Below, in pieces: positions 1-59,196 of a stretch of DNA of 59,196 bases (position 1 is its first letter; every line of letters starts with the position of its first letter). The notes under the pieces are model-generated. The model saw only the letters and a program-made list of their open reading frames with translations, did no database searches and was not told where the DNA came from. The stretch is taken from NCBI GenBank assembly GCA_037445065.1, contig JBBILD010000022.1, positions 1-59,196 on the forward strand, read 5' to 3'. The position numbers and the translations under genes are program-made. The stretch comes from Myxococcales bacterium. GTDB lineage: Bacteria; Desulfobacterota; Binatia; HRBIN30.

Positions 1-417
1 TTGTACACGTGCAACGTGACGGTGAGTGGCAGTGGTGGGACGGTCGGAGTGAGCGGGGTGATTTTGAGCACGCCGACTGGTGGGCGAGTTGACGGAGCCA
101 CCGGCCGCGATGGTGTGGTGTGCGTGGCGGGTGCACAGCCGCCGACTCCGACGCCGACCGTGGGCGAAGCGAGCCCAACTCCAACGAACACGGTCGCTCC
201 TCCGACAGCGACGCCGACGAACACTGTGGCGCCACCCACTGCAACCCCGACGCGGGTGCCACCAACGGCGACAGCTACTGCGACGCCGCGGGTGGTCGAG
301 GAGGACGAGGGTGGTTGCCACGTGGCAGCGCGCAGCGGCGGCCTTGGTTGGCTGCTGGTGTTGCCGGTCGCGCTCGTCGTGCTGCGGCGGCGTTTGCGAT
401 CGGGCTTCACTCGCTAA
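1..417 (+). CDS. 3' end of a secreted/surface protein with Pro/Thr-rich linker and C-terminal MYXO-CTERM-like sorting signal (5' truncated)
   Basis: Repeats PTNTVAPPTAT x2 and PTRVPPTAT, then EEDEGGC, a hydrophobic stretch GWLLVLPVALVVL and a basic tail RRRLR. The ORF runs off the window start. Confidence 0.75.
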   Translation: MYTCNVTVSGSGGTVGVSGVILSTPTGGRVDGATGRDGVVCVAGAQPPTPTPTVGEASPTPTNTVAPPTATPTNTVAPPTATPTRVPPTATATATPRVVEEDEGGCHVAARSGGLGWLLVLPVALVVLRRRLRSGFTR

Positions 418-444
418 GCGCTGAGCCATCCAAACCGGCAACGG

Positions 445-479
445 AGCGGGGAGTCCCTACAGGGGCTCCCCGCTTTTTT
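445..479 (+). terminator. Rho-independent terminator
   Basis: 13-bp stem AGCGGGGAGTCCC / GGGGCTCCCCGCT (one G-U pair), TACA loop, followed by a T run. Confidence 0.85.
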
Positions 480-548
480 GTTCGGGTTAGAACCAAGGCT
501 CGCGCACTCCGCGTTGCAGTGGCAAGGTCCGTTGATTAGCCATGCCGT

Positions 549-1796
549 ATGACTGCGCGCCGTCGCGTGGTAATTACGGGCATCGGCTTGGTTACTCCCC
601 TTGGCAACTCGGTGCCAGAGAATTGGGAAGCGCTGGTTGCGGGGCGCTCCGGCATCCGGCGCATTACCCGTTTTGACCCGCGGGAGTTACCAGTCCAAAT
701 CGCAGGCGAAGTTCGGGACTTCGATCCAGCCGCGTTCGTGGATCGGCGTGAAGCCAAGCGAATGGATTTTTTCTCGCAGCTCGCCCTGGCTGCAGCAACG
801 GAGGCTTTGTGCGACGCAGCCTGGGATCGGGCTGGTTTCGATCCGGAGCGGGCGGCGGTGATCGTTGGCGTAGGCATGGGCGGGATTGCCACCTTGGAGG
901 AAGGGGTCCGCGACTTTTACCAAGGCGGCATTCGGAAGCTGGGGCCGTTCTTCATTCCCCGGTTGATTTTGAACATGGCTCCGGCCCACATCGCCATGCG
1001 CTTTGGCCTCCGCGGGGAGAATTTGGCTGTCGTGAGCGCTTGTGCTTCCGGGGGCCACGCAGTCGGGGAGGCGTTTCGGCGGATTCGCAACGGCGAGCAA
1101 GATGTGGCGGTGGCGGGAGGAGTCGAGGCGCCGATCACGCCCATTGGAGTAGCGGGCTTCGCGGTGATGCGTGCTCTGTCGACGCGCAACGAGGAACCCG
1201 AGCGCGCCAGTCGCCCCTTTGACAAGGACCGAGATGGCTTCGTGATTGCAGAAGGCGCGGGATTGCTGGTGCTCGAGGCTCTCGAATCAGCGCGGGCGAG
1301 GGGAGCCCACGTTTATGCGGAACTGGTCGGGTACGGGGCGAATGCGGACGCCTACCACATCACCATGCCGGCTCCGGACGGTGAAGGGGCTCGCAAATGT
1401 ATGGAACGAGCCTTGCGCGACGCTGAGATCGAGCCGTCGCAAGTGCAGTACATTAACGCCCACGGCACCTCGACCCCATTGAATGACGTGAGCGAGACCA
1501 AGGCCATCAAGCAGCTCTTTGGCGAGCATGCCTTTCGGCTGGCGGTGAGTTCGACCAAGTCGATGACCGGCCACACACTCGGCGCGGCTGGGGCCATCGA
1601 AGCCGCGTACACGGCGTTGGCGCTGGATCGGCAAGTGGTTCCGCCGACGATCAATTATGAGACCCCCGACCCGGAGTGCGACCTGGACTACGTTCCCAAC
1701 CAGTCTCGCCCCATGGCTGTCGAGGTAGCCGTTTCGAATGCCTTCGGTTTTGGCGGAATGAACTCCTCCTTGGTTTTGCGGCGCTGGGCGGAATGA
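549..1796 (+). CDS. fabF: 3-oxoacyl-ACP synthase II
   Basis: RRVVITGIG N-terminus, SACASG catalytic Cys, YINAHGTST, KSMTGHTLGAAG, SNAFGFGG. Confidence 0.95.
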   Translation: MTARRRVVITGIGLVTPLGNSVPENWEALVAGRSGIRRITRFDPRELPVQIAGEVRDFDPAAFVDRREAKRMDFFSQLALAAATEALCDAAWDRAGFDPERAAVIVGVGMGGIATLEEGVRDFYQGGIRKLGPFFIPRLILNMAPAHIAMRFGLRGENLAVVSACASGGHAVGEAFRRIRNGEQDVAVAGGVEAPITPIGVAGFAVMRALSTRNEEPERASRPFDKDRDGFVIAEGAGLLVLEALESARARGAHVYAELVGYGANADAYHITMPAPDGEGARKCMERALRDAEIEPSQVQYINAHGTSTPLNDVSETKAIKQLFGEHAFRLAVSSTKSMTGHTLGAAGAIEAAYTALALDRQVVPPTINYETPDPECDLDYVPNQSRPMAVEVAVSNAFGFGGMNSSLVLRRWAE

Positions 1797-2822
1797 ATGA
1801 CGGATCGTGATGGAATTGCCGGTAGTGGCTGGACCGGAGTCCCCCTGACGGAACGACGCCTTTGGATCGTGGTCGGGAAGGGGGGCGTGGGAAAGACTAC
1901 CGTCAGTGTGCTTTGGAGTTTGTGGGCGGCGCAAAGGGGCAAGCGAGTTTTGCTGGCTGAGGTGGATGGGGCTGGTCGCGCGGCGCGTTTACTCGGGGAG
2001 GAGCCAGGTGCGCTCGGGGTGGCCAAGCAAGTCGCGCCGCGCATTGCCGTCATCTCGGTGGAAGGGAGTGCAGCCCTAGCCGAGTACCTACGCCTCGTGG
2101 TGCCAGTGCGGCGCCTGCTGGATGCGGTGTTTGCGAGTCGGATCTATCAGTACTTTGTTGCCGCCGCCCCCGGGCTCAAGGAACTCATGACGATCGGCAA
2201 GATCTGGTACGAGGCGGAAAAGACGGACGCGCAAGGCCGGCCGGTTTGGGATGTCGTGATCGTGGATGCGCCAGCGACCGGCCATAGCCTGCAGTATTTG
2301 GGCATGCCGGCCGCGGCCCAACGCGTGTTCCCCGCCGGTTTGGTCGGCAAGGAGAGCAAAAGGCTCGTTGAACTCTTGCGAGACCCGAAGCGGACAGCGG
2401 TGCACTTGGTGACGATTGCGGAAGAAATGCCCGTCAACGAAACGATCGAAATGTACGAGCGGCTCCGCAGCGAACTCGACATGCCCACAGGGTATCTGAT
2501 CGTCAATCGCTTGCACCGAAGGCGTTTCGACCTCGACGAACTGGAGGCGCTGCGGGAGCGCGTCGCGGCGTTACCGGAGCGCGAGCAGAGGCTGGCAGGC
2601 GCAGTGCTGGACAGCGCCGTTGAAGAAGCGGGCTGGAGCGCGATTCACGAGCGCAATTTGCAGCGCCTGCGTCAGGAGGTGCCGTTACCGGTGGTCGAGC
2701 TTCCGTTCTTGTTTGTGGAAGAATTTTCTCGCGACCACTTGGAGGCTCTGGCGCGGATTCTCGCCGCGCAGGTAGAGCGGAGTTCTGCACAGGTACAGCG
2801 CGTCCATGGCGATTCTCGATAA
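1797..2822 (+). CDS. ArsA/Get3-family ATPase (subunit 1)
   Basis: Deviant Walker A GKGGVGKTT, APGLKEL, DAPATGH, EEMPVNET. Starts immediately after the fabF stop. Confidence 0.85.
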   Translation: MTDRDGIAGSGWTGVPLTERRLWIVVGKGGVGKTTVSVLWSLWAAQRGKRVLLAEVDGAGRAARLLGEEPGALGVAKQVAPRIAVISVEGSAALAEYLRLVVPVRRLLDAVFASRIYQYFVAAAPGLKELMTIGKIWYEAEKTDAQGRPVWDVVIVDAPATGHSLQYLGMPAAAQRVFPAGLVGKESKRLVELLRDPKRTAVHLVTIAEEMPVNETIEMYERLRSELDMPTGYLIVNRLHRRRFDLDELEALRERVAALPEREQRLAGAVLDSAVEEAGWSAIHERNLQRLRQEVPLPVVELPFLFVEEFSRDHLEALARILAAQVERSSAQVQRVHGDSR

Positions 2823-3966
2823 TTTGCTTACAGAACATCGGGTTCTCATCTGCGCTGGGTCTGGCGGAGTTGGCAAGACGACGACCGCGGCGGCGATTGC
2901 CCTGCGTGCCGCGCAGCGCGGCTTTCGCGCACTGGTTCTGACCATCGATCCAGCGCGGCGGCTTGCGAACGCGCTCGGCCTCGATGGGATGTCACGGGAG
3001 GAGGTGACCTTTTCGTTTCCGCAGGGGGGGACGCTGACTGCAATCATGCTCGACCAAAAAGGAGCGTGGGATGCATTGATCGAGCGCCACGCTCCCTCCG
3101 ACGAGATCCGGCAGCGGATCTTGCACAACCGCTTCTACCAGCACCTGTCGCAAAGTTTCGCCGGATCCCAGGAATACATGGCGGTGGAGCAGCTGTGCGA
3201 ACTGTACGAAACCGGAAGATATGATCGCATCGTTGTGGACACTCCTCCCACCCGACATGCGCTCGACTTCTTGGAGGCTCCGCAAAGGATTGCCGATTTT
3301 CTCGACCGAGACGTGATCCGGTGGTTTGTACGCCCGTACTTTGCCGCGGGTTGGAACACCTTGCGCTTTGTGAACCGGACGGTGGGCTTTCTCTTGCGCC
3401 GGCTGGAACAAGCGACCGGTGTTTCCACGCTGGTGGAGATATCCGACTTCTTTACCTCGATGGCAGGTCTGTTTGAAAATTTCGAGCCGCGGGTGCGGCG
3501 GGTGTATCACCTGCTCCGCGCGCCGGAAACGGTGTTCGTTCTGGTGGCATCCCCGGAAGAGCAGGTCTTGCAAGAAGCGGAGTTTTTTCTCGAACAAATC
3601 GAACGCCTCGGCGTGCGCCTGGGGGCGGTGGTGATCAACCGGATGCATCGCGAGCTGCTCGTTGGGGGTAAGCCGCCGAGCCCCCGAACGTTGGCGGCAA
3701 TCATGCGCAAGCTGGGTGTACGAGAGAATCTTGCCCGAGCCCTGTTGGAAAACTTTGCAGACTACCAAACCTTAGGCAGGGGAGACGTGTTACGCGTGGA
3801 GAACTTTCAAAACAGTTGGAGCCATGCCTGGCCCATGGTCGCGGTCCCGAACCTGCCGAGTGACGTGCACGACCTCGAAGGCCTTGCAAGTCTCCACCGC
3901 TTCTTGTTTGCGGAGGATGCCAGCCAAGCCACAGCGGCGGCGAGCGGCGAGAGGCGCCGCACTTAG
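2806..3966 (+). CDS. ArsA/Get3-family ATPase (subunit 2)
   Basis: GSGGVGKTT, TIDPARRLA, GSQEYMA, DTPPTRHALDFL. Overlaps the previous gene by 17 bp. Confidence 0.85.
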   Translation: MAILDNLLTEHRVLICAGSGGVGKTTTAAAIALRAAQRGFRALVLTIDPARRLANALGLDGMSREEVTFSFPQGGTLTAIMLDQKGAWDALIERHAPSDEIRQRILHNRFYQHLSQSFAGSQEYMAVEQLCELYETGRYDRIVVDTPPTRHALDFLEAPQRIADFLDRDVIRWFVRPYFAAGWNTLRFVNRTVGFLLRRLEQATGVSTLVEISDFFTSMAGLFENFEPRVRRVYHLLRAPETVFVLVASPEEQVLQEAEFFLEQIERLGVRLGAVVINRMHRELLVGGKPPSPRTLAAIMRKLGVRENLARALLENFADYQTLGRGDVLRVENFQNSWSHAWPMVAVPNLPSDVHDLEGLASLHRFLFAEDASQATAAASGERRRT

Positions 3967-4049
3967 GGGTTTTGGGACTTTCCCCGGTGCAGAAAATCGG
4001 TTATCGGAGCGCCGTCCGGCAGAGCACAGAGTCTTACGGGAGGGAAGGC

Positions 4050-4322
4050 ATGCGTTCGCGTTTGCGGATAGCCGATCTAAAGCGAAGGAAACGAAGCAAC
4101 GCCCGACTCATGAACGTGAAGGTTCCCGCCGACATTGGCGAAGCAATCGAACGGGTCGCGCAGGAACTCGAAGTCACGAAAACCGATGTTGTGGTGGCGT
4201 TCTTGAATCACGGGTTGGACGTTGCCTCGCGCGCCCTGGGTGGCTGGCAGCCACCCGAAGATTTGAACGTGTCTGGCCGTGCCAGAAAGCGGCCCAAGTC
4301 GGAAGCGTCTTCCAGTAGCTGA
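4050..4322 (+). CDS. Small ribbon-helix-helix (CopG-like) DNA-binding protein
   Basis: RLMNVKVPADIGEAIERVAQELEVTKTDVVVAFL fits the strand-helix-helix pattern. GGGAGGGAAGG RBS before ATG 4050. Confidence 0.6.
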   Translation: MRSRLRIADLKRRKRSNARLMNVKVPADIGEAIERVAQELEVTKTDVVVAFLNHGLDVASRALGGWQPPEDLNVSGRARKRPKSEASSSS

Positions 4323-4328
4323 CCGCTG

Positions 4329-5390
4329 TTAAGCGTAGTGGCTACGCCGCTTAACCGCGATCTCCCGCTCGAGGTAGAAGATTTCGATACGTTTCGGTTC
4401 CCCGTTCTCGCGCACGAACTTATGGCCGCGGAGGGTCGTTTCGACGATGCCTAGATCAGGCCGGCCTGGGAAGTCGCGCTTTCCGCGGATCTCGGAAGAC
4501 GCGAAGATCGTGTCGCCCGCAAACACGGGGGCCGTGTGCCGGCCCGTTTTGTAAACGATATCACAGAGAGCGTTGTCGGCGATGTCCGGACACGACAGGC
4601 CGAGGCAAATGTTGAACGGAATGCCCCCGTACACGATTAATTGTCCGCCCAAAAAGCGCTCTGGATTTTGATCGATCATGAACTGGTTGCAGTGCACTTG
4701 CGAAGTGTTGTCCAGCATGGCGGTCCACGCGATGTGTTCGGTGGTGATGACGCGGCCGCGCGAGTGCTCGATGATATCTCCAACCGTGAAGTCCTCGAAG
4801 TACGTGTCCGAGCTGCTCAGATGTGCCAGTTCTCGGTAGCCGCGGCTCGGGTCGTAGGCGGGCAGCTTGAGTTCGCAAGGCACAACCGGCACCTCGGCAA
4901 GGCTGGCCTCTTCGACGACCGCTTTGGCATCCCGTTTCCAAACTTGGACCTTTCGTTCGTAGGTGAGCACCACTTCGCCGTTTTGGTTACGTCCGGTCGT
5001 CTGAACGTGCACCACGCCCAGATTGGGCTCGCGGCTGGACGTGCGCACTCCGATCACCAGCGACTCGACCTCGATCGTGTCTCCGATGTACACAGGTACG
5101 CCAAAGCGCATGTCAATGTACTCCAGGTTGGCGCGAGCGTTCTCGGAGATGTCTTCTACGCTTTGGCTGAACACCACAGCCATGACCAACCCTGGTGGGA
5201 GAATCATGTCGCGGAAGCCGTAGCGCTGCGCGTAGCGCCGGTTCTTACTGAGCGGGTTGGTGGTCATGTCGTATTCGGTGAAGGCGTTGAAAAGGCCCTC
5301 AGTGATGGTCTTACCGACCTTGTGTCGGAACACGTGACCGACCTGGAAGTCTTCGAGAAAGTTCCCTTTTTGCTTGAAAATCCTCGCCAT
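4329..5390 (-). CDS. Double hot-dog MaoC-family dehydratase, mesaconyl-CoA hydratase-like
   Basis: Two MaoC repeats (GNFLEDFQVG...PVYIGDT and YFEDFTVG...PVFAGDT), SQSVEDISENARANL, NTSQVHCN. Confidence 0.8.
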   Translation of the reverse strand: MARIFKQKGNFLEDFQVGHVFRHKVGKTITEGLFNAFTEYDMTTNPLSKNRRYAQRYGFRDMILPPGLVMAVVFSQSVEDISENARANLEYIDMRFGVPVYIGDTIEVESLVIGVRTSSREPNLGVVHVQTTGRNQNGEVVLTYERKVQVWKRDAKAVVEEASLAEVPVVPCELKLPAYDPSRGYRELAHLSSSDTYFEDFTVGDIIEHSRGRVITTEHIAWTAMLDNTSQVHCNQFMIDQNPERFLGGQLIVYGGIPFNICLGLSCPDIADNALCDIVYKTGRHTAPVFAGDTIFASSEIRGKRDFPGRPDLGIVETTLRGHKFVRENGEPKRIEIFYLEREIAVKRRSHYA

Positions 5391-5455
5391 GTGCGTTCTC
5401 CCAAGAAAGCGCTGTTGAGGGAATCGTTGCGTGGTGCGGAATAGGACGTGACAAA

Positions 5456-6292
5456 ATGGCTAGCGACGAAAAGCGAGTCAAGCGAAGGTTAAGCGAAAGC
5501 CCGGCGGTGGATACAATCGCCGCGTCCGACAGGAGCGATCGTTCGGGTGCGAACGCGAAAGCGATCGCGCAGGGCATCATTGAGGTTGCGCGCCAACTGA
5601 CACTAGGCGGGACACCAGCTCCCAAGGGATCGCCGTTTTTCGGTCTGGATCATGACATGCCGTACGAGGCATCGGCTCTGCGCCTGCTCAGCAGCCAGGG
5701 AATTTTCCGCAAGTATGAGTTAGTGTTGGAGGTCGGTTCTGGCCTTGGAGGCCGGGCCCGATGGGCCGCAGAAATGTTCGGGTGTCAGGTAGTGGCGGTG
5801 GAGGTGAACCGGGATAAGGCTTCCATCGCGGAGGCATTGAATCGGGCCAGTCGTACCCAGGGCGTATGGGTGACGTGTGGGGCATCGGCGCACATTCCAC
5901 TCCGGAGCGGAGCTGTGACCCACGCATGGTGGCTTGCCGGTCAGGAGGGGAATGCCGCTCAGCGCGTGCTGCGGGAAGTCTGGAGAGTCCTTCGTGATGG
6001 AGGGTTTTTCGCACTGATCCTACCCGCAGCAACGACGGAGGCAGCGGCAGTGTGGAGTGAAGACCTCGGCGAGGCTGGGTTCGAGCGGCCGGAGACGCGC
6101 CTCTGGTCTGTGGAGCACCGGGGGGAGCTGCATCGAGTTGCGGAGCGGCGGTTCGCCGAGTACGCGACGCGTCAGGGTTGGGCGCCGGCGAGCTGGTGCG
6201 GTTTGCTCGGGACCGTTGCTCGGGAACCTACGCAACTGTTGGCGCTGTTCACGCGGCGGCGACCATTGGTAAGGCGAGTCGCGGCAGCGTGA
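5456..6292 (+). CDS. Class I SAM-dependent methyltransferase
   Basis: VLEVGSGLGG motif I and REVWRVLRDGG motif. Start uncertain. Confidence 0.7.
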   Translation: MASDEKRVKRRLSESPAVDTIAASDRSDRSGANAKAIAQGIIEVARQLTLGGTPAPKGSPFFGLDHDMPYEASALRLLSSQGIFRKYELVLEVGSGLGGRARWAAEMFGCQVVAVEVNRDKASIAEALNRASRTQGVWVTCGASAHIPLRSGAVTHAWWLAGQEGNAAQRVLREVWRVLRDGGFFALILPAATTEAAAVWSEDLGEAGFERPETRLWSVEHRGELHRVAERRFAEYATRQGWAPASWCGLLGTVAREPTQLLALFTRRRPLVRRVAAA

Positions 6293-6310
6293 AGCGAGGA
6301 TCGAGCACCG

Positions 6311-6745
6311 ATGACCCAACGGCTTGTCGCAGTTCTGGTGGCGTGGTTGTTGTTTTTCATACTGCTTGGGCCGGCAAAGGCGGGACGGGTACCCTGTGTC
6401 CAGATCGTTCGTGAGGCGACCAGCTATACGTCGAGGACGCGAGGCGGCATCGTGGACGTGTCTGAATTGGCGAAGCGGATGGGTACGAGCGTGACTTGGG
6501 TTGAGCACTGCCTGCGATCATATGGTAGGCGCCCCAAGAGGCCTTCGTTTGAAAGTCACGAAGGTCGAGAGGCAGAATTGGAGGCGCTAGAGCAAGACGA
6601 GCCCGAGGAAACGTTTGCGGAGGACCAGGAAGAGCCCGGGGCGCGCGAGCGCCCGCCAGCGACGCAGCGGCCTCGCTACCTTTCCATCAAGCCCACCCCC
6701 GGTCCGGGCGACCCCAGACTACAGCCGGAATCGGGCGAGGAGTGA
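6311..6745 (+). CDS. Hypothetical secreted protein
   Basis: Signal peptide ending in AKA, two Cys, acidic/Pro-rich C-terminus, GAGGA RBS. Confidence 0.6.
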   Translation: MTQRLVAVLVAWLLFFILLGPAKAGRVPCVQIVREATSYTSRTRGGIVDVSELAKRMGTSVTWVEHCLRSYGRRPKRPSFESHEGREAELEALEQDEPEETFAEDQEEPGARERPPATQRPRYLSIKPTPGPGDPRLQPESGEE

Positions 6746-6794
6746 CCCGGCGGTTTTTCACCCACCGGGGGCAGGGAATTTCGGGGATAGGGGG

Positions 6795-7328
6795 TTAGCG
6801 AGTTCCGACCAAATACGGGCGAACGAGAAGAACTTCGCCGTGCTCGCCAAGGACATAGATGACGACCGTTTCGTAGCGCGTGCCGTTTGGGGGCTGAGGG
6901 ATCGCGCCGCTTACGCGTGACCAGCTCCGCGTGAGCGTCATGACCTCGCTAGGGGCGCTCGTGCCGCCACGCACATGGCCGCCCGCGGTCACCAGTCCGC
7001 CGGCGCCCATGGTGGGCCATACGCCAAAATGCTTAGTCGAACCCTCGCCAGGCTTGGCAACAAAGATCACTTGCACGGGCAGGGGCCGGGCAGTCGTTGT
7101 GCGGATCTGTACGCTAATCAGCAGCTGCTCTCCGTTCGGCGAGAGTTCTGCGCGCGTCTGGAAGTTCTGCAGCTCTACCAGCGCTCCCGGTGGCGAAGAC
7201 GTCGGCTCCTCGGATGGCGTTCCGCGATGGACCAGCCGCAAAGTCAGGTAGCCCAGGGCGGCAACGCAAGCCACCAGGAGTGTGTATGCGAGCGACTCCG
7301 TCACACGGCTTTGCCGGAAGAGCTTCAT
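6795..7328 (-). CDS. Hypothetical protein with N-terminal membrane anchor
   Basis: TM segment LAYTLLVACVAALGYL followed by a beta-rich domain. Fills the gap between flanking genes. Confidence 0.6.
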   Translation of the reverse strand: MKLFRQSRVTESLAYTLLVACVAALGYLTLRLVHRGTPSEEPTSSPPGALVELQNFQTRAELSPNGEQLLISVQIRTTTARPLPVQVIFVAKPGEGSTKHFGVWPTMGAGGLVTAGGHVRGGTSAPSEVMTLTRSWSRVSGAIPQPPNGTRYETVVIYVLGEHGEVLLVRPYLVGTR

Positions 7329-7427
7329 GATGCCCTAGCAGCCTAACCCTCGTGACAGACGAAGAAAACTTGCCAACGTGCGACAGCAACGGTCGCAACG
7401 AATTGCCGATTGTGGTACAGCGACCCC

Positions 7428-8186
7428 ATGATTCTGGGTCCTGCAGCCACGGTTCTGATCATCGCCGTCGCGCTTTTGCTATCCGGTATCAAGATCGTGA
7501 AGGAGTACGAGCGCGCGGTGGTGTTTCGGCTCGGTCGGAGCACGCCAGCTCGGGGACCCGGGATCATTTATGTCATCCCGCTGATCGAGCAAATGTACCG
7601 GATCGACTTGCGGACCGTAACCTTGGACGTGCCCTCGCAAGACGTAATCACCCGTGACAACGTATCCGTCAAGGTGAACGCGGTGTTGTACTTCCGCGTC
7701 GTGGACGCCAATCGCGCCGCGATCGAAGTGCAAAACTACCTTTACGCTGCCTCGCAGATCGCACAGACCACCCTGCGCAGCGTATGCGGCCAGGCCTATT
7801 TGGACGAGTTGCTCGGGGAGCGGGAGAAGTTCAACACGCGACTGCAGGAAATTATAGATACCCACACCGAGCCCTGGGGTGTGAAGGTGGTTGCCGTCGA
7901 AGTGAAGCACATCGATTTGCCGGTCGAGATGCAGCGGTCGCTGGCGCGGCAAGCGGAGGCAGAGCGACTTCGCCGCGCGAAGGTGATCAACGCGGAGGGT
8001 GAGTATCAGGCGGCGTTGCGGCTGACGGAAGCAGCCTCGATCATGGAAAAAGAACCGGTGGCGGTGCAATTGCGCATGTTGCAAGCGCTGGCGCAGGTTG
8101 GGACGGAGAGAAACAACACCATCATTGTCCCCATCCCAATTGACCTTGTGCGGCGCTACCTGTCGCGCTCGAACGCCGCGGGATAA
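7428..8186 (+). CDS. SPFH/band 7 (slipin/stomatin-like) protein
   Basis: N-terminal TM, EYERAVVFRLG, QDVITRDNV, AQTTLRSVCG, QAEAERLRRAKVI. Confidence 0.92.
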   Translation: MILGPAATVLIIAVALLLSGIKIVKEYERAVVFRLGRSTPARGPGIIYVIPLIEQMYRIDLRTVTLDVPSQDVITRDNVSVKVNAVLYFRVVDANRAAIEVQNYLYAASQIAQTTLRSVCGQAYLDELLGEREKFNTRLQEIIDTHTEPWGVKVVAVEVKHIDLPVEMQRSLARQAEAERLRRAKVINAEGEYQAALRLTEAASIMEKEPVAVQLRMLQALAQVGTERNNTIIVPIPIDLVRRYLSRSNAAG

Positions 8187-8196
8187 GCTTGGAGGC

Positions 8197-9552
8197 ATGT
8201 TTCAGCAGGGCGAAGCGTATCGGCCGCGTGCAGTATTGGACTTGTCTGTCTACGCACGGCGGCGGCGCCGGTTCATGGAGCAGATTGGATCCCGGGCGGC
8301 GGCGCTGTTTCCAGCGGCGCCGGTGGCCATCCGCTCTAATGATGTGGAGTATCCCTATCGGGCGGACAGCGATCTCCTCTACTTGACGGGGTTTTCTGAG
8401 CCAGAATCGGCATGTTTGCTTTTGCCTGGGCATCCGGACCACGAGTTCGTCCTGTTCGTTCGGCCTTACGATGCGGAGAGGTATGTCTGGGTAGGCGCGC
8501 ACGCGGGCGTCGAAGGTGCGAGGCGCGACTTTGGTGCCCAGCGTGCCTATCCCATCAGCCAGGTAGACCAAGTGGTGGGAGAGTTTGTGAGTGACCGCGA
8601 CGAGTTGTACTACCGCTTTGGGCGCGACGAAGAATGGAACCGGCGGGTCGTTGGTTGGATGCGGCAGTGGCAGCGACTGCGACCTCGCAATGGGCGTGGC
8701 CCGTGGGTGGTGCGGGACCCGGGTGAGATTCTGCACGAAATGCGCCTGCGCAAAGAAGCCGAGGAACTTGCGTGTATGCGAGAAGCTGCACGGATCGCTG
8801 GCGAGGCGCACCGTCGCGCCATGCAAGCGGTGCGACCGGGCATGTTCGAGTACGAAGTCGAGGCGCTGTTGGATGCTACGTTTCGTCGCTTCGGTGCCTC
8901 TGGCCCAGCGTACCCTTCCATTGTTGCTTCCGGTGCGAACGCCACAGTGCTGCATTACACGGCCAACGATCGGATACTGGAAGACAACGATTTGCTGCTG
9001 ATTGACGCGGGTGCGGAGTACGGCCATTATTGCTCCGACATTACCCGTACGTTCCCAGTGGGAAGGCGTTTCTCTGCCGCCCAGCGCGATGTGTATGAGT
9101 TGGTCCTGCGCGCGCAGTTGGCGGCCATCGAATCGATCCGCCCCGGGGTCCCGTACGATGAGCCGCACCGCCGGGCGGTAACCGTATTGGTGGAGGGACT
9201 GATTGCCCTTGGCGTGTTGCAGGGCAGCGTTGACGAGAACCTCGAAAAAGAAACCTATAAGCGGTTTTACATGCACCGGACGAGCCATTGGCTTGGTATG
9301 GACGTGCATGACGTCGGTGCCTACCGCCTCGGCGATCGAGTGCGGTTGCTCGAGCCTGGGTTTGTGCTGACGGTAGAGCCAGGCTTGTACTTCCGGGCTG
9401 ACTGCGAAGGGGTGCCCGAGGTCTACCGCGGGGTGGGCATTCGCATTGAGGACGATGTGCTGGTTACGGCAGACGGGCATGAGGTTCTGACCGGGGCAGT
9501 TCCCAAAGCAGTGGAGGAAATCGAGGCGTTACGGGATTACGCCCCCGCATGA
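8197..9552 (+). CDS. pepP: Xaa-Pro aminopeptidase
   Basis: YLTGFSEP, DAGAE..SDITRT, HWLGMDVHD, TVEPGLY, GIRIEDD. GGAGG RBS before ATG 8197. Confidence 0.92.
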   Translation: MFQQGEAYRPRAVLDLSVYARRRRRFMEQIGSRAAALFPAAPVAIRSNDVEYPYRADSDLLYLTGFSEPESACLLLPGHPDHEFVLFVRPYDAERYVWVGAHAGVEGARRDFGAQRAYPISQVDQVVGEFVSDRDELYYRFGRDEEWNRRVVGWMRQWQRLRPRNGRGPWVVRDPGEILHEMRLRKEAEELACMREAARIAGEAHRRAMQAVRPGMFEYEVEALLDATFRRFGASGPAYPSIVASGANATVLHYTANDRILEDNDLLLIDAGAEYGHYCSDITRTFPVGRRFSAAQRDVYELVLRAQLAAIESIRPGVPYDEPHRRAVTVLVEGLIALGVLQGSVDENLEKETYKRFYMHRTSHWLGMDVHDVGAYRLGDRVRLLEPGFVLTVEPGLYFRADCEGVPEVYRGVGIRIEDDVLVTADGHEVLTGAVPKAVEEIEALRDYAPA

Positions 9553-10640
9553 AGTGGGAGGTCGCTGTCATCGGAGGGGGCGTGATCGGAGCCTCGGTCG
9601 CTTACGAGCTGGCTCGCGTTGGCCGTATCGAAGTGGTGGTCGTTGACGATCCCGGCGCGGGTGGCGCTGCCTCGCGCGCAGCCGTCGGCCTGATCGTGAC
9701 AGGTGGGCTCACAGCGCCGGGCGGGTTTTGGTTTTCGCTCCGTCAGCGGAGTGCCAGCATGTGGAGGGAATGGGTGAAAGGCATCGAGGAATGCTCGGGG
9801 ATGACGACCGGTTTTCACGCCGCGGGTGCCTTACACCTAGCGCTCACGGCGGATGAGGCACGTACGCTGCGCGCACGGGTCACCGAACGGCCGGGCCAAG
9901 CCGGAGCCGCCGAGTGGATTGAAGGAGAGGATTTGCACCGCTTGGACGGGCGATTGTTACCGAGTGTGGTCGGAGCCGCTCGGTTTGCTGCAGATGCTTT
10001 CGTGCATCCGGAAGGGCTGCACGGTGCCCTGCGTCGGGCGTGTGAATCGAGTGGTGTGGTTTGGAAGTTCGCTCGCGTGGAGCAACTTTGCTGCGAGCAG
10101 CAGTGGGTCCGGCTGGTCCTTGCTGACGGGGAGGAGGTCACGGCACGTCGAGCCGTGGTGGCGGCTGGTTCGGGCAGCCGCGCTCTGCTGGCTTCGGCCG
10201 GCTGTCCATTGCCGTTGGTGGGAGTCCAAGGGGAGCGGGTGGCCACCGAGCTGTGCGAGTCAGGGCCGCCCCTTGCCATGAGTACCAGTCAGGGTGCCGT
10301 GTTTGCGCGCGGCGCGACCCTTGTTATTGGGGGCAATAAAACAAAGATGGAGCCACCTGGCCGGCTGACAGCGGAGGGCGTTCGGCAATTGTTGGAACTG
10401 AGCCACAGAGTCTACCGCCCGGAGGTGTTGGGGCAAGTAGTCGAAGCAGTGGCCGGAGTTCGGCCTTGCTCGAAGCGGCGTCACCCGTTGATCGGATTCA
10501 TTGATGAGCGGAAGCGAGTTCTGGTCGCTACGGGCCATTATCGTTCTGGGTTTTTGTGGGCCCCGCTGACGGCAAAGCTGGTGCGACACGCCATCATGGG
10601 AGAAGCGAGTGCGATCCCACTAGCTGCGTTTGCCTGGTAA
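9549..10640 (+). CDS. FAD-dependent oxidoreductase, glycine oxidase ThiO/DAO family
   Basis: VIGGGVIG, GASRAAVG-like motif, AGVRP, TGHYRSG. ATGA overlap with pepP. Confidence 0.82.
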   Translation: MKWEVAVIGGGVIGASVAYELARVGRIEVVVVDDPGAGGAASRAAVGLIVTGGLTAPGGFWFSLRQRSASMWREWVKGIEECSGMTTGFHAAGALHLALTADEARTLRARVTERPGQAGAAEWIEGEDLHRLDGRLLPSVVGAARFAADAFVHPEGLHGALRRACESSGVVWKFARVEQLCCEQQWVRLVLADGEEVTARRAVVAAGSGSRALLASAGCPLPLVGVQGERVATELCESGPPLAMSTSQGAVFARGATLVIGGNKTKMEPPGRLTAEGVRQLLELSHRVYRPEVLGQVVEAVAGVRPCSKRRHPLIGFIDERKRVLVATGHYRSGFLWAPLTAKLVRHAIMGEASAIPLAAFAW

Positions 10641-10704
10641 CACTTGTATGTTCGACGAAGGCCCCGAAGGGGATTCGCGGCTGAGCAAACGAGAGGGGAG
10701 TGTG

Positions 10705-11442
10705 ATGGGCGAAGGAAACTTGCGGAGCGAAGAGCTGACGTTCGTTCGCGAGGGTGACTACTTGAAAGGTTTTGCCTGTTGGCCGCTGCGCCACGAGCGG
10801 CTCCCGGCGGTGATCGTGATTCATGACGTGCATGGGCTTTCGGAGCACTACCGGGACATCGCGCGGCGTTTTGCGAGCGAAGGGTTTTTTGCCTTTGCGG
10901 CCGACCTCTACAGCCGCGAAGGCGCGCCGCGGTTGCATTCGCCCGAGGAGGTGCGAGAGTGGCTGGAAAAGCTGGATGACCGCCGTGTGCTGGGCGATCT
11001 CCAGGCAGCGGTCCGCTTTTTGGGCAGTCGCTTGGAGGTGCGCGGCAGCTCGATCGGGGTCGTGGGCTTTTGCATGGGTGGCCAGTACGCTTTGTTGGCG
11101 GCGTGCCGAATCGAGGGTCTGGCTGCGTGCGTCAGTTTTTATGGAATGCTGCGTTACAACCGGACCCGCGAGCAAAAGCCGGTTTCCCCATTGGACGCAG
11201 CGCCGGATCTCACGTGTCCGTTTCTGGGCTTCTTTGGGGAGGAGGATGCGCTAATTCCGATAAGCGATGTGCGCGAATTGGAAAGCAGATTGACCCAGCA
11301 TGGGAAGAATTTTTCCATCAAGGTGTATCGCAAGGCTGGCCATGCCTTCTTTAACGACACGCGGCCCGATGCATACCGGTCGGATGCCGCTAAGGATGCT
11401 TGGCGGCGTTGTGTGGAGTTTTTTCACACACATCTCGGGTAG
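10705..11442 (+). CDS. Dienelactone hydrolase family protein
   Basis: GFCMGG nucleophile motif, GEED, AGHAFFN. Confidence 0.9.
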   Translation: MGEGNLRSEELTFVREGDYLKGFACWPLRHERLPAVIVIHDVHGLSEHYRDIARRFASEGFFAFAADLYSREGAPRLHSPEEVREWLEKLDDRRVLGDLQAAVRFLGSRLEVRGSSIGVVGFCMGGQYALLAACRIEGLAACVSFYGMLRYNRTREQKPVSPLDAAPDLTCPFLGFFGEEDALIPISDVRELESRLTQHGKNFSIKVYRKAGHAFFNDTRPDAYRSDAAKDAWRRCVEFFHTHLG

Positions 11443-11443
11443 G

Positions 11444-12220
11444 ATGGCGGAGCCGAAACGTTCCGCGGGACATTCCCTGCCAGGATCGGGGGCCGCAGGA
11501 CGTGCCATTACTGCAGAGACGGCTGTGCACAGTCCGAGTAGCTGGGTCGTACGCTACCTGGGCCGGGTTCCTTACTTGGACGGGCTGCAGCAGCAAGAGG
11601 AGATCGTCGCCGGGAAACTTCGTGGGGATCCGTGTGATTACCTGCTGCTCTTAGAGCATGAACCCGTCTACACGATTGGGCGAGGTGGGGAAGAGGCTGA
11701 CTTGAGAGATGCGCCACAGCGTTTCTCGATCCCAGTGTTTCGTGTGGGAAGGGGAGGTGGGGTAACGTTTCACGGGCCCGGGCAGCTCGTTGCGTATCCG
11801 ATCCTGACCCTGACGCGAAGAGACCTGCACCGCTACGTGGAATTTCTGCACAGCGTGCTGGTCGGCGTCTGCCGGCGGTATGGACTCCCAGCGCGTCCTG
11901 GCGCAGACGCTGGCCACATAGGGGTTTGGATCGAGAACCGGAAAATCGCTTCGATCGGGCTCGGAGTCCGGCGCTGGGTTGCGTACCACGGGGTCGCTTT
12001 AAATGTGGATACCGACCTTGAGTACTTCACAGGGATTGTGCCTTGTCGCTTGCCCGGGTTGCTCGTCACCAGCCTTGCCCGGGAATTAGGGAGGGGGCCG
12101 GATTGGGAAGATGTGGTAAGGGTGTTTGTCGAGGAATTCTTCGCCAAGCTGTGCGAGGAAGAAAGAGAGGGTAATCAACATGGCGCAGGGCGATACACAC
12201 GTGGCTCGCCGACATCCTGA
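11444..12220 (+). CDS. lipB: Lipoyl(octanoyl) transferase
   Basis: LEHEPVYTIG, RGGGVTFHGPGQLVAYP, KIASIG, HGVALN, IVPC. Confidence 0.93.
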   Translation: MAEPKRSAGHSLPGSGAAGRAITAETAVHSPSSWVVRYLGRVPYLDGLQQQEEIVAGKLRGDPCDYLLLLEHEPVYTIGRGGEEADLRDAPQRFSIPVFRVGRGGGVTFHGPGQLVAYPILTLTRRDLHRYVEFLHSVLVGVCRRYGLPARPGADAGHIGVWIENRKIASIGLGVRRWVAYHGVALNVDTDLEYFTGIVPCRLPGLLVTSLARELGRGPDWEDVVRVFVEEFFAKLCEEEREGNQHGAGRYTRGSPTS

Positions 12221-13049
12221 GTGGCTAAAGGCACGGGTGCCGAGTGGCGAGGGCTTTTATGAGACGCGGCGCATCGTCAAAGAGCTGCGCCTGCACACCG
12301 TTTGCGAGGAAGCGCACTGCCCGAACATCGGCGAGTGCTGGGGGAGCAGAACGGCGACCTTTATGCTGCTCGGAGACGTTTGCACCAGGAACTGCGGTTT
12401 CTGCGCGGTGAAACATGGAAAGCCGGGACCTCCAGACCCTGAGGAACCTGCGCGGGTTGCGGCCGCTGTCCGCGCTCTGGGGCTGGCGCATGTGGTCGTG
12501 ACTTCCGTAGACCGGGATGACTTGCCCGACGGCGGCGCTCTGCAGTTTGCGCGCACAGCGGAGGAGATCAAGCGAGTGCGGCCGGACTGCACCGTCGAAG
12601 TTCTCATTCCGGATTTTAAGGGTGATCCACGCGCGGTGGGTTATGTGGTGGATGCCCCCATTGATGTCTTGAACCATAACGTGGAGACCGTGCCACGCCT
12701 ATACCGGCAAGTGCGCCCCGGCGCGCGTTATGAACGCTCGTTAGCGGTCTTAGAAATGGCCAAAAGACACCGGCCGGGCCTTCGTACCAAGACCGGGTTG
12801 ATGCTGGGACTCGGCGAGACGGGAGAGGAGCTACGCTCCGTGCTGGAGGAATTGCGGGATGTGCACTGTGACATTTTGACGTTGGGGCAGTACCTTCGCC
12901 CCTCCGCGCAGCACCTGCCGATTGTCCGTTACGTGCCGCCCGGGGAATTCGACCAATGGCGGGCAACGGCCCTAGGTATGGGCTTTCGGTATGTGGAGGC
13001 GGGGCCTCTGGTGCGCAGCTCGTATCATGCCTGGAGGCATGTGGCGTAA
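12180..13049 (+). CDS. lipA: Lipoyl synthase
   Basis: CEEAHCPNIGEC, CTRNCGFC, RSSYHA. Confidence 0.96.
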   Translation: MAQGDTHVARRHPEWLKARVPSGEGFYETRRIVKELRLHTVCEEAHCPNIGECWGSRTATFMLLGDVCTRNCGFCAVKHGKPGPPDPEEPARVAAAVRALGLAHVVVTSVDRDDLPDGGALQFARTAEEIKRVRPDCTVEVLIPDFKGDPRAVGYVVDAPIDVLNHNVETVPRLYRQVRPGARYERSLAVLEMAKRHRPGLRTKTGLMLGLGETGEELRSVLEELRDVHCDILTLGQYLRPSAQHLPIVRYVPPGEFDQWRATALGMGFRYVEAGPLVRSSYHAWRHVA

Positions 13050-13137
13050 AAAATCCGCGTTCAGCGTAGACAGGCGAAGCCGTTTCTGCGATGAACCGAA
13101 GCCGCTGATAAACCATCGTCTTGGAGGGGACTGAGGC

Positions 13138-13746
13138 ATGATTGTGCTGTACGACTATCCTGAGTGCCCCTATGCGCAGAAGGTTCGCATAGTTTTGGCA
13201 GAGAAGGATTTGGAGTACGAGCGAAGGCTCGTCGATCTGAAAAAGAACGAGCAGCGTTCCGCTGAGTTCTTGAAGCTGAACCCGCTAGGCAAAGTACCCG
13301 TTTTGGTGGACGAGGACGTTGTGGTTTACGACTCGACCATTATCAACGAATACTTAGACGAGGAGTATCCGAACGCTCCGCTCATGCCCGTGGATGACTC
13401 TGCGGCGCGGGCCCAAGTGCGAATGATGGAGGATCTCGCGGATACCCTATTTACGCCACGCGTGGAACTAGTGCTGGCGGAACTACGCCGGCCACCTGAG
13501 GAACGGGACCAGGAGCGCGTGAAGCGGTTGCAAAACGAGATCGTGCAACTGCTGCGCCGGTTAGAAGTCCCACTGGGCCGAAACCCGTTTGTCTCAGGGG
13601 CATTTTCGCTAGCGGACATTGCCTTTGCTCCCGGCCTGTTGGTCTTAGAGCAAATTGGTGTGGAGCTGGACGCTTCCTTGGTGAATGTGCGCCGCTGGGT
13701 CAAGGAGGTGTGTGAGCGCACGAGTGTGCGCGGTCTCCGTGAGTGA
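13138..13746 (+). CDS. Glutathione S-transferase family protein
   Basis: ECPYAQKV, LNPLGKVPVL, DSTIINEYL, FSLADI. Confidence 0.9.
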   Translation: MIVLYDYPECPYAQKVRIVLAEKDLEYERRLVDLKKNEQRSAEFLKLNPLGKVPVLVDEDVVVYDSTIINEYLDEEYPNAPLMPVDDSAARAQVRMMEDLADTLFTPRVELVLAELRRPPEERDQERVKRLQNEIVQLLRRLEVPLGRNPFVSGAFSLADIAFAPGLLVLEQIGVELDASLVNVRRWVKEVCERTSVRGLRE

Positions 13747-13755
13747 GTAGCTCGG

Positions 13756-13804
13756 TTGACAGAGTCACTGAGCGACTGTACTTAACGAGACAAAGTCTCA
13801 TTAA
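13756..13804 (+). promoter_or_regulatory. Sigma70-like promoter with overlapping palindromic operator (putative Fur/PerR box)
   Basis: TTGACA (13756), 17-bp spacer, TACTTA (13779). Inverted repeat TTAAcGAGAC-AAA-GTCTCaTTAA (13782-13804) abuts the AAGGAGG RBS. Confidence 0.7.
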
Positions 13805-13817
13805 GGAGGTTCAGCCA

Positions 13818-14246
13818 ATGGGTAAGAGTCTCGCAGGATCCAAAACGCACGAGAACCTAAAAACTGCTTTTGCCGGAGAGTCGCAGGCGAACCGAAGGTA
13901 CCTTTACTTCGCCCGGCGGGCGGACATCGAAGGATACCCGGACATTGGTGGTCTGTTCCGCGATACCTCCGAAGCTGAGACCGGGCACGCTTTCGGCCAT
14001 CTCGACTTCTTGAAGGAAGTAGGCGACCCGGTCACGAATGTGCCGATTGGAGACACCGAGAAAAACCTCAAGTCTGCGATCGAAGGCGAAACATACGAGT
14101 ACACACAAATGTATCCGGGCTTTGCCAAGACGGCTCGCGAGGAAGGCTTCGAGGAAATTGCGGAGTGGTTCGAAACTCTGGCGCGGGCAGAAAAGTCGCA
14201 CGCCGGGAGATTTCAGAAGGGCTTAGAGTCGCTGAAGGCAGCGTAA
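13818..14246 (+). CDS. rbr: Short-chain rubrerythrin (no rubredoxin domain)
   Basis: [33 protein letters not shown] di-iron motifs. AAGGAGG RBS. Confidence 0.92.
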
Positions 14247-14283
14247 GGCGTTTGCGCCAAACCCGCACCGCGCCTCGGGCGAG

Positions 14284-14316
14284 CTGCGGGCCGGCCGGGA
14301 TTCGGCCGGCCCGCAG
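14284..14316 (+). repeat. Perfect 14-bp GC-rich inverted repeat (hairpin) between rbr and DUF3501 gene
   Basis: CTGCGGGCCGGCCG-GGATT-CGGCCGGCCCGCAG. Confidence 0.7.
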
Positions 14317-14342
14317 TGCGTTTTCATGGCGGGGAATTCTTT

Positions 14343-14924
14343 ATGGCTGTGCGAAAAGTTTCTCTCGACGAGATCATGGGCTTGGCCCGGTATGAAGAGC
14401 AGCGGAACGAGATCCGCCGTCGGGTGATCGAGATGAAACGAAGGCGCCGCGTTCCAGTGGGCGATCGGGTGACCTTTGTGTTCGAAAATCACGATACGGT
14501 GTGGTTCCAGATTCAGGAGATGTTGCGCGCTGAGCACATCGTGGACATTGACCGCGTGCGGGAAGAACTCGACGTATATAACGAGCTGATTCCGGCACCG
14601 GGCGAGCTGAGCTCAACCATGTTCATCGAGATTACCGACCAAAGTCGGATTCGGGAGGAACTCTTGCGGTTCTTAGGCATCGAGGAGCGTGTCACCTTGG
14701 AACTTGGCGCGAAGCAGATCCCCGGTCGGTTCGAACCAGGCCGGAGTCGCGAGGATCGTATCAGCGCTGTGCAGTATGTGCGCTTTCCTTGTCCGCCGCA
14801 CGCTGCCGAGGTGCTGGAAGATGCGGCACAGAGCGTGCGCCTGCGGATCGACCACCCACAATACCAGTACGTCGCCGACGTGCCGATGGAGGTGCGAAAA
14901 TCGCTGGCCGAAGATCTACGCTGA
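14343..14924 (+). CDS. DUF3501 family protein
   Basis: KRRRRV.VG, FEN.DTV.FQIQEMLRAE, YNELIP, SAVQYVRF, IDHPQY. Typical neighbour of short rubrerythrins. Confidence 0.85.
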   Translation: MAVRKVSLDEIMGLARYEEQRNEIRRRVIEMKRRRRVPVGDRVTFVFENHDTVWFQIQEMLRAEHIVDIDRVREELDVYNELIPAPGELSSTMFIEITDQSRIREELLRFLGIEERVTLELGAKQIPGRFEPGRSREDRISAVQYVRFPCPPHAAEVLEDAAQSVRLRIDHPQYQYVADVPMEVRKSLAEDLR

Positions 14925-14956
14925 AAAGGGACCGAGCCGAGCGGGTTACGAAGCAA

Positions 14957-15370
14957 ATGCGTGCTGTCATCGAGGTCGTGATGGCCGCTCGGGAACACTT
15001 GTCAGCGGATGAGGTGTGGGCCCGCGTTCGGCAGCAAATGCCGCAGATCAGTCGCGCTACCGTTTACCGCAACTTGAAGAAACTGGTGCGTCAGGGCGCG
15101 CTAACCTCGGTACATCTTGGTAGGCGGGCCGTGTGTTTCGACGTGACTCTGCACCCGCACGACCACTTTGTGTGCCGTGTCTGCGGTGCCGTGCAAGATG
15201 TGCCGGCGGATGAAGCTGGGGGAGGCCTCCCAGCGGTTTTGCCGCAGGGAAGCCTCGTGCAGGGTCGCAGCGTCACCTGGTATGGCGTGTGCGCGCCGTG
15301 CCGTGCACGCCCTCACGGCATTGGGCTTGCCGGTCGTGTGCCGGGGCGAATGGAGACTTCGTTGCGATGA
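14957..15370 (+). CDS. Fur/PerR-family transcriptional repressor
   Basis: HLSADEV, ISRATVYRNL, HDHFVCRVCG and C-terminal CxxC. The true start may be slightly upstream (~14921). Confidence 0.88.
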   Translation: MRAVIEVVMAAREHLSADEVWARVRQQMPQISRATVYRNLKKLVRQGALTSVHLGRRAVCFDVTLHPHDHFVCRVCGAVQDVPADEAGGGLPAVLPQGSLVQGRSVTWYGVCAPCRARPHGIGLAGRVPGRMETSLR

Positions 15371-16164
15371 TCCGCGGAAAGGCAACTGCCAGCTTTGTGG
15401 CTCTGCTGACCGTGGCGGCCACCTTCCTGTTGACCGCATGCCGGCAGGGAGAAGAAAACGATCGGGGGTCTGCGAAGCCGCCCCTTGTCATCGAACCGGC
15501 ATCGGCTGCAGAGTTAACCGTGAATGTTCTTCTTGAAGGAGATGCGCCCCCTCCCAAAACCATCAACATGCGCGCGGCGCCTTTGTGCGCTCGGCAGCAC
15601 TCGGGTCCGGTGTTCGACCCCTCGTTGATCGTACACGACGGTCGGGTGGCAAATGCGGTTGTCTGGATTGCAAAAGGACTCGAAGCGTGGAGCTTTCCGG
15701 CGCCTGAGAAACCGGTCGTGATTGACCAACAGGGATGTATGTACGAGCCGCACGTTGTGGTGGCACAGGTGGGCCAGCTTGTGGAATTCCGCAATAGCGA
15801 TCCCGAACCGCATAACGTGCACTCCAGACCGAGCCAGGAGCGGGGCTGGAATTTCATGATGTCGCGTACAGGAACAAGCCGCACGGTGAATTTTGGAAAG
15901 GCAGAGGTTGCAGTGCCAATCGGTTGCGACGTGCACCCGTGGATGAGCGCGTACGTCGCTGTGGTTGAGCATCCTTACGCTGGGGTTACAGACTCGAGCG
16001 GCGTAGTCAAACTCCCGCCCTTGCCACCGGGGACGTACACTGTCCGGGTGTGGCACGAGTTGCTCGGTACGACGGAGCAAACCGTGAGTCTCCAGCCGCG
16101 GGAGCGAAAGGCGCTCGAAGTACGGCTCGCCCTGACGGGCGCGTCGCGAGGCCCGAGGTCGTAG
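15367..16164 (+). CDS. Lipoprotein with cupredoxin-like / carboxypeptidase-regulatory-like domains
   Basis: Lipobox LLTAC, DQQGCMYEPHV, NSDPEPHNVH, CDVHPWM, GTYTVRVWHE. ATGA overlap with the Fur gene. Confidence 0.75.
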   Translation: MIRGKATASFVALLTVAATFLLTACRQGEENDRGSAKPPLVIEPASAAELTVNVLLEGDAPPPKTINMRAAPLCARQHSGPVFDPSLIVHDGRVANAVVWIAKGLEAWSFPAPEKPVVIDQQGCMYEPHVVVAQVGQLVEFRNSDPEPHNVHSRPSQERGWNFMMSRTGTSRTVNFGKAEVAVPIGCDVHPWMSAYVAVVEHPYAGVTDSSGVVKLPPLPPGTYTVRVWHELLGTTEQTVSLQPRERKALEVRLALTGASRGPRS

Positions 16165-16181
16165 AAGCGGGCCGCTGATCT

Positions 16182-16949
16182 TTAGGATCCTTTGACCTGA
16201 GCGGCGCGTTCATACAGGTGGTAGACGAGACCCCACCCAGCCAGAACCACTAAGGTCAAAGGAATTGGGTTCGCAAACCCAGCCCATGCGACTGCATGTT
16301 GGCTCACCATCATGAAGACCAGGGGTACAGACATGTACGTATTGTGCCGCGAGCGCGTTCCCGCCAACGCAACGAGGTTTGGATCTGGCGGCTGGCCGTT
16401 CTTGATGGCGGTGATGATCTCGCGCTGAGAGGGCCAGATTCGAAACCATACATTGAATGCCATGATGGTTCCAAAGGTCGCCCCTAAGTGGATCGCGTAG
16501 CCACGAACGCCAAAGCCTCCGATCCACTGGAACATTGCAAGAAGAATTGCCGATAAAATGACACCTGCGACAAAGGCTACCTGGAGATCCTTCAAGTAGT
16601 TTTTGACGAGGAAGTCATAAATGAAGGGACTTGCGAACACGAGCACGATCATGACGATGGCCCCTAGGGACCAGCTCTGTCCCGTCTCGAACAGCATTCC
16701 ACCGTGGTAATAAACGATCAACAAAAGGAGTACGCCCGTGATCCAGGTAATCGCCGCACCCCACCGGAACCAGAACAAAACGCGTGGCCGTAACTCCGGG
16801 ATGACTTTTTTCTTGGCCTCAGCCTCGAGAGCAGCCTCGAAACCGGCGTTCACAAAGTTCAAAAAGTACAAAAGCCCGATCCACAGGATTCCAAAAACGA
16901 CATGCAACCAGCGGAACACCGACTCGATGAAATTCATGAGAGTTTCCAT
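16182..16949 (-). CDS. Urate hydroxylase PuuD-like integral membrane protein (N-terminal domain only)
   Basis: RWLHVVFGILWIGLLYF, FRWGAAITWITG, GTIMAFNVWFRIWPSQ, RSRHNTY. No CxxCH domain. Confidence 0.8.
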   Translation of the reverse strand: METLMNFIESVFRWLHVVFGILWIGLLYFLNFVNAGFEAALEAEAKKKVIPELRPRVLFWFRWGAAITWITGVLLLLIVYYHGGMLFETGQSWSLGAIVMIVLVFASPFIYDFLVKNYLKDLQVAFVAGVILSAILLAMFQWIGGFGVRGYAIHLGATFGTIMAFNVWFRIWPSQREIITAIKNGQPPDPNLVALAGTRSRHNTYMSVPLVFMMVSQHAVAWAGFANPIPLTLVVLAGWGLVYHLYERAAQVKGS

Positions 16950-17120
16950 CACCCCACCCCTTTCGGAACGCTGGACCGTCGCAATCGTTCCCTGAGGATT
17001 TTTGCGCCCTTCCGTGGCCTCTAAGAGCGTGCCGGCTGGCTTACTGGGTTCAATGCAAAAAGTCAAGAAAAGCCGGTGGATTGCTTGCGTCCGGACCGTA
17101 GGGTTGGCATGTGTGCTTTT

Positions 17121-17783
17121 ATGGCTAGGGGAGAGAGCGGCGAGTTACCACGCCTGATCCCGTTGTTCCCACTCCCGGATGTTGTCTTATTCCCCGGAGT
17201 TTTGCTCCCGCTTCACATTTTCGAGCCACGTTACCGGGCCATGGTTGAGGACGTGGAGCGATCGGCAGACCCTTTGATTGGGATGACCCTGCTGCGCGGC
17301 GATTGGCATAAGGACTACTTTGGCTACCCGGAGATCTTTGCCACAGGGTGTGCAGGACGGATAATTGACCTCGTGCGCCTGCCGGACGGCCGTTACAACA
17401 TCGTCCTCTCAGGTGTGCGTGAATTCACGGTCGTCACTGAGCGCCGGGACCGTTTGTACAGGCAGGCAGTCGTGGAATGGCGGCGGGAAACGGAACCTGC
17501 CCTGCGGGAGGAGGAGCGGCTGGACCTCTTGCAGAGGGGACTTGCACTGCTGCGTCGTCTTCCTCACCCACCGGGCTGGGTGACCCACCTGCAGGATCTC
17601 CCTGGCCACCACTTGGTCAACGTCCTGAGTTTTGCCCTTCCGTTACAGGTGCTGGAGAAACAAGCCCTCCTCGAAGCGTGCTCGTTGCAAGAGCGGGCTT
17701 GGCGCTTACGTGAAGCGATTGAGTTTCAAATGTACGAACAGCGGTACGCGCCCGAAGAACGCAGTGCTCGCGATCCGCACTAA
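17121..17783 (+). CDS. LON peptidase substrate-binding (N-terminal) domain protein
   Basis: IPLFPLPDVVLFPG..LPLHIFEPRYR, LPDGRYNI, EKQALLE. No AAA+ or protease domain. Confidence 0.88.
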   Translation: MARGESGELPRLIPLFPLPDVVLFPGVLLPLHIFEPRYRAMVEDVERSADPLIGMTLLRGDWHKDYFGYPEIFATGCAGRIIDLVRLPDGRYNIVLSGVREFTVVTERRDRLYRQAVVEWRRETEPALREEERLDLLQRGLALLRRLPHPPGWVTHLQDLPGHHLVNVLSFALPLQVLEKQALLEACSLQERAWRLREAIEFQMYEQRYAPEERSARDPH

Positions 17784-17898
17784 TCGTGGAAATTCCGTGG
17801 ATAGACTTGCCTAGGGGCAGTCGCTATAGCCGACTAAGTTCAAACGGAAGTTTCGAGCGGAGCTTCTGGAGCGCCAGCCAGAAGGGAGAAGTCGCGCA

Positions 17899-19101
17899 AT
17901 GCCAAAGACGGTTCAGGAGTTGCTGCAGGACGCTCGGCGGGTGGTGCCCGAGTGGGACACCGAGCAAGTGCGGAAAGCCCTCGATTCGCAAGACTGGGTA
18001 CTGTTGGACGTACGGGAGAAGGATGAGTATCGGGAGGGACACCTGCCGGGGGCGATTTCCCTGCCGCGAGGCTTTTTGGAGCTGCGTGTTGAACAGCTTG
18101 TACCGGATAAGCGTAAGCCAATTATTGCGTACTGCGCTGGAGGTACACGGTCTTTGCTGGCTGCCAAGCAGCTGATCGAGATGGGGTATGAGAAGGTGGT
18201 CTCGATGGCGGGAGGGTTTACCGCTTGGAAGAACCAGGGGCTGCCTTGGAAGCAAGACCGTCAATTTACCGCCGAGCAGCTAACACGATACAGCCGGCAC
18301 TTCTTGTTGCCGGAGGTTGGTGAAGACGGGCAGTCGCGGCTTCTCGATGCGAAAGTGCTCCTCATCGGAGCCGGTGGATTGGGTTCTCCGACCGCTTTTT
18401 ACTTGGCGGCCGCAGGAGTGGGGACCATCGGAATCGTGGATCACGATGTGGTGGACCTTTCAAACCTGCAGCGCCAAATTCTGCACACTCACGATCGGAT
18501 CGGAATGCCGAAGGTAGAGTCTGCCCGCATGACGCTGCAGGCGCTCAACCCGGACGTGAAGGTCATTGGGTACCAGGAGCGGCTCTCTTCGGAGAATGCG
18601 CTGCGCTTGTTTGCCGACTACGACGTGATTGTTGACGGGTGCGATAACTTCCCCACCCGCTACTTGGTGAATGATGCTTGCGTGATGTTGGGCAAGCCGA
18701 ATGTGCACGGCAGTATCTTTCAATTCGAAGGGCAAGCGTCGGTGTTTTACCCTGGTAAGGGGCCTTGCTACCGTTGCCTGTTTCCAGAGCCCCCACCCCC
18801 GGGTGCCGCGCCGAGTTGCGCAGAGGCAGGCGTGCTTGGCGTGCTGCCTGGCCTAGTGGGTTGTGTCCAGGCGCTCGAGACGATCAAGCTCATTTTGGGG
18901 GTCGGGAAACCGCTGATTGGGCGTATGGTTTACTTCGACACCTTGAGCATGGAGGTTCGTATCCACAAGCTGCGGCGTGATCCTAAGTGCCCAGTGTGCG
19001 GTGAGCAGCCCACTATCACAAAGCTGATCGATTATGAAGAGTTTTGCGGCCTGCGTACGCCGGTAGGTGGAGGGGCGGTAGCCGCAGCAGCGGCACGCTG
19101 A
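17899..19101 (+). CDS. moeB: Rhodanese-fused ThiF/MoeB (E1-like) adenylyltransferase
   Basis: Rhodanese DVRE..EY..GH and CAGGTRS, then RYSRH, GAGGLGS, SNLQRQ, CYRC...CPVC. Confidence 0.9.
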   Translation: MPKTVQELLQDARRVVPEWDTEQVRKALDSQDWVLLDVREKDEYREGHLPGAISLPRGFLELRVEQLVPDKRKPIIAYCAGGTRSLLAAKQLIEMGYEKVVSMAGGFTAWKNQGLPWKQDRQFTAEQLTRYSRHFLLPEVGEDGQSRLLDAKVLLIGAGGLGSPTAFYLAAAGVGTIGIVDHDVVDLSNLQRQILHTHDRIGMPKVESARMTLQALNPDVKVIGYQERLSSENALRLFADYDVIVDGCDNFPTRYLVNDACVMLGKPNVHGSIFQFEGQASVFYPGKGPCYRCLFPEPPPPGAAPSCAEAGVLGVLPGLVGCVQALETIKLILGVGKPLIGRMVYFDTLSMEVRIHKLRRDPKCPVCGEQPTITKLIDYEEFCGLRTPVGGGAVAAAAAR

Positions 19102-19150
19102 GAGCCGAAGTCGTACTTAGGCAGAGTATCAGGTTCTCGAGGGAAGGGCC

Positions 19151-19411
19151 GTGGAGGAAAGCGCTCGCCCGATCCGCCTTTCGGTGAAGTTGCACGCGAC
19201 GTTGCGTCGCTATTTGCCGGCCGGCGTTGAGGCTGAGCCGTTTTCGGTCGAGCTCTTTGAAGGTGCACGGGTTTCCGACCTACTCGCTCGCCTTGGCATA
19301 CCGGACGACCATGCAAAGATCTGCATCGTGGATGGCGAGCAAAGCCCTAAGGAGCGGGTCCTGCGTGACGGAGCATCCGTGGCACTGTTCCCACCTTTGG
19401 CTGGCGGGTGA
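19151..19411 (+). CDS. MoaD/ThiS-family sulfur carrier (ubiquitin-like)
   Basis: 86 aa, beta-grasp pattern, C-terminal FPPLAGG. Confidence 0.85.
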   Translation: MEESARPIRLSVKLHATLRRYLPAGVEAEPFSVELFEGARVSDLLARLGIPDDHAKICIVDGEQSPKERVLRDGASVALFPPLAGG

Positions 19412-19481
19412 ATTGGCTGCGTGCCCGATCGGCGCAGTGAGCCTTGACTGGCGGGTGTGCCTGTGGCCTTGAAGACTCGCT

Positions 19482-20324
19482 ATGGGCATTCGCTACGAGA
19501 AAGACGGTCGCATTGTCACCATCACCATCGATCGCCCGGAAGCCCGGAACGCGTTGGACCTCGAACACTTTGGCCAGCTCGCAGATTGCTGGATTCGCTT
19601 TCGGGATGACGACGAGGCATACGTAGCGATCCTGACCGGCGTGGGGGACGTATACTGCGTCGGGGCCGACTTGAAGCGTTTCATCCCGATGGTCACGGAA
19701 AACGTCGAAAACCTGGCTGCTGGTGGTGCGCGGGAACAGGTAGGCGAGTCACGGTACACCATGGCTCATAGCCTCATCGCGGTGCTGCGAGACGGGGCCG
19801 CCTTGCCGGACGGTACCGAGTTCACCCTGTACAAACCGGTCATTGCCGCAATTAACGGGATTTGTGCGGCAGGGGGTCTGGAAATGATGTGGAACACGGA
19901 TCTGCGCGTGATGGCGGAGGACGCGTGGCTGCAGCTGTCGGAGCCGCGTAGGGGATTGTTTCCGGGCGGTGGGTCCACCGTGCATAGCGTTCGCCAGCTT
20001 TCGTGGTGCCACGCCATGGAACTTCTGCTTCTGGCCGACCGCATTCCCGCGCGTCGCGCACTGGAAATGGGTCTGGTGAACGCGGTCGTCCCCCGTGACC
20101 AGGTGATGGCTCAGGCGCGCGCTTGGGCGGAAACGATTTGCCTAAATGGGCCTCTTGCGGTGCGTGCGTGCAAAGAGTCGGCAAAGCGAAGTACGTTTCT
20201 TGACCTAAAGTCCGCTCTGGCGCTCGAAATGGAATACTCTGCGCGTGTGTTCATGAGCGAAGACGCGCGCGAGGGCGTGGCTGCGTTCAAGGAAAAGCGG
20301 CCGCCTCGCTGGCAAGGCAAGTAA
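19482..20324 (+). CDS. Enoyl-CoA hydratase/isomerase family protein
   Basis: ITIDRPEARNAL, CVGADL, KPVIAAING...GG.E, EDAREG..AF.EKR.P. Confidence 0.9.
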   Translation: MGIRYEKDGRIVTITIDRPEARNALDLEHFGQLADCWIRFRDDDEAYVAILTGVGDVYCVGADLKRFIPMVTENVENLAAGGAREQVGESRYTMAHSLIAVLRDGAALPDGTEFTLYKPVIAAINGICAAGGLEMMWNTDLRVMAEDAWLQLSEPRRGLFPGGGSTVHSVRQLSWCHAMELLLLADRIPARRALEMGLVNAVVPRDQVMAQARAWAETICLNGPLAVRACKESAKRSTFLDLKSALALEMEYSARVFMSEDAREGVAAFKEKRPPRWQGK

Positions 20325-20561
20325 AGGGCATTCGCGGCAAGGCGTTGTTCGGCGAGTTCGCGCAAGCACAGAAGGAACTTGCTTTACGGCCTTGTCGCTC
20401 ACCCGCTGGCGGGTGACGTGCGGGCTCGCTTCGGAGGCGGTTCGCTTTCGCGGCCGCAGCCCCTCGCACGTCATTTGGTTTCGAACCATTTTTCCCGAAG
20501 AATTATTGACAACGGGGCCTTCTTCTGCTTTTTGTGTTCGGTCATCATTGGCTTTTTCCTT

Positions 20562-21122
20562 ATGAAATTAGAAAATGGCGAGTTTTCATTAGATCGAATT
20601 GATCTTCAGATTCTGAGCTTGTTGCAGGAAAACTGTAAGCTGCAGCTGGCGCGAATCGGGGAGCGGGTCGGTCTTTCTGCCCCATCGGTCATCGAGCGTA
20701 TCAAGAAGCTCGAGGAAGGGGGGATTATCATCGCCTACCGGGCGATCGTGGATGCGCGTCGTGTCGGGAAGGATGTTGCGGCTTTTGTCGGGGTATCGGT
20801 CAGCGAGCCACGGCACATTGATCGTTTCGAGAAGCGAGTGGCGGAACTCGCGGAGGTATTGGAGTGCCATCACGTGACGGGTCAGCACACCTTCTTGCTC
20901 AAGGTGAAGACCGCCAACACCTCTTCACTGGAACAATTGATTCGAGCCATTCGCTCGATCGAGGGGGTCAACCGGACCGAGACCATGGTGGTTCTTTCGA
21001 CTTCGATCGAACGAACGCAGGTGGCGCTTGCCCCGCAGGCGGAGGCTTCTGGTCGCAAGCTGGGTAAGAAGGCTGCCGGTGCGGGGGAAAGCGTAGAAGC
21101 AAGAGGAGGAGCGAGTTCATGA
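20562..21122 (+). CDS. Lrp/AsnC family transcriptional regulator
   Basis: [43 protein letters not shown]. Confidence 0.9.
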
Positions 21123-24100
21123 CGTATTTGCGCAGGCCGCGGCGAGAGGGACTTTACGACCCTTGGTTCGAGCACGAGGCGTGTGGCGTTGGATTCGTCG
21201 TCAACATCAAGGGGGAGAAGTCTCACGACATCATTGTAAAAGGCCTGCGGGTTCTCGAGAACCTCACGCATCGGGGCGCCTGTGGTTGCGATCCGCTCAC
21301 CGGCGATGGCGCGGGCATTCTGATGCAAATTCCTGACGAATTTTTCCGGGAGGAATGCGCGGGTTTGAACATCAGCCTTCCGCCCGTTGGGGAGTACGGG
21401 GTGGGCATGGTGTTTTTGCCGCGAGATGTGAACGAGAGAAACGTTTGCATCGCCTTGTTCGAGAAGGCCATTCAGGAGTCCGGACAAAAGCTCCTCGGAT
21501 GGAGGAGAGTACCGGTCGACCCCGATCAGTGCGGACCGTTGGCGCGGCAGAGCATGCCGGAAATTCGCCAAGTTTTCATCGGTGTGGGTCGGCAGATCCG
21601 AGATCAGGAAGCCCTCGAGCGAAAGCTGTATGTGATTCGCAAGTCGGTCGAGCGTTATGTGCGCGAAGCGGACCTGCGCGACTCGGAATCGTTCTACGTA
21701 GCGAGCCTTTCGAGCCGTACGATCGTGTACAAGGGGCTGTTGTTACCGACGCAGATCCCCGCATTTTATCAGGACCTCCGCGATCCCCGCGTGAAGTCAG
21801 CGCTCGCATTAGTGCACCAGCGATTTAGCACCAACACGTTTCCGTCTTGGGAACGAGCCCACCCCTATCGGCTGATGGCCCACAACGGAGAAATCAACAC
21901 GCTGCGGGGAAACGAGAATTGGATGCGGGCGCGCGAGAAAATGTTCGCGTCCCCGTTGTTTGGGGCAGACATCGAGAAATTACGCCCGGTAATCGAGGAA
22001 GCGGGCAGTGATTCCGCAAAGTTCGACAACTGCCTGGAACTCTTGGTCCGAACGGGGCGCTCGCTTCCCCACGCGATCATGATGATGATTCCGGAAGCCT
22101 GGCAGAAGCATGAGAGCATGAGTGAGAGCAAGCGGGCGTTTTACCGGTATCACGCCTGTTTGATGGAGCCCTGGGACGGTCCGGCCTCCATTGCATTTAC
22201 CGACGGACGAGTCATCGGTGCGGTTTTGGATCGCAACGGTTTGCGCCCGTCGCGGTACGTGGTGACCAGAGACGGCTTTGTGGTGATGGCCTCCGAGGTG
22301 GGTGTGCTCGACATCCCGCCGGACAATGTCCTGCACAAAGACCGGTTGCAACCAGGCAGGTTGTTCTTGGTTGACACCGAGCAAGGTCGGATTGTCGGCG
22401 ACGAGGAGGTGAAAGAAGCGATCGCGGCCCGCAAGCCGTACCGCCAGTGGCTCGGTGACCACCTGATTCGCCTCGATGACTTACCGAAGGCACGGCCGTC
22501 ATTTCCGAGCTACGACCCGGAGACGCTGCTGACCCGCCAAAAGGTGCACGGGTACACACTCGAAGACCTGCGCATGCTGATGGCACCGATGGCGATCAAC
22601 GCGCAAGAAGCGGTCGGCTCGATGGGAACCGACACGCCGCTGGCTGTTTTGTCCGATCGACCCCAACTGCTGTTCAATTATTTCAAGCAGTTGTTCGCTC
22701 AGGTGACGAATCCACCGATCGACCCGATCCGGGAAGAGATCGTAATGTCGTTAAAGGCAACGATCGGTGCCGAACAAAATTTGTTCGACGAGACCCCCGA
22801 ACACTGCCACCAGCTCGAGTTAGAGAACCCGGTGATTAGCAACGAGGAGCTTGAGAAAATCAAGCACATCGCGGCTGGCAAGATTCGGTCGAAAGTCTTG
22901 TCGGCACTATTTCCCATTCGGGAAGGTGGCGCCGGTTTGGAACGGGCGTTGGAACGGCTGTGTAGAGAAGCCTCGGAGGCAATTGCCCACGGTTACAGCA
23001 TTTTGATCCTTTCCGACCGGGGCCATGACGAAGTGAACGCACCCATCCCCAGTTTGCTCGCTACGGCAGCGGTGCACCATCACTTGATCCGCGAGGGAAC
23101 GCGCACCAAGTGCGGTATTGTGGTGGAATCGGGCGAGCCACGCGAAGTGCACCACTTCTCATGCCTGATTGGTTACGGGGCCGGGGCTGTAAATCCGTAC
23201 CTCGCTTGCGAAACCATTATCGACATGGTGCGCGATGGACGCATTCAGGGGGTGGATGAGGAGACTGCGGTCCAGCACTACCTGAAGGCGGCCAACAAAG
23301 GTGTCCTCAAAGTCATGACCAAAATGGGGATCTCCACGGTACAGAGCTACCGGGGAGCCCAGATCTTCGAGGCAATTGGCCTGAATCGCGAGGTCATTGA
23401 TCGCTACTTTACGTGGACCGCCTCGCGAATCGAGGGTGTAGGCCTCGACGTCATTGCCCAGGAGTGCGCACTCCGCCACCAGCAAGCATACGAAGTGCCC
23501 AGTAACTTGGATGGGGAACTCGATCCCGGAGGACAGTATCAGTGGCGGCGGCGGGGTGAGTACCACATGTACAACCCGGACACGATCGCCAAGCTTCAGC
23601 ACGCGTGCCGCTCAGGCAACTACCAGTTGTTTAAGGAATACTCTCGACTCGTGAACGAGGAGAGCCGGAGGTTGTGCACGATTCGGGGATTGCTGCGTTT
23701 CAAGCCGAGTAAACCCATTCCGCTGAGCGAGGTCGAGCCAGCCACGGAAATCGTGAAGCGGTTCAAGACGGGTGCGATGTCGCTCGGTTCGATCAGCCGA
23801 GAAGCACATGAAACGTTAGCGATCGCAATGAACAGGATCGGGGGAAAGTCCAACACCGGTGAAGGTGGCGAGGACCCGGTTCGATACACGCCCGATCCCA
23901 ACGGGGATTCCCGCCGCAGTGCCATCAAGCAAGTTGCTTCTGGCCGTTTTGGGGTGACGAGCTACTATCTCGTCAACGCCGACGAGATTCAGATCAAGAT
24001 GGCACAGGGAGCCAAGCCGGGAGAGGGTGGGCAGCTACCTGGCCATAAAGTCGATGCGTACATCGCTAGCATTCGTTATTCGACGCCTGGTGTCGGCCTG

Positions 24101-25654
24101 ATTTCACCGCCGCCTCATCACGACATTTACTCGATCGAGGACCTGGCTCAGCTGATCCACGACTTGAAAAACGCAAACAATCGAGCCCGCATTAGCGTCA
24201 AGCTGGTGGCGGAAGTTGGCGTGGGAACAGTCGCGGCAGGGGTTTCGAAGGGGAAGGCAGACGTGGTACTGATCAGCGGTGATTCCGGGGGCACCGGGGC
24301 TTCACCGCTCACTTCGATCAAACATGCTGGTCTACCCTGGGAACTCGGCTTGGCGGAGACGCAGCAAGTGCTGGTCATGAACGACCTGCGTGGCCGCATT
24401 CGTGTCGAGACGGACGGGCAACTCAAGACTGGGCGAGACGTTGCCATTGCGGCGCTCTTGGGTGCTGAAGAGTTCGGTTTCGCAACCGCTGCTCTGGTGG
24501 CCTCTGGCTGCATCATGATGCGTGTCTGCCACCTGAATACCTGTCCTGTGGGCATTGCTACGCAGGACCCGGTTCTCCGGAAGAAATTTGCCGGCAAGCC
24601 CGAGCACGTGGTGAACTTCATGATGTTCGTTGCCGAGGAATTGCGGCAAATCATGGCCGAACTCGGCTTCCGAACGGTGGATGAGATGGTGGGCCGCGTG
24701 GACATGCTCGAAGCGGCCGAGGCAATCGAGCACTGGAAAGCGAAGGGCGTTGATTTGAGCCAGATCTTGCACAAGCCGGACGTGCCCCCCTCGGTTCCCA
24801 TCCGCTGCGTCCAGGAGCAGGACCACGGGCTCGACAAGGCTCTCGACAACGAGTTGCTCAGGCTGGCTGCCCCGGCTCTCGAGCGCGCAGAACCAGTCCA
24901 AATCCAGCTGCCGATCCGCAACGTTAACCGCACCGTATGCACCATGCTGTCTTCGGAGGTGTCGCGGCGTTACGGAGAACAAGGTCTCCCGCCCGACACC
25001 ATCCGGATCAAATTTACTGGCTCCGCGGGCCAGAGCTTTTGCGCGTTCTTGGCGAACGGGATTTCCGTCGAACTGGAAGGCGATGCGAACGATTATTTTG
25101 GAAAAGGCCTGTCCGGTGGGCGCATCGTGGTGTACCCACCTCGCGACGCGAGTTTTGCAGCCGAAGACAACATCATCGTTGGTAACGTCTCCTTGTACGG
25201 GGCCACGGGCGGAGAAGTCTTCCTTCGCGGTCAGGCGGGAGAGCGATTCTGCGTGCGCAACAGCGGTGTAACCGCGGTCGTGGAGGGGGTGGGAGATCAT
25301 GGTTGCGAGTATATGACCCGCGGCACCGTGGTGATTCTCGGGCGCACCGGTCGGAACTTCGCCGCTGGTATGAGCGGTGGCTTGGCCTACGTGTTGGACT
25401 TGGATGGAGACTTCGTAAAGCGCTGCAATTTGGGCATGGTCGACGTGGTGCCGTTGGATGCGCAAGACGTCGAAGTGGTGCACAACCTGGTCCGTCGCCA
25501 CTACGCTTATACCCACAGTGCTGTGGCGTGGCGGGTACTGTCCGGCTGGAAGGAGTACGTAGAGAAGTTCGTGAAGGTCTTTCCGGTGGAATACCAGCAA
25601 GTCTTGCGCAAGCAGCACCTGGATTCGGAAGCCGCGAAACTGGCCAGCATTTAG
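21119..25654 (+). CDS. gltB: Glutamate synthase large subunit
   Basis: ACGVGF Ntn Cys, [42 protein letters not shown]-terminal GXGXG repeats. Confidence 0.98.
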
Positions 25655-25687
25655 GACGCTCAGCACAACAGCGAGACGAGGATCGAG

Positions 25688-27136
25688 ATGGGCAAGATCA
25701 CCGGATTCTTAGAGTACCGCCGGGAACTTCCTCCGCGCCGGCCTGTCCGGGAACGATTGCGCGACTGGCGCGAGTTGGAAGGCAAGCATCCCGAGGATCG
25801 GCTTCGCTTACAAGCAGCCCGCTGCATGGACTGTGGCATACCCTTTTGCCACAAGGGCTGTCCCCTCGGAAACATCATTCCCGACTGGAATGACCTTGTG
25901 TACCGGGGCCGTTGGAAAGAGGCAATCGACCGACTGCACTCGACGAACAACTTTCCTGACTTTACCGGCCGGGTCTGTCCGGCTCCTTGCGAAGAGGCCT
26001 GTGTACTGAACATCAACGATGACCCGGTCACGATCAAGCAAGTGGAAAAGCAAATCATCGACCACGCCTTCAAAGAAGGCTGGGTGGTACCCCAGGTGCC
26101 GGCCCACCGTACGGGGAAGAAAGTTGCCATCGTGGGGTCTGGACCCGCCGGTTTGGCGTGCGCGCAACAACTGGCGAGAGCGGGGCACAGTGTCACCGTG
26201 TTCGAGCGGGCCGACCGCGTTGGCGGACTGCTGCGTTACGGGATCCCCGATTTCAAGATGGAGAAACACTGGATCGACCGGCGCATTGCCCAGATGGAGG
26301 CAGAAGGTGTGGTCTTCCGGATCAACACCAATGTCGGTGTGGACATCCCGGCCGATCAGTTGCGTGCAGAGTACGATGCAGTGGTACTGGCGGGCGGGGC
26401 CACCCAGGCGCGCGATTTGCCGATCCCCGGGCGAGACCTGCAGGGGATCCATTTGGCCATGGAGTATCTCCCGCAGGCCAACCGCCGAGTGGCTGGAGAT
26501 CCGGTCCCGAATCAGATCACGGCCAAGGGCAAGCGGGTGGTGATTCTCGGTGGAGGGGATACAGGTTCGGACTGCTTGGGCACCGCCAATCGTCAGGGAG
26601 CCGTGGCGGTGTATCAGTTCGAACTTCTGCCTCAGCCCCCGGATACTCGCGGTAATGGGGTTGCTCCGTGGCCATATTGGCCGATGATTTTGCGGACATC
26701 TTCCTCGCACGAGGAGGGGGTCATTCGTGACTGGAGCATTCAAACCAAGCAGTTCCTCGGCGATGAGCGAGGGCACGTTCGTAAACTGCATGCAGTCCGG
26801 CTGCAGTGGCACCAGGAGAACGGCCGCATGGCAATGCGAGAGATCCCTGGAAGCGATTTCACGTTGGATGTTGATCTGGTCCTGCTAGCGCTGGGCTTTG
26901 TGGGGCCGGAATCCTACTTGCTCGAGGACCTTGGTGTGATTCTGACGCCGCGCGGAACAGTCGCGGTAGACGATCACTACATGACGAACGTGCCGGGTGT
27001 GTTTTCGTGCGGTGACATGCGCCGCGGCCAATCTTTGGTTGTATGGGCGATCTGGGAAGGGCGGGAGTGTGCTAGGGGAGTGGACGCTTTCCTGATGGGC
27101 CGCACGTACCTGAAGAGCAGCCCTGGACCGTTTTAG
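25688..27136 (+). CDS. gltD: Glutamate synthase small subunit
   Basis: [52 protein letters not shown]. Confidence 0.97.
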
Positions 27137-27191
27137 CCGCGCGCAACTGCTGTGCGGCTGCTGTATTGCATCAGACAGTGGGGGCAGCGTG

Positions 27192-28769
27192 TCAGATAAA
27201 GCGTTTCATCTGGGCCCAGAGGCTGGCCGCAGGAAGGCGGGGAAATCGAGCCAGGAGAATGGGTGCCCCGTCCTCCCGGCACCAGTCGCAGCGGAACGTT
27301 GCAAGCCGCCTCACTTCAGAAAACTGGCCCCGGGCATCCTTTTCAGGAAAGCCGATGAGCAGAAACGCTTCGTCCCACTCTTGAGGCCGCGCCCAGTACC
27401 AGTACTGATTGTGCACACTTGCGATTGTCGGACGAGTGGTGGCGTTGAGAAACAGTTCCAGTGCCGCTGCTTGCCCATAATTCGCCGTAACCACGACGGT
27501 TCGGGCCCGAATGTCTGAGGGAAGGCTCGCCCACGTTACCTGGACCAAATCGGCGAGTTCGTTCCAACCATAGCGGTCCGCCAAATGTTGGGGCAAAACG
27601 GCTGGTGCGGACCGTTCCTCGCGCGGAACGCCAACCGGCAGCAGTGTCACGTACCGGGCGGTTGCTGAAGCTGGCAACAAAGGCACTGCCAGGGGAATCC
27701 CAGCAAGCTGGAGGACAAAAAGGAGGCTTGCCAGAGACGCGCTGAGAACCCGATGCTTCGTCAAAAATACGGTGCGGGAGAGCGCTGCGGCGCCCAGAGC
27801 GATTCCAAGGGTGTGGGCTGGCACGAGGTAGTAACTTCTTGCAGCCGGGCTGGCGGTTAGCAGGATGGCATTGGCCGCCACGACTCCACCGAGGACGAAT
27901 GCAGGGCTTCCAAGTTGCCCCCGCAAGCCCGCGAAAGCTCCGTATGCAGAAAGCAAGCACGTTAATGGGCCGGCGCTGATCAATTGTTGGGGGATGAAGG
28001 TGAGCGGCGAGCTGTGCTGCATTTTGAGCTGGGTAGCGTTGCGAACGAACTCCGCCGCGGGGAAGCCGTGCGTCATCTGCCAGTAGAGCCAAGGCAGGCT
28101 GCCAACTGCCACCAGCGCCAGCGCAAGCAACGGAGTCAAGCGAATCGAGCTTTTGCCGCTACTGACCAGCGAGGCCAGCGCGACGAGGGGCGCGATCATC
28201 CACAGCATGCTGACTTTGTTGTGGAAGCCGACTGTACCGACAAGGCCCGCCGCGGCCCACGCTATGCACGCCGCGCGAACGTTAGACGCCTGCAGAGCGC
28301 CGATTGCGAGCAGCGCAATCGCGATCCAGAAAATGGGTTCAAGCGCGTTCATCGAGTAAAATCCATGCACTCCGGCGAAGATCGGTGAGGAGAAGACCGC
28401 GAGGCCGGCGACCAACGCGGTGCGCGGATCGGCTCCTAGTTGTCTGCCCAGCAGGACCACGCCCGCAAGCGTGAGGGCTCCGCAGGTGGCAGCAAACCAA
28501 CGTAGAGCTTCCAGGGACGCGGAGGCCCAAAGCAAACCCCGCAGGAGCAGCACGGAAAAGGACGGATGGTCGACGTAGGACCAAGACAAACGTCGCGCGC
28601 ACGCCACGTAGTACAGCTCATCGCGAAACCAGCCTCCGTGGGAGGCCACGAGGTGCAGCGCAATCTTCAAGATGACCAGTGCGAGCAGGAGCTTCCAGGG
28701 AAACTTTGGGTTCGGACGATCGGTGGGCCCGACCGTGCAGTCACTGACTTCTAGCCTGCTACTGGCCAT
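27192..28769 (-). CDS. GT-C fold membrane glycosyltransferase (family 39/ArnT-like)
   Basis: FRDELYY...YVDHP first loop, many TM helices, C-terminal NYGQAAA..HNQY.YW. Confidence 0.85.
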   Translation of the reverse strand: MASSRLEVSDCTVGPTDRPNPKFPWKLLLALVILKIALHLVASHGGWFRDELYYVACARRLSWSYVDHPSFSVLLLRGLLWASASLEALRWFAATCGALTLAGVVLLGRQLGADPRTALVAGLAVFSSPIFAGVHGFYSMNALEPIFWIAIALLAIGALQASNVRAACIAWAAAGLVGTVGFHNKVSMLWMIAPLVALASLVSSGKSSIRLTPLLALALVAVGSLPWLYWQMTHGFPAAEFVRNATQLKMQHSSPLTFIPQQLISAGPLTCLLSAYGAFAGLRGQLGSPAFVLGGVVAANAILLTASPAARSYYLVPAHTLGIALGAAALSRTVFLTKHRVLSASLASLLFVLQLAGIPLAVPLLPASATARYVTLLPVGVPREERSAPAVLPQHLADRYGWNELADLVQVTWASLPSDIRARTVVVTANYGQAAALELFLNATTRPTIASVHNQYWYWARPQEWDEAFLLIGFPEKDARGQFSEVRRLATFRCDWCREDGAPILLARFPRLPAASLWAQMKRFI

Positions 28770-30615
28770 TTTCCGCGCGCACTTCCACTAAGGCAGCGTG
28801 CAGGAGAGGGATTGCTTCCCGGTAGTCCGCAACCAATCCGTAGTCGCAATGCCGGAAGATAGGGGCACGAGCATTGCGGTTGATGGCGACCACGACCCCT
28901 GCTCGCCGAAAGCCCACGTTGTGTTCGAAAGCCCCGCGGATTCCGACGGCGATGTAAAGTCTTGGAGCGATCGAGCGCCCAGTCAATCCGACCTGCACGT
29001 GACGCGGCAGCCACCCTTCGTCGGCCACGTCGCGCGTGGTGCACAACGGTGCGCCCAGAAGCGCCGCAAATGTGCGGAGCAGTTCTAAATCTTCCGGGGC
29101 AACGCCTTTGCCGACTCCGACGACTACCTCTGCCTCGTCCAGCGCGCTTCCAGCTTGCGGGATCTCGCGGTAAGCAAGGGCTTCGGCTTTAGGCGCGGCG
29201 GCCCGCGCAAGTGTTTTTCTTTGGACCTCACATCTTGTCTCGCTTCGACCGTCAGGAAGAGGAAAGACTCCCGGTCGAACTGTGGCCATGGCCGGTCGAG
29301 TGCGGCAGGTAATCAGTGCCGCAATGGTACCGCCGAAGGCAGGCTTGTACTGGAGCAACTGGCCATTGTCGCCGAGGCCGAGGTCAATGCAGTCTGCGCT
29401 GAGGCCCAGCTCCTTTTCGGCGGCAACCACCGCTGCCGCGTTGCGCCCGAGCCAGGTAGACGGGAAAAGGACTATTTCCGGTTCCCAAGTGTCGATTGTT
29501 TCCGAGACTGCTGCGGCGAGGTCTTGAGGCCAAATGATTTTTGATTCCGTGGCTGTACTGAAGCTGTAAGCAAAGAGGACGTCGACCCCGTCCCGACCCC
29601 AGTCCGATGGGTCCGATGAAGCCCAATCCGCGATGACGAGTCCGACAGCCCCACCTAGGGAATCGGCCAGCTGTCGGGCTCGGTTCACGAGTTCGCGGGT
29701 CACTCGAATCCCTCCGTCGTGGCTAGGGTCGGCTACGACCAGAGCTCGGCCGTGGAGTTGCGGTACCGCTCGTGGCGGGATGGGAGCGAGGGGCGGCGGA
29801 GAGGGCACCTTCCATGACCCGAACAAACCGCAGTCTCGAATCAGAATCCCCGCAAGTTCGCGCACTCCATCGTTCAATGAGGGCGCCGCAATGGTCTTTT
29901 GTAAGCGCTGAGTCGGTAGATCGATGAGTTCGCGAACCTGGGTTGGCGACCCAGCCGCTCCGACTTTTTTAGGGTCGACACCCGCCATGTTTGCATCAAA
30001 GGTGACAAGCGGTTTTGAGCGAGCCTGTTCTAACTCTTCTCTGCTCGGGAATCTTTCTGCCGCGATGCCCTCGGTCACGGTGATTAGAAACGGCGGGGTT
30101 ACGCGAAGGATGAGGATGCCGTCGTCAGTTTCGCATTCCAGATCGAAGACCAGCCTTTCGGTGGGAGCGATGCTCATGCGCTGCACCTGCGCATAACAGG
30201 GCACACCGAGAAGAGTCGCGAGTTCTGGACCGAGCTGCGCCGTTTCAGCGTCCACGCTATACCGCCCGCACAAAATCACGTCGGGTCGTTCCTGCCGAAC
30301 GATAGGATGCAAGGCATGAGCCGTGGCGAGTACATCAGAACCCGCGAACACGGGATCGCAGACGTGGATTGCTCGGTCAGCGCCTAAGGCCAGACAGTGT
30401 TCTAGTGCGACCCGGGCCGTTGGTGGGCCGAGCGTGACCGCGACGACTTCGGATGCCACGCCACCGGCGCGTAACGTCACAGCGTAATTCAAGGCACGCG
30501 CGTCGAAGGAGTTCACCTCTAGCGCGACGCCCTCGCGCTGGAGCCGCTTGGTGACTGGGTCCAATCGCAAGCTGGCAACGTGTGGGACAGGTTTCACGCA
30601 CACCAAAAGGCGCAC
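28759..30615 (-). CDS. Fused electron transfer flavoprotein beta+alpha subunit
   Basis: Beta: VCVKPVP, FAGSDVLATA, DAETAQ, GSPT. Alpha: LSADC, KPAFGG, TVRPG, QVGLTG, GIRGAFEH, AINRN. AAGGAGG RBS before GTG 30615. Confidence 0.88.
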   Translation of the reverse strand: MRLLVCVKPVPHVASLRLDPVTKRLQREGVALEVNSFDARALNYAVTLRAGGVASEVVAVTLGPPTARVALEHCLALGADRAIHVCDPVFAGSDVLATAHALHPIVRQERPDVILCGRYSVDAETAQLGPELATLLGVPCYAQVQRMSIAPTERLVFDLECETDDGILILRVTPPFLITVTEGIAAERFPSREELEQARSKPLVTFDANMAGVDPKKVGAAGSPTQVRELIDLPTQRLQKTIAAPSLNDGVRELAGILIRDCGLFGSWKVPSPPPLAPIPPRAVPQLHGRALVVADPSHDGGIRVTRELVNRARQLADSLGGAVGLVIADWASSDPSDWGRDGVDVLFAYSFSTATESKIIWPQDLAAAVSETIDTWEPEIVLFPSTWLGRNAAAVVAAEKELGLSADCIDLGLGDNGQLLQYKPAFGGTIAALITCRTRPAMATVRPGVFPLPDGRSETRCEVQRKTLARAAAPKAEALAYREIPQAGSALDEAEVVVGVGKGVAPEDLELLRTFAALLGAPLCTTRDVADEGWLPRHVQVGLTGRSIAPRLYIAVGIRGAFEHNVGFRRAGVVVAINRNARAPIFRHCDYGLVADYREAIPLLHAALVEVRAENGQ

Positions 30616-30775
30616 GAACGAGACTCCTCCTTTTCTAAAGATAAACGGCACTCGTGTAGGTCAGGAGGACTGACTCAACAAGTGCGCGCCCCGAAAACTT
30701 CGATGGTGAGTTCGTGCTGGTTCGTGTTAACAACGCAACGCAGCATCAGCTGAGTAGCTACGGGAGAGGAACGCG

Positions 30776-31555
30776 ATGAGAAAGCGCCTGGCCGTGAACG
30801 CCTTGTTGTTGTTCATCTGGGCGTGTGGCGGAAAACAGGAGCCGCCGCTCCCGAAGCGCTTGGTGGACCTAAGTCCGGTGCTATCAACGGATTTACCCCT
30901 GAGACAGTTAGGTGCGCGCGCGGTTGAATTCCTGGGAGTTCCGCCCCGGTTGGAATCGACGCCAATTGAGCCCGCGCGGGAAGGCTATGCATATGGGCTG
31001 GCCTTGCTGACCCTACCCAGTCAGATCGGTGCTCACTTGGACGCCCCAGGTCGCTTGCTGAAAAATGGAGCGCGGGCCGACGAGGTTGCGCTGAATCGCC
31101 TGGTCGGTCCCGGTAAGGTACTTGATCTGCGTTGGAAAGGGCACGACTCGCCGATCCAGGTGTCCGATCTAGAGCATGGTTCGGTGGAGGAGGGCGACAT
31201 GGTGATTCTTTACGTTGGATACACGCCACCTCGTGAGCATGAGTGGCCACGGTTTCCCCCGCTTTCCCGCCAAGCAGCAGAATGGCTGGCGGCGAAGCGA
31301 GTGAACGCCGTGCTCACCGACGCCCCGAACTTAGGTAGTTTTCCCCGCTACAAAGAAATGATGGCGCAAGGCAAGCCGGTTGAGGAGATTTGGGCGGAAA
31401 AAATCGAACTCTTCCGGAGCGGAATCCCTGTGTTCGAAGGGATCATCAACACGGCAGAGCTAGTGGGGGAGAAGCGCATTCTGATAGTCGCATTACCTTT
31501 GCCGATTGCGGAACGCGCTGGGGCGCCCGCTAGGGTCGTGGCCTTCCTATACTGA
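30776..31555 (+). CDS. Cyclase/kynurenine formamidase-like metallohydrolase, probable lipoprotein
   Basis: VDLS, QIGAHLDAP, FPPLSRQAAEWL, E.I.N, GAPARVVA. Signal with IWACGG. Confidence 0.8.
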   Translation: MRKRLAVNALLLFIWACGGKQEPPLPKRLVDLSPVLSTDLPLRQLGARAVEFLGVPPRLESTPIEPAREGYAYGLALLTLPSQIGAHLDAPGRLLKNGARADEVALNRLVGPGKVLDLRWKGHDSPIQVSDLEHGSVEEGDMVILYVGYTPPREHEWPRFPPLSRQAAEWLAAKRVNAVLTDAPNLGSFPRYKEMMAQGKPVEEIWAEKIELFRSGIPVFEGIINTAELVGEKRILIVALPLPIAERAGAPARVVAFLY

Positions 31556-31674
31556 CTGGCCTGCAAAGGCCGCTGGTTGAGGGCTCACACCATTCGGAAA
31601 ACGAATGCAACGGAACCCGCGCGCAGCGCCCCGGTCACAGGCCGAGCTGCGAGATTTCCGGATTTCGGCCCAAG

Positions 31675-31944
31675 TCAAGCGCCGAGGTTGTGTTCGCCGT
31701 CAGTTACTGGCCGGCCATTCGGCCCTGGCGATTCAGAGCGGCCCGGCTCGGACTGCAGCGCTTGGTGCAGTAACGCCTCCATCGCTCGGCGCGCAAGGCG
31801 GCTCGGCGTGATGTGACCGTTCTCCCAACGGTTCACAGTGGACACTGTCACCCCAATAGCGTGCGCGAACTCCTCTTGCGTCATGTTGAGGCGTTTTCGT
31901 AACGCCGTAATGGAAGGGCCGCTGAAGGTATTTTCCGCGTTCAT
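31675..31944 (-). CDS. XRE-family helix-turn-helix protein
   Basis: LRKRLNMTQEEFAHAIGVTVSTVNRWENG..PS. GAAAGGGGG RBS. Confidence 0.85.
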   Translation of the reverse strand: MNAENTFSGPSITALRKRLNMTQEEFAHAIGVTVSTVNRWENGHITPSRLARRAMEALLHQALQSEPGRSESPGPNGRPVTDGEHNLGA

Positions 31945-32184
31945 CTTGGGAACGATCCCCCTTTCCGACTTTCGCGTCGTGGCCTGCATCTGGCGTGCCA
32001 TATGCTGTGGCGATGATGGACTCAGCCGGCTCCCATAAGGATGCTGTCAACGAAGTGACGGATGGCAAAATCATTGCGCTCCATGCCGGGCATGGAGGAA
32101 GAAAACGGGTGCTCCGAAAGAGTTGCAATGTGGAAGAGAGTTTGCGAAAAGCCAACAGACTTTTACTACAAAATTGTTGCGACC

Positions 32185-32312
32185 AGGCCTAATCTCCTTT
32201 TTGGGAGAGCGGAGGAACCAAGGAATTTGGGGTGAATCTCGGGACGGATCGTTTCGAGTAGGGTAACTCTTTGAACCCGAACCCGTCAGCTAACTTCGCC
32301 GGCCTTCAAGGA
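32185..32312 (+). ncRNA. Cyclic di-AMP (ydaO/yuaA) riboswitch
   Basis: Ordered conserved blocks GCCTAATC...GAGCGGAGGAACC...TTGGGGTGAATC...GTAGGGTAACTCT...ACCCGAACCCGTCAGCTAACTTCG, closed by AGGCC/GGCCT. Lies upstream of a cell-wall enzyme gene. Confidence 0.88.
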
Positions 32313-32388
32313 GAGGGGTCGAGCTAAGGCTCGGCCGGCTGAGAGCGCCTCTCCAGGCGTCGCAAGAGACAAATGGAGGGCCAACTCG

Positions 32389-32934
32389 ATGGACAGACAC
32401 GGTAGTGCGAGGGTTCGCTTTGGCCGCCGTGTGCGCGGTCGCATCCTGACCGCGAGTGTGTGGGCCGTCTTGCTCGCGTTGCACTTTCCCGGTGACGTCA
32501 GGGCCAGCGGTGAGGCAAAGAAAGTCCAGCGGAGCGCCAAGAAGCCCGCCCCGGTGAAATTGGTCAAAGCTTCGTGGTACGGTGCTCGCTTCCACGGGAA
32601 AGTTGCCGCAAATGGAAGGCCATTCGACGCGCGGCGTCTGACTGCTGCCCACCGATCTTGGCGACTTGGCTCAAAGGTGCAGGTTCGCAATCCGAGGAAC
32701 GGGAAAGCTGTCGTGGTAGAAATCACGGATCGCGGGCCATACGTACGCGGAAGAGAAATTGACTTGTCGTACGAGGCTGCGGCTCGCCTGGGCATCCTGC
32801 ATGCCGGGGTTGCGCCGGTGGAGGTGGAGATTCTTCCAGAGAAGGTGTCATCGCGGCAGGGGAGTGGGGAACCGATTGTGGTTGCCTCAGCAAGCCGAGT
32901 TGGCCTGGTTTGGCCGCGAGCCATTGCGAGGTGA
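32389..32934 (+). CDS. rlpA: Septal ring lytic transglycosylase RlpA family (DPBB domain, no SPOR)
   Basis: ASWYG..FHG..AANG, TAAHR, DRGPY..GR.IDLS..AA..LG. Confidence 0.9.
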   Translation: MDRHGSARVRFGRRVRGRILTASVWAVLLALHFPGDVRASGEAKKVQRSAKKPAPVKLVKASWYGARFHGKVAANGRPFDARRLTAAHRSWRLGSKVQVRNPRNGKAVVVEITDRGPYVRGREIDLSYEAAARLGILHAGVAPVEVEILPEKVSSRQGSGEPIVVASASRVGLVWPRAIAR

Positions 32935-32940
32935 GTCGAG

Positions 32941-33387
32941 GTGGGCAGCGAGGATCGAGCACGAGCTCAGTACTTGGTAGGGTTGGATTTTTCTCCAGCG
33001 TCGCGCCGTGCGTTGCAAGTGGCACGTGCCCTCGCGAAGCGAACCGGAGCCAAAGTTCGAGTGGTACACGTGGTCAGCCCCGTTTACCAGGTAGAAGGAA
33101 TCGACGCGGCAGAATACGTCAAAGAGCGTCGTCGGTGGGCACAGCAACAACTGAGGCGCCTTCATCTCGACTCGGCCGACGTCGTTTTGCGAGTCGGCGA
33201 CCCTGCCGAGCAGTTGCGGGATGAAGCCCGGAGGGCGCAGGTGCGGCTGTTGGTCCTGGGCACGAGTCATCGCTCCCTGTTGCAGCGGTGGTTAGTAGGA
33301 AGCGTGGCGTCGAAGCTGTTGTTGGATTCGCCCGTGCCCGTCCTCGTGGTCCCGATGCGCCCCTCGAGGGGGAGGTCCCAGGCGTAG
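32941..33387 (+). CDS. Universal stress protein
   Basis: LVGLDFS..S..AL, VVHV, GDPAEQL, LVGSVA..LL..SPVPVLVV. Confidence 0.9.
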   Translation: MGSEDRARAQYLVGLDFSPASRRALQVARALAKRTGAKVRVVHVVSPVYQVEGIDAAEYVKERRRWAQQQLRRLHLDSADVVLRVGDPAEQLRDEARRAQVRLLVLGTSHRSLLQRWLVGSVASKLLLDSPVPVLVVPMRPSRGRSQA

Positions 33388-33392
33388 CGCAA

Positions 33393-33773
33393 TCACGAAA
33401 GCGGCTTTGTTCGTTTCGGTTGTTCGGACCGAACCAGCCGTATTTTTTGCGTGGCGCGTTTGGTCGGTGGCGAGGCCAGCCGACCCACCTGCCGCTGGAG
33501 TCGCGAGACCAAGCGATTCAGGGAGGGGATGAGCCTTGGGAACTCGGTGGGTTCTTTCATCTGCACCTCTGTCGGTGAGCTTGGCCCTGCTTCAGGGGCG
33601 AGGCGATCGCGCCTTACCAGCCGGCGGAGGGGATTCCATCCCCTGCGCTTGCGACGCCCGGCCACACGCGAACGTTGGCCCTCCAGTGCTGCTTCCAATT
33701 CACGCAAGCGGAGTACGGTCGCGTCGACAATGTTGCTGACCGGTACCTGAATCGGCTGCTCTTTCGAAGTCAT
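33393..33773 (-). CDS. Hypothetical basic protein
   Basis: ORF with ATG start, convergent with usp. No recognised motif. Confidence 0.4.
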   Translation of the reverse strand: MTSKEQPIQVPVSNIVDATVLRLRELEAALEGQRSRVAGRRKRRGWNPLRRLVRRDRLAPEAGPSSPTEVQMKEPTEFPRLIPSLNRLVSRLQRQVGRLASPPTKRATQKIRLVRSEQPKRTKPLS

Positions 33774-34187
33774 GATTGCTCGCCTGCCGGCGATGCCTTT
33801 AGAACCGAGCCGTGTTTACCATTGCCGTGGCCCCCTGCCCAGGCAAGCCTGGGGTTTCCGAATTGCGGAAATCGGTCGGACAGGCGGTAGGTCTCGGGCG
33901 GCGACCGCAACAAAACCCTCGGCGCCCGTCTCTGGGCAGAACATTTCTTTCTAGGGGCCTCTACAACGCGCAAGCGGGCTTCCGATCTGCACAAGAAGGG
34001 CTCCACGGGTCGAAAGGCAGAGGATGCTGTCGGTGAGCGCGAAGACTGGTCGCGTTGGCGACGAGCTCTTGTGGCAGTGAGGGTGGGCCCACATCGACCT
34101 AGAGAAAACAAGCGAAATCCGCCGTGTGAGTACAAGCTTTTCTGGTTGTAGTTGCGCTAACGTCATGCGAAGAAGCGGTGGGTGCGA

Positions 34188-36887
34188 ATGGGGCGTAGGC
34201 AAAGGCTGCGGAAGCGGGCGCGGCGGTGGGTTGCTTGGTTCGGTACGACCCTGGGGGCGCTTTTAGGGATCTTGTTCGCAGCGCCGCAGGGGAGGGCCGA
34301 AGGGTGCGGATTGGGCGAGGCGGCAGACGGATGGATCGCGCAGTTGTTCGGTACGGTCCCCGCCCTTCCATGTTTGGCACTGGATGTGGGAGTGCCTGAG
34401 GACAGTCGTGTATCGGCTGCTGCTTTGGTGAGGCTCGCGCACGTCTGGTTTGCAAGCGAGCAGGGACCGCAGGTCGTTTACTTTGGATTAGCAGGTGCCG
34501 ACGGATCCGTGATTGCACCGACGCTGGTAGAGGGTGGCGTTCCCGTCTTCACACGGCCCGGAGGCAGCGGCTTCCAACTGGTCGTCGAGGCGGCTCCTGG
34601 TCCTCAGGGGCGTGCCGTTGGGCTCTTTGTGCCGCAGGCCGGCCCTGTGCCAGAGCCTGGGCCGGATGTGCGAATCCAGGCCTCGCAAAGCGTTGGAGAC
34701 GGCAACCCAGTGCCATGTGAAGGAGGAGTTCCGGGCGTTCCGGTCTTTCGTCTCGAGGAGGATGCGACAAGCCGTAGCATTGCGTCGGACTGGGCTTGTG
34801 GAGCAGTTGCCAATCCAAACGTTGGCCGTGCTTGCACGGTTGATGAGTTCGGCCTGCCTCGATTCGTGGCAGCAGGGCGGGCAACGGCGCAGTTCTGTTT
34901 GCCAGTCACGTCTTCTCGGGCGTTTCCTCTCGGTGAGACATGGCTGATGGCGAGGGTGCGGGACGTCAGCGGCGTGGTGGGTATACCGCGTTGGCTCAAG
35001 ATTCGGGTGGGAGCCACGGCGGTGCCAGCGCCAACCTCGACGCCCACCATCACACGCGTGGTGTCAGCGACCCCCTCGCCGTCGTCCTCGCGCACCGCCT
35101 CGCCAACGCGCAGCGTTGTTCCGTCTCGAACTGCTACTCTCTCGCCTACGGCGAGTGCGACGCGAACCGCACGGACTGTGAGCCCCGGTCCCAGTCCTTC
35201 TGTAACGTTGACCGTTCTCCTGGCGGCTACTCCGACCCCTACTCGAGTCCCTGAGCCAACTACCGCGCTGCCTTCGCGGAGCCCGACTCCGACGGTGAGC
35301 GCTTCGGAGGCGCCTACAGCTACTCCGACTCGCGTACTTCCGTCTAGCACGCACTCTGCAACCGCAACGCAAAGATCCCGGAGAACGCGGACACCGCGCC
35401 CCACGTGGTCCTTGACAGCAACGCCGTCTGTCCTGGTGACGCCGAGCGTCACCTCGAGTCGAACTCAGACTCCGTCCCCTACGGCGAATCCATCCGATGC
35501 ACGAACAGTCACCACAAGCCCAACCGTGTCCCGGTCGCCGACACCGACCCGAACGCTCACGGCCCGTGCTGCCACAGCGACCTGGACGCGGTCTGCGACG
35601 GCCACCCGAACACCGACCTATACGTGGACGGCGTTGGGTACGCGGACCTTTACGGCGACGCGCACTCCGGTGCCAACGGGGTCACCGACTCTACCTCCAA
35701 CGGGTATTGCGACATTCACCCCCACTTCTACTCCTTCATCGACACCGAGTCGAACCCAGACGCGCACCCGTACCCCTACTGCAACGGCTCGCCTCGGGCA
35801 GTCGCCGACTGCGACGGTGACCGGAGTCCTCCCCACCGTGACAGCTACATCCACGGCGACGGCCTCCGCGTCGCGAACGGCGAGCAGAACTCGTTCACTG
35901 ACACCGACGCGAACCTTCTCGCGCACACCGACTGTTTCTCCAACTTCCTCGCTTAGCCCGACGAGCTCTCTCCCTCCTTCACCATCTTTCAGCGCAACGC
36001 CCAGTCGGACGCGCTCCTCCACACCCACGCCGTCGCATACGCCATCTCCGACGTTTACTTGGTCACCGCGGCCGACACCGACGTTTACAAGTTCTCCGAC
36101 ACACTCCCGAACGCCACTTCCATCGCGCACCCCGACCATCTCGCCGACACCAAGTTTCACCCCGACCTTTACGGCAACACGTTCGCCCTCGATGACTCGC
36201 ACGCCGAGCAGCACTCCGTCGGTCACGCTTTCCCCCACCGCGAGCCGAACCCCGAGTGTGACCGCGACGCCCACGGCGACCGTTCCGCCCGAGCCAAGAA
36301 TCGTCTATTTTGGGCTGGTTCGTGCCGACGACCAAATTGTGCCTGCGACCGGCACGACACCCGAAGGATGGCCCGTGTACGAGCGGCCGTTTGGCTCTGG
36401 CTTTTCCATCGTGCTCGAAGCGCAACCCGGTGGGGCGGGAACTGCGCTCGGGCTGTCCACGTTCCAATGGAATCCTGGCGACCCGTCGGTCTTACCCGAT
36501 TTGGCGATTGTCTCGTCGCGGCCGCTGGGCAATGGCTCCACCGCGGTGTGCGATGACCAGCCTCCACGCCTCGGTGGTGTGCCCGCTGCGCAATGGGTGT
36601 CCGTCCTTCCGCCACCGCAGGAAATTGCTGACGCAATCAACGACTTGGCCTGTCGATTCAAGAACGGCTTAGGAATGACGAGCGGTCGCGGCCGGGACGA
36701 GGCATGTAGCGCCTTTCAGGATGGGACGTACCGGTTTGTGGTAAATACCGCTACTGTGCAGTTCTGTGGATTCGTGAACGAATCCATCGCATTCCCACCG
36801 GGAGAGACGGTGCTGACGGCTCGTGTCCGCGACACAGCGGGGCGATGGAGCGAAGCGGGGAGTATCGTTGTGCGAATCGTTCCCTAA
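34188..36887 (+). CDS. Secreted protein with two homologous Cys-containing domains joined by a long Thr/Ser/Pro stalk
   Basis: Basic N-region plus hydrophobic signal. Repeated motifs YFGL..AD, GSGF..V.EA.PG, QFC, AFP.GET.L.ARVRD on either side of a TPT/TRT low-complexity region. Confidence 0.8.
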   Translation: MGRRQRLRKRARRWVAWFGTTLGALLGILFAAPQGRAEGCGLGEAADGWIAQLFGTVPALPCLALDVGVPEDSRVSAAALVRLAHVWFASEQGPQVVYFGLAGADGSVIAPTLVEGGVPVFTRPGGSGFQLVVEAAPGPQGRAVGLFVPQAGPVPEPGPDVRIQASQSVGDGNPVPCEGGVPGVPVFRLEEDATSRSIASDWACGAVANPNVGRACTVDEFGLPRFVAAGRATAQFCLPVTSSRAFPLGETWLMARVRDVSGVVGIPRWLKIRVGATAVPAPTSTPTITRVVSATPSPSSSRTASPTRSVVPSRTATLSPTASATRTARTVSPGPSPSVTLTVLLAATPTPTRVPEPTTALPSRSPTPTVSASEAPTATPTRVLPSSTHSATATQRSRRTRTPRPTWSLTATPSVLVTPSVTSSRTQTPSPTANPSDARTVTTSPTVSRSPTPTRTLTARAATATWTRSATATRTPTYTWTALGTRTFTATRTPVPTGSPTLPPTGIATFTPTSTPSSTPSRTQTRTRTPTATARLGQSPTATVTGVLPTVTATSTATASASRTASRTRSLTPTRTFSRTPTVSPTSSLSPTSSLPPSPSFSATPSRTRSSTPTPSHTPSPTFTWSPRPTPTFTSSPTHSRTPLPSRTPTISPTPSFTPTFTATRSPSMTRTPSSTPSVTLSPTASRTPSVTATPTATVPPEPRIVYFGLVRADDQIVPATGTTPEGWPVYERPFGSGFSIVLEAQPGGAGTALGLSTFQWNPGDPSVLPDLAIVSSRPLGNGSTAVCDDQPPRLGGVPAAQWVSVLPPPQEIADAINDLACRFKNGLGMTSGRGRDEACSAFQDGTYRFVVNTATVQFCGFVNESIAFPPGETVLTARVRDTAGRWSEAGSIVVRIVP

Positions 36888-36954
36888 GTCGAGGCTCTGC
36901 GAGAAACGGATCACGAGAGCGGCACTTCTTGGGTCGTCGCAAACCCAGGTCTGG

Positions 36955-37983
36955 CTATGAGACGACCCAGGTTTCCGGCCCTTTCAGCAAGCCTTGGATG
37001 TCAGGTGGAGCCTGGTTGAGTGCTTGCGCGATTTGTGCGTTGACGATTTCCTCGTAGGTCGGGCGCGTTACAGCCCGAAACACTCCGATTGGGGTGGGAA
37101 ACTCCGGCGGCGAGAGTTGACTCAGGGTGAAAGCCAACCCAGCGTCCGTTTCATCGTGCCGCAGCAGGGCCTCCTCACTAACGCCGTCGCCCAAGTGTAC
37201 CACCGTCGGCTGTCCATTCACGAGGCGGATGCCCTTCTCTCGCTGCTTCCCGAACCGCAGGGGTTCCCCATGACGTAGCACGAGTTGCGCATCTGCCTTT
37301 GTGTCCTTGTCTGTGAGCGACGCAAAAGCGCCGTCGTTGAAGATATTGCAGTTTTGGAGGATTTCCACGAATGCGGTGCCCTTGTGATGAAACGCACGCA
37401 GCAGCGTCTCTTGCAGGTGCTTCGCCTCAACGTCGATGCTGCGAGCGACGAAGGTCGCGTTGGCGCCAAGTGCTACCGCGATTGGGTTGAACGGGTGGTC
37501 TGGGGCCCCCAAGGGCGTGGACTTTGTAATCTTTCCTTGCTCCGAAGTGGGCGAGTATTGGCCCTTGGTCAGCCCGTAAATCCGGTTGTTGAAGAGCAAA
37601 ATGTTGACGTCAATGTTGCGGCGCAAAATGTGGATCAGGTGATTCCCCCCAATAGATAGCCCATCGCCATCTCCGGTCACCACCCACACGGACAGTTCAG
37701 GTCGAGTGATTTTCAAGCCTGAAGCGAGCGCCGGGGCTCGACCATGAATCGAGTGAAAGCCGTACGTGTTCATGTAATAAGGGAAGCGACTGGAGCAACC
37801 GATCCCAGAGATAAACACGATGTTTTCTCGAGGAATCCCTAGCTCGGGCATCACCTTTTGCACTTGCGCTAGAATCGCGTAGTCCCCGCAACCGGGGCAC
37901 CAGCGAACGTCTTGGTCGGTTACGAAGTCCTTGCGGGACAGTTTTGGAAGACTTTGCTGGAGTTGTTCTGCCATGAGACTCAC
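36955..37983 (-). CDS. korB: 2-oxoacid:ferredoxin oxidoreductase beta subunit
   Basis: WCPGCGD, SGIGCSSR, HGRA, GDGD...NNRIYGLTKGQYSPT. Confidence 0.92.
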   Translation of the reverse strand: MSLMAEQLQQSLPKLSRKDFVTDQDVRWCPGCGDYAILAQVQKVMPELGIPRENIVFISGIGCSSRFPYYMNTYGFHSIHGRAPALASGLKITRPELSVWVVTGDGDGLSIGGNHLIHILRRNIDVNILLFNNRIYGLTKGQYSPTSEQGKITKSTPLGAPDHPFNPIAVALGANATFVARSIDVEAKHLQETLLRAFHHKGTAFVEILQNCNIFNDGAFASLTDKDTKADAQLVLRHGEPLRFGKQREKGIRLVNGQPTVVHLGDGVSEEALLRHDETDAGLAFTLSQLSPPEFPTPIGVFRAVTRPTYEEIVNAQIAQALNQAPPDIQGLLKGPETWVVS

Positions 37984-39851
37984 GCTCCCACGATTTGATT
38001 AATGCGCCGCGAGATTTCGCTGACCTTGAACGGAAGCCCCTGGATTTTCGAGAGACCAATCGCGTCAACGAGGTATTCGGTACGCAGCAGCTTGACGAGC
38101 TGACCCATGTTCATCTCCGGGACCAGCACCTTCCGAAAAGACCGAAGGATCCCGCCTAGGTCTGGAGGTAACGGATTGAGGTAGCGCAGGTGTACGTGCG
38201 CGACCGATTTCCCCTCCCGTTGCGCTCCTCGAACCGCGGCCTCAATTGCGCCGAAAGTGCTGCCCCAGCCAACCACCAACAGTTCCCCAGAGGTTGGGCC
38301 GTGGATCTTTGTGGGCGGGATCTCCGCTGCGATCCCTGCCACTTTCCGCGCCCGCACCCTTACCATCTGCTCGTGGTTCATTGGCGCGTAGCTGACGTTA
38401 CCGGTGAGATACTCTTTTTCCAAACCTCCGATCCGGTGTTCCAAGCCAGGTGTACCTGGGATGGCCCAGGGACGCGCCAAGGTAACCGGATCACGCAGAT
38501 AGGGAAAGAATCCCTTAGGTTCCTTGTGAAAGCGCACTGGGATTGAAGGAAGGTCCTCCCAGCGAGGAATTCTCCACGGCTCAGCACCATTGGCGAGATA
38601 TCCGTCGGACAGAACGATCACAGGAGTCATGTATTTGACCGCTAGCCGCACTGCCTCGAGGGCGATGTCAAAGCATTCCGCCGGCGTGGCTGGTGCGAGT
38701 ACCGGGACCGGAGATTCCGAATTCCGCCCATAGAGAGCCATGAGCAGGTCAGCTTGCTCTGTCTTCGTAGGCAACCCGGTACTCGGGCCACCCCGTTGGA
38801 TGTCGAAAATGACCAGCGGCAACTCCACGCTCACAGCGAGGTTAATCGTTTCGGCTTTGAGGCACATTCCCGGCCCGCTCGTCGTCGTAACGCCGATTGC
38901 ACCTCCAAAGGCCGCTCCCAGGGCGGCGCCGATGGCGGCGATCTCGTCCTCGGCTTGGAACGTGTATAACCCGAACTGCTTGAGCGCTGCCAGCTCGTGC
39001 AGAATGTCGCTCGCCGGAGTGATCGGGTAGCTCCCGAGAAACAGGGGTCGGCCGGCTTTCTGCGAAGCTACGACTAGGCCTAGCGCCAGCGCCGTATTGC
39101 CAGTTAGGTTCCGATACACCCCAGGGGACAGTTGCGCCGGTTTGACCTCGTACGCACTGGCAAACATCTCGGCGGTCTCGCCGAAATGATACCCAGCGCG
39201 CAGCACCCGTTGGTTTGCCTCGACAAGTTCCGGTCGCTTCTTGAATCTCTCACGGATCCATTTTTCCGTGGGCTCGATCGGCCGCTGGAACAGCCAAGAC
39301 ACCAACCCGAGAGCGAAAAAGTTCTTGCAACGGCTTACCGTTCGAGCTGGCAACTGAGTATCGGCGAGGGTCGAGGCCGTGAGTCTGGAGATGTCAACCG
39401 CGTAAAGCTGGTACTTTGACAGCGACCCGTCCTGGAGAGGATTACGGTCGTAGCCAGCCTTCTTCAGGTTCTGTTCGTTGAATTGTTCACGGTCCACGAT
39501 CAGGATCCCGTTGGGCTTGAGGTCCCCAACGTTCATCCGCAACGCCGCAGGGTTCATCGCCACGAGCACGTCAAGGTCATCACCCGGTGTGAAAATTTCG
39601 TGACTGGAGAAGTTGACCTGGAAGCCCGACACACCGGCCAGAGTTCCCGCAGGTGCCCGGATTTCGGCCGGAAAATCCGGCAATGTACTGAGATCGTTTC
39701 CCGCAATCGCAGACTCGTTTGTGAATTGCATGCCTGCGACCTGCATTCCGTCGCCTGAGTCGCCGGCAAAACGGATGACCACTGCGTCTCGCTCAACGCG
39801 AGGCTTCTCTTTCCGCGCGACCGAGGGTCCTTCTACTGGAGGTACCGCCAT
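37980..39851 (-). CDS. korA: 2-oxoacid:ferredoxin oxidoreductase alpha(gamma) subunit
   Basis: AGDSGDG, FPAEIRAP, YPITPAS, QAEDEIAA, QRGGPSTGLPT, PEMNMGQL. Confidence 0.93.
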   Translation of the reverse strand: MAVPPVEGPSVARKEKPRVERDAVVIRFAGDSGDGMQVAGMQFTNESAIAGNDLSTLPDFPAEIRAPAGTLAGVSGFQVNFSSHEIFTPGDDLDVLVAMNPAALRMNVGDLKPNGILIVDREQFNEQNLKKAGYDRNPLQDGSLSKYQLYAVDISRLTASTLADTQLPARTVSRCKNFFALGLVSWLFQRPIEPTEKWIRERFKKRPELVEANQRVLRAGYHFGETAEMFASAYEVKPAQLSPGVYRNLTGNTALALGLVVASQKAGRPLFLGSYPITPASDILHELAALKQFGLYTFQAEDEIAAIGAALGAAFGGAIGVTTTSGPGMCLKAETINLAVSVELPLVIFDIQRGGPSTGLPTKTEQADLLMALYGRNSESPVPVLAPATPAECFDIALEAVRLAVKYMTPVIVLSDGYLANGAEPWRIPRWEDLPSIPVRFHKEPKGFFPYLRDPVTLARPWAIPGTPGLEHRIGGLEKEYLTGNVSYAPMNHEQMVRVRARKVAGIAAEIPPTKIHGPTSGELLVVGWGSTFGAIEAAVRGAQREGKSVAHVHLRYLNPLPPDLGGILRSFRKVLVPEMNMGQLVKLLRTEYLVDAIGLSKIQGLPFKVSEISRRINQIVGA

Positions 39852-40083
39852 GCACTGATTTCTCCTTCTTCTTGCGAGGGTCCTACCCCAGGACGGATCG
39901 TTGGGGCGTGGCTTGGCCTCGCTGCTTCAAAGCCGCATGGTACTTTTGGATAGAACGAAATTCAAACCTGGGGTGCGAGAGCCGAAACGAAGAGTGTGGA
40001 AACGGCACGGCACCCAGCGAGACTTGTAGAAGGCTTGCCGAGGGCGATCCGGACTGTTCGGCAATACCCGGAATCCAACCCCG

Positions 40084-42921
40084 TCAGCCTGTGATTGCCG
40101 AGCAGCTCTGTTCGTCCCACTCCGGCCGGAAAAACGTTTCCGTCTTTTGGATCCGCACGCGTCTGGCGTCACCTTCAGTCAAGCCAAGGCACAGGGTCAA
40201 GAGTTGCGTGGGACGAAGTGTCCCCTGTTCTGTCTTGCGGAGGCGCACCCGCAGAATGCTCCCGTCGAACTGCAGAGACAAGATTTGTTCGCGGAGGTTC
40301 CGCGCCCTGGTTCCGTTGCGGTTTTGCACGGAAAACCACAGCTCTGTTGCAGACAAGATGTCTTGGATACGTCGTTGTACCGTTTCTTGATCGAACACTG
40401 CACTGATCGGCGCGAGATCGAAGTCGTAAGCGAAACCCTCGATCCGAGAATCGAGGGAAGGGCCGCGAAGCGGTACTAGCCAGGCGTCCGTGATATGAAT
40501 GCCGGCCGGCAAATGCCGGTTCATAGCGTCGGGAATCCGAGTGTTCGAAACGCATTCCGAGAAAAACACCTCACAGTACTCGGCGGCACTCTCCACTCCA
40601 AACGGCGCGGCTGGACCAAAAGAAATCCGCGGCAGTGGGTGGTGGCCACGGCTAAAGGTCACGGGTAATCGACTCAAGCGAAGGGCGCGATAGAAAGCAT
40701 TGGTGACTTCAAGGGAACCAAGAAACTTTGCCCGCCCCACCTTCTGGTAGCGTAGACGGTAACGAGCTCTTACCACCTCCGCTCCCTGCGTTTCGGATGT
40801 CACCGGGGAAAGCCGATGTTCTCCCTTTGCACCCAGCCATTCCTCAGCATTGCCCATCGGTTGGGGCGATTGGGGCGGCATCGGTGTGTTACGGTATCCT
40901 TGCGCCTGGTCTGCACGTGGTCGAGGGGCATGCGATAACGAGTGCCCTAACAGCTCCGGAGCGTGAACTTTTTTCCAGCCGCGTGGCTCCCAAGCCGGCG
41001 AATCGGCGGGCTCGCCGATGACCGAGCTCGCCCAGGTGCGAATGTTTTCGCCACGATGCTCGGCTGCTTTTGCCCCGGTTATGTGAAAATCAACGTTACG
41101 GATGACCTTGAAGTCGCAGGCGCCGCAGTACGTGCACCGTTGTACACTGCAGTCGGGAGTCAGAGTCCCTTCGAACGCTCTCGCGAGTTCACGATGGAGA
41201 AATTCTTTGCTAACGCCGCTGTCGAGGTGGTCCCAAGGCAACGGCTCGTCCAGGCGACGCCTGCGCAGCTCATGGTCGGGATCGATTTCCGTCTCAGCGA
41301 ATGCCTGAGACCAGAGGTCAAAGCGGCACTGGTCCTGCCAGCCATCGAACCGGCATCCGAGGCGGAATGCATGTTCCAGGGCATTAGCGAGTCGCCGGTC
41401 CCCACGCGAAAACACTCCTTCGAGGGCAGAAAGGCGCACGTCGTGACAGCGGAACACAATGCCGCGCTGCCACAGGCGGGCCCGTAGGAACTCTTGTCGT
41501 CTGCCGAGTTCCGTCGCGTCCACCTGGCGGAGCCACTGGAAGGGTGTGTGCGCTTTGGGAACGAAATTCGAAACGGAGGCTACGACCTCCGCTCCGGGCG
41601 GGGCAACGGCGCGTACACGTGCGCAGAGTTCGACGATGGCATCCAAGTCTTCTTCTGTTTCGGCGGGCAGCCCGATCATGAAGTAGAGCTTAAGGTGCCG
41701 CCAGCCCAAGGAAAAAATGAGTTCGGCCGCCTCGATCAGTTCTGTTTCTTGGTATTCCTTTTGGATGACGTCACGAAGCCGTTGACTGCCTGCTTCCGGC
41801 GCCAGCGTGAAGCCAGTTTTCCGAACCCGACGGATTTGCTCCAGTAGCTGGGGGGCCAGTGCATCTACTCGGGTCGATGGCAACGACACTGCCACTTGGT
41901 CCTTTTGCAGCCGATTCATCAATTCCGCCAGTACCGGATTGATGCAACTGTAGTCGCCGGTGCTCAGACTCAATAACGACAGTTCCTCCTGTCCCGTCCG
42001 CTTTGCTGCCAGAACGGCCTCGTGGAGGACGCGTTGCGGGTTGCGTTCTCGCAGTGGGCGGTAAATGTAGCCAGCCTGGCAGAAACGGCAGCCTTTCACA
42101 CAGCCCCGCATGACTTCGATCGCTGGCCGGTCATGCACGACTTGCGCAGTGGGGACGATGAACGTTTCTCGTACGGGGATCGAATCCAAGTCCGCGACAA
42201 CGCGTTTTCGGACCCGATCTGGCGCCGAGTGGCGTACCGGCTCGGTTCGAACCAGCTCCCCGCGTTGACTGTAAACCGGGCGATAGAAAGCAGGTACGTA
42301 GACTCCACGGACGGAGGCAAGCGCGTCCAGCACGTCGATCCGCCGCCCCGTTCGGCTCGCCTGCAGATAAGCGTCGCAGATTTCGTGAACAGCTTCCTCA
42401 CCATCGCCTAGAAGAACGGCATCTAAGAACTCCGCGAGCGGCTCAGGATTGAAAGCGCAGGGACCGCCTGCGAGCACAATCGGGTGATGGTCGCTGCGCT
42501 CAGCCGAGCGGAGGGGAATCCCCCCAAGCTCGAGCATGCACAACAAGTTGGTGTACGTGAGTTCGTATTGGAGCGTAAATCCGACAATGTGGAATTCGGC
42601 AAGCGGCGTAAACGTCTCGAGTGAGACCAGAGGCAGACCTGCCGCGCGTAACTGCTCCTCTAAGTCCAGCCACGGTGCAAACACCCGCTCGGCGTAAGTA
42701 TCGTGACGCCGGTTCAGAACATCGTACAAGATTTGCAAACCAGGGTAGGACTGCCCGATTTCGTACACATCGGGGAAGGCGAGAGCGAAGCGCAAGCGTA
42801 CCGACTGGGGGTCTTTGATGGCACGGCCGGTCTCCGTGCCCAAGTAGCGAGACGGTTTTTGGACGAAGGGCAGAATGTTTTCGTAGGCTGCCTCCCATCT
42901 CGACCGAACTGAACCACTCAC
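40084..42921 (-). CDS. TIGR03960-type radical SAM protein fused to a TIGR03936/DUF2344-type domain
   Basis: KPSRYLG, FPDVYEIG, RGCVKGCRFC, APEAGSQRLR, LPWDHL, C..CG.C, then FSRGHHPLPRISFG. AAGGAG RBS before GTG 42921. Confidence 0.88.
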   Translation of the reverse strand: MSGSVRSRWEAAYENILPFVQKPSRYLGTETGRAIKDPQSVRLRFALAFPDVYEIGQSYPGLQILYDVLNRRHDTYAERVFAPWLDLEEQLRAAGLPLVSLETFTPLAEFHIVGFTLQYELTYTNLLCMLELGGIPLRSAERSDHHPIVLAGGPCAFNPEPLAEFLDAVLLGDGEEAVHEICDAYLQASRTGRRIDVLDALASVRGVYVPAFYRPVYSQRGELVRTEPVRHSAPDRVRKRVVADLDSIPVRETFIVPTAQVVHDRPAIEVMRGCVKGCRFCQAGYIYRPLRERNPQRVLHEAVLAAKRTGQEELSLLSLSTGDYSCINPVLAELMNRLQKDQVAVSLPSTRVDALAPQLLEQIRRVRKTGFTLAPEAGSQRLRDVIQKEYQETELIEAAELIFSLGWRHLKLYFMIGLPAETEEDLDAIVELCARVRAVAPPGAEVVASVSNFVPKAHTPFQWLRQVDATELGRRQEFLRARLWQRGIVFRCHDVRLSALEGVFSRGDRRLANALEHAFRLGCRFDGWQDQCRFDLWSQAFAETEIDPDHELRRRRLDEPLPWDHLDSGVSKEFLHRELARAFEGTLTPDCSVQRCTYCGACDFKVIRNVDFHITGAKAAEHRGENIRTWASSVIGEPADSPAWEPRGWKKVHAPELLGHSLSHAPRPRADQAQGYRNTPMPPQSPQPMGNAEEWLGAKGEHRLSPVTSETQGAEVVRARYRLRYQKVGRAKFLGSLEVTNAFYRALRLSRLPVTFSRGHHPLPRISFGPAAPFGVESAAEYCEVFFSECVSNTRIPDAMNRHLPAGIHITDAWLVPLRGPSLDSRIEGFAYDFDLAPISAVFDQETVQRRIQDILSATELWFSVQNRNGTRARNLREQILSLQFDGSILRVRLRKTEQGTLRPTQLLTLCLGLTEGDARRVRIQKTETFFRPEWDEQSCSAITG

Positions 42922-43037
42922 GGGTTGCTCCTTTAGCGCGACATGGGCCCGCGACAAGCGAGCGGCACTGGGTCCCACTGGTCAGGGATGCTGCTTTCTC
43001 GTTATTCTGGGCAAAACTCGATTGAGGAGAGAAAAGT

Positions 43038-43646
43038 GTGGCGGCGTCCGTCTTGAACTCGAAAGTGTTAGTGCTGAATCGGTCCTTTTTGCCGGTTCAC
43101 ATCACCTCAGTTAAGCGGGCATTTTGTCTGCTGTACCAGGGGCTCGCTCACGCCGTGGATGAGCAGTACCGGACGTTCGATTTCGAGAGCTGGTCTGCTC
43201 TGTCGGCGAGCATCCATGACGAGAAAATCGGTTGTGTGGACCGGGTCATCCGGGTCCCGCGGGTCATTCTGCTGTTGGCGTATGATCGAGTTCCGAAGCG
43301 GAGGGTTCGGTTCAGTCGTTTCAACATTTACAACCGCGACAGAAACACGTGCCAATACTGTGGGCGCGTATTTCCCCGAAGCGAACTAAACTTGGACCAT
43401 GTTATCCCGCGCTCCCAGGGCGGCCGTTCCACCTGGGAAAACGTCGTGTGCTCGTGCCAAAGCTGCAATCGGAAGAAGGGCGGGCGTACACCTGAACAGG
43501 CGGGAATGAGGCTGCTCCGGCCGCCGAGGAAACCGGAGTGGACGCCGTTCATGCTCGAAACGTTTAGCCTGCGACGATACAAAGAGTGGGTACCGTTCTT
43601 GTCGATGGTGGACGCGGCTTACTGGAACACGGAGCTTCAAGAGTAA
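43038..43646 (+). CDS. HNH endonuclease family protein
   Basis: VLVLN, RD.NTCQYCG, DHVIPRSQGG..WENVV.SC..CN.KK. Confidence 0.9.
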   Translation: MAASVLNSKVLVLNRSFLPVHITSVKRAFCLLYQGLAHAVDEQYRTFDFESWSALSASIHDEKIGCVDRVIRVPRVILLLAYDRVPKRRVRFSRFNIYNRDRNTCQYCGRVFPRSELNLDHVIPRSQGGRSTWENVVCSCQSCNRKKGGRTPEQAGMRLLRPPRKPEWTPFMLETFSLRRYKEWVPFLSMVDAAYWNTELQE

Positions 43647-43651
43647 GTTGT

Positions 43652-46339
43652 TCATCGGTCGGTGGCGGAGAAGTTGCGGGCCTCGATCCGCAGCGCGTAC
43701 GGCGATTCTTCCCCGGTGATCCGAGCGAGTACCTTCATCAACGGATAGGCCGGCTCGACGTCGTGCGCGCCAACGCCGACCGGGGTGAATTCCGATCCTT
43801 GGGCAGACCAAAGTCGCGTGTTCCAGTCTTGAATTCGTTGGCGGGCCTCGGCGTATGCCGGTTCTGCATAGACATCTTGGAGAGAAATCAGCGCGTTGGA
43901 GTCGACGAACACGCGGAGTCCAACTTCCAGGCCTCTGCTCCGGACGGTCGCGACCGCTTCGGGGAGCGGCTTTGGCAAGAGCATCATGTAGTGAGAGCCT
44001 CGCTCGTCGCCTTGCGTAAGGTAAAAGCCGTCCCGCATTAGCGAGAAGATTGGCTCGACCAGTGTTCGAACTCCCAAGAGGACAGGGTCGTCTTTGCCGA
44101 CATACTCTCCCCCGGCAATGACGGCGAGCTTCTCGGTCGACGCGGCGAGAAGCATGCGTCCGAGCAGCTCCCGGATCTTCCGCGGGTCCTCGACCGGCCC
44201 CGGGAGCGCCCAAAGCCGCTTCACGTTGAATAAATTGGTTGCTCCCAGCAAAGCCTGTAAAGCTGGGCGATGGCACCGAGCGTCGAGAAAGATGCGCCGA
44301 TGTGCGTGCACATCGAAGATTTCGAAAGCAATGCTCTCGCCATAAGCAGAGCGGAACCCTGGGTCTTCTAACGCGGTCTCCGCCGCTCGGAACAACGGTA
44401 GATTGAAGGCGGCCGGACCAGCTTTATCTGCTGCAACAAGCGCAAAATCATTTCCTCCGTCAAGTGGGAGTTCGGCAAACCCCGGCCCCTGTCCGGTCAC
44501 GTTTCCAGCGAAGGGTTTCGTAATTCGTGCTGTACTCAGGCCCTGCTGCCAGCGGTGAAAGGACGCCTGTAAACGATCCCAGTGCGACCTTTCCGGGGAA
44601 GGGAGGAAATCGCGGAGCAGCTCGAGGAAGCGTTGACTCGGCTGTGCCAGCTCTTCGACCGCTTTACCTTTCGTGGCTGGACCGATCTTCAGATCCTGCG
44701 CGAGGCCGTACGGTTTGTAACCGATCGTCTGCGTAACCCATACGGTGCGCCAAAAGGTCTGGAAAGCGAACAGGTGGATCTCATTGGCGTCCACTCCCTG
44801 GTCATGGGTCATCAGTAAGTGCAAGTCATCGCCTACGGGAAATGTGTGGCCATCTCGCAAAAGTCCTTTTTCTTCTGCCTCGGCCAGACAAGCCTGCGCA
44901 ACCGAGACAAATACCGTGGGTGGCGCAGTGTGCCCTAATTTCCCTCCTGCGTCGGCTTTGATGTCCGTAAGCGTGCGCCCCCCGGAACGCTCCCGGCAAC
45001 GTTGCACCAGCGGGTCGGCTTCTCCCGACTCAGTTTTGGGGATCGGCTCAAAACAGCCCTCCAACTGCAGCGCTTGTGCCTTGGCGCGCCGTTCCGCTTC
45101 CTCCGCGACGACAAACGGCTGGAACTCTCCGTGTTGGCACATGCACCGCGCCAGTTCCAAAGCTTGTGCCTGAAGCCAGCCGGTTTCCACGGGATCTTGG
45201 GCGAACAGGTCCACAACGTCGTGTGGGGGCGGGATCACGCCATTGTTATAAGATTGGTACGAGTACGCAGCCAGCCTGCATAAGCCTCGACCGGAACGCG
45301 TGGCCCGAGCGTCTGCCAAGCTCACGGGGAGGACGGCGAGGTGGTAGCCATTGTTTGGACCACCGACCGTCAGAGTCGGTTCACCTCCGAGATTGGCGTG
45401 AGCCTCGCCGACAGCGGGCAGCCCGCTCTGTAGCCGCAGTACGCAAGCCGGTCGCACGCCGCCGGACTCTGTGTTTGCCGCGGCCAGACCGACGACCGCG
45501 ACCGGTTCGTGTCGAGTCGGTTGCCATTGGTCAGCGTCGCGGACGAACCGCCCGCGAACCGCATACACTGCGCTAATGGCCCACTCCACAGGGTTGGCGA
45601 TGAGGGAGAGGAGCTCCGCGATGTCTCCGATCTGTTGCCGGCTTACCAACAAAGGAGACTGCGCCAAGGGATAGAGTAAGGCAAGCACCTCCTCCTCGGG
45701 CCGATCGCCGAAAAGAAACACTCTGCGCTCGTTGCTCGCGGGCGTTGCGAGCGCAGGCAAGTGTTCGACCACTGCGACAAACCGGGTACCGTCGAGCCGC
45801 TGATGCGATCCTTTGTCTGGATGGAAGAACAGATTAAAGAGCATCCGATTGAACCCCCCGGGGGCCCCTTCAACGAGTTTGGCGACCAGGATCGCTTCAG
45901 CGCCTCGCTCGGTATATGGAAACGAGAAGAAGCGGAGATTCAGGCGGCGCCACTGCTCCGCCTTCGGGGCAGACAGAAGATCGGAAACCTGGCTAGCCAG
46001 AGGCCCGTCTTTCTGCGCCTCCTTCAGTACTGCAATCACTGCCTGTTGTAACGCGTCGAGAAGCTCGTGGTCTGCGGTTCCCTCCTGAAAAGCGCTGATA
46101 TGAATGAAAAGGTCAACACCCAACGGAAACAGGCGAAAATCGCGCAACGAGCCCTTGTCTCGTAGGCGCGCTAACGTCTGGCGGCCTGTCTCCACGACTC
46201 GCTGTGGAATTTCAACCGGGTTGCCGAGAAGCCAGGCGATCTCGACACTGGCAATTCCTAGAACAACGCGAGCTTTAGCCTGCTCGGAATTCCAACCTTG
46301 GAATTCGGAATAGATCCTTTTGACCTGCTCCTTGTTCAT
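43652..46339 (-). CDS. Tandem-duplicated class V fructose-1,6-bisphosphate aldolase/phosphatase-like protein
   Basis: C-half: IKADAGG..GH, VGDDLHLLMTH, YGLAQDL, FAGNVTGQGPG, ADK, YVGKDDP, RGSH. N-half: degenerate copy with ERGAE, PGGFN..LF..F..P, RLQSGLPAVGE, HGEFQP. AGGAGGAG RBS before ATG 46339. Confidence 0.85.
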   Translation of the reverse strand: MNKEQVKRIYSEFQGWNSEQAKARVVLGIASVEIAWLLGNPVEIPQRVVETGRQTLARLRDKGSLRDFRLFPLGVDLFIHISAFQEGTADHELLDALQQAVIAVLKEAQKDGPLASQVSDLLSAPKAEQWRRLNLRFFSFPYTERGAEAILVAKLVEGAPGGFNRMLFNLFFHPDKGSHQRLDGTRFVAVVEHLPALATPASNERRVFLFGDRPEEEVLALLYPLAQSPLLVSRQQIGDIAELLSLIANPVEWAISAVYAVRGRFVRDADQWQPTRHEPVAVVGLAAANTESGGVRPACVLRLQSGLPAVGEAHANLGGEPTLTVGGPNNGYHLAVLPVSLADARATRSGRGLCRLAAYSYQSYNNGVIPPPHDVVDLFAQDPVETGWLQAQALELARCMCQHGEFQPFVVAEEAERRAKAQALQLEGCFEPIPKTESGEADPLVQRCRERSGGRTLTDIKADAGGKLGHTAPPTVFVSVAQACLAEAEEKGLLRDGHTFPVGDDLHLLMTHDQGVDANEIHLFAFQTFWRTVWVTQTIGYKPYGLAQDLKIGPATKGKAVEELAQPSQRFLELLRDFLPSPERSHWDRLQASFHRWQQGLSTARITKPFAGNVTGQGPGFAELPLDGGNDFALVAADKAGPAAFNLPLFRAAETALEDPGFRSAYGESIAFEIFDVHAHRRIFLDARCHRPALQALLGATNLFNVKRLWALPGPVEDPRKIRELLGRMLLAASTEKLAVIAGGEYVGKDDPVLLGVRTLVEPIFSLMRDGFYLTQGDERGSHYMMLLPKPLPEAVATVRSRGLEVGLRVFVDSNALISLQDVYAEPAYAEARQRIQDWNTRLWSAQGSEFTPVGVGAHDVEPAYPLMKVLARITGEESPYALRIEARNFSATDR

Positions 46340-46599
46340 CGAGCGCTCCTCCTGATCTCTGACCCCTAATCGCTTCCTGCATGGGGCGTGCTCTGTCTCC
46401 CGGCTCCCTATTTTCCTCTGGTTGAGCAAGGGCGCAACGCGGTTTTCTACGTACCACAAGCTCCGAGTGCGGGGGAATAACTCGGGTTTTGGGAAGAAGA
46501 AACACAGAGCATCCCCCTGCGCGCCGCAGACCTTGCAGCCATTGACAGAAACTGTGAACTTGTAGTTCAAGTGCGGTGTCAACCGGCGCGAGTGGTGGC

Positions 46600-59196: not shown

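What the first reader, a model, noticed from the sequence alone, without database searches (positions are those of the whole stretch)
43652..46339. Single-chain tandem FBP aldolase/phosphatase with complementary (split-role) degeneration
Seen: the ~895-aa protein is more than twice the size of a class V FBP aldolase/phosphatase subunit and carries two copies of its motif series. The C-terminal copy (~43652-44974) keeps the metal/catalytic motifs KAD, GH, GDD, YGxxQD, GN, DK, YVGKDD (Tyr plus Schiff-base Lys) and RGSH. It has lost the RxQSGLPAVGE segment (GKDDP runs into VLLGVRTLVEP) and the F..P.N...LVIDP segment. The N-terminal copy (~44975-46339) has lost those catalytic motifs (GDD reads GVD, no GKDD) but keeps RLQSGLPAVGE (~45404-45436), ERGAE, FN..LF..F..P and HGEFQP. 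Established (recalled from archaeal structures): the enzyme is a homo-octamer and the Gln-Ser/His loop binds substrate phosphate in the neighbouring subunit's site. Inference: duplication and fusion produced a pseudo-heterodimer with one catalytic half and one scaffold/loop-donor half, halving the active sites and freeing the dead half for a possible regulatory role. I do not recognise this architecture as described.
Basis: partly seen in the sequence, partly recalled or inferred. Interest (0 to 1): 0.85.

Follow-up and report, generated by a model that had tools for sequence, protein, structure and literature searches.

The report
Tandem FBP aldolase/phosphatase, one dead half
This gene encodes two fused copies of the ancient gluconeogenic enzyme fructose-bisphosphate aldolase/phosphatase: the second copy keeps the catalytic residues, and the first copy keeps only a few conserved residues that the second has lost. 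The same design recurs in many uncultured bacterial phyla.

Summary
Window 43652-46339 (-) encodes an 895-aa protein made of two full-length class V FBPase / FBP aldolase-phosphatase (FBPA/P) domains. By profile comparison, the N half matches canonical enzymes at E 1.4e-32 and the C half at E 1.1e-53. The N half modelled alone matches all seven solved FBPA/P entries (TM 0.69-0.77).

Retention is complementary across the family. Of 95 columns conserved in 22 canonical enzymes, 46 survive only in the C half. These include the Schiff-base Lys, the Tyr, the metal ligands, RGSH and the phosphatase Tyr. Fourteen survive only in the N half, including E-R and RxQ..PAxGE. Across 69 tandem units, Q304 is kept in 69, R145 in 67, and E144 and R302 in 65 each.

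The fusion arose once. It occurs in Binatia, Acidobacteriota, Thermodesulfobacteriota, Poribacteria, Planctomycetota, Omnitrophota and others. In some lineages it sits inside 1,000-5,000-aa proteins with TIM, GAPDH, PGM or PGI.

That the N half donates residues in trans to the C-half site is a strong inference but is not shown. I found no published description. I rate it a new variant of a known kind.

The parts
43652..46339 (-). Whole gene: 895-aa tandem FBPA/P (stop codon 43652-43654)
   Evidence: ORF and translation. PF01950 at E 1.3e-67. 245 relatives of similar length at E<=1e-3.
45020..46339 (-). N half (residues 1-440): catalytically dead FBPase V-fold domain
   Evidence: hhalign versus 22 canonical enzymes gives probability 99.9, E 1.4e-32, N 23-435 on canonical 3-368. 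The AF2 model of the N half alone has pLDDT 87.9. In Foldseek its top 7 hits are all FBPA/P entries, TM 0.69-0.77. The catalytic positions are substituted.
45905..45910 (-). E144-R145 of the N half: canonical-invariant pair kept only in the N half
   Evidence: E and R are 22/22 in the canonical set. E144 is kept in 65/69 and R145 in 67/69 tandem units. The pair is lost in the C half.
45404..45436 (-). RLQSGLPAVGE (residues 302-312) of the N half: canonical RxQxxxPAxGE loop kept only in the N half
   Evidence: R302 is kept in 65/69 and Q304 in 69/69 units. R302, Q304, G306, A309 and G311 are invariant in the 60-sequence alignment A1. The corresponding C-half columns vary.
44975..45034 (-). Linker (about residues 436-455) between the halves
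   Evidence: It lies between the ends of the two hhalign matches. The AF2 model places helix 443-452 there.
43655..44974 (-). C half (residues 456-895): catalytic FBPA/P domain
   Evidence: hhalign versus the canonical set gives probability 100, E 1.1e-53. 46 of 95 canonical-conserved columns are kept only here.
44951..44962 (-). IKAD (460-463): canonical K/D metal-site motif of the C half
   Evidence: K461 and D463 are each kept in 67/69 units; the other 2 are gaps.
44825..44833 (-). GDD (503-505): metal-ligand motif
   Evidence: D504 and D505 are each kept in 67/69 units. The N half reads GVD here.
44513..44689 (-). About 59-aa insertion (residues 551-609) between QDL and FAGN of the C half, absent from canonical enzymes
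   Evidence: The gap in the hhalign alignment with canonical enzymes. It is conserved in the A1 consensus and predicted helical with pLDDT 61-96.
44423..44428 (-). DK (638-639)
   Evidence: D638 and K639 are each kept in 69/69 units.
44087..44104 (-). YVGKDD (746-751): Tyr plus Schiff-base Lys plus metal-binding Asp pair
   Evidence: Y746, K749, D750 and D751 are each kept in 68/69 units. They align with the canonical Y-x-x-K-D-D. A passage in PMC5080403 says Lys232 is essential for aldolase activity.
43991..44002 (-). RGSH (780-783)
   Evidence: S782 is kept in 67/69 and H783 in 64/69 units. R780 is R in 39/69 and N in 23/69.
43745..43756 (-). EPAY (862-865): equivalent of the canonical phosphatase Tyr348 loop
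   Evidence: E862 and Y865 are each kept in 65/69 units. A passage in PMC5080403 says Tyr348 is essential for phosphatase activity. This region has low pLDDT in the model.

Best explanation

**C half (456-895): the enzyme.** It keeps the following, and should condense DHAP with glyceraldehyde-3-phosphate and then hydrolyse the 1-phosphate, as canonical FBPA/P does:
- the Mg-binding Asp/His/Gln set;
- the Schiff-base Lys749 with Tyr746;
- S782/H783;
- the phosphatase Tyr865.

**N half (1-440): a dead paralogue of the same fold.** Its own catalytic pocket is gone. It keeps E144-R145 and R302-x-Q304(..PAVGE), which are invariant in canonical enzymes and which the C half has lost.

**Inference.** In the canonical homo-oligomer these residues act across a subunit interface. 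In the fusion only the N half supplies them, to the C-half site. The reciprocal site is therefore dead on both sides, and the chain carries one active site per two domains.

**What is shown and what is inferred.**
- Shown: the fold of both halves, the complementary retention, the single origin, the wide distribution, and fusion to triose-phosphate enzymes.
- Inferred: the trans contact, the activity, and an octamer-like tetramer of chains.
For: **Both halves are full-length FBPase V domains**
- hhalign gives E 1.4e-32 for the N half and 1.1e-53 for the C half.
- The full-length AF2 model has pLDDT 87.9 and pTM 0.89. Its top 7 Foldseek hits are the 7 FBPA/P entries.
- The N half modelled alone gives the same top 7 hits.

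**Complementary retention**
- Of 95 columns that are >=95% conserved in 22 canonical enzymes, 46 are kept only in the C half, 14 only in the N half, 10 in both and 25 in neither. This was measured over 108 fused proteins.
- The pattern holds in far more distant relatives. In 69 tandem units, K461/D463/H470/D504/D505/Q548/D549 are kept in 67, D638/K639 in 69, Y746/K749/D750/D751 in 68 and Y865 in 65.
- In the same units the N half keeps Q304 in 69, R145 in 67, and E144 and R302 in 65 each, while its catalytic positions are scrambled.

**Evolution and domain order**
- N halves form one clade and C halves form one clade (SH-aLRT 100 each), with parallel internal branching.
- The order N then C holds in 41 of 41 long relatives.

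**Link to triose phosphates**
- Relatives are fused to TIM, or to TIM plus GAPDH (P0261, P0267, P0269; L070).

**Other points**
- The low-confidence model segments 737-748, 777-781 and about 850-870 coincide with the Lys/Tyr loop, the RGSH loop and the C-terminal Tyr loop. These are the mobile loops of canonical FBPA/P (recalled).
- pLDDT of N residues 281-320 is higher in the full-length model (90, 87, 92, 93) than in the N-alone model (76, 76, 84, 87). This is weak evidence, because the two alignments differ in depth.
Against: - No coordinates were available, so the distance from the N-half E-R and RxQ residues to the C-half site was never measured.
- No activity or oligomer data exist, and all carriers are uncultured MAGs.
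- The NCBIfam equivalog NF041126 scores 222 against a cutoff of 520, so automatic function transfer is not licensed.
- The C half is only 27-31% identical to canonical enzymes and has an insertion of about 59 aa at the substrate lid. Substrate preference could therefore differ.
- The PAxGE part of the N-half loop degenerates to DAGG in a large clade, and R780 is Asn in 23 of 69 units. Only E-R and RxQ are universal.
- The co-variation of N-312 (Glu) with C-780 (Arg) is 65 concordant versus 2 discordant. It rests on about 3 changes and 2-3 independent pairs (sign test p 0.5), so it proves nothing.
- The N half is far more conserved (mean column identity 47%) than four donor residues would require. 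It probably does something more.
Confidence: 0.62

Rival explanations
1. The N half is only a structural pseudoenzyme partner. It preserves the oligomer interface and stabilises the C half, and the retained E-R and RxQ residues serve packing or folding rather than catalysis.
For: - The N half is conserved along its whole length (47% mean column identity).
- It has many N-specific invariant residues unrelated to canonical motifs, for example Y359, Y361, Q362 and S363.
- No contact with the active site was measured.
Against: - If these residues were needed for folding, the C half, which has the same fold, should need them too. It has lost them.
- Arg/Gln/Glu side chains that are invariant in 22/22 or 21/22 canonical enzymes look more like ligand-binding residues than packing residues.
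Confidence: 0.18
2. The dead N-half pocket has become an allosteric or effector-binding site, as in the duplicated halves of eukaryotic phosphofructokinase or hexokinase I (recalled). The chain would then be a regulated FBPA/P. This could hold in addition to the trans-donor role.
For: - There is strong purifying selection on a catalytically dead domain.
- Conserved polar residues specific to the N half include K154 (44/69), N164 (66/69), Q362 (59/69), S363 (60/69) and D377 (64/69).
Against: - No ligand is indicated by any search.
- Most metal and phosphate ligands of the old pocket are replaced by varied residues rather than by a new conserved set.
- Nothing was tested.
Confidence: 0.12
3. The protein acts on a different sugar bisphosphate, or has only one of the two activities.
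For: - It scores below the NCBIfam equivalog cutoff (222 versus 520).
- It has an insertion of about 59 aa in the lid region.
- The canonical GNV(R/K) reads GNVT/S in 55 of 69 units.
Against: - The aldolase residues (K749, Y746) and the phosphatase residue (Y865) are both kept in 65-68 of 69 units.
- Fusion to TIM and GAPDH points to triose-phosphate substrates.
- Position 108 already varies among canonical enzymes (R 11, K 6, T 4 of 22).
Confidence: 0.07
4. It is an artefact: two adjacent genes joined by an assembly or frameshift error, or a decaying pseudogene.
For: None found.
Against: - The frame is uninterrupted.
- 245 relatives have the same length and architecture.
- The 75 confirmed loci include complete MAG chromosomes, and uninterrupted ORFs were found in most of those loci that the contig does not cut.
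- Both halves are under constraint.
Confidence: 0.01

Closest known systems
Bifunctional FBP aldolase/phosphatase (class V FBPase; Pfam PF01950; PDB 1UMG/3R1M from Sulfolobus tokodaii, 3T2B-3T2G from Thermoproteus neutrophilus)
   Same: - Both halves have this fold.
- The C half keeps the Schiff-base Lys, the Tyr, the metal ligands, S/H of RGSH and the phosphatase Tyr.
- The expected role is gluconeogenesis.
   Different: - The canonical enzyme is a chain of about 360-400 aa that forms a homo-octamer (recalled). Here two diverged copies lie in one 895-aa chain.
- The N half has lost the catalytic set.
- The C half has lost the canonical-invariant E-R and RxQ..GE residues and gained an insertion of about 59 aa.
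- The C half is 27-31% identical to canonical enzymes, and the protein scores below the NCBIfam equivalog cutoff.
Duplicated-and-fused sugar kinases with one non-catalytic half (eukaryotic ATP-phosphofructokinase, 100-kDa hexokinase I). Recalled, not tested here.
   Same: Tandem duplication and fusion of a whole enzyme subunit, followed by loss of catalysis in one half.
   Different: The folds are unrelated. In those enzymes the dead site is known to bind regulators. Here the dead half stands out for keeping exactly the residues that the live half lost.
Pseudoenzyme-partnered enzymes with active sites shared across an interface (e.g. trypanosomatid deoxyhypusine synthase or AdoMetDC/prozyme pairs). 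Recalled, not tested here.
   Same: A dead paralogue is needed beside a live one, and complementary loss leaves one working composite site.
   Different: Those are separate polypeptides in eukaryotic parasites. This is a covalent fusion spread over many bacterial phyla.
Multi-enzyme glycolytic fusions such as TPI-GAPDH (recalled from stramenopiles)
   Same: Relatives of this tandem unit lie in one ORF with TIM and GAPDH, or with PGM, PGI, transaldolase or PEPCK.
   Different: The window's own protein carries no such extra domains. The fused forms seen here are in bacterial MAGs (Omnitrophota, Planctomycetota, Elusimicrobia).

Membership tests
FBPase_3 / class V FBPase superfamily (PF01950) | Pfam model match above the gathering score | tested here: met
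   228.9 bits against a cutoff of 25, E 1.3e-67, 4 stretches.
FBPase_3 / class V FBPase superfamily (PF01950) | FBPase V fold in each half | tested here: met
   For the full-length model, the top 7 Foldseek hits are FBPA/P entries with TMt 0.74-0.79. For the N half alone, the top 7 are the same entries with TMt 0.69-0.77 and E 2e-22 to 2e-18. hhalign covers about 360 columns for the N half and 345 for the C half.
FBP aldolase/phosphatase equivalog (NCBIfam NF041126) | Score above the curated equivalog cutoff | tested here: not met
   222 bits against a cutoff of 520. The model matches piecewise.
Bifunctional FBPA/P (functional family) | Schiff-base Lys (canonical Lys232) with the nearby Tyr (Tyr229) | tested here: met
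   The C half has K749 and Y746, each kept in 68/69 tandem units. The N half has G294 and E291 at these columns, and they vary across the family. The role of Lys232 comes from a passage in PMC5080403; the role of Tyr229 is recalled.
Bifunctional FBPA/P (functional family) | Metal-binding Asp/His/Gln set (canonical D11, H18, D52, D53, Q95, D132, D233, D234; numbering recalled) | tested here: met
   The C half keeps D463, H470, D504, D505 and Q548 in 67/69 units, D638 in 69/69, and D750/D751 in 68/69. In the N half only D76 survives (53/69).
Bifunctional FBPA/P (functional family) | C-terminal Tyr needed for phosphatase activity (canonical Tyr348) | tested here: met
   The C half has Y865, kept in 65/69 units. 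The N half has no aligned Tyr. The role comes from a passage in PMC5080403.
Bifunctional FBPA/P (functional family) | All canonical-invariant residues present within one domain | tested here: not met
   E121, R122, R241, Q243, P247, A248, G250 and E251 (P0208 numbering) are missing from the C half and present only in the N half.
Bifunctional FBPA/P (functional family) | Homo-octameric assembly | not testable with these tools
That the canonical enzyme is an octamer is recalled.
Bifunctional FBPA/P (functional family) | Measured FBP aldolase and FBP phosphatase activity | not testable with these tools
   This needs expression and enzyme assays.

The most novel reading that the evidence does not exclude
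This is a natural, covalently locked half-of-sites version of the 'ancestral gluconeogenic enzyme'. On this reading the FBPA/P active site is built from two subunits. After one ancient duplication and fusion, the catalytic residues survived only in the C domain and the trans-acting substrate-binding residues (E-R, RxQ) only in the N domain.

This tandem unit, not the archaeal single-domain enzyme, would be the form used by many mostly non-thermophilic bacterial phyla. In Omnitrophota and Planctomycetota it also serves as a module inside giant single-chain gluconeogenic assembly lines with TIM, GAPDH, PGM, PGI and transaldolase. The strongly conserved dead pocket may have been re-used as a regulatory site.
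Probability: 0.45. Interest if true: 0.75.

Novelty: new variant of a known kind. Interest (0 to 1): 0.62.

Why it matters
FBPA/P is widely discussed as an ancestral, heat-adapted gluconeogenic enzyme of archaea and deep-branching bacteria. This tandem form matters for four reasons.

1. **A second architecture.** It shows a second, widespread architecture of that enzyme, found in Binatia, Acidobacteriota, Thermodesulfobacteriota, Poribacteria, Latescibacterota, Planctomycetota, Omnitrophota and others. Databases name these proteins simply 'fructose 1,6-bisphosphatase'.

2. **A natural complementation experiment.** The split between catalytic residues (C half) and E-R/RxQ (N half) points to which canonical residues work across the subunit interface. 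This is directly testable by mutagenesis.

3. **A clean example of subfunctionalisation.** It shows how a homo-oligomer can become a pseudo-heteromer with half the active sites.

4. **A practical annotation point.** Pathway reconstructions for these phyla should recognise the roughly 830-900-aa protein as one FBPA/P unit. It falls below the NCBIfam equivalog cutoff.

The giant multi-enzyme fusions that contain the unit would be of interest for substrate channelling.

Tried and rejected
- **Direct BLASTP of the N half against the C half.** It gave only 30 bits (E 1e-4, 27% over 121 columns). That is too weak alone, so I replaced it with profile comparison.
- **Looking for stand-alone or split halves.** The 'shorter' search returned many hits at 48-67% identity. 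The 11 C-like short proteins I checked start inside the C half, at residues 442-524, and most sit on short contigs. They are therefore truncated calls, not split genes. The exhaustive search with the N half found no full-length stand-alone N-type protein among 83 hits.
- **Gene neighbourhood.** I scanned 107 flanking ORFs from 18 loci and found no conserved gluconeogenic operon. Only Binatia L012 and L014 share the window's synteny, and one Acidobacteriota locus (L053) has PPDK next door.
- **Cross-half co-variation, N-312 Glu with C-780 Arg.** There are 65 concordant and 2 discordant units but only 2-3 independent pairs (p 0.5). I rejected this as evidence.
- **Complex prediction (N half with C half).** Nothing was folded and there is no verdict.
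- **Structure papers.** DOIs 10.1038/nature10457 and 10.1038/nature10458 are not held, so the inter-subunit contacts of the canonical enzyme could not be read.
- **Literature searches for a described tandem form.**, plus passages read in PMC12525153, PMC12965863, PMC9386147 and PMC3543383, gave nothing. PMC10725452 was irrelevant.
- **Search-term errors.** Searches failed because a term contained a comma or a slash. I reworded the search.
- **Not checked.** No supplements were read.
Full report
**What is in the sequence**

The minus strand carries an ORF at 43652..46582 (976 aa from a TTG). From the ATG at 46339 it gives 895 aa (P0001). Relatives align from residue 1 (L002, L010, L014), so 46339 is the likely start.

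Three searches place it in the class V FBPase family:
- Pfam PF01950 (FBPase_3) matches at E 1.3e-67 in four stretches.
- The NCBIfam equivalog for FBP aldolase/phosphatase matches at 222 bits, well below its 520-bit cutoff.
- Against solved structures, the Sulfolobus tokodaii enzyme aligns along nearly its whole length with residues 456-834. Its segment 235-341 aligns a second time with residues 297-411.

**Both halves are complete FBPase V domains**

Direct BLASTP of one half against the other is weak (30 bits, E 1e-4). I therefore compared profiles.
- I took 108 full-length fused relatives: the 820-940-aa proteins among the 120 listed, leaving out the identical P0002. I split them at residue 445/446.
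- I compared each half with 22 canonical single-domain enzymes that I picked from the hits.
- The N-half profile matches the canonical profile with probability 99.9% and E 1.4e-32 (N 23-435 on canonical 3-368 of 383).
- The C-half profile matches with probability 100% and E 1.1e-53.

Structure models agree:
- An AlphaFold2 model of the whole chain, built from alignment A1 of 60 sequences, has mean pLDDT 87.9 and pTM 0.89. Its seven best Foldseek matches in the PDB are the seven FBPA/P entries.
- The N half modelled alone, from alignment A2 of 29 sequences, has pLDDT 87.9. It hits the same seven entries first (E 2e-22 to 2e-18, TM 0.69-0.77 on the target).

- The C half carries a conserved insertion of about 59 residues (551-609) between QDL and FAGN.
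- The N half carries a smaller insertion around 207-236.

The C half has not deleted the RxQ..GE segment. The segment is still there but is substituted.

**Complementary retention**

I took the 95 alignment columns that are at least 95% conserved in the 22 canonical enzymes. For each I asked whether the same residue is kept in at least 80% of the 108 fused proteins.

| Kept in | Columns |
|---|---|
| C half only | 46 |
| N half only | 14 |
| Both halves | 10 |
| Neither | 25 |

- The C-only set holds the residues known or believed to do the chemistry (P0208 numbering): K11, D13, H20, D54, Q96, D97, N106, D133, K134, Y230, K233, D234, D235, R267, S269, H270, Y349. A passage in PMC5080403 names Lys232 as essential for aldolase activity and Tyr348 for phosphatase activity. 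The other roles are recalled.
- The N-only set holds E121, R122, R241, Q243, P247, A248, G250 and E251, plus G138, F167, G289, G303, F312 and L359.

The pattern holds in much more distant relatives. I examined 69 tandem units: the 29 of A2/A3 plus 40 of the 41 long proteins. P0304 was left out because its two domains lie more than 1,400 aa apart, and only the second N-C unit of P0242 was used.

| Half | Residue(s) | Kept in (of 69) |
|---|---|---|
| C | K461, D463, H470, D504, D505, Q548, D549 | 67 each |
| C | D638, K639 | 69 each |
| C | Y746, K749, D750, D751 | 68 each |
| C | Y865 | 65 |
| N | Q304 | 69 |
| N | R145 | 67 |
| N | E144, R302 | 65 each |

The N-half catalytic columns hold varied residues. 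The PAxGE tail of the loop is not universal: it reads DAGG in a large clade. R780 of RGSH is Asn in 23 of 69 units.

**Origin and distribution**

- With the whole protein as query, 245 proteins reached E<=1e-3 among 8,000 scored candidates. Nearly all of the 120 listed are 827-932 aa.
- A scan of one genome per species found 81 confirmed relatives among 227 pattern matches, giving 75 loci. All are MAGs titled Binatia, Thermodesulfobacteriota/Deltaproteobacteria, Acidobacteriota (several complete chromosomes), Poribacteria, Latescibacterota, Aminicenantes, Gemmataceae/Planctomycetes, Omnitrophota, Elusimicrobia, Nitrospinota or Chloroflexota classes. A few have implausible bin labels.
- A quick IQ-TREE of 15 of the 29 N halves, their 15 C halves and the 22 canonical enzymes puts all N halves on one branch and all C halves on another (SH-aLRT 100 each). 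The internal branching is parallel. This indicates one fusion event followed by co-divergence. The tree is unrooted and has long branches, so it does not date the duplication relative to canonical diversity.
- The window's halves sit next to Binatia (L012, L014, L002). The window also shares gene order with L012 and L014: SMC, FtsY and 5-formyl-THF cyclo-ligase on one side, HNH and a radical-SAM/DUF2344 protein on the other.
- No stand-alone N half and no convincing split form was found.

**Functional context**

- The window around the gene is ordinary chromosome: fatty-acid synthesis, GOGAT, a 2-oxoacid:ferredoxin oxidoreductase, SMC, FtsY, RNase Y and TyrRS. In 18 related loci there is no conserved operon.
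- The best functional clue comes from fusions. The exhaustive search with the N half (83 hits) returned 41 proteins of 900-4,971 aa.
- In all 41, an N-like domain precedes a C-like domain. In 38 the gap is at most about 32 aa. In P0298, P0313 and P0304 the gap is about 200-1,100 aa.
- Several also carry TIM, GAPDH, PGM, PGI, transaldolase, PEPCK or a sugar-nucleotidyl transferase.
- In the genome loci, the uninterrupted ORFs in Omnitrophota, Planctomycetales and Elusimicrobia are 1,100-2,500 aa, and L070 includes TIM.
- Fusion with the enzymes that make and interconvert triose phosphates fits an FBP aldolase/phosphatase role.

**How it most likely works**

- Shown: two domains of one fold, catalytic residues only in the C domain, and E-R and RxQ only in the N domain.
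- Established for canonical enzymes (recalled from the 2004 and 2011 structure papers, which I could not read): the enzyme is a homo-octamer. DHAP forms a Schiff base with Lys232 beside a Mg cluster. Mobile loops then rearrange, so that the same site hydrolyses the 1-phosphate with the help of Tyr348.
- Inferred: a catalytically intact domain has lost residues that are invariant in every canonical enzyme, and an otherwise dead domain keeps exactly those residues. They must therefore act across the domain interface. The N half would give E144/R145 and R302/Q304 to the C-half site, probably to hold the distal (GAP/6-) phosphate. The reciprocal site is dead on both sides.
- Inferred: the chain would have one active site per two domains and would probably assemble as a tetramer that mimics the octamer.

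Two minor observations agree with this:
- The model's low-confidence segments fall on the Lys/Tyr loop, the RGSH loop and the C-terminal Tyr loop.
- N residues 281-320 gain confidence when the C half is present. The two alignments differ in depth, so this is weak.

The association of Glu at N-312 with Arg at C-780 is 38 E/R and 27 non-E/non-R against 2 discordant. It rests on about three changes and is not significant.

**Rivals**

- The N half could be only a scaffold. That does not explain why the live half could dispense with the same residues.
- The N half could also, or instead, be regulatory. Its overall conservation (47% mean column identity against 60% for the C half) and its N-specific conserved polar residues leave room for this. 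Nothing was tested.
- A shifted substrate range cannot be excluded, given the equivalog miss, the lid insertion and GNVT/S in place of GNVR/K. However, that position already varies among canonical enzymes.
- An assembly artefact is excluded.

**Novelty**

[quoted passage not shown] I found no paper that describes a tandem or fused form.
- Full-text searches.
- Passages read: the 2025 FEMS review PMC12525153, which has no occurrence of fused, fusion, tandem or duplicat-, and PMC12965863, PMC9386147 and PMC3543383.
- The library lacks most subscription journals, and I read no supplements, so a description could have been missed.

I rate this a new variant of a known kind.

**What stayed open**

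- No model coordinates were available to me.
- The canonical inter-subunit contacts are recalled, not read.

Noticed in passing
Proteins P0242-P0313; loci L044:4009-9198, L052:4831-9234, L065:4468-9369, L070:1318-6576, L074:4132-11682: The tandem N-C FBPA/P unit is embedded in single ORFs of about 1,000-5,000 aa together with other sugar-phosphate enzymes. Examples: TIM+GAPDH (P0261), TIM (P0267, P0269, L070), NTP-transferase+transaldolase+PGM (P0264), methyltransferase+transaldolase+PGI+PGM (P0311), and ADK+PEPCK with a CsrA-like match (P0285). The genome loci are Omnitrophota, Planctomycetales and Elusimicrobia MAGs. Large parts of these ORFs have no Pfam match.
   Followed up: partly
P0242 (3495 aa), residues 1394-3024: This protein carries two consecutive tandem units (N-C-N-C) according to the N-half and C-half HMMs.
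   Followed up: no
P0298, P0304, P0313: In these long proteins the second domain scores higher with the canonical HMM (167-208 bits) than with the C-half HMM. The first domain scores almost as well with the canonical HMM, and the two domains are separated by 200-1,100 aa. They may be less-diverged or intermediate forms of the duplication.
   Followed up: no
window 551-609 of P0001 = 44513-44689 (-): There is a conserved, mostly helical insertion of about 59 aa in the C half, at the place of the canonical substrate-lid loop. Its role is unknown. More distant relatives have further insertions that split the C-half HMM match into 2-3 pieces.
   Followed up: partly
N-half residue 312 (45404-45406) and C-half residue 780 (44000-44002): Glu at N-312 and Arg at C-780 are present or absent together in 65 of 67 tandem units. 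This traces to about 3 changes only. It suggests a cross-half contact but is not significant.
   Followed up: yes
window 40084-42978 (-) and 43038-43646 (+): A 964-aa radical-SAM protein with Radical_SAM_N2 and DUF2344 domains and a 202-aa HNH endonuclease flank the gene. The same pair flanks it in Binatia locus L012, and the radical-SAM protein also in L014. With the SMC/FtsY/5-FTHF-ligase side, this synteny suggests that the window comes from a Binatia-like genome.
   Followed up: partly
window 34182-36884 (+) and 32289-32924 (-): ORFs of 901 aa and 212 aa have no Pfam match at E<=1e-5.
   Followed up: no
window 28762-30651 (-): A 630-aa ORF has two ETF-domain stretches plus an ETF_alpha FAD-binding domain. 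It looks like a fused electron-transfer-flavoprotein beta/alpha chain.
   Followed up: no
L053:8423-11248 (+): In one Acidobacteriota MAG a pyruvate phosphate dikinase gene lies directly downstream of the tandem FBPA/P gene. This was the only gluconeogenic neighbour seen in 18 loci.
   Followed up: no
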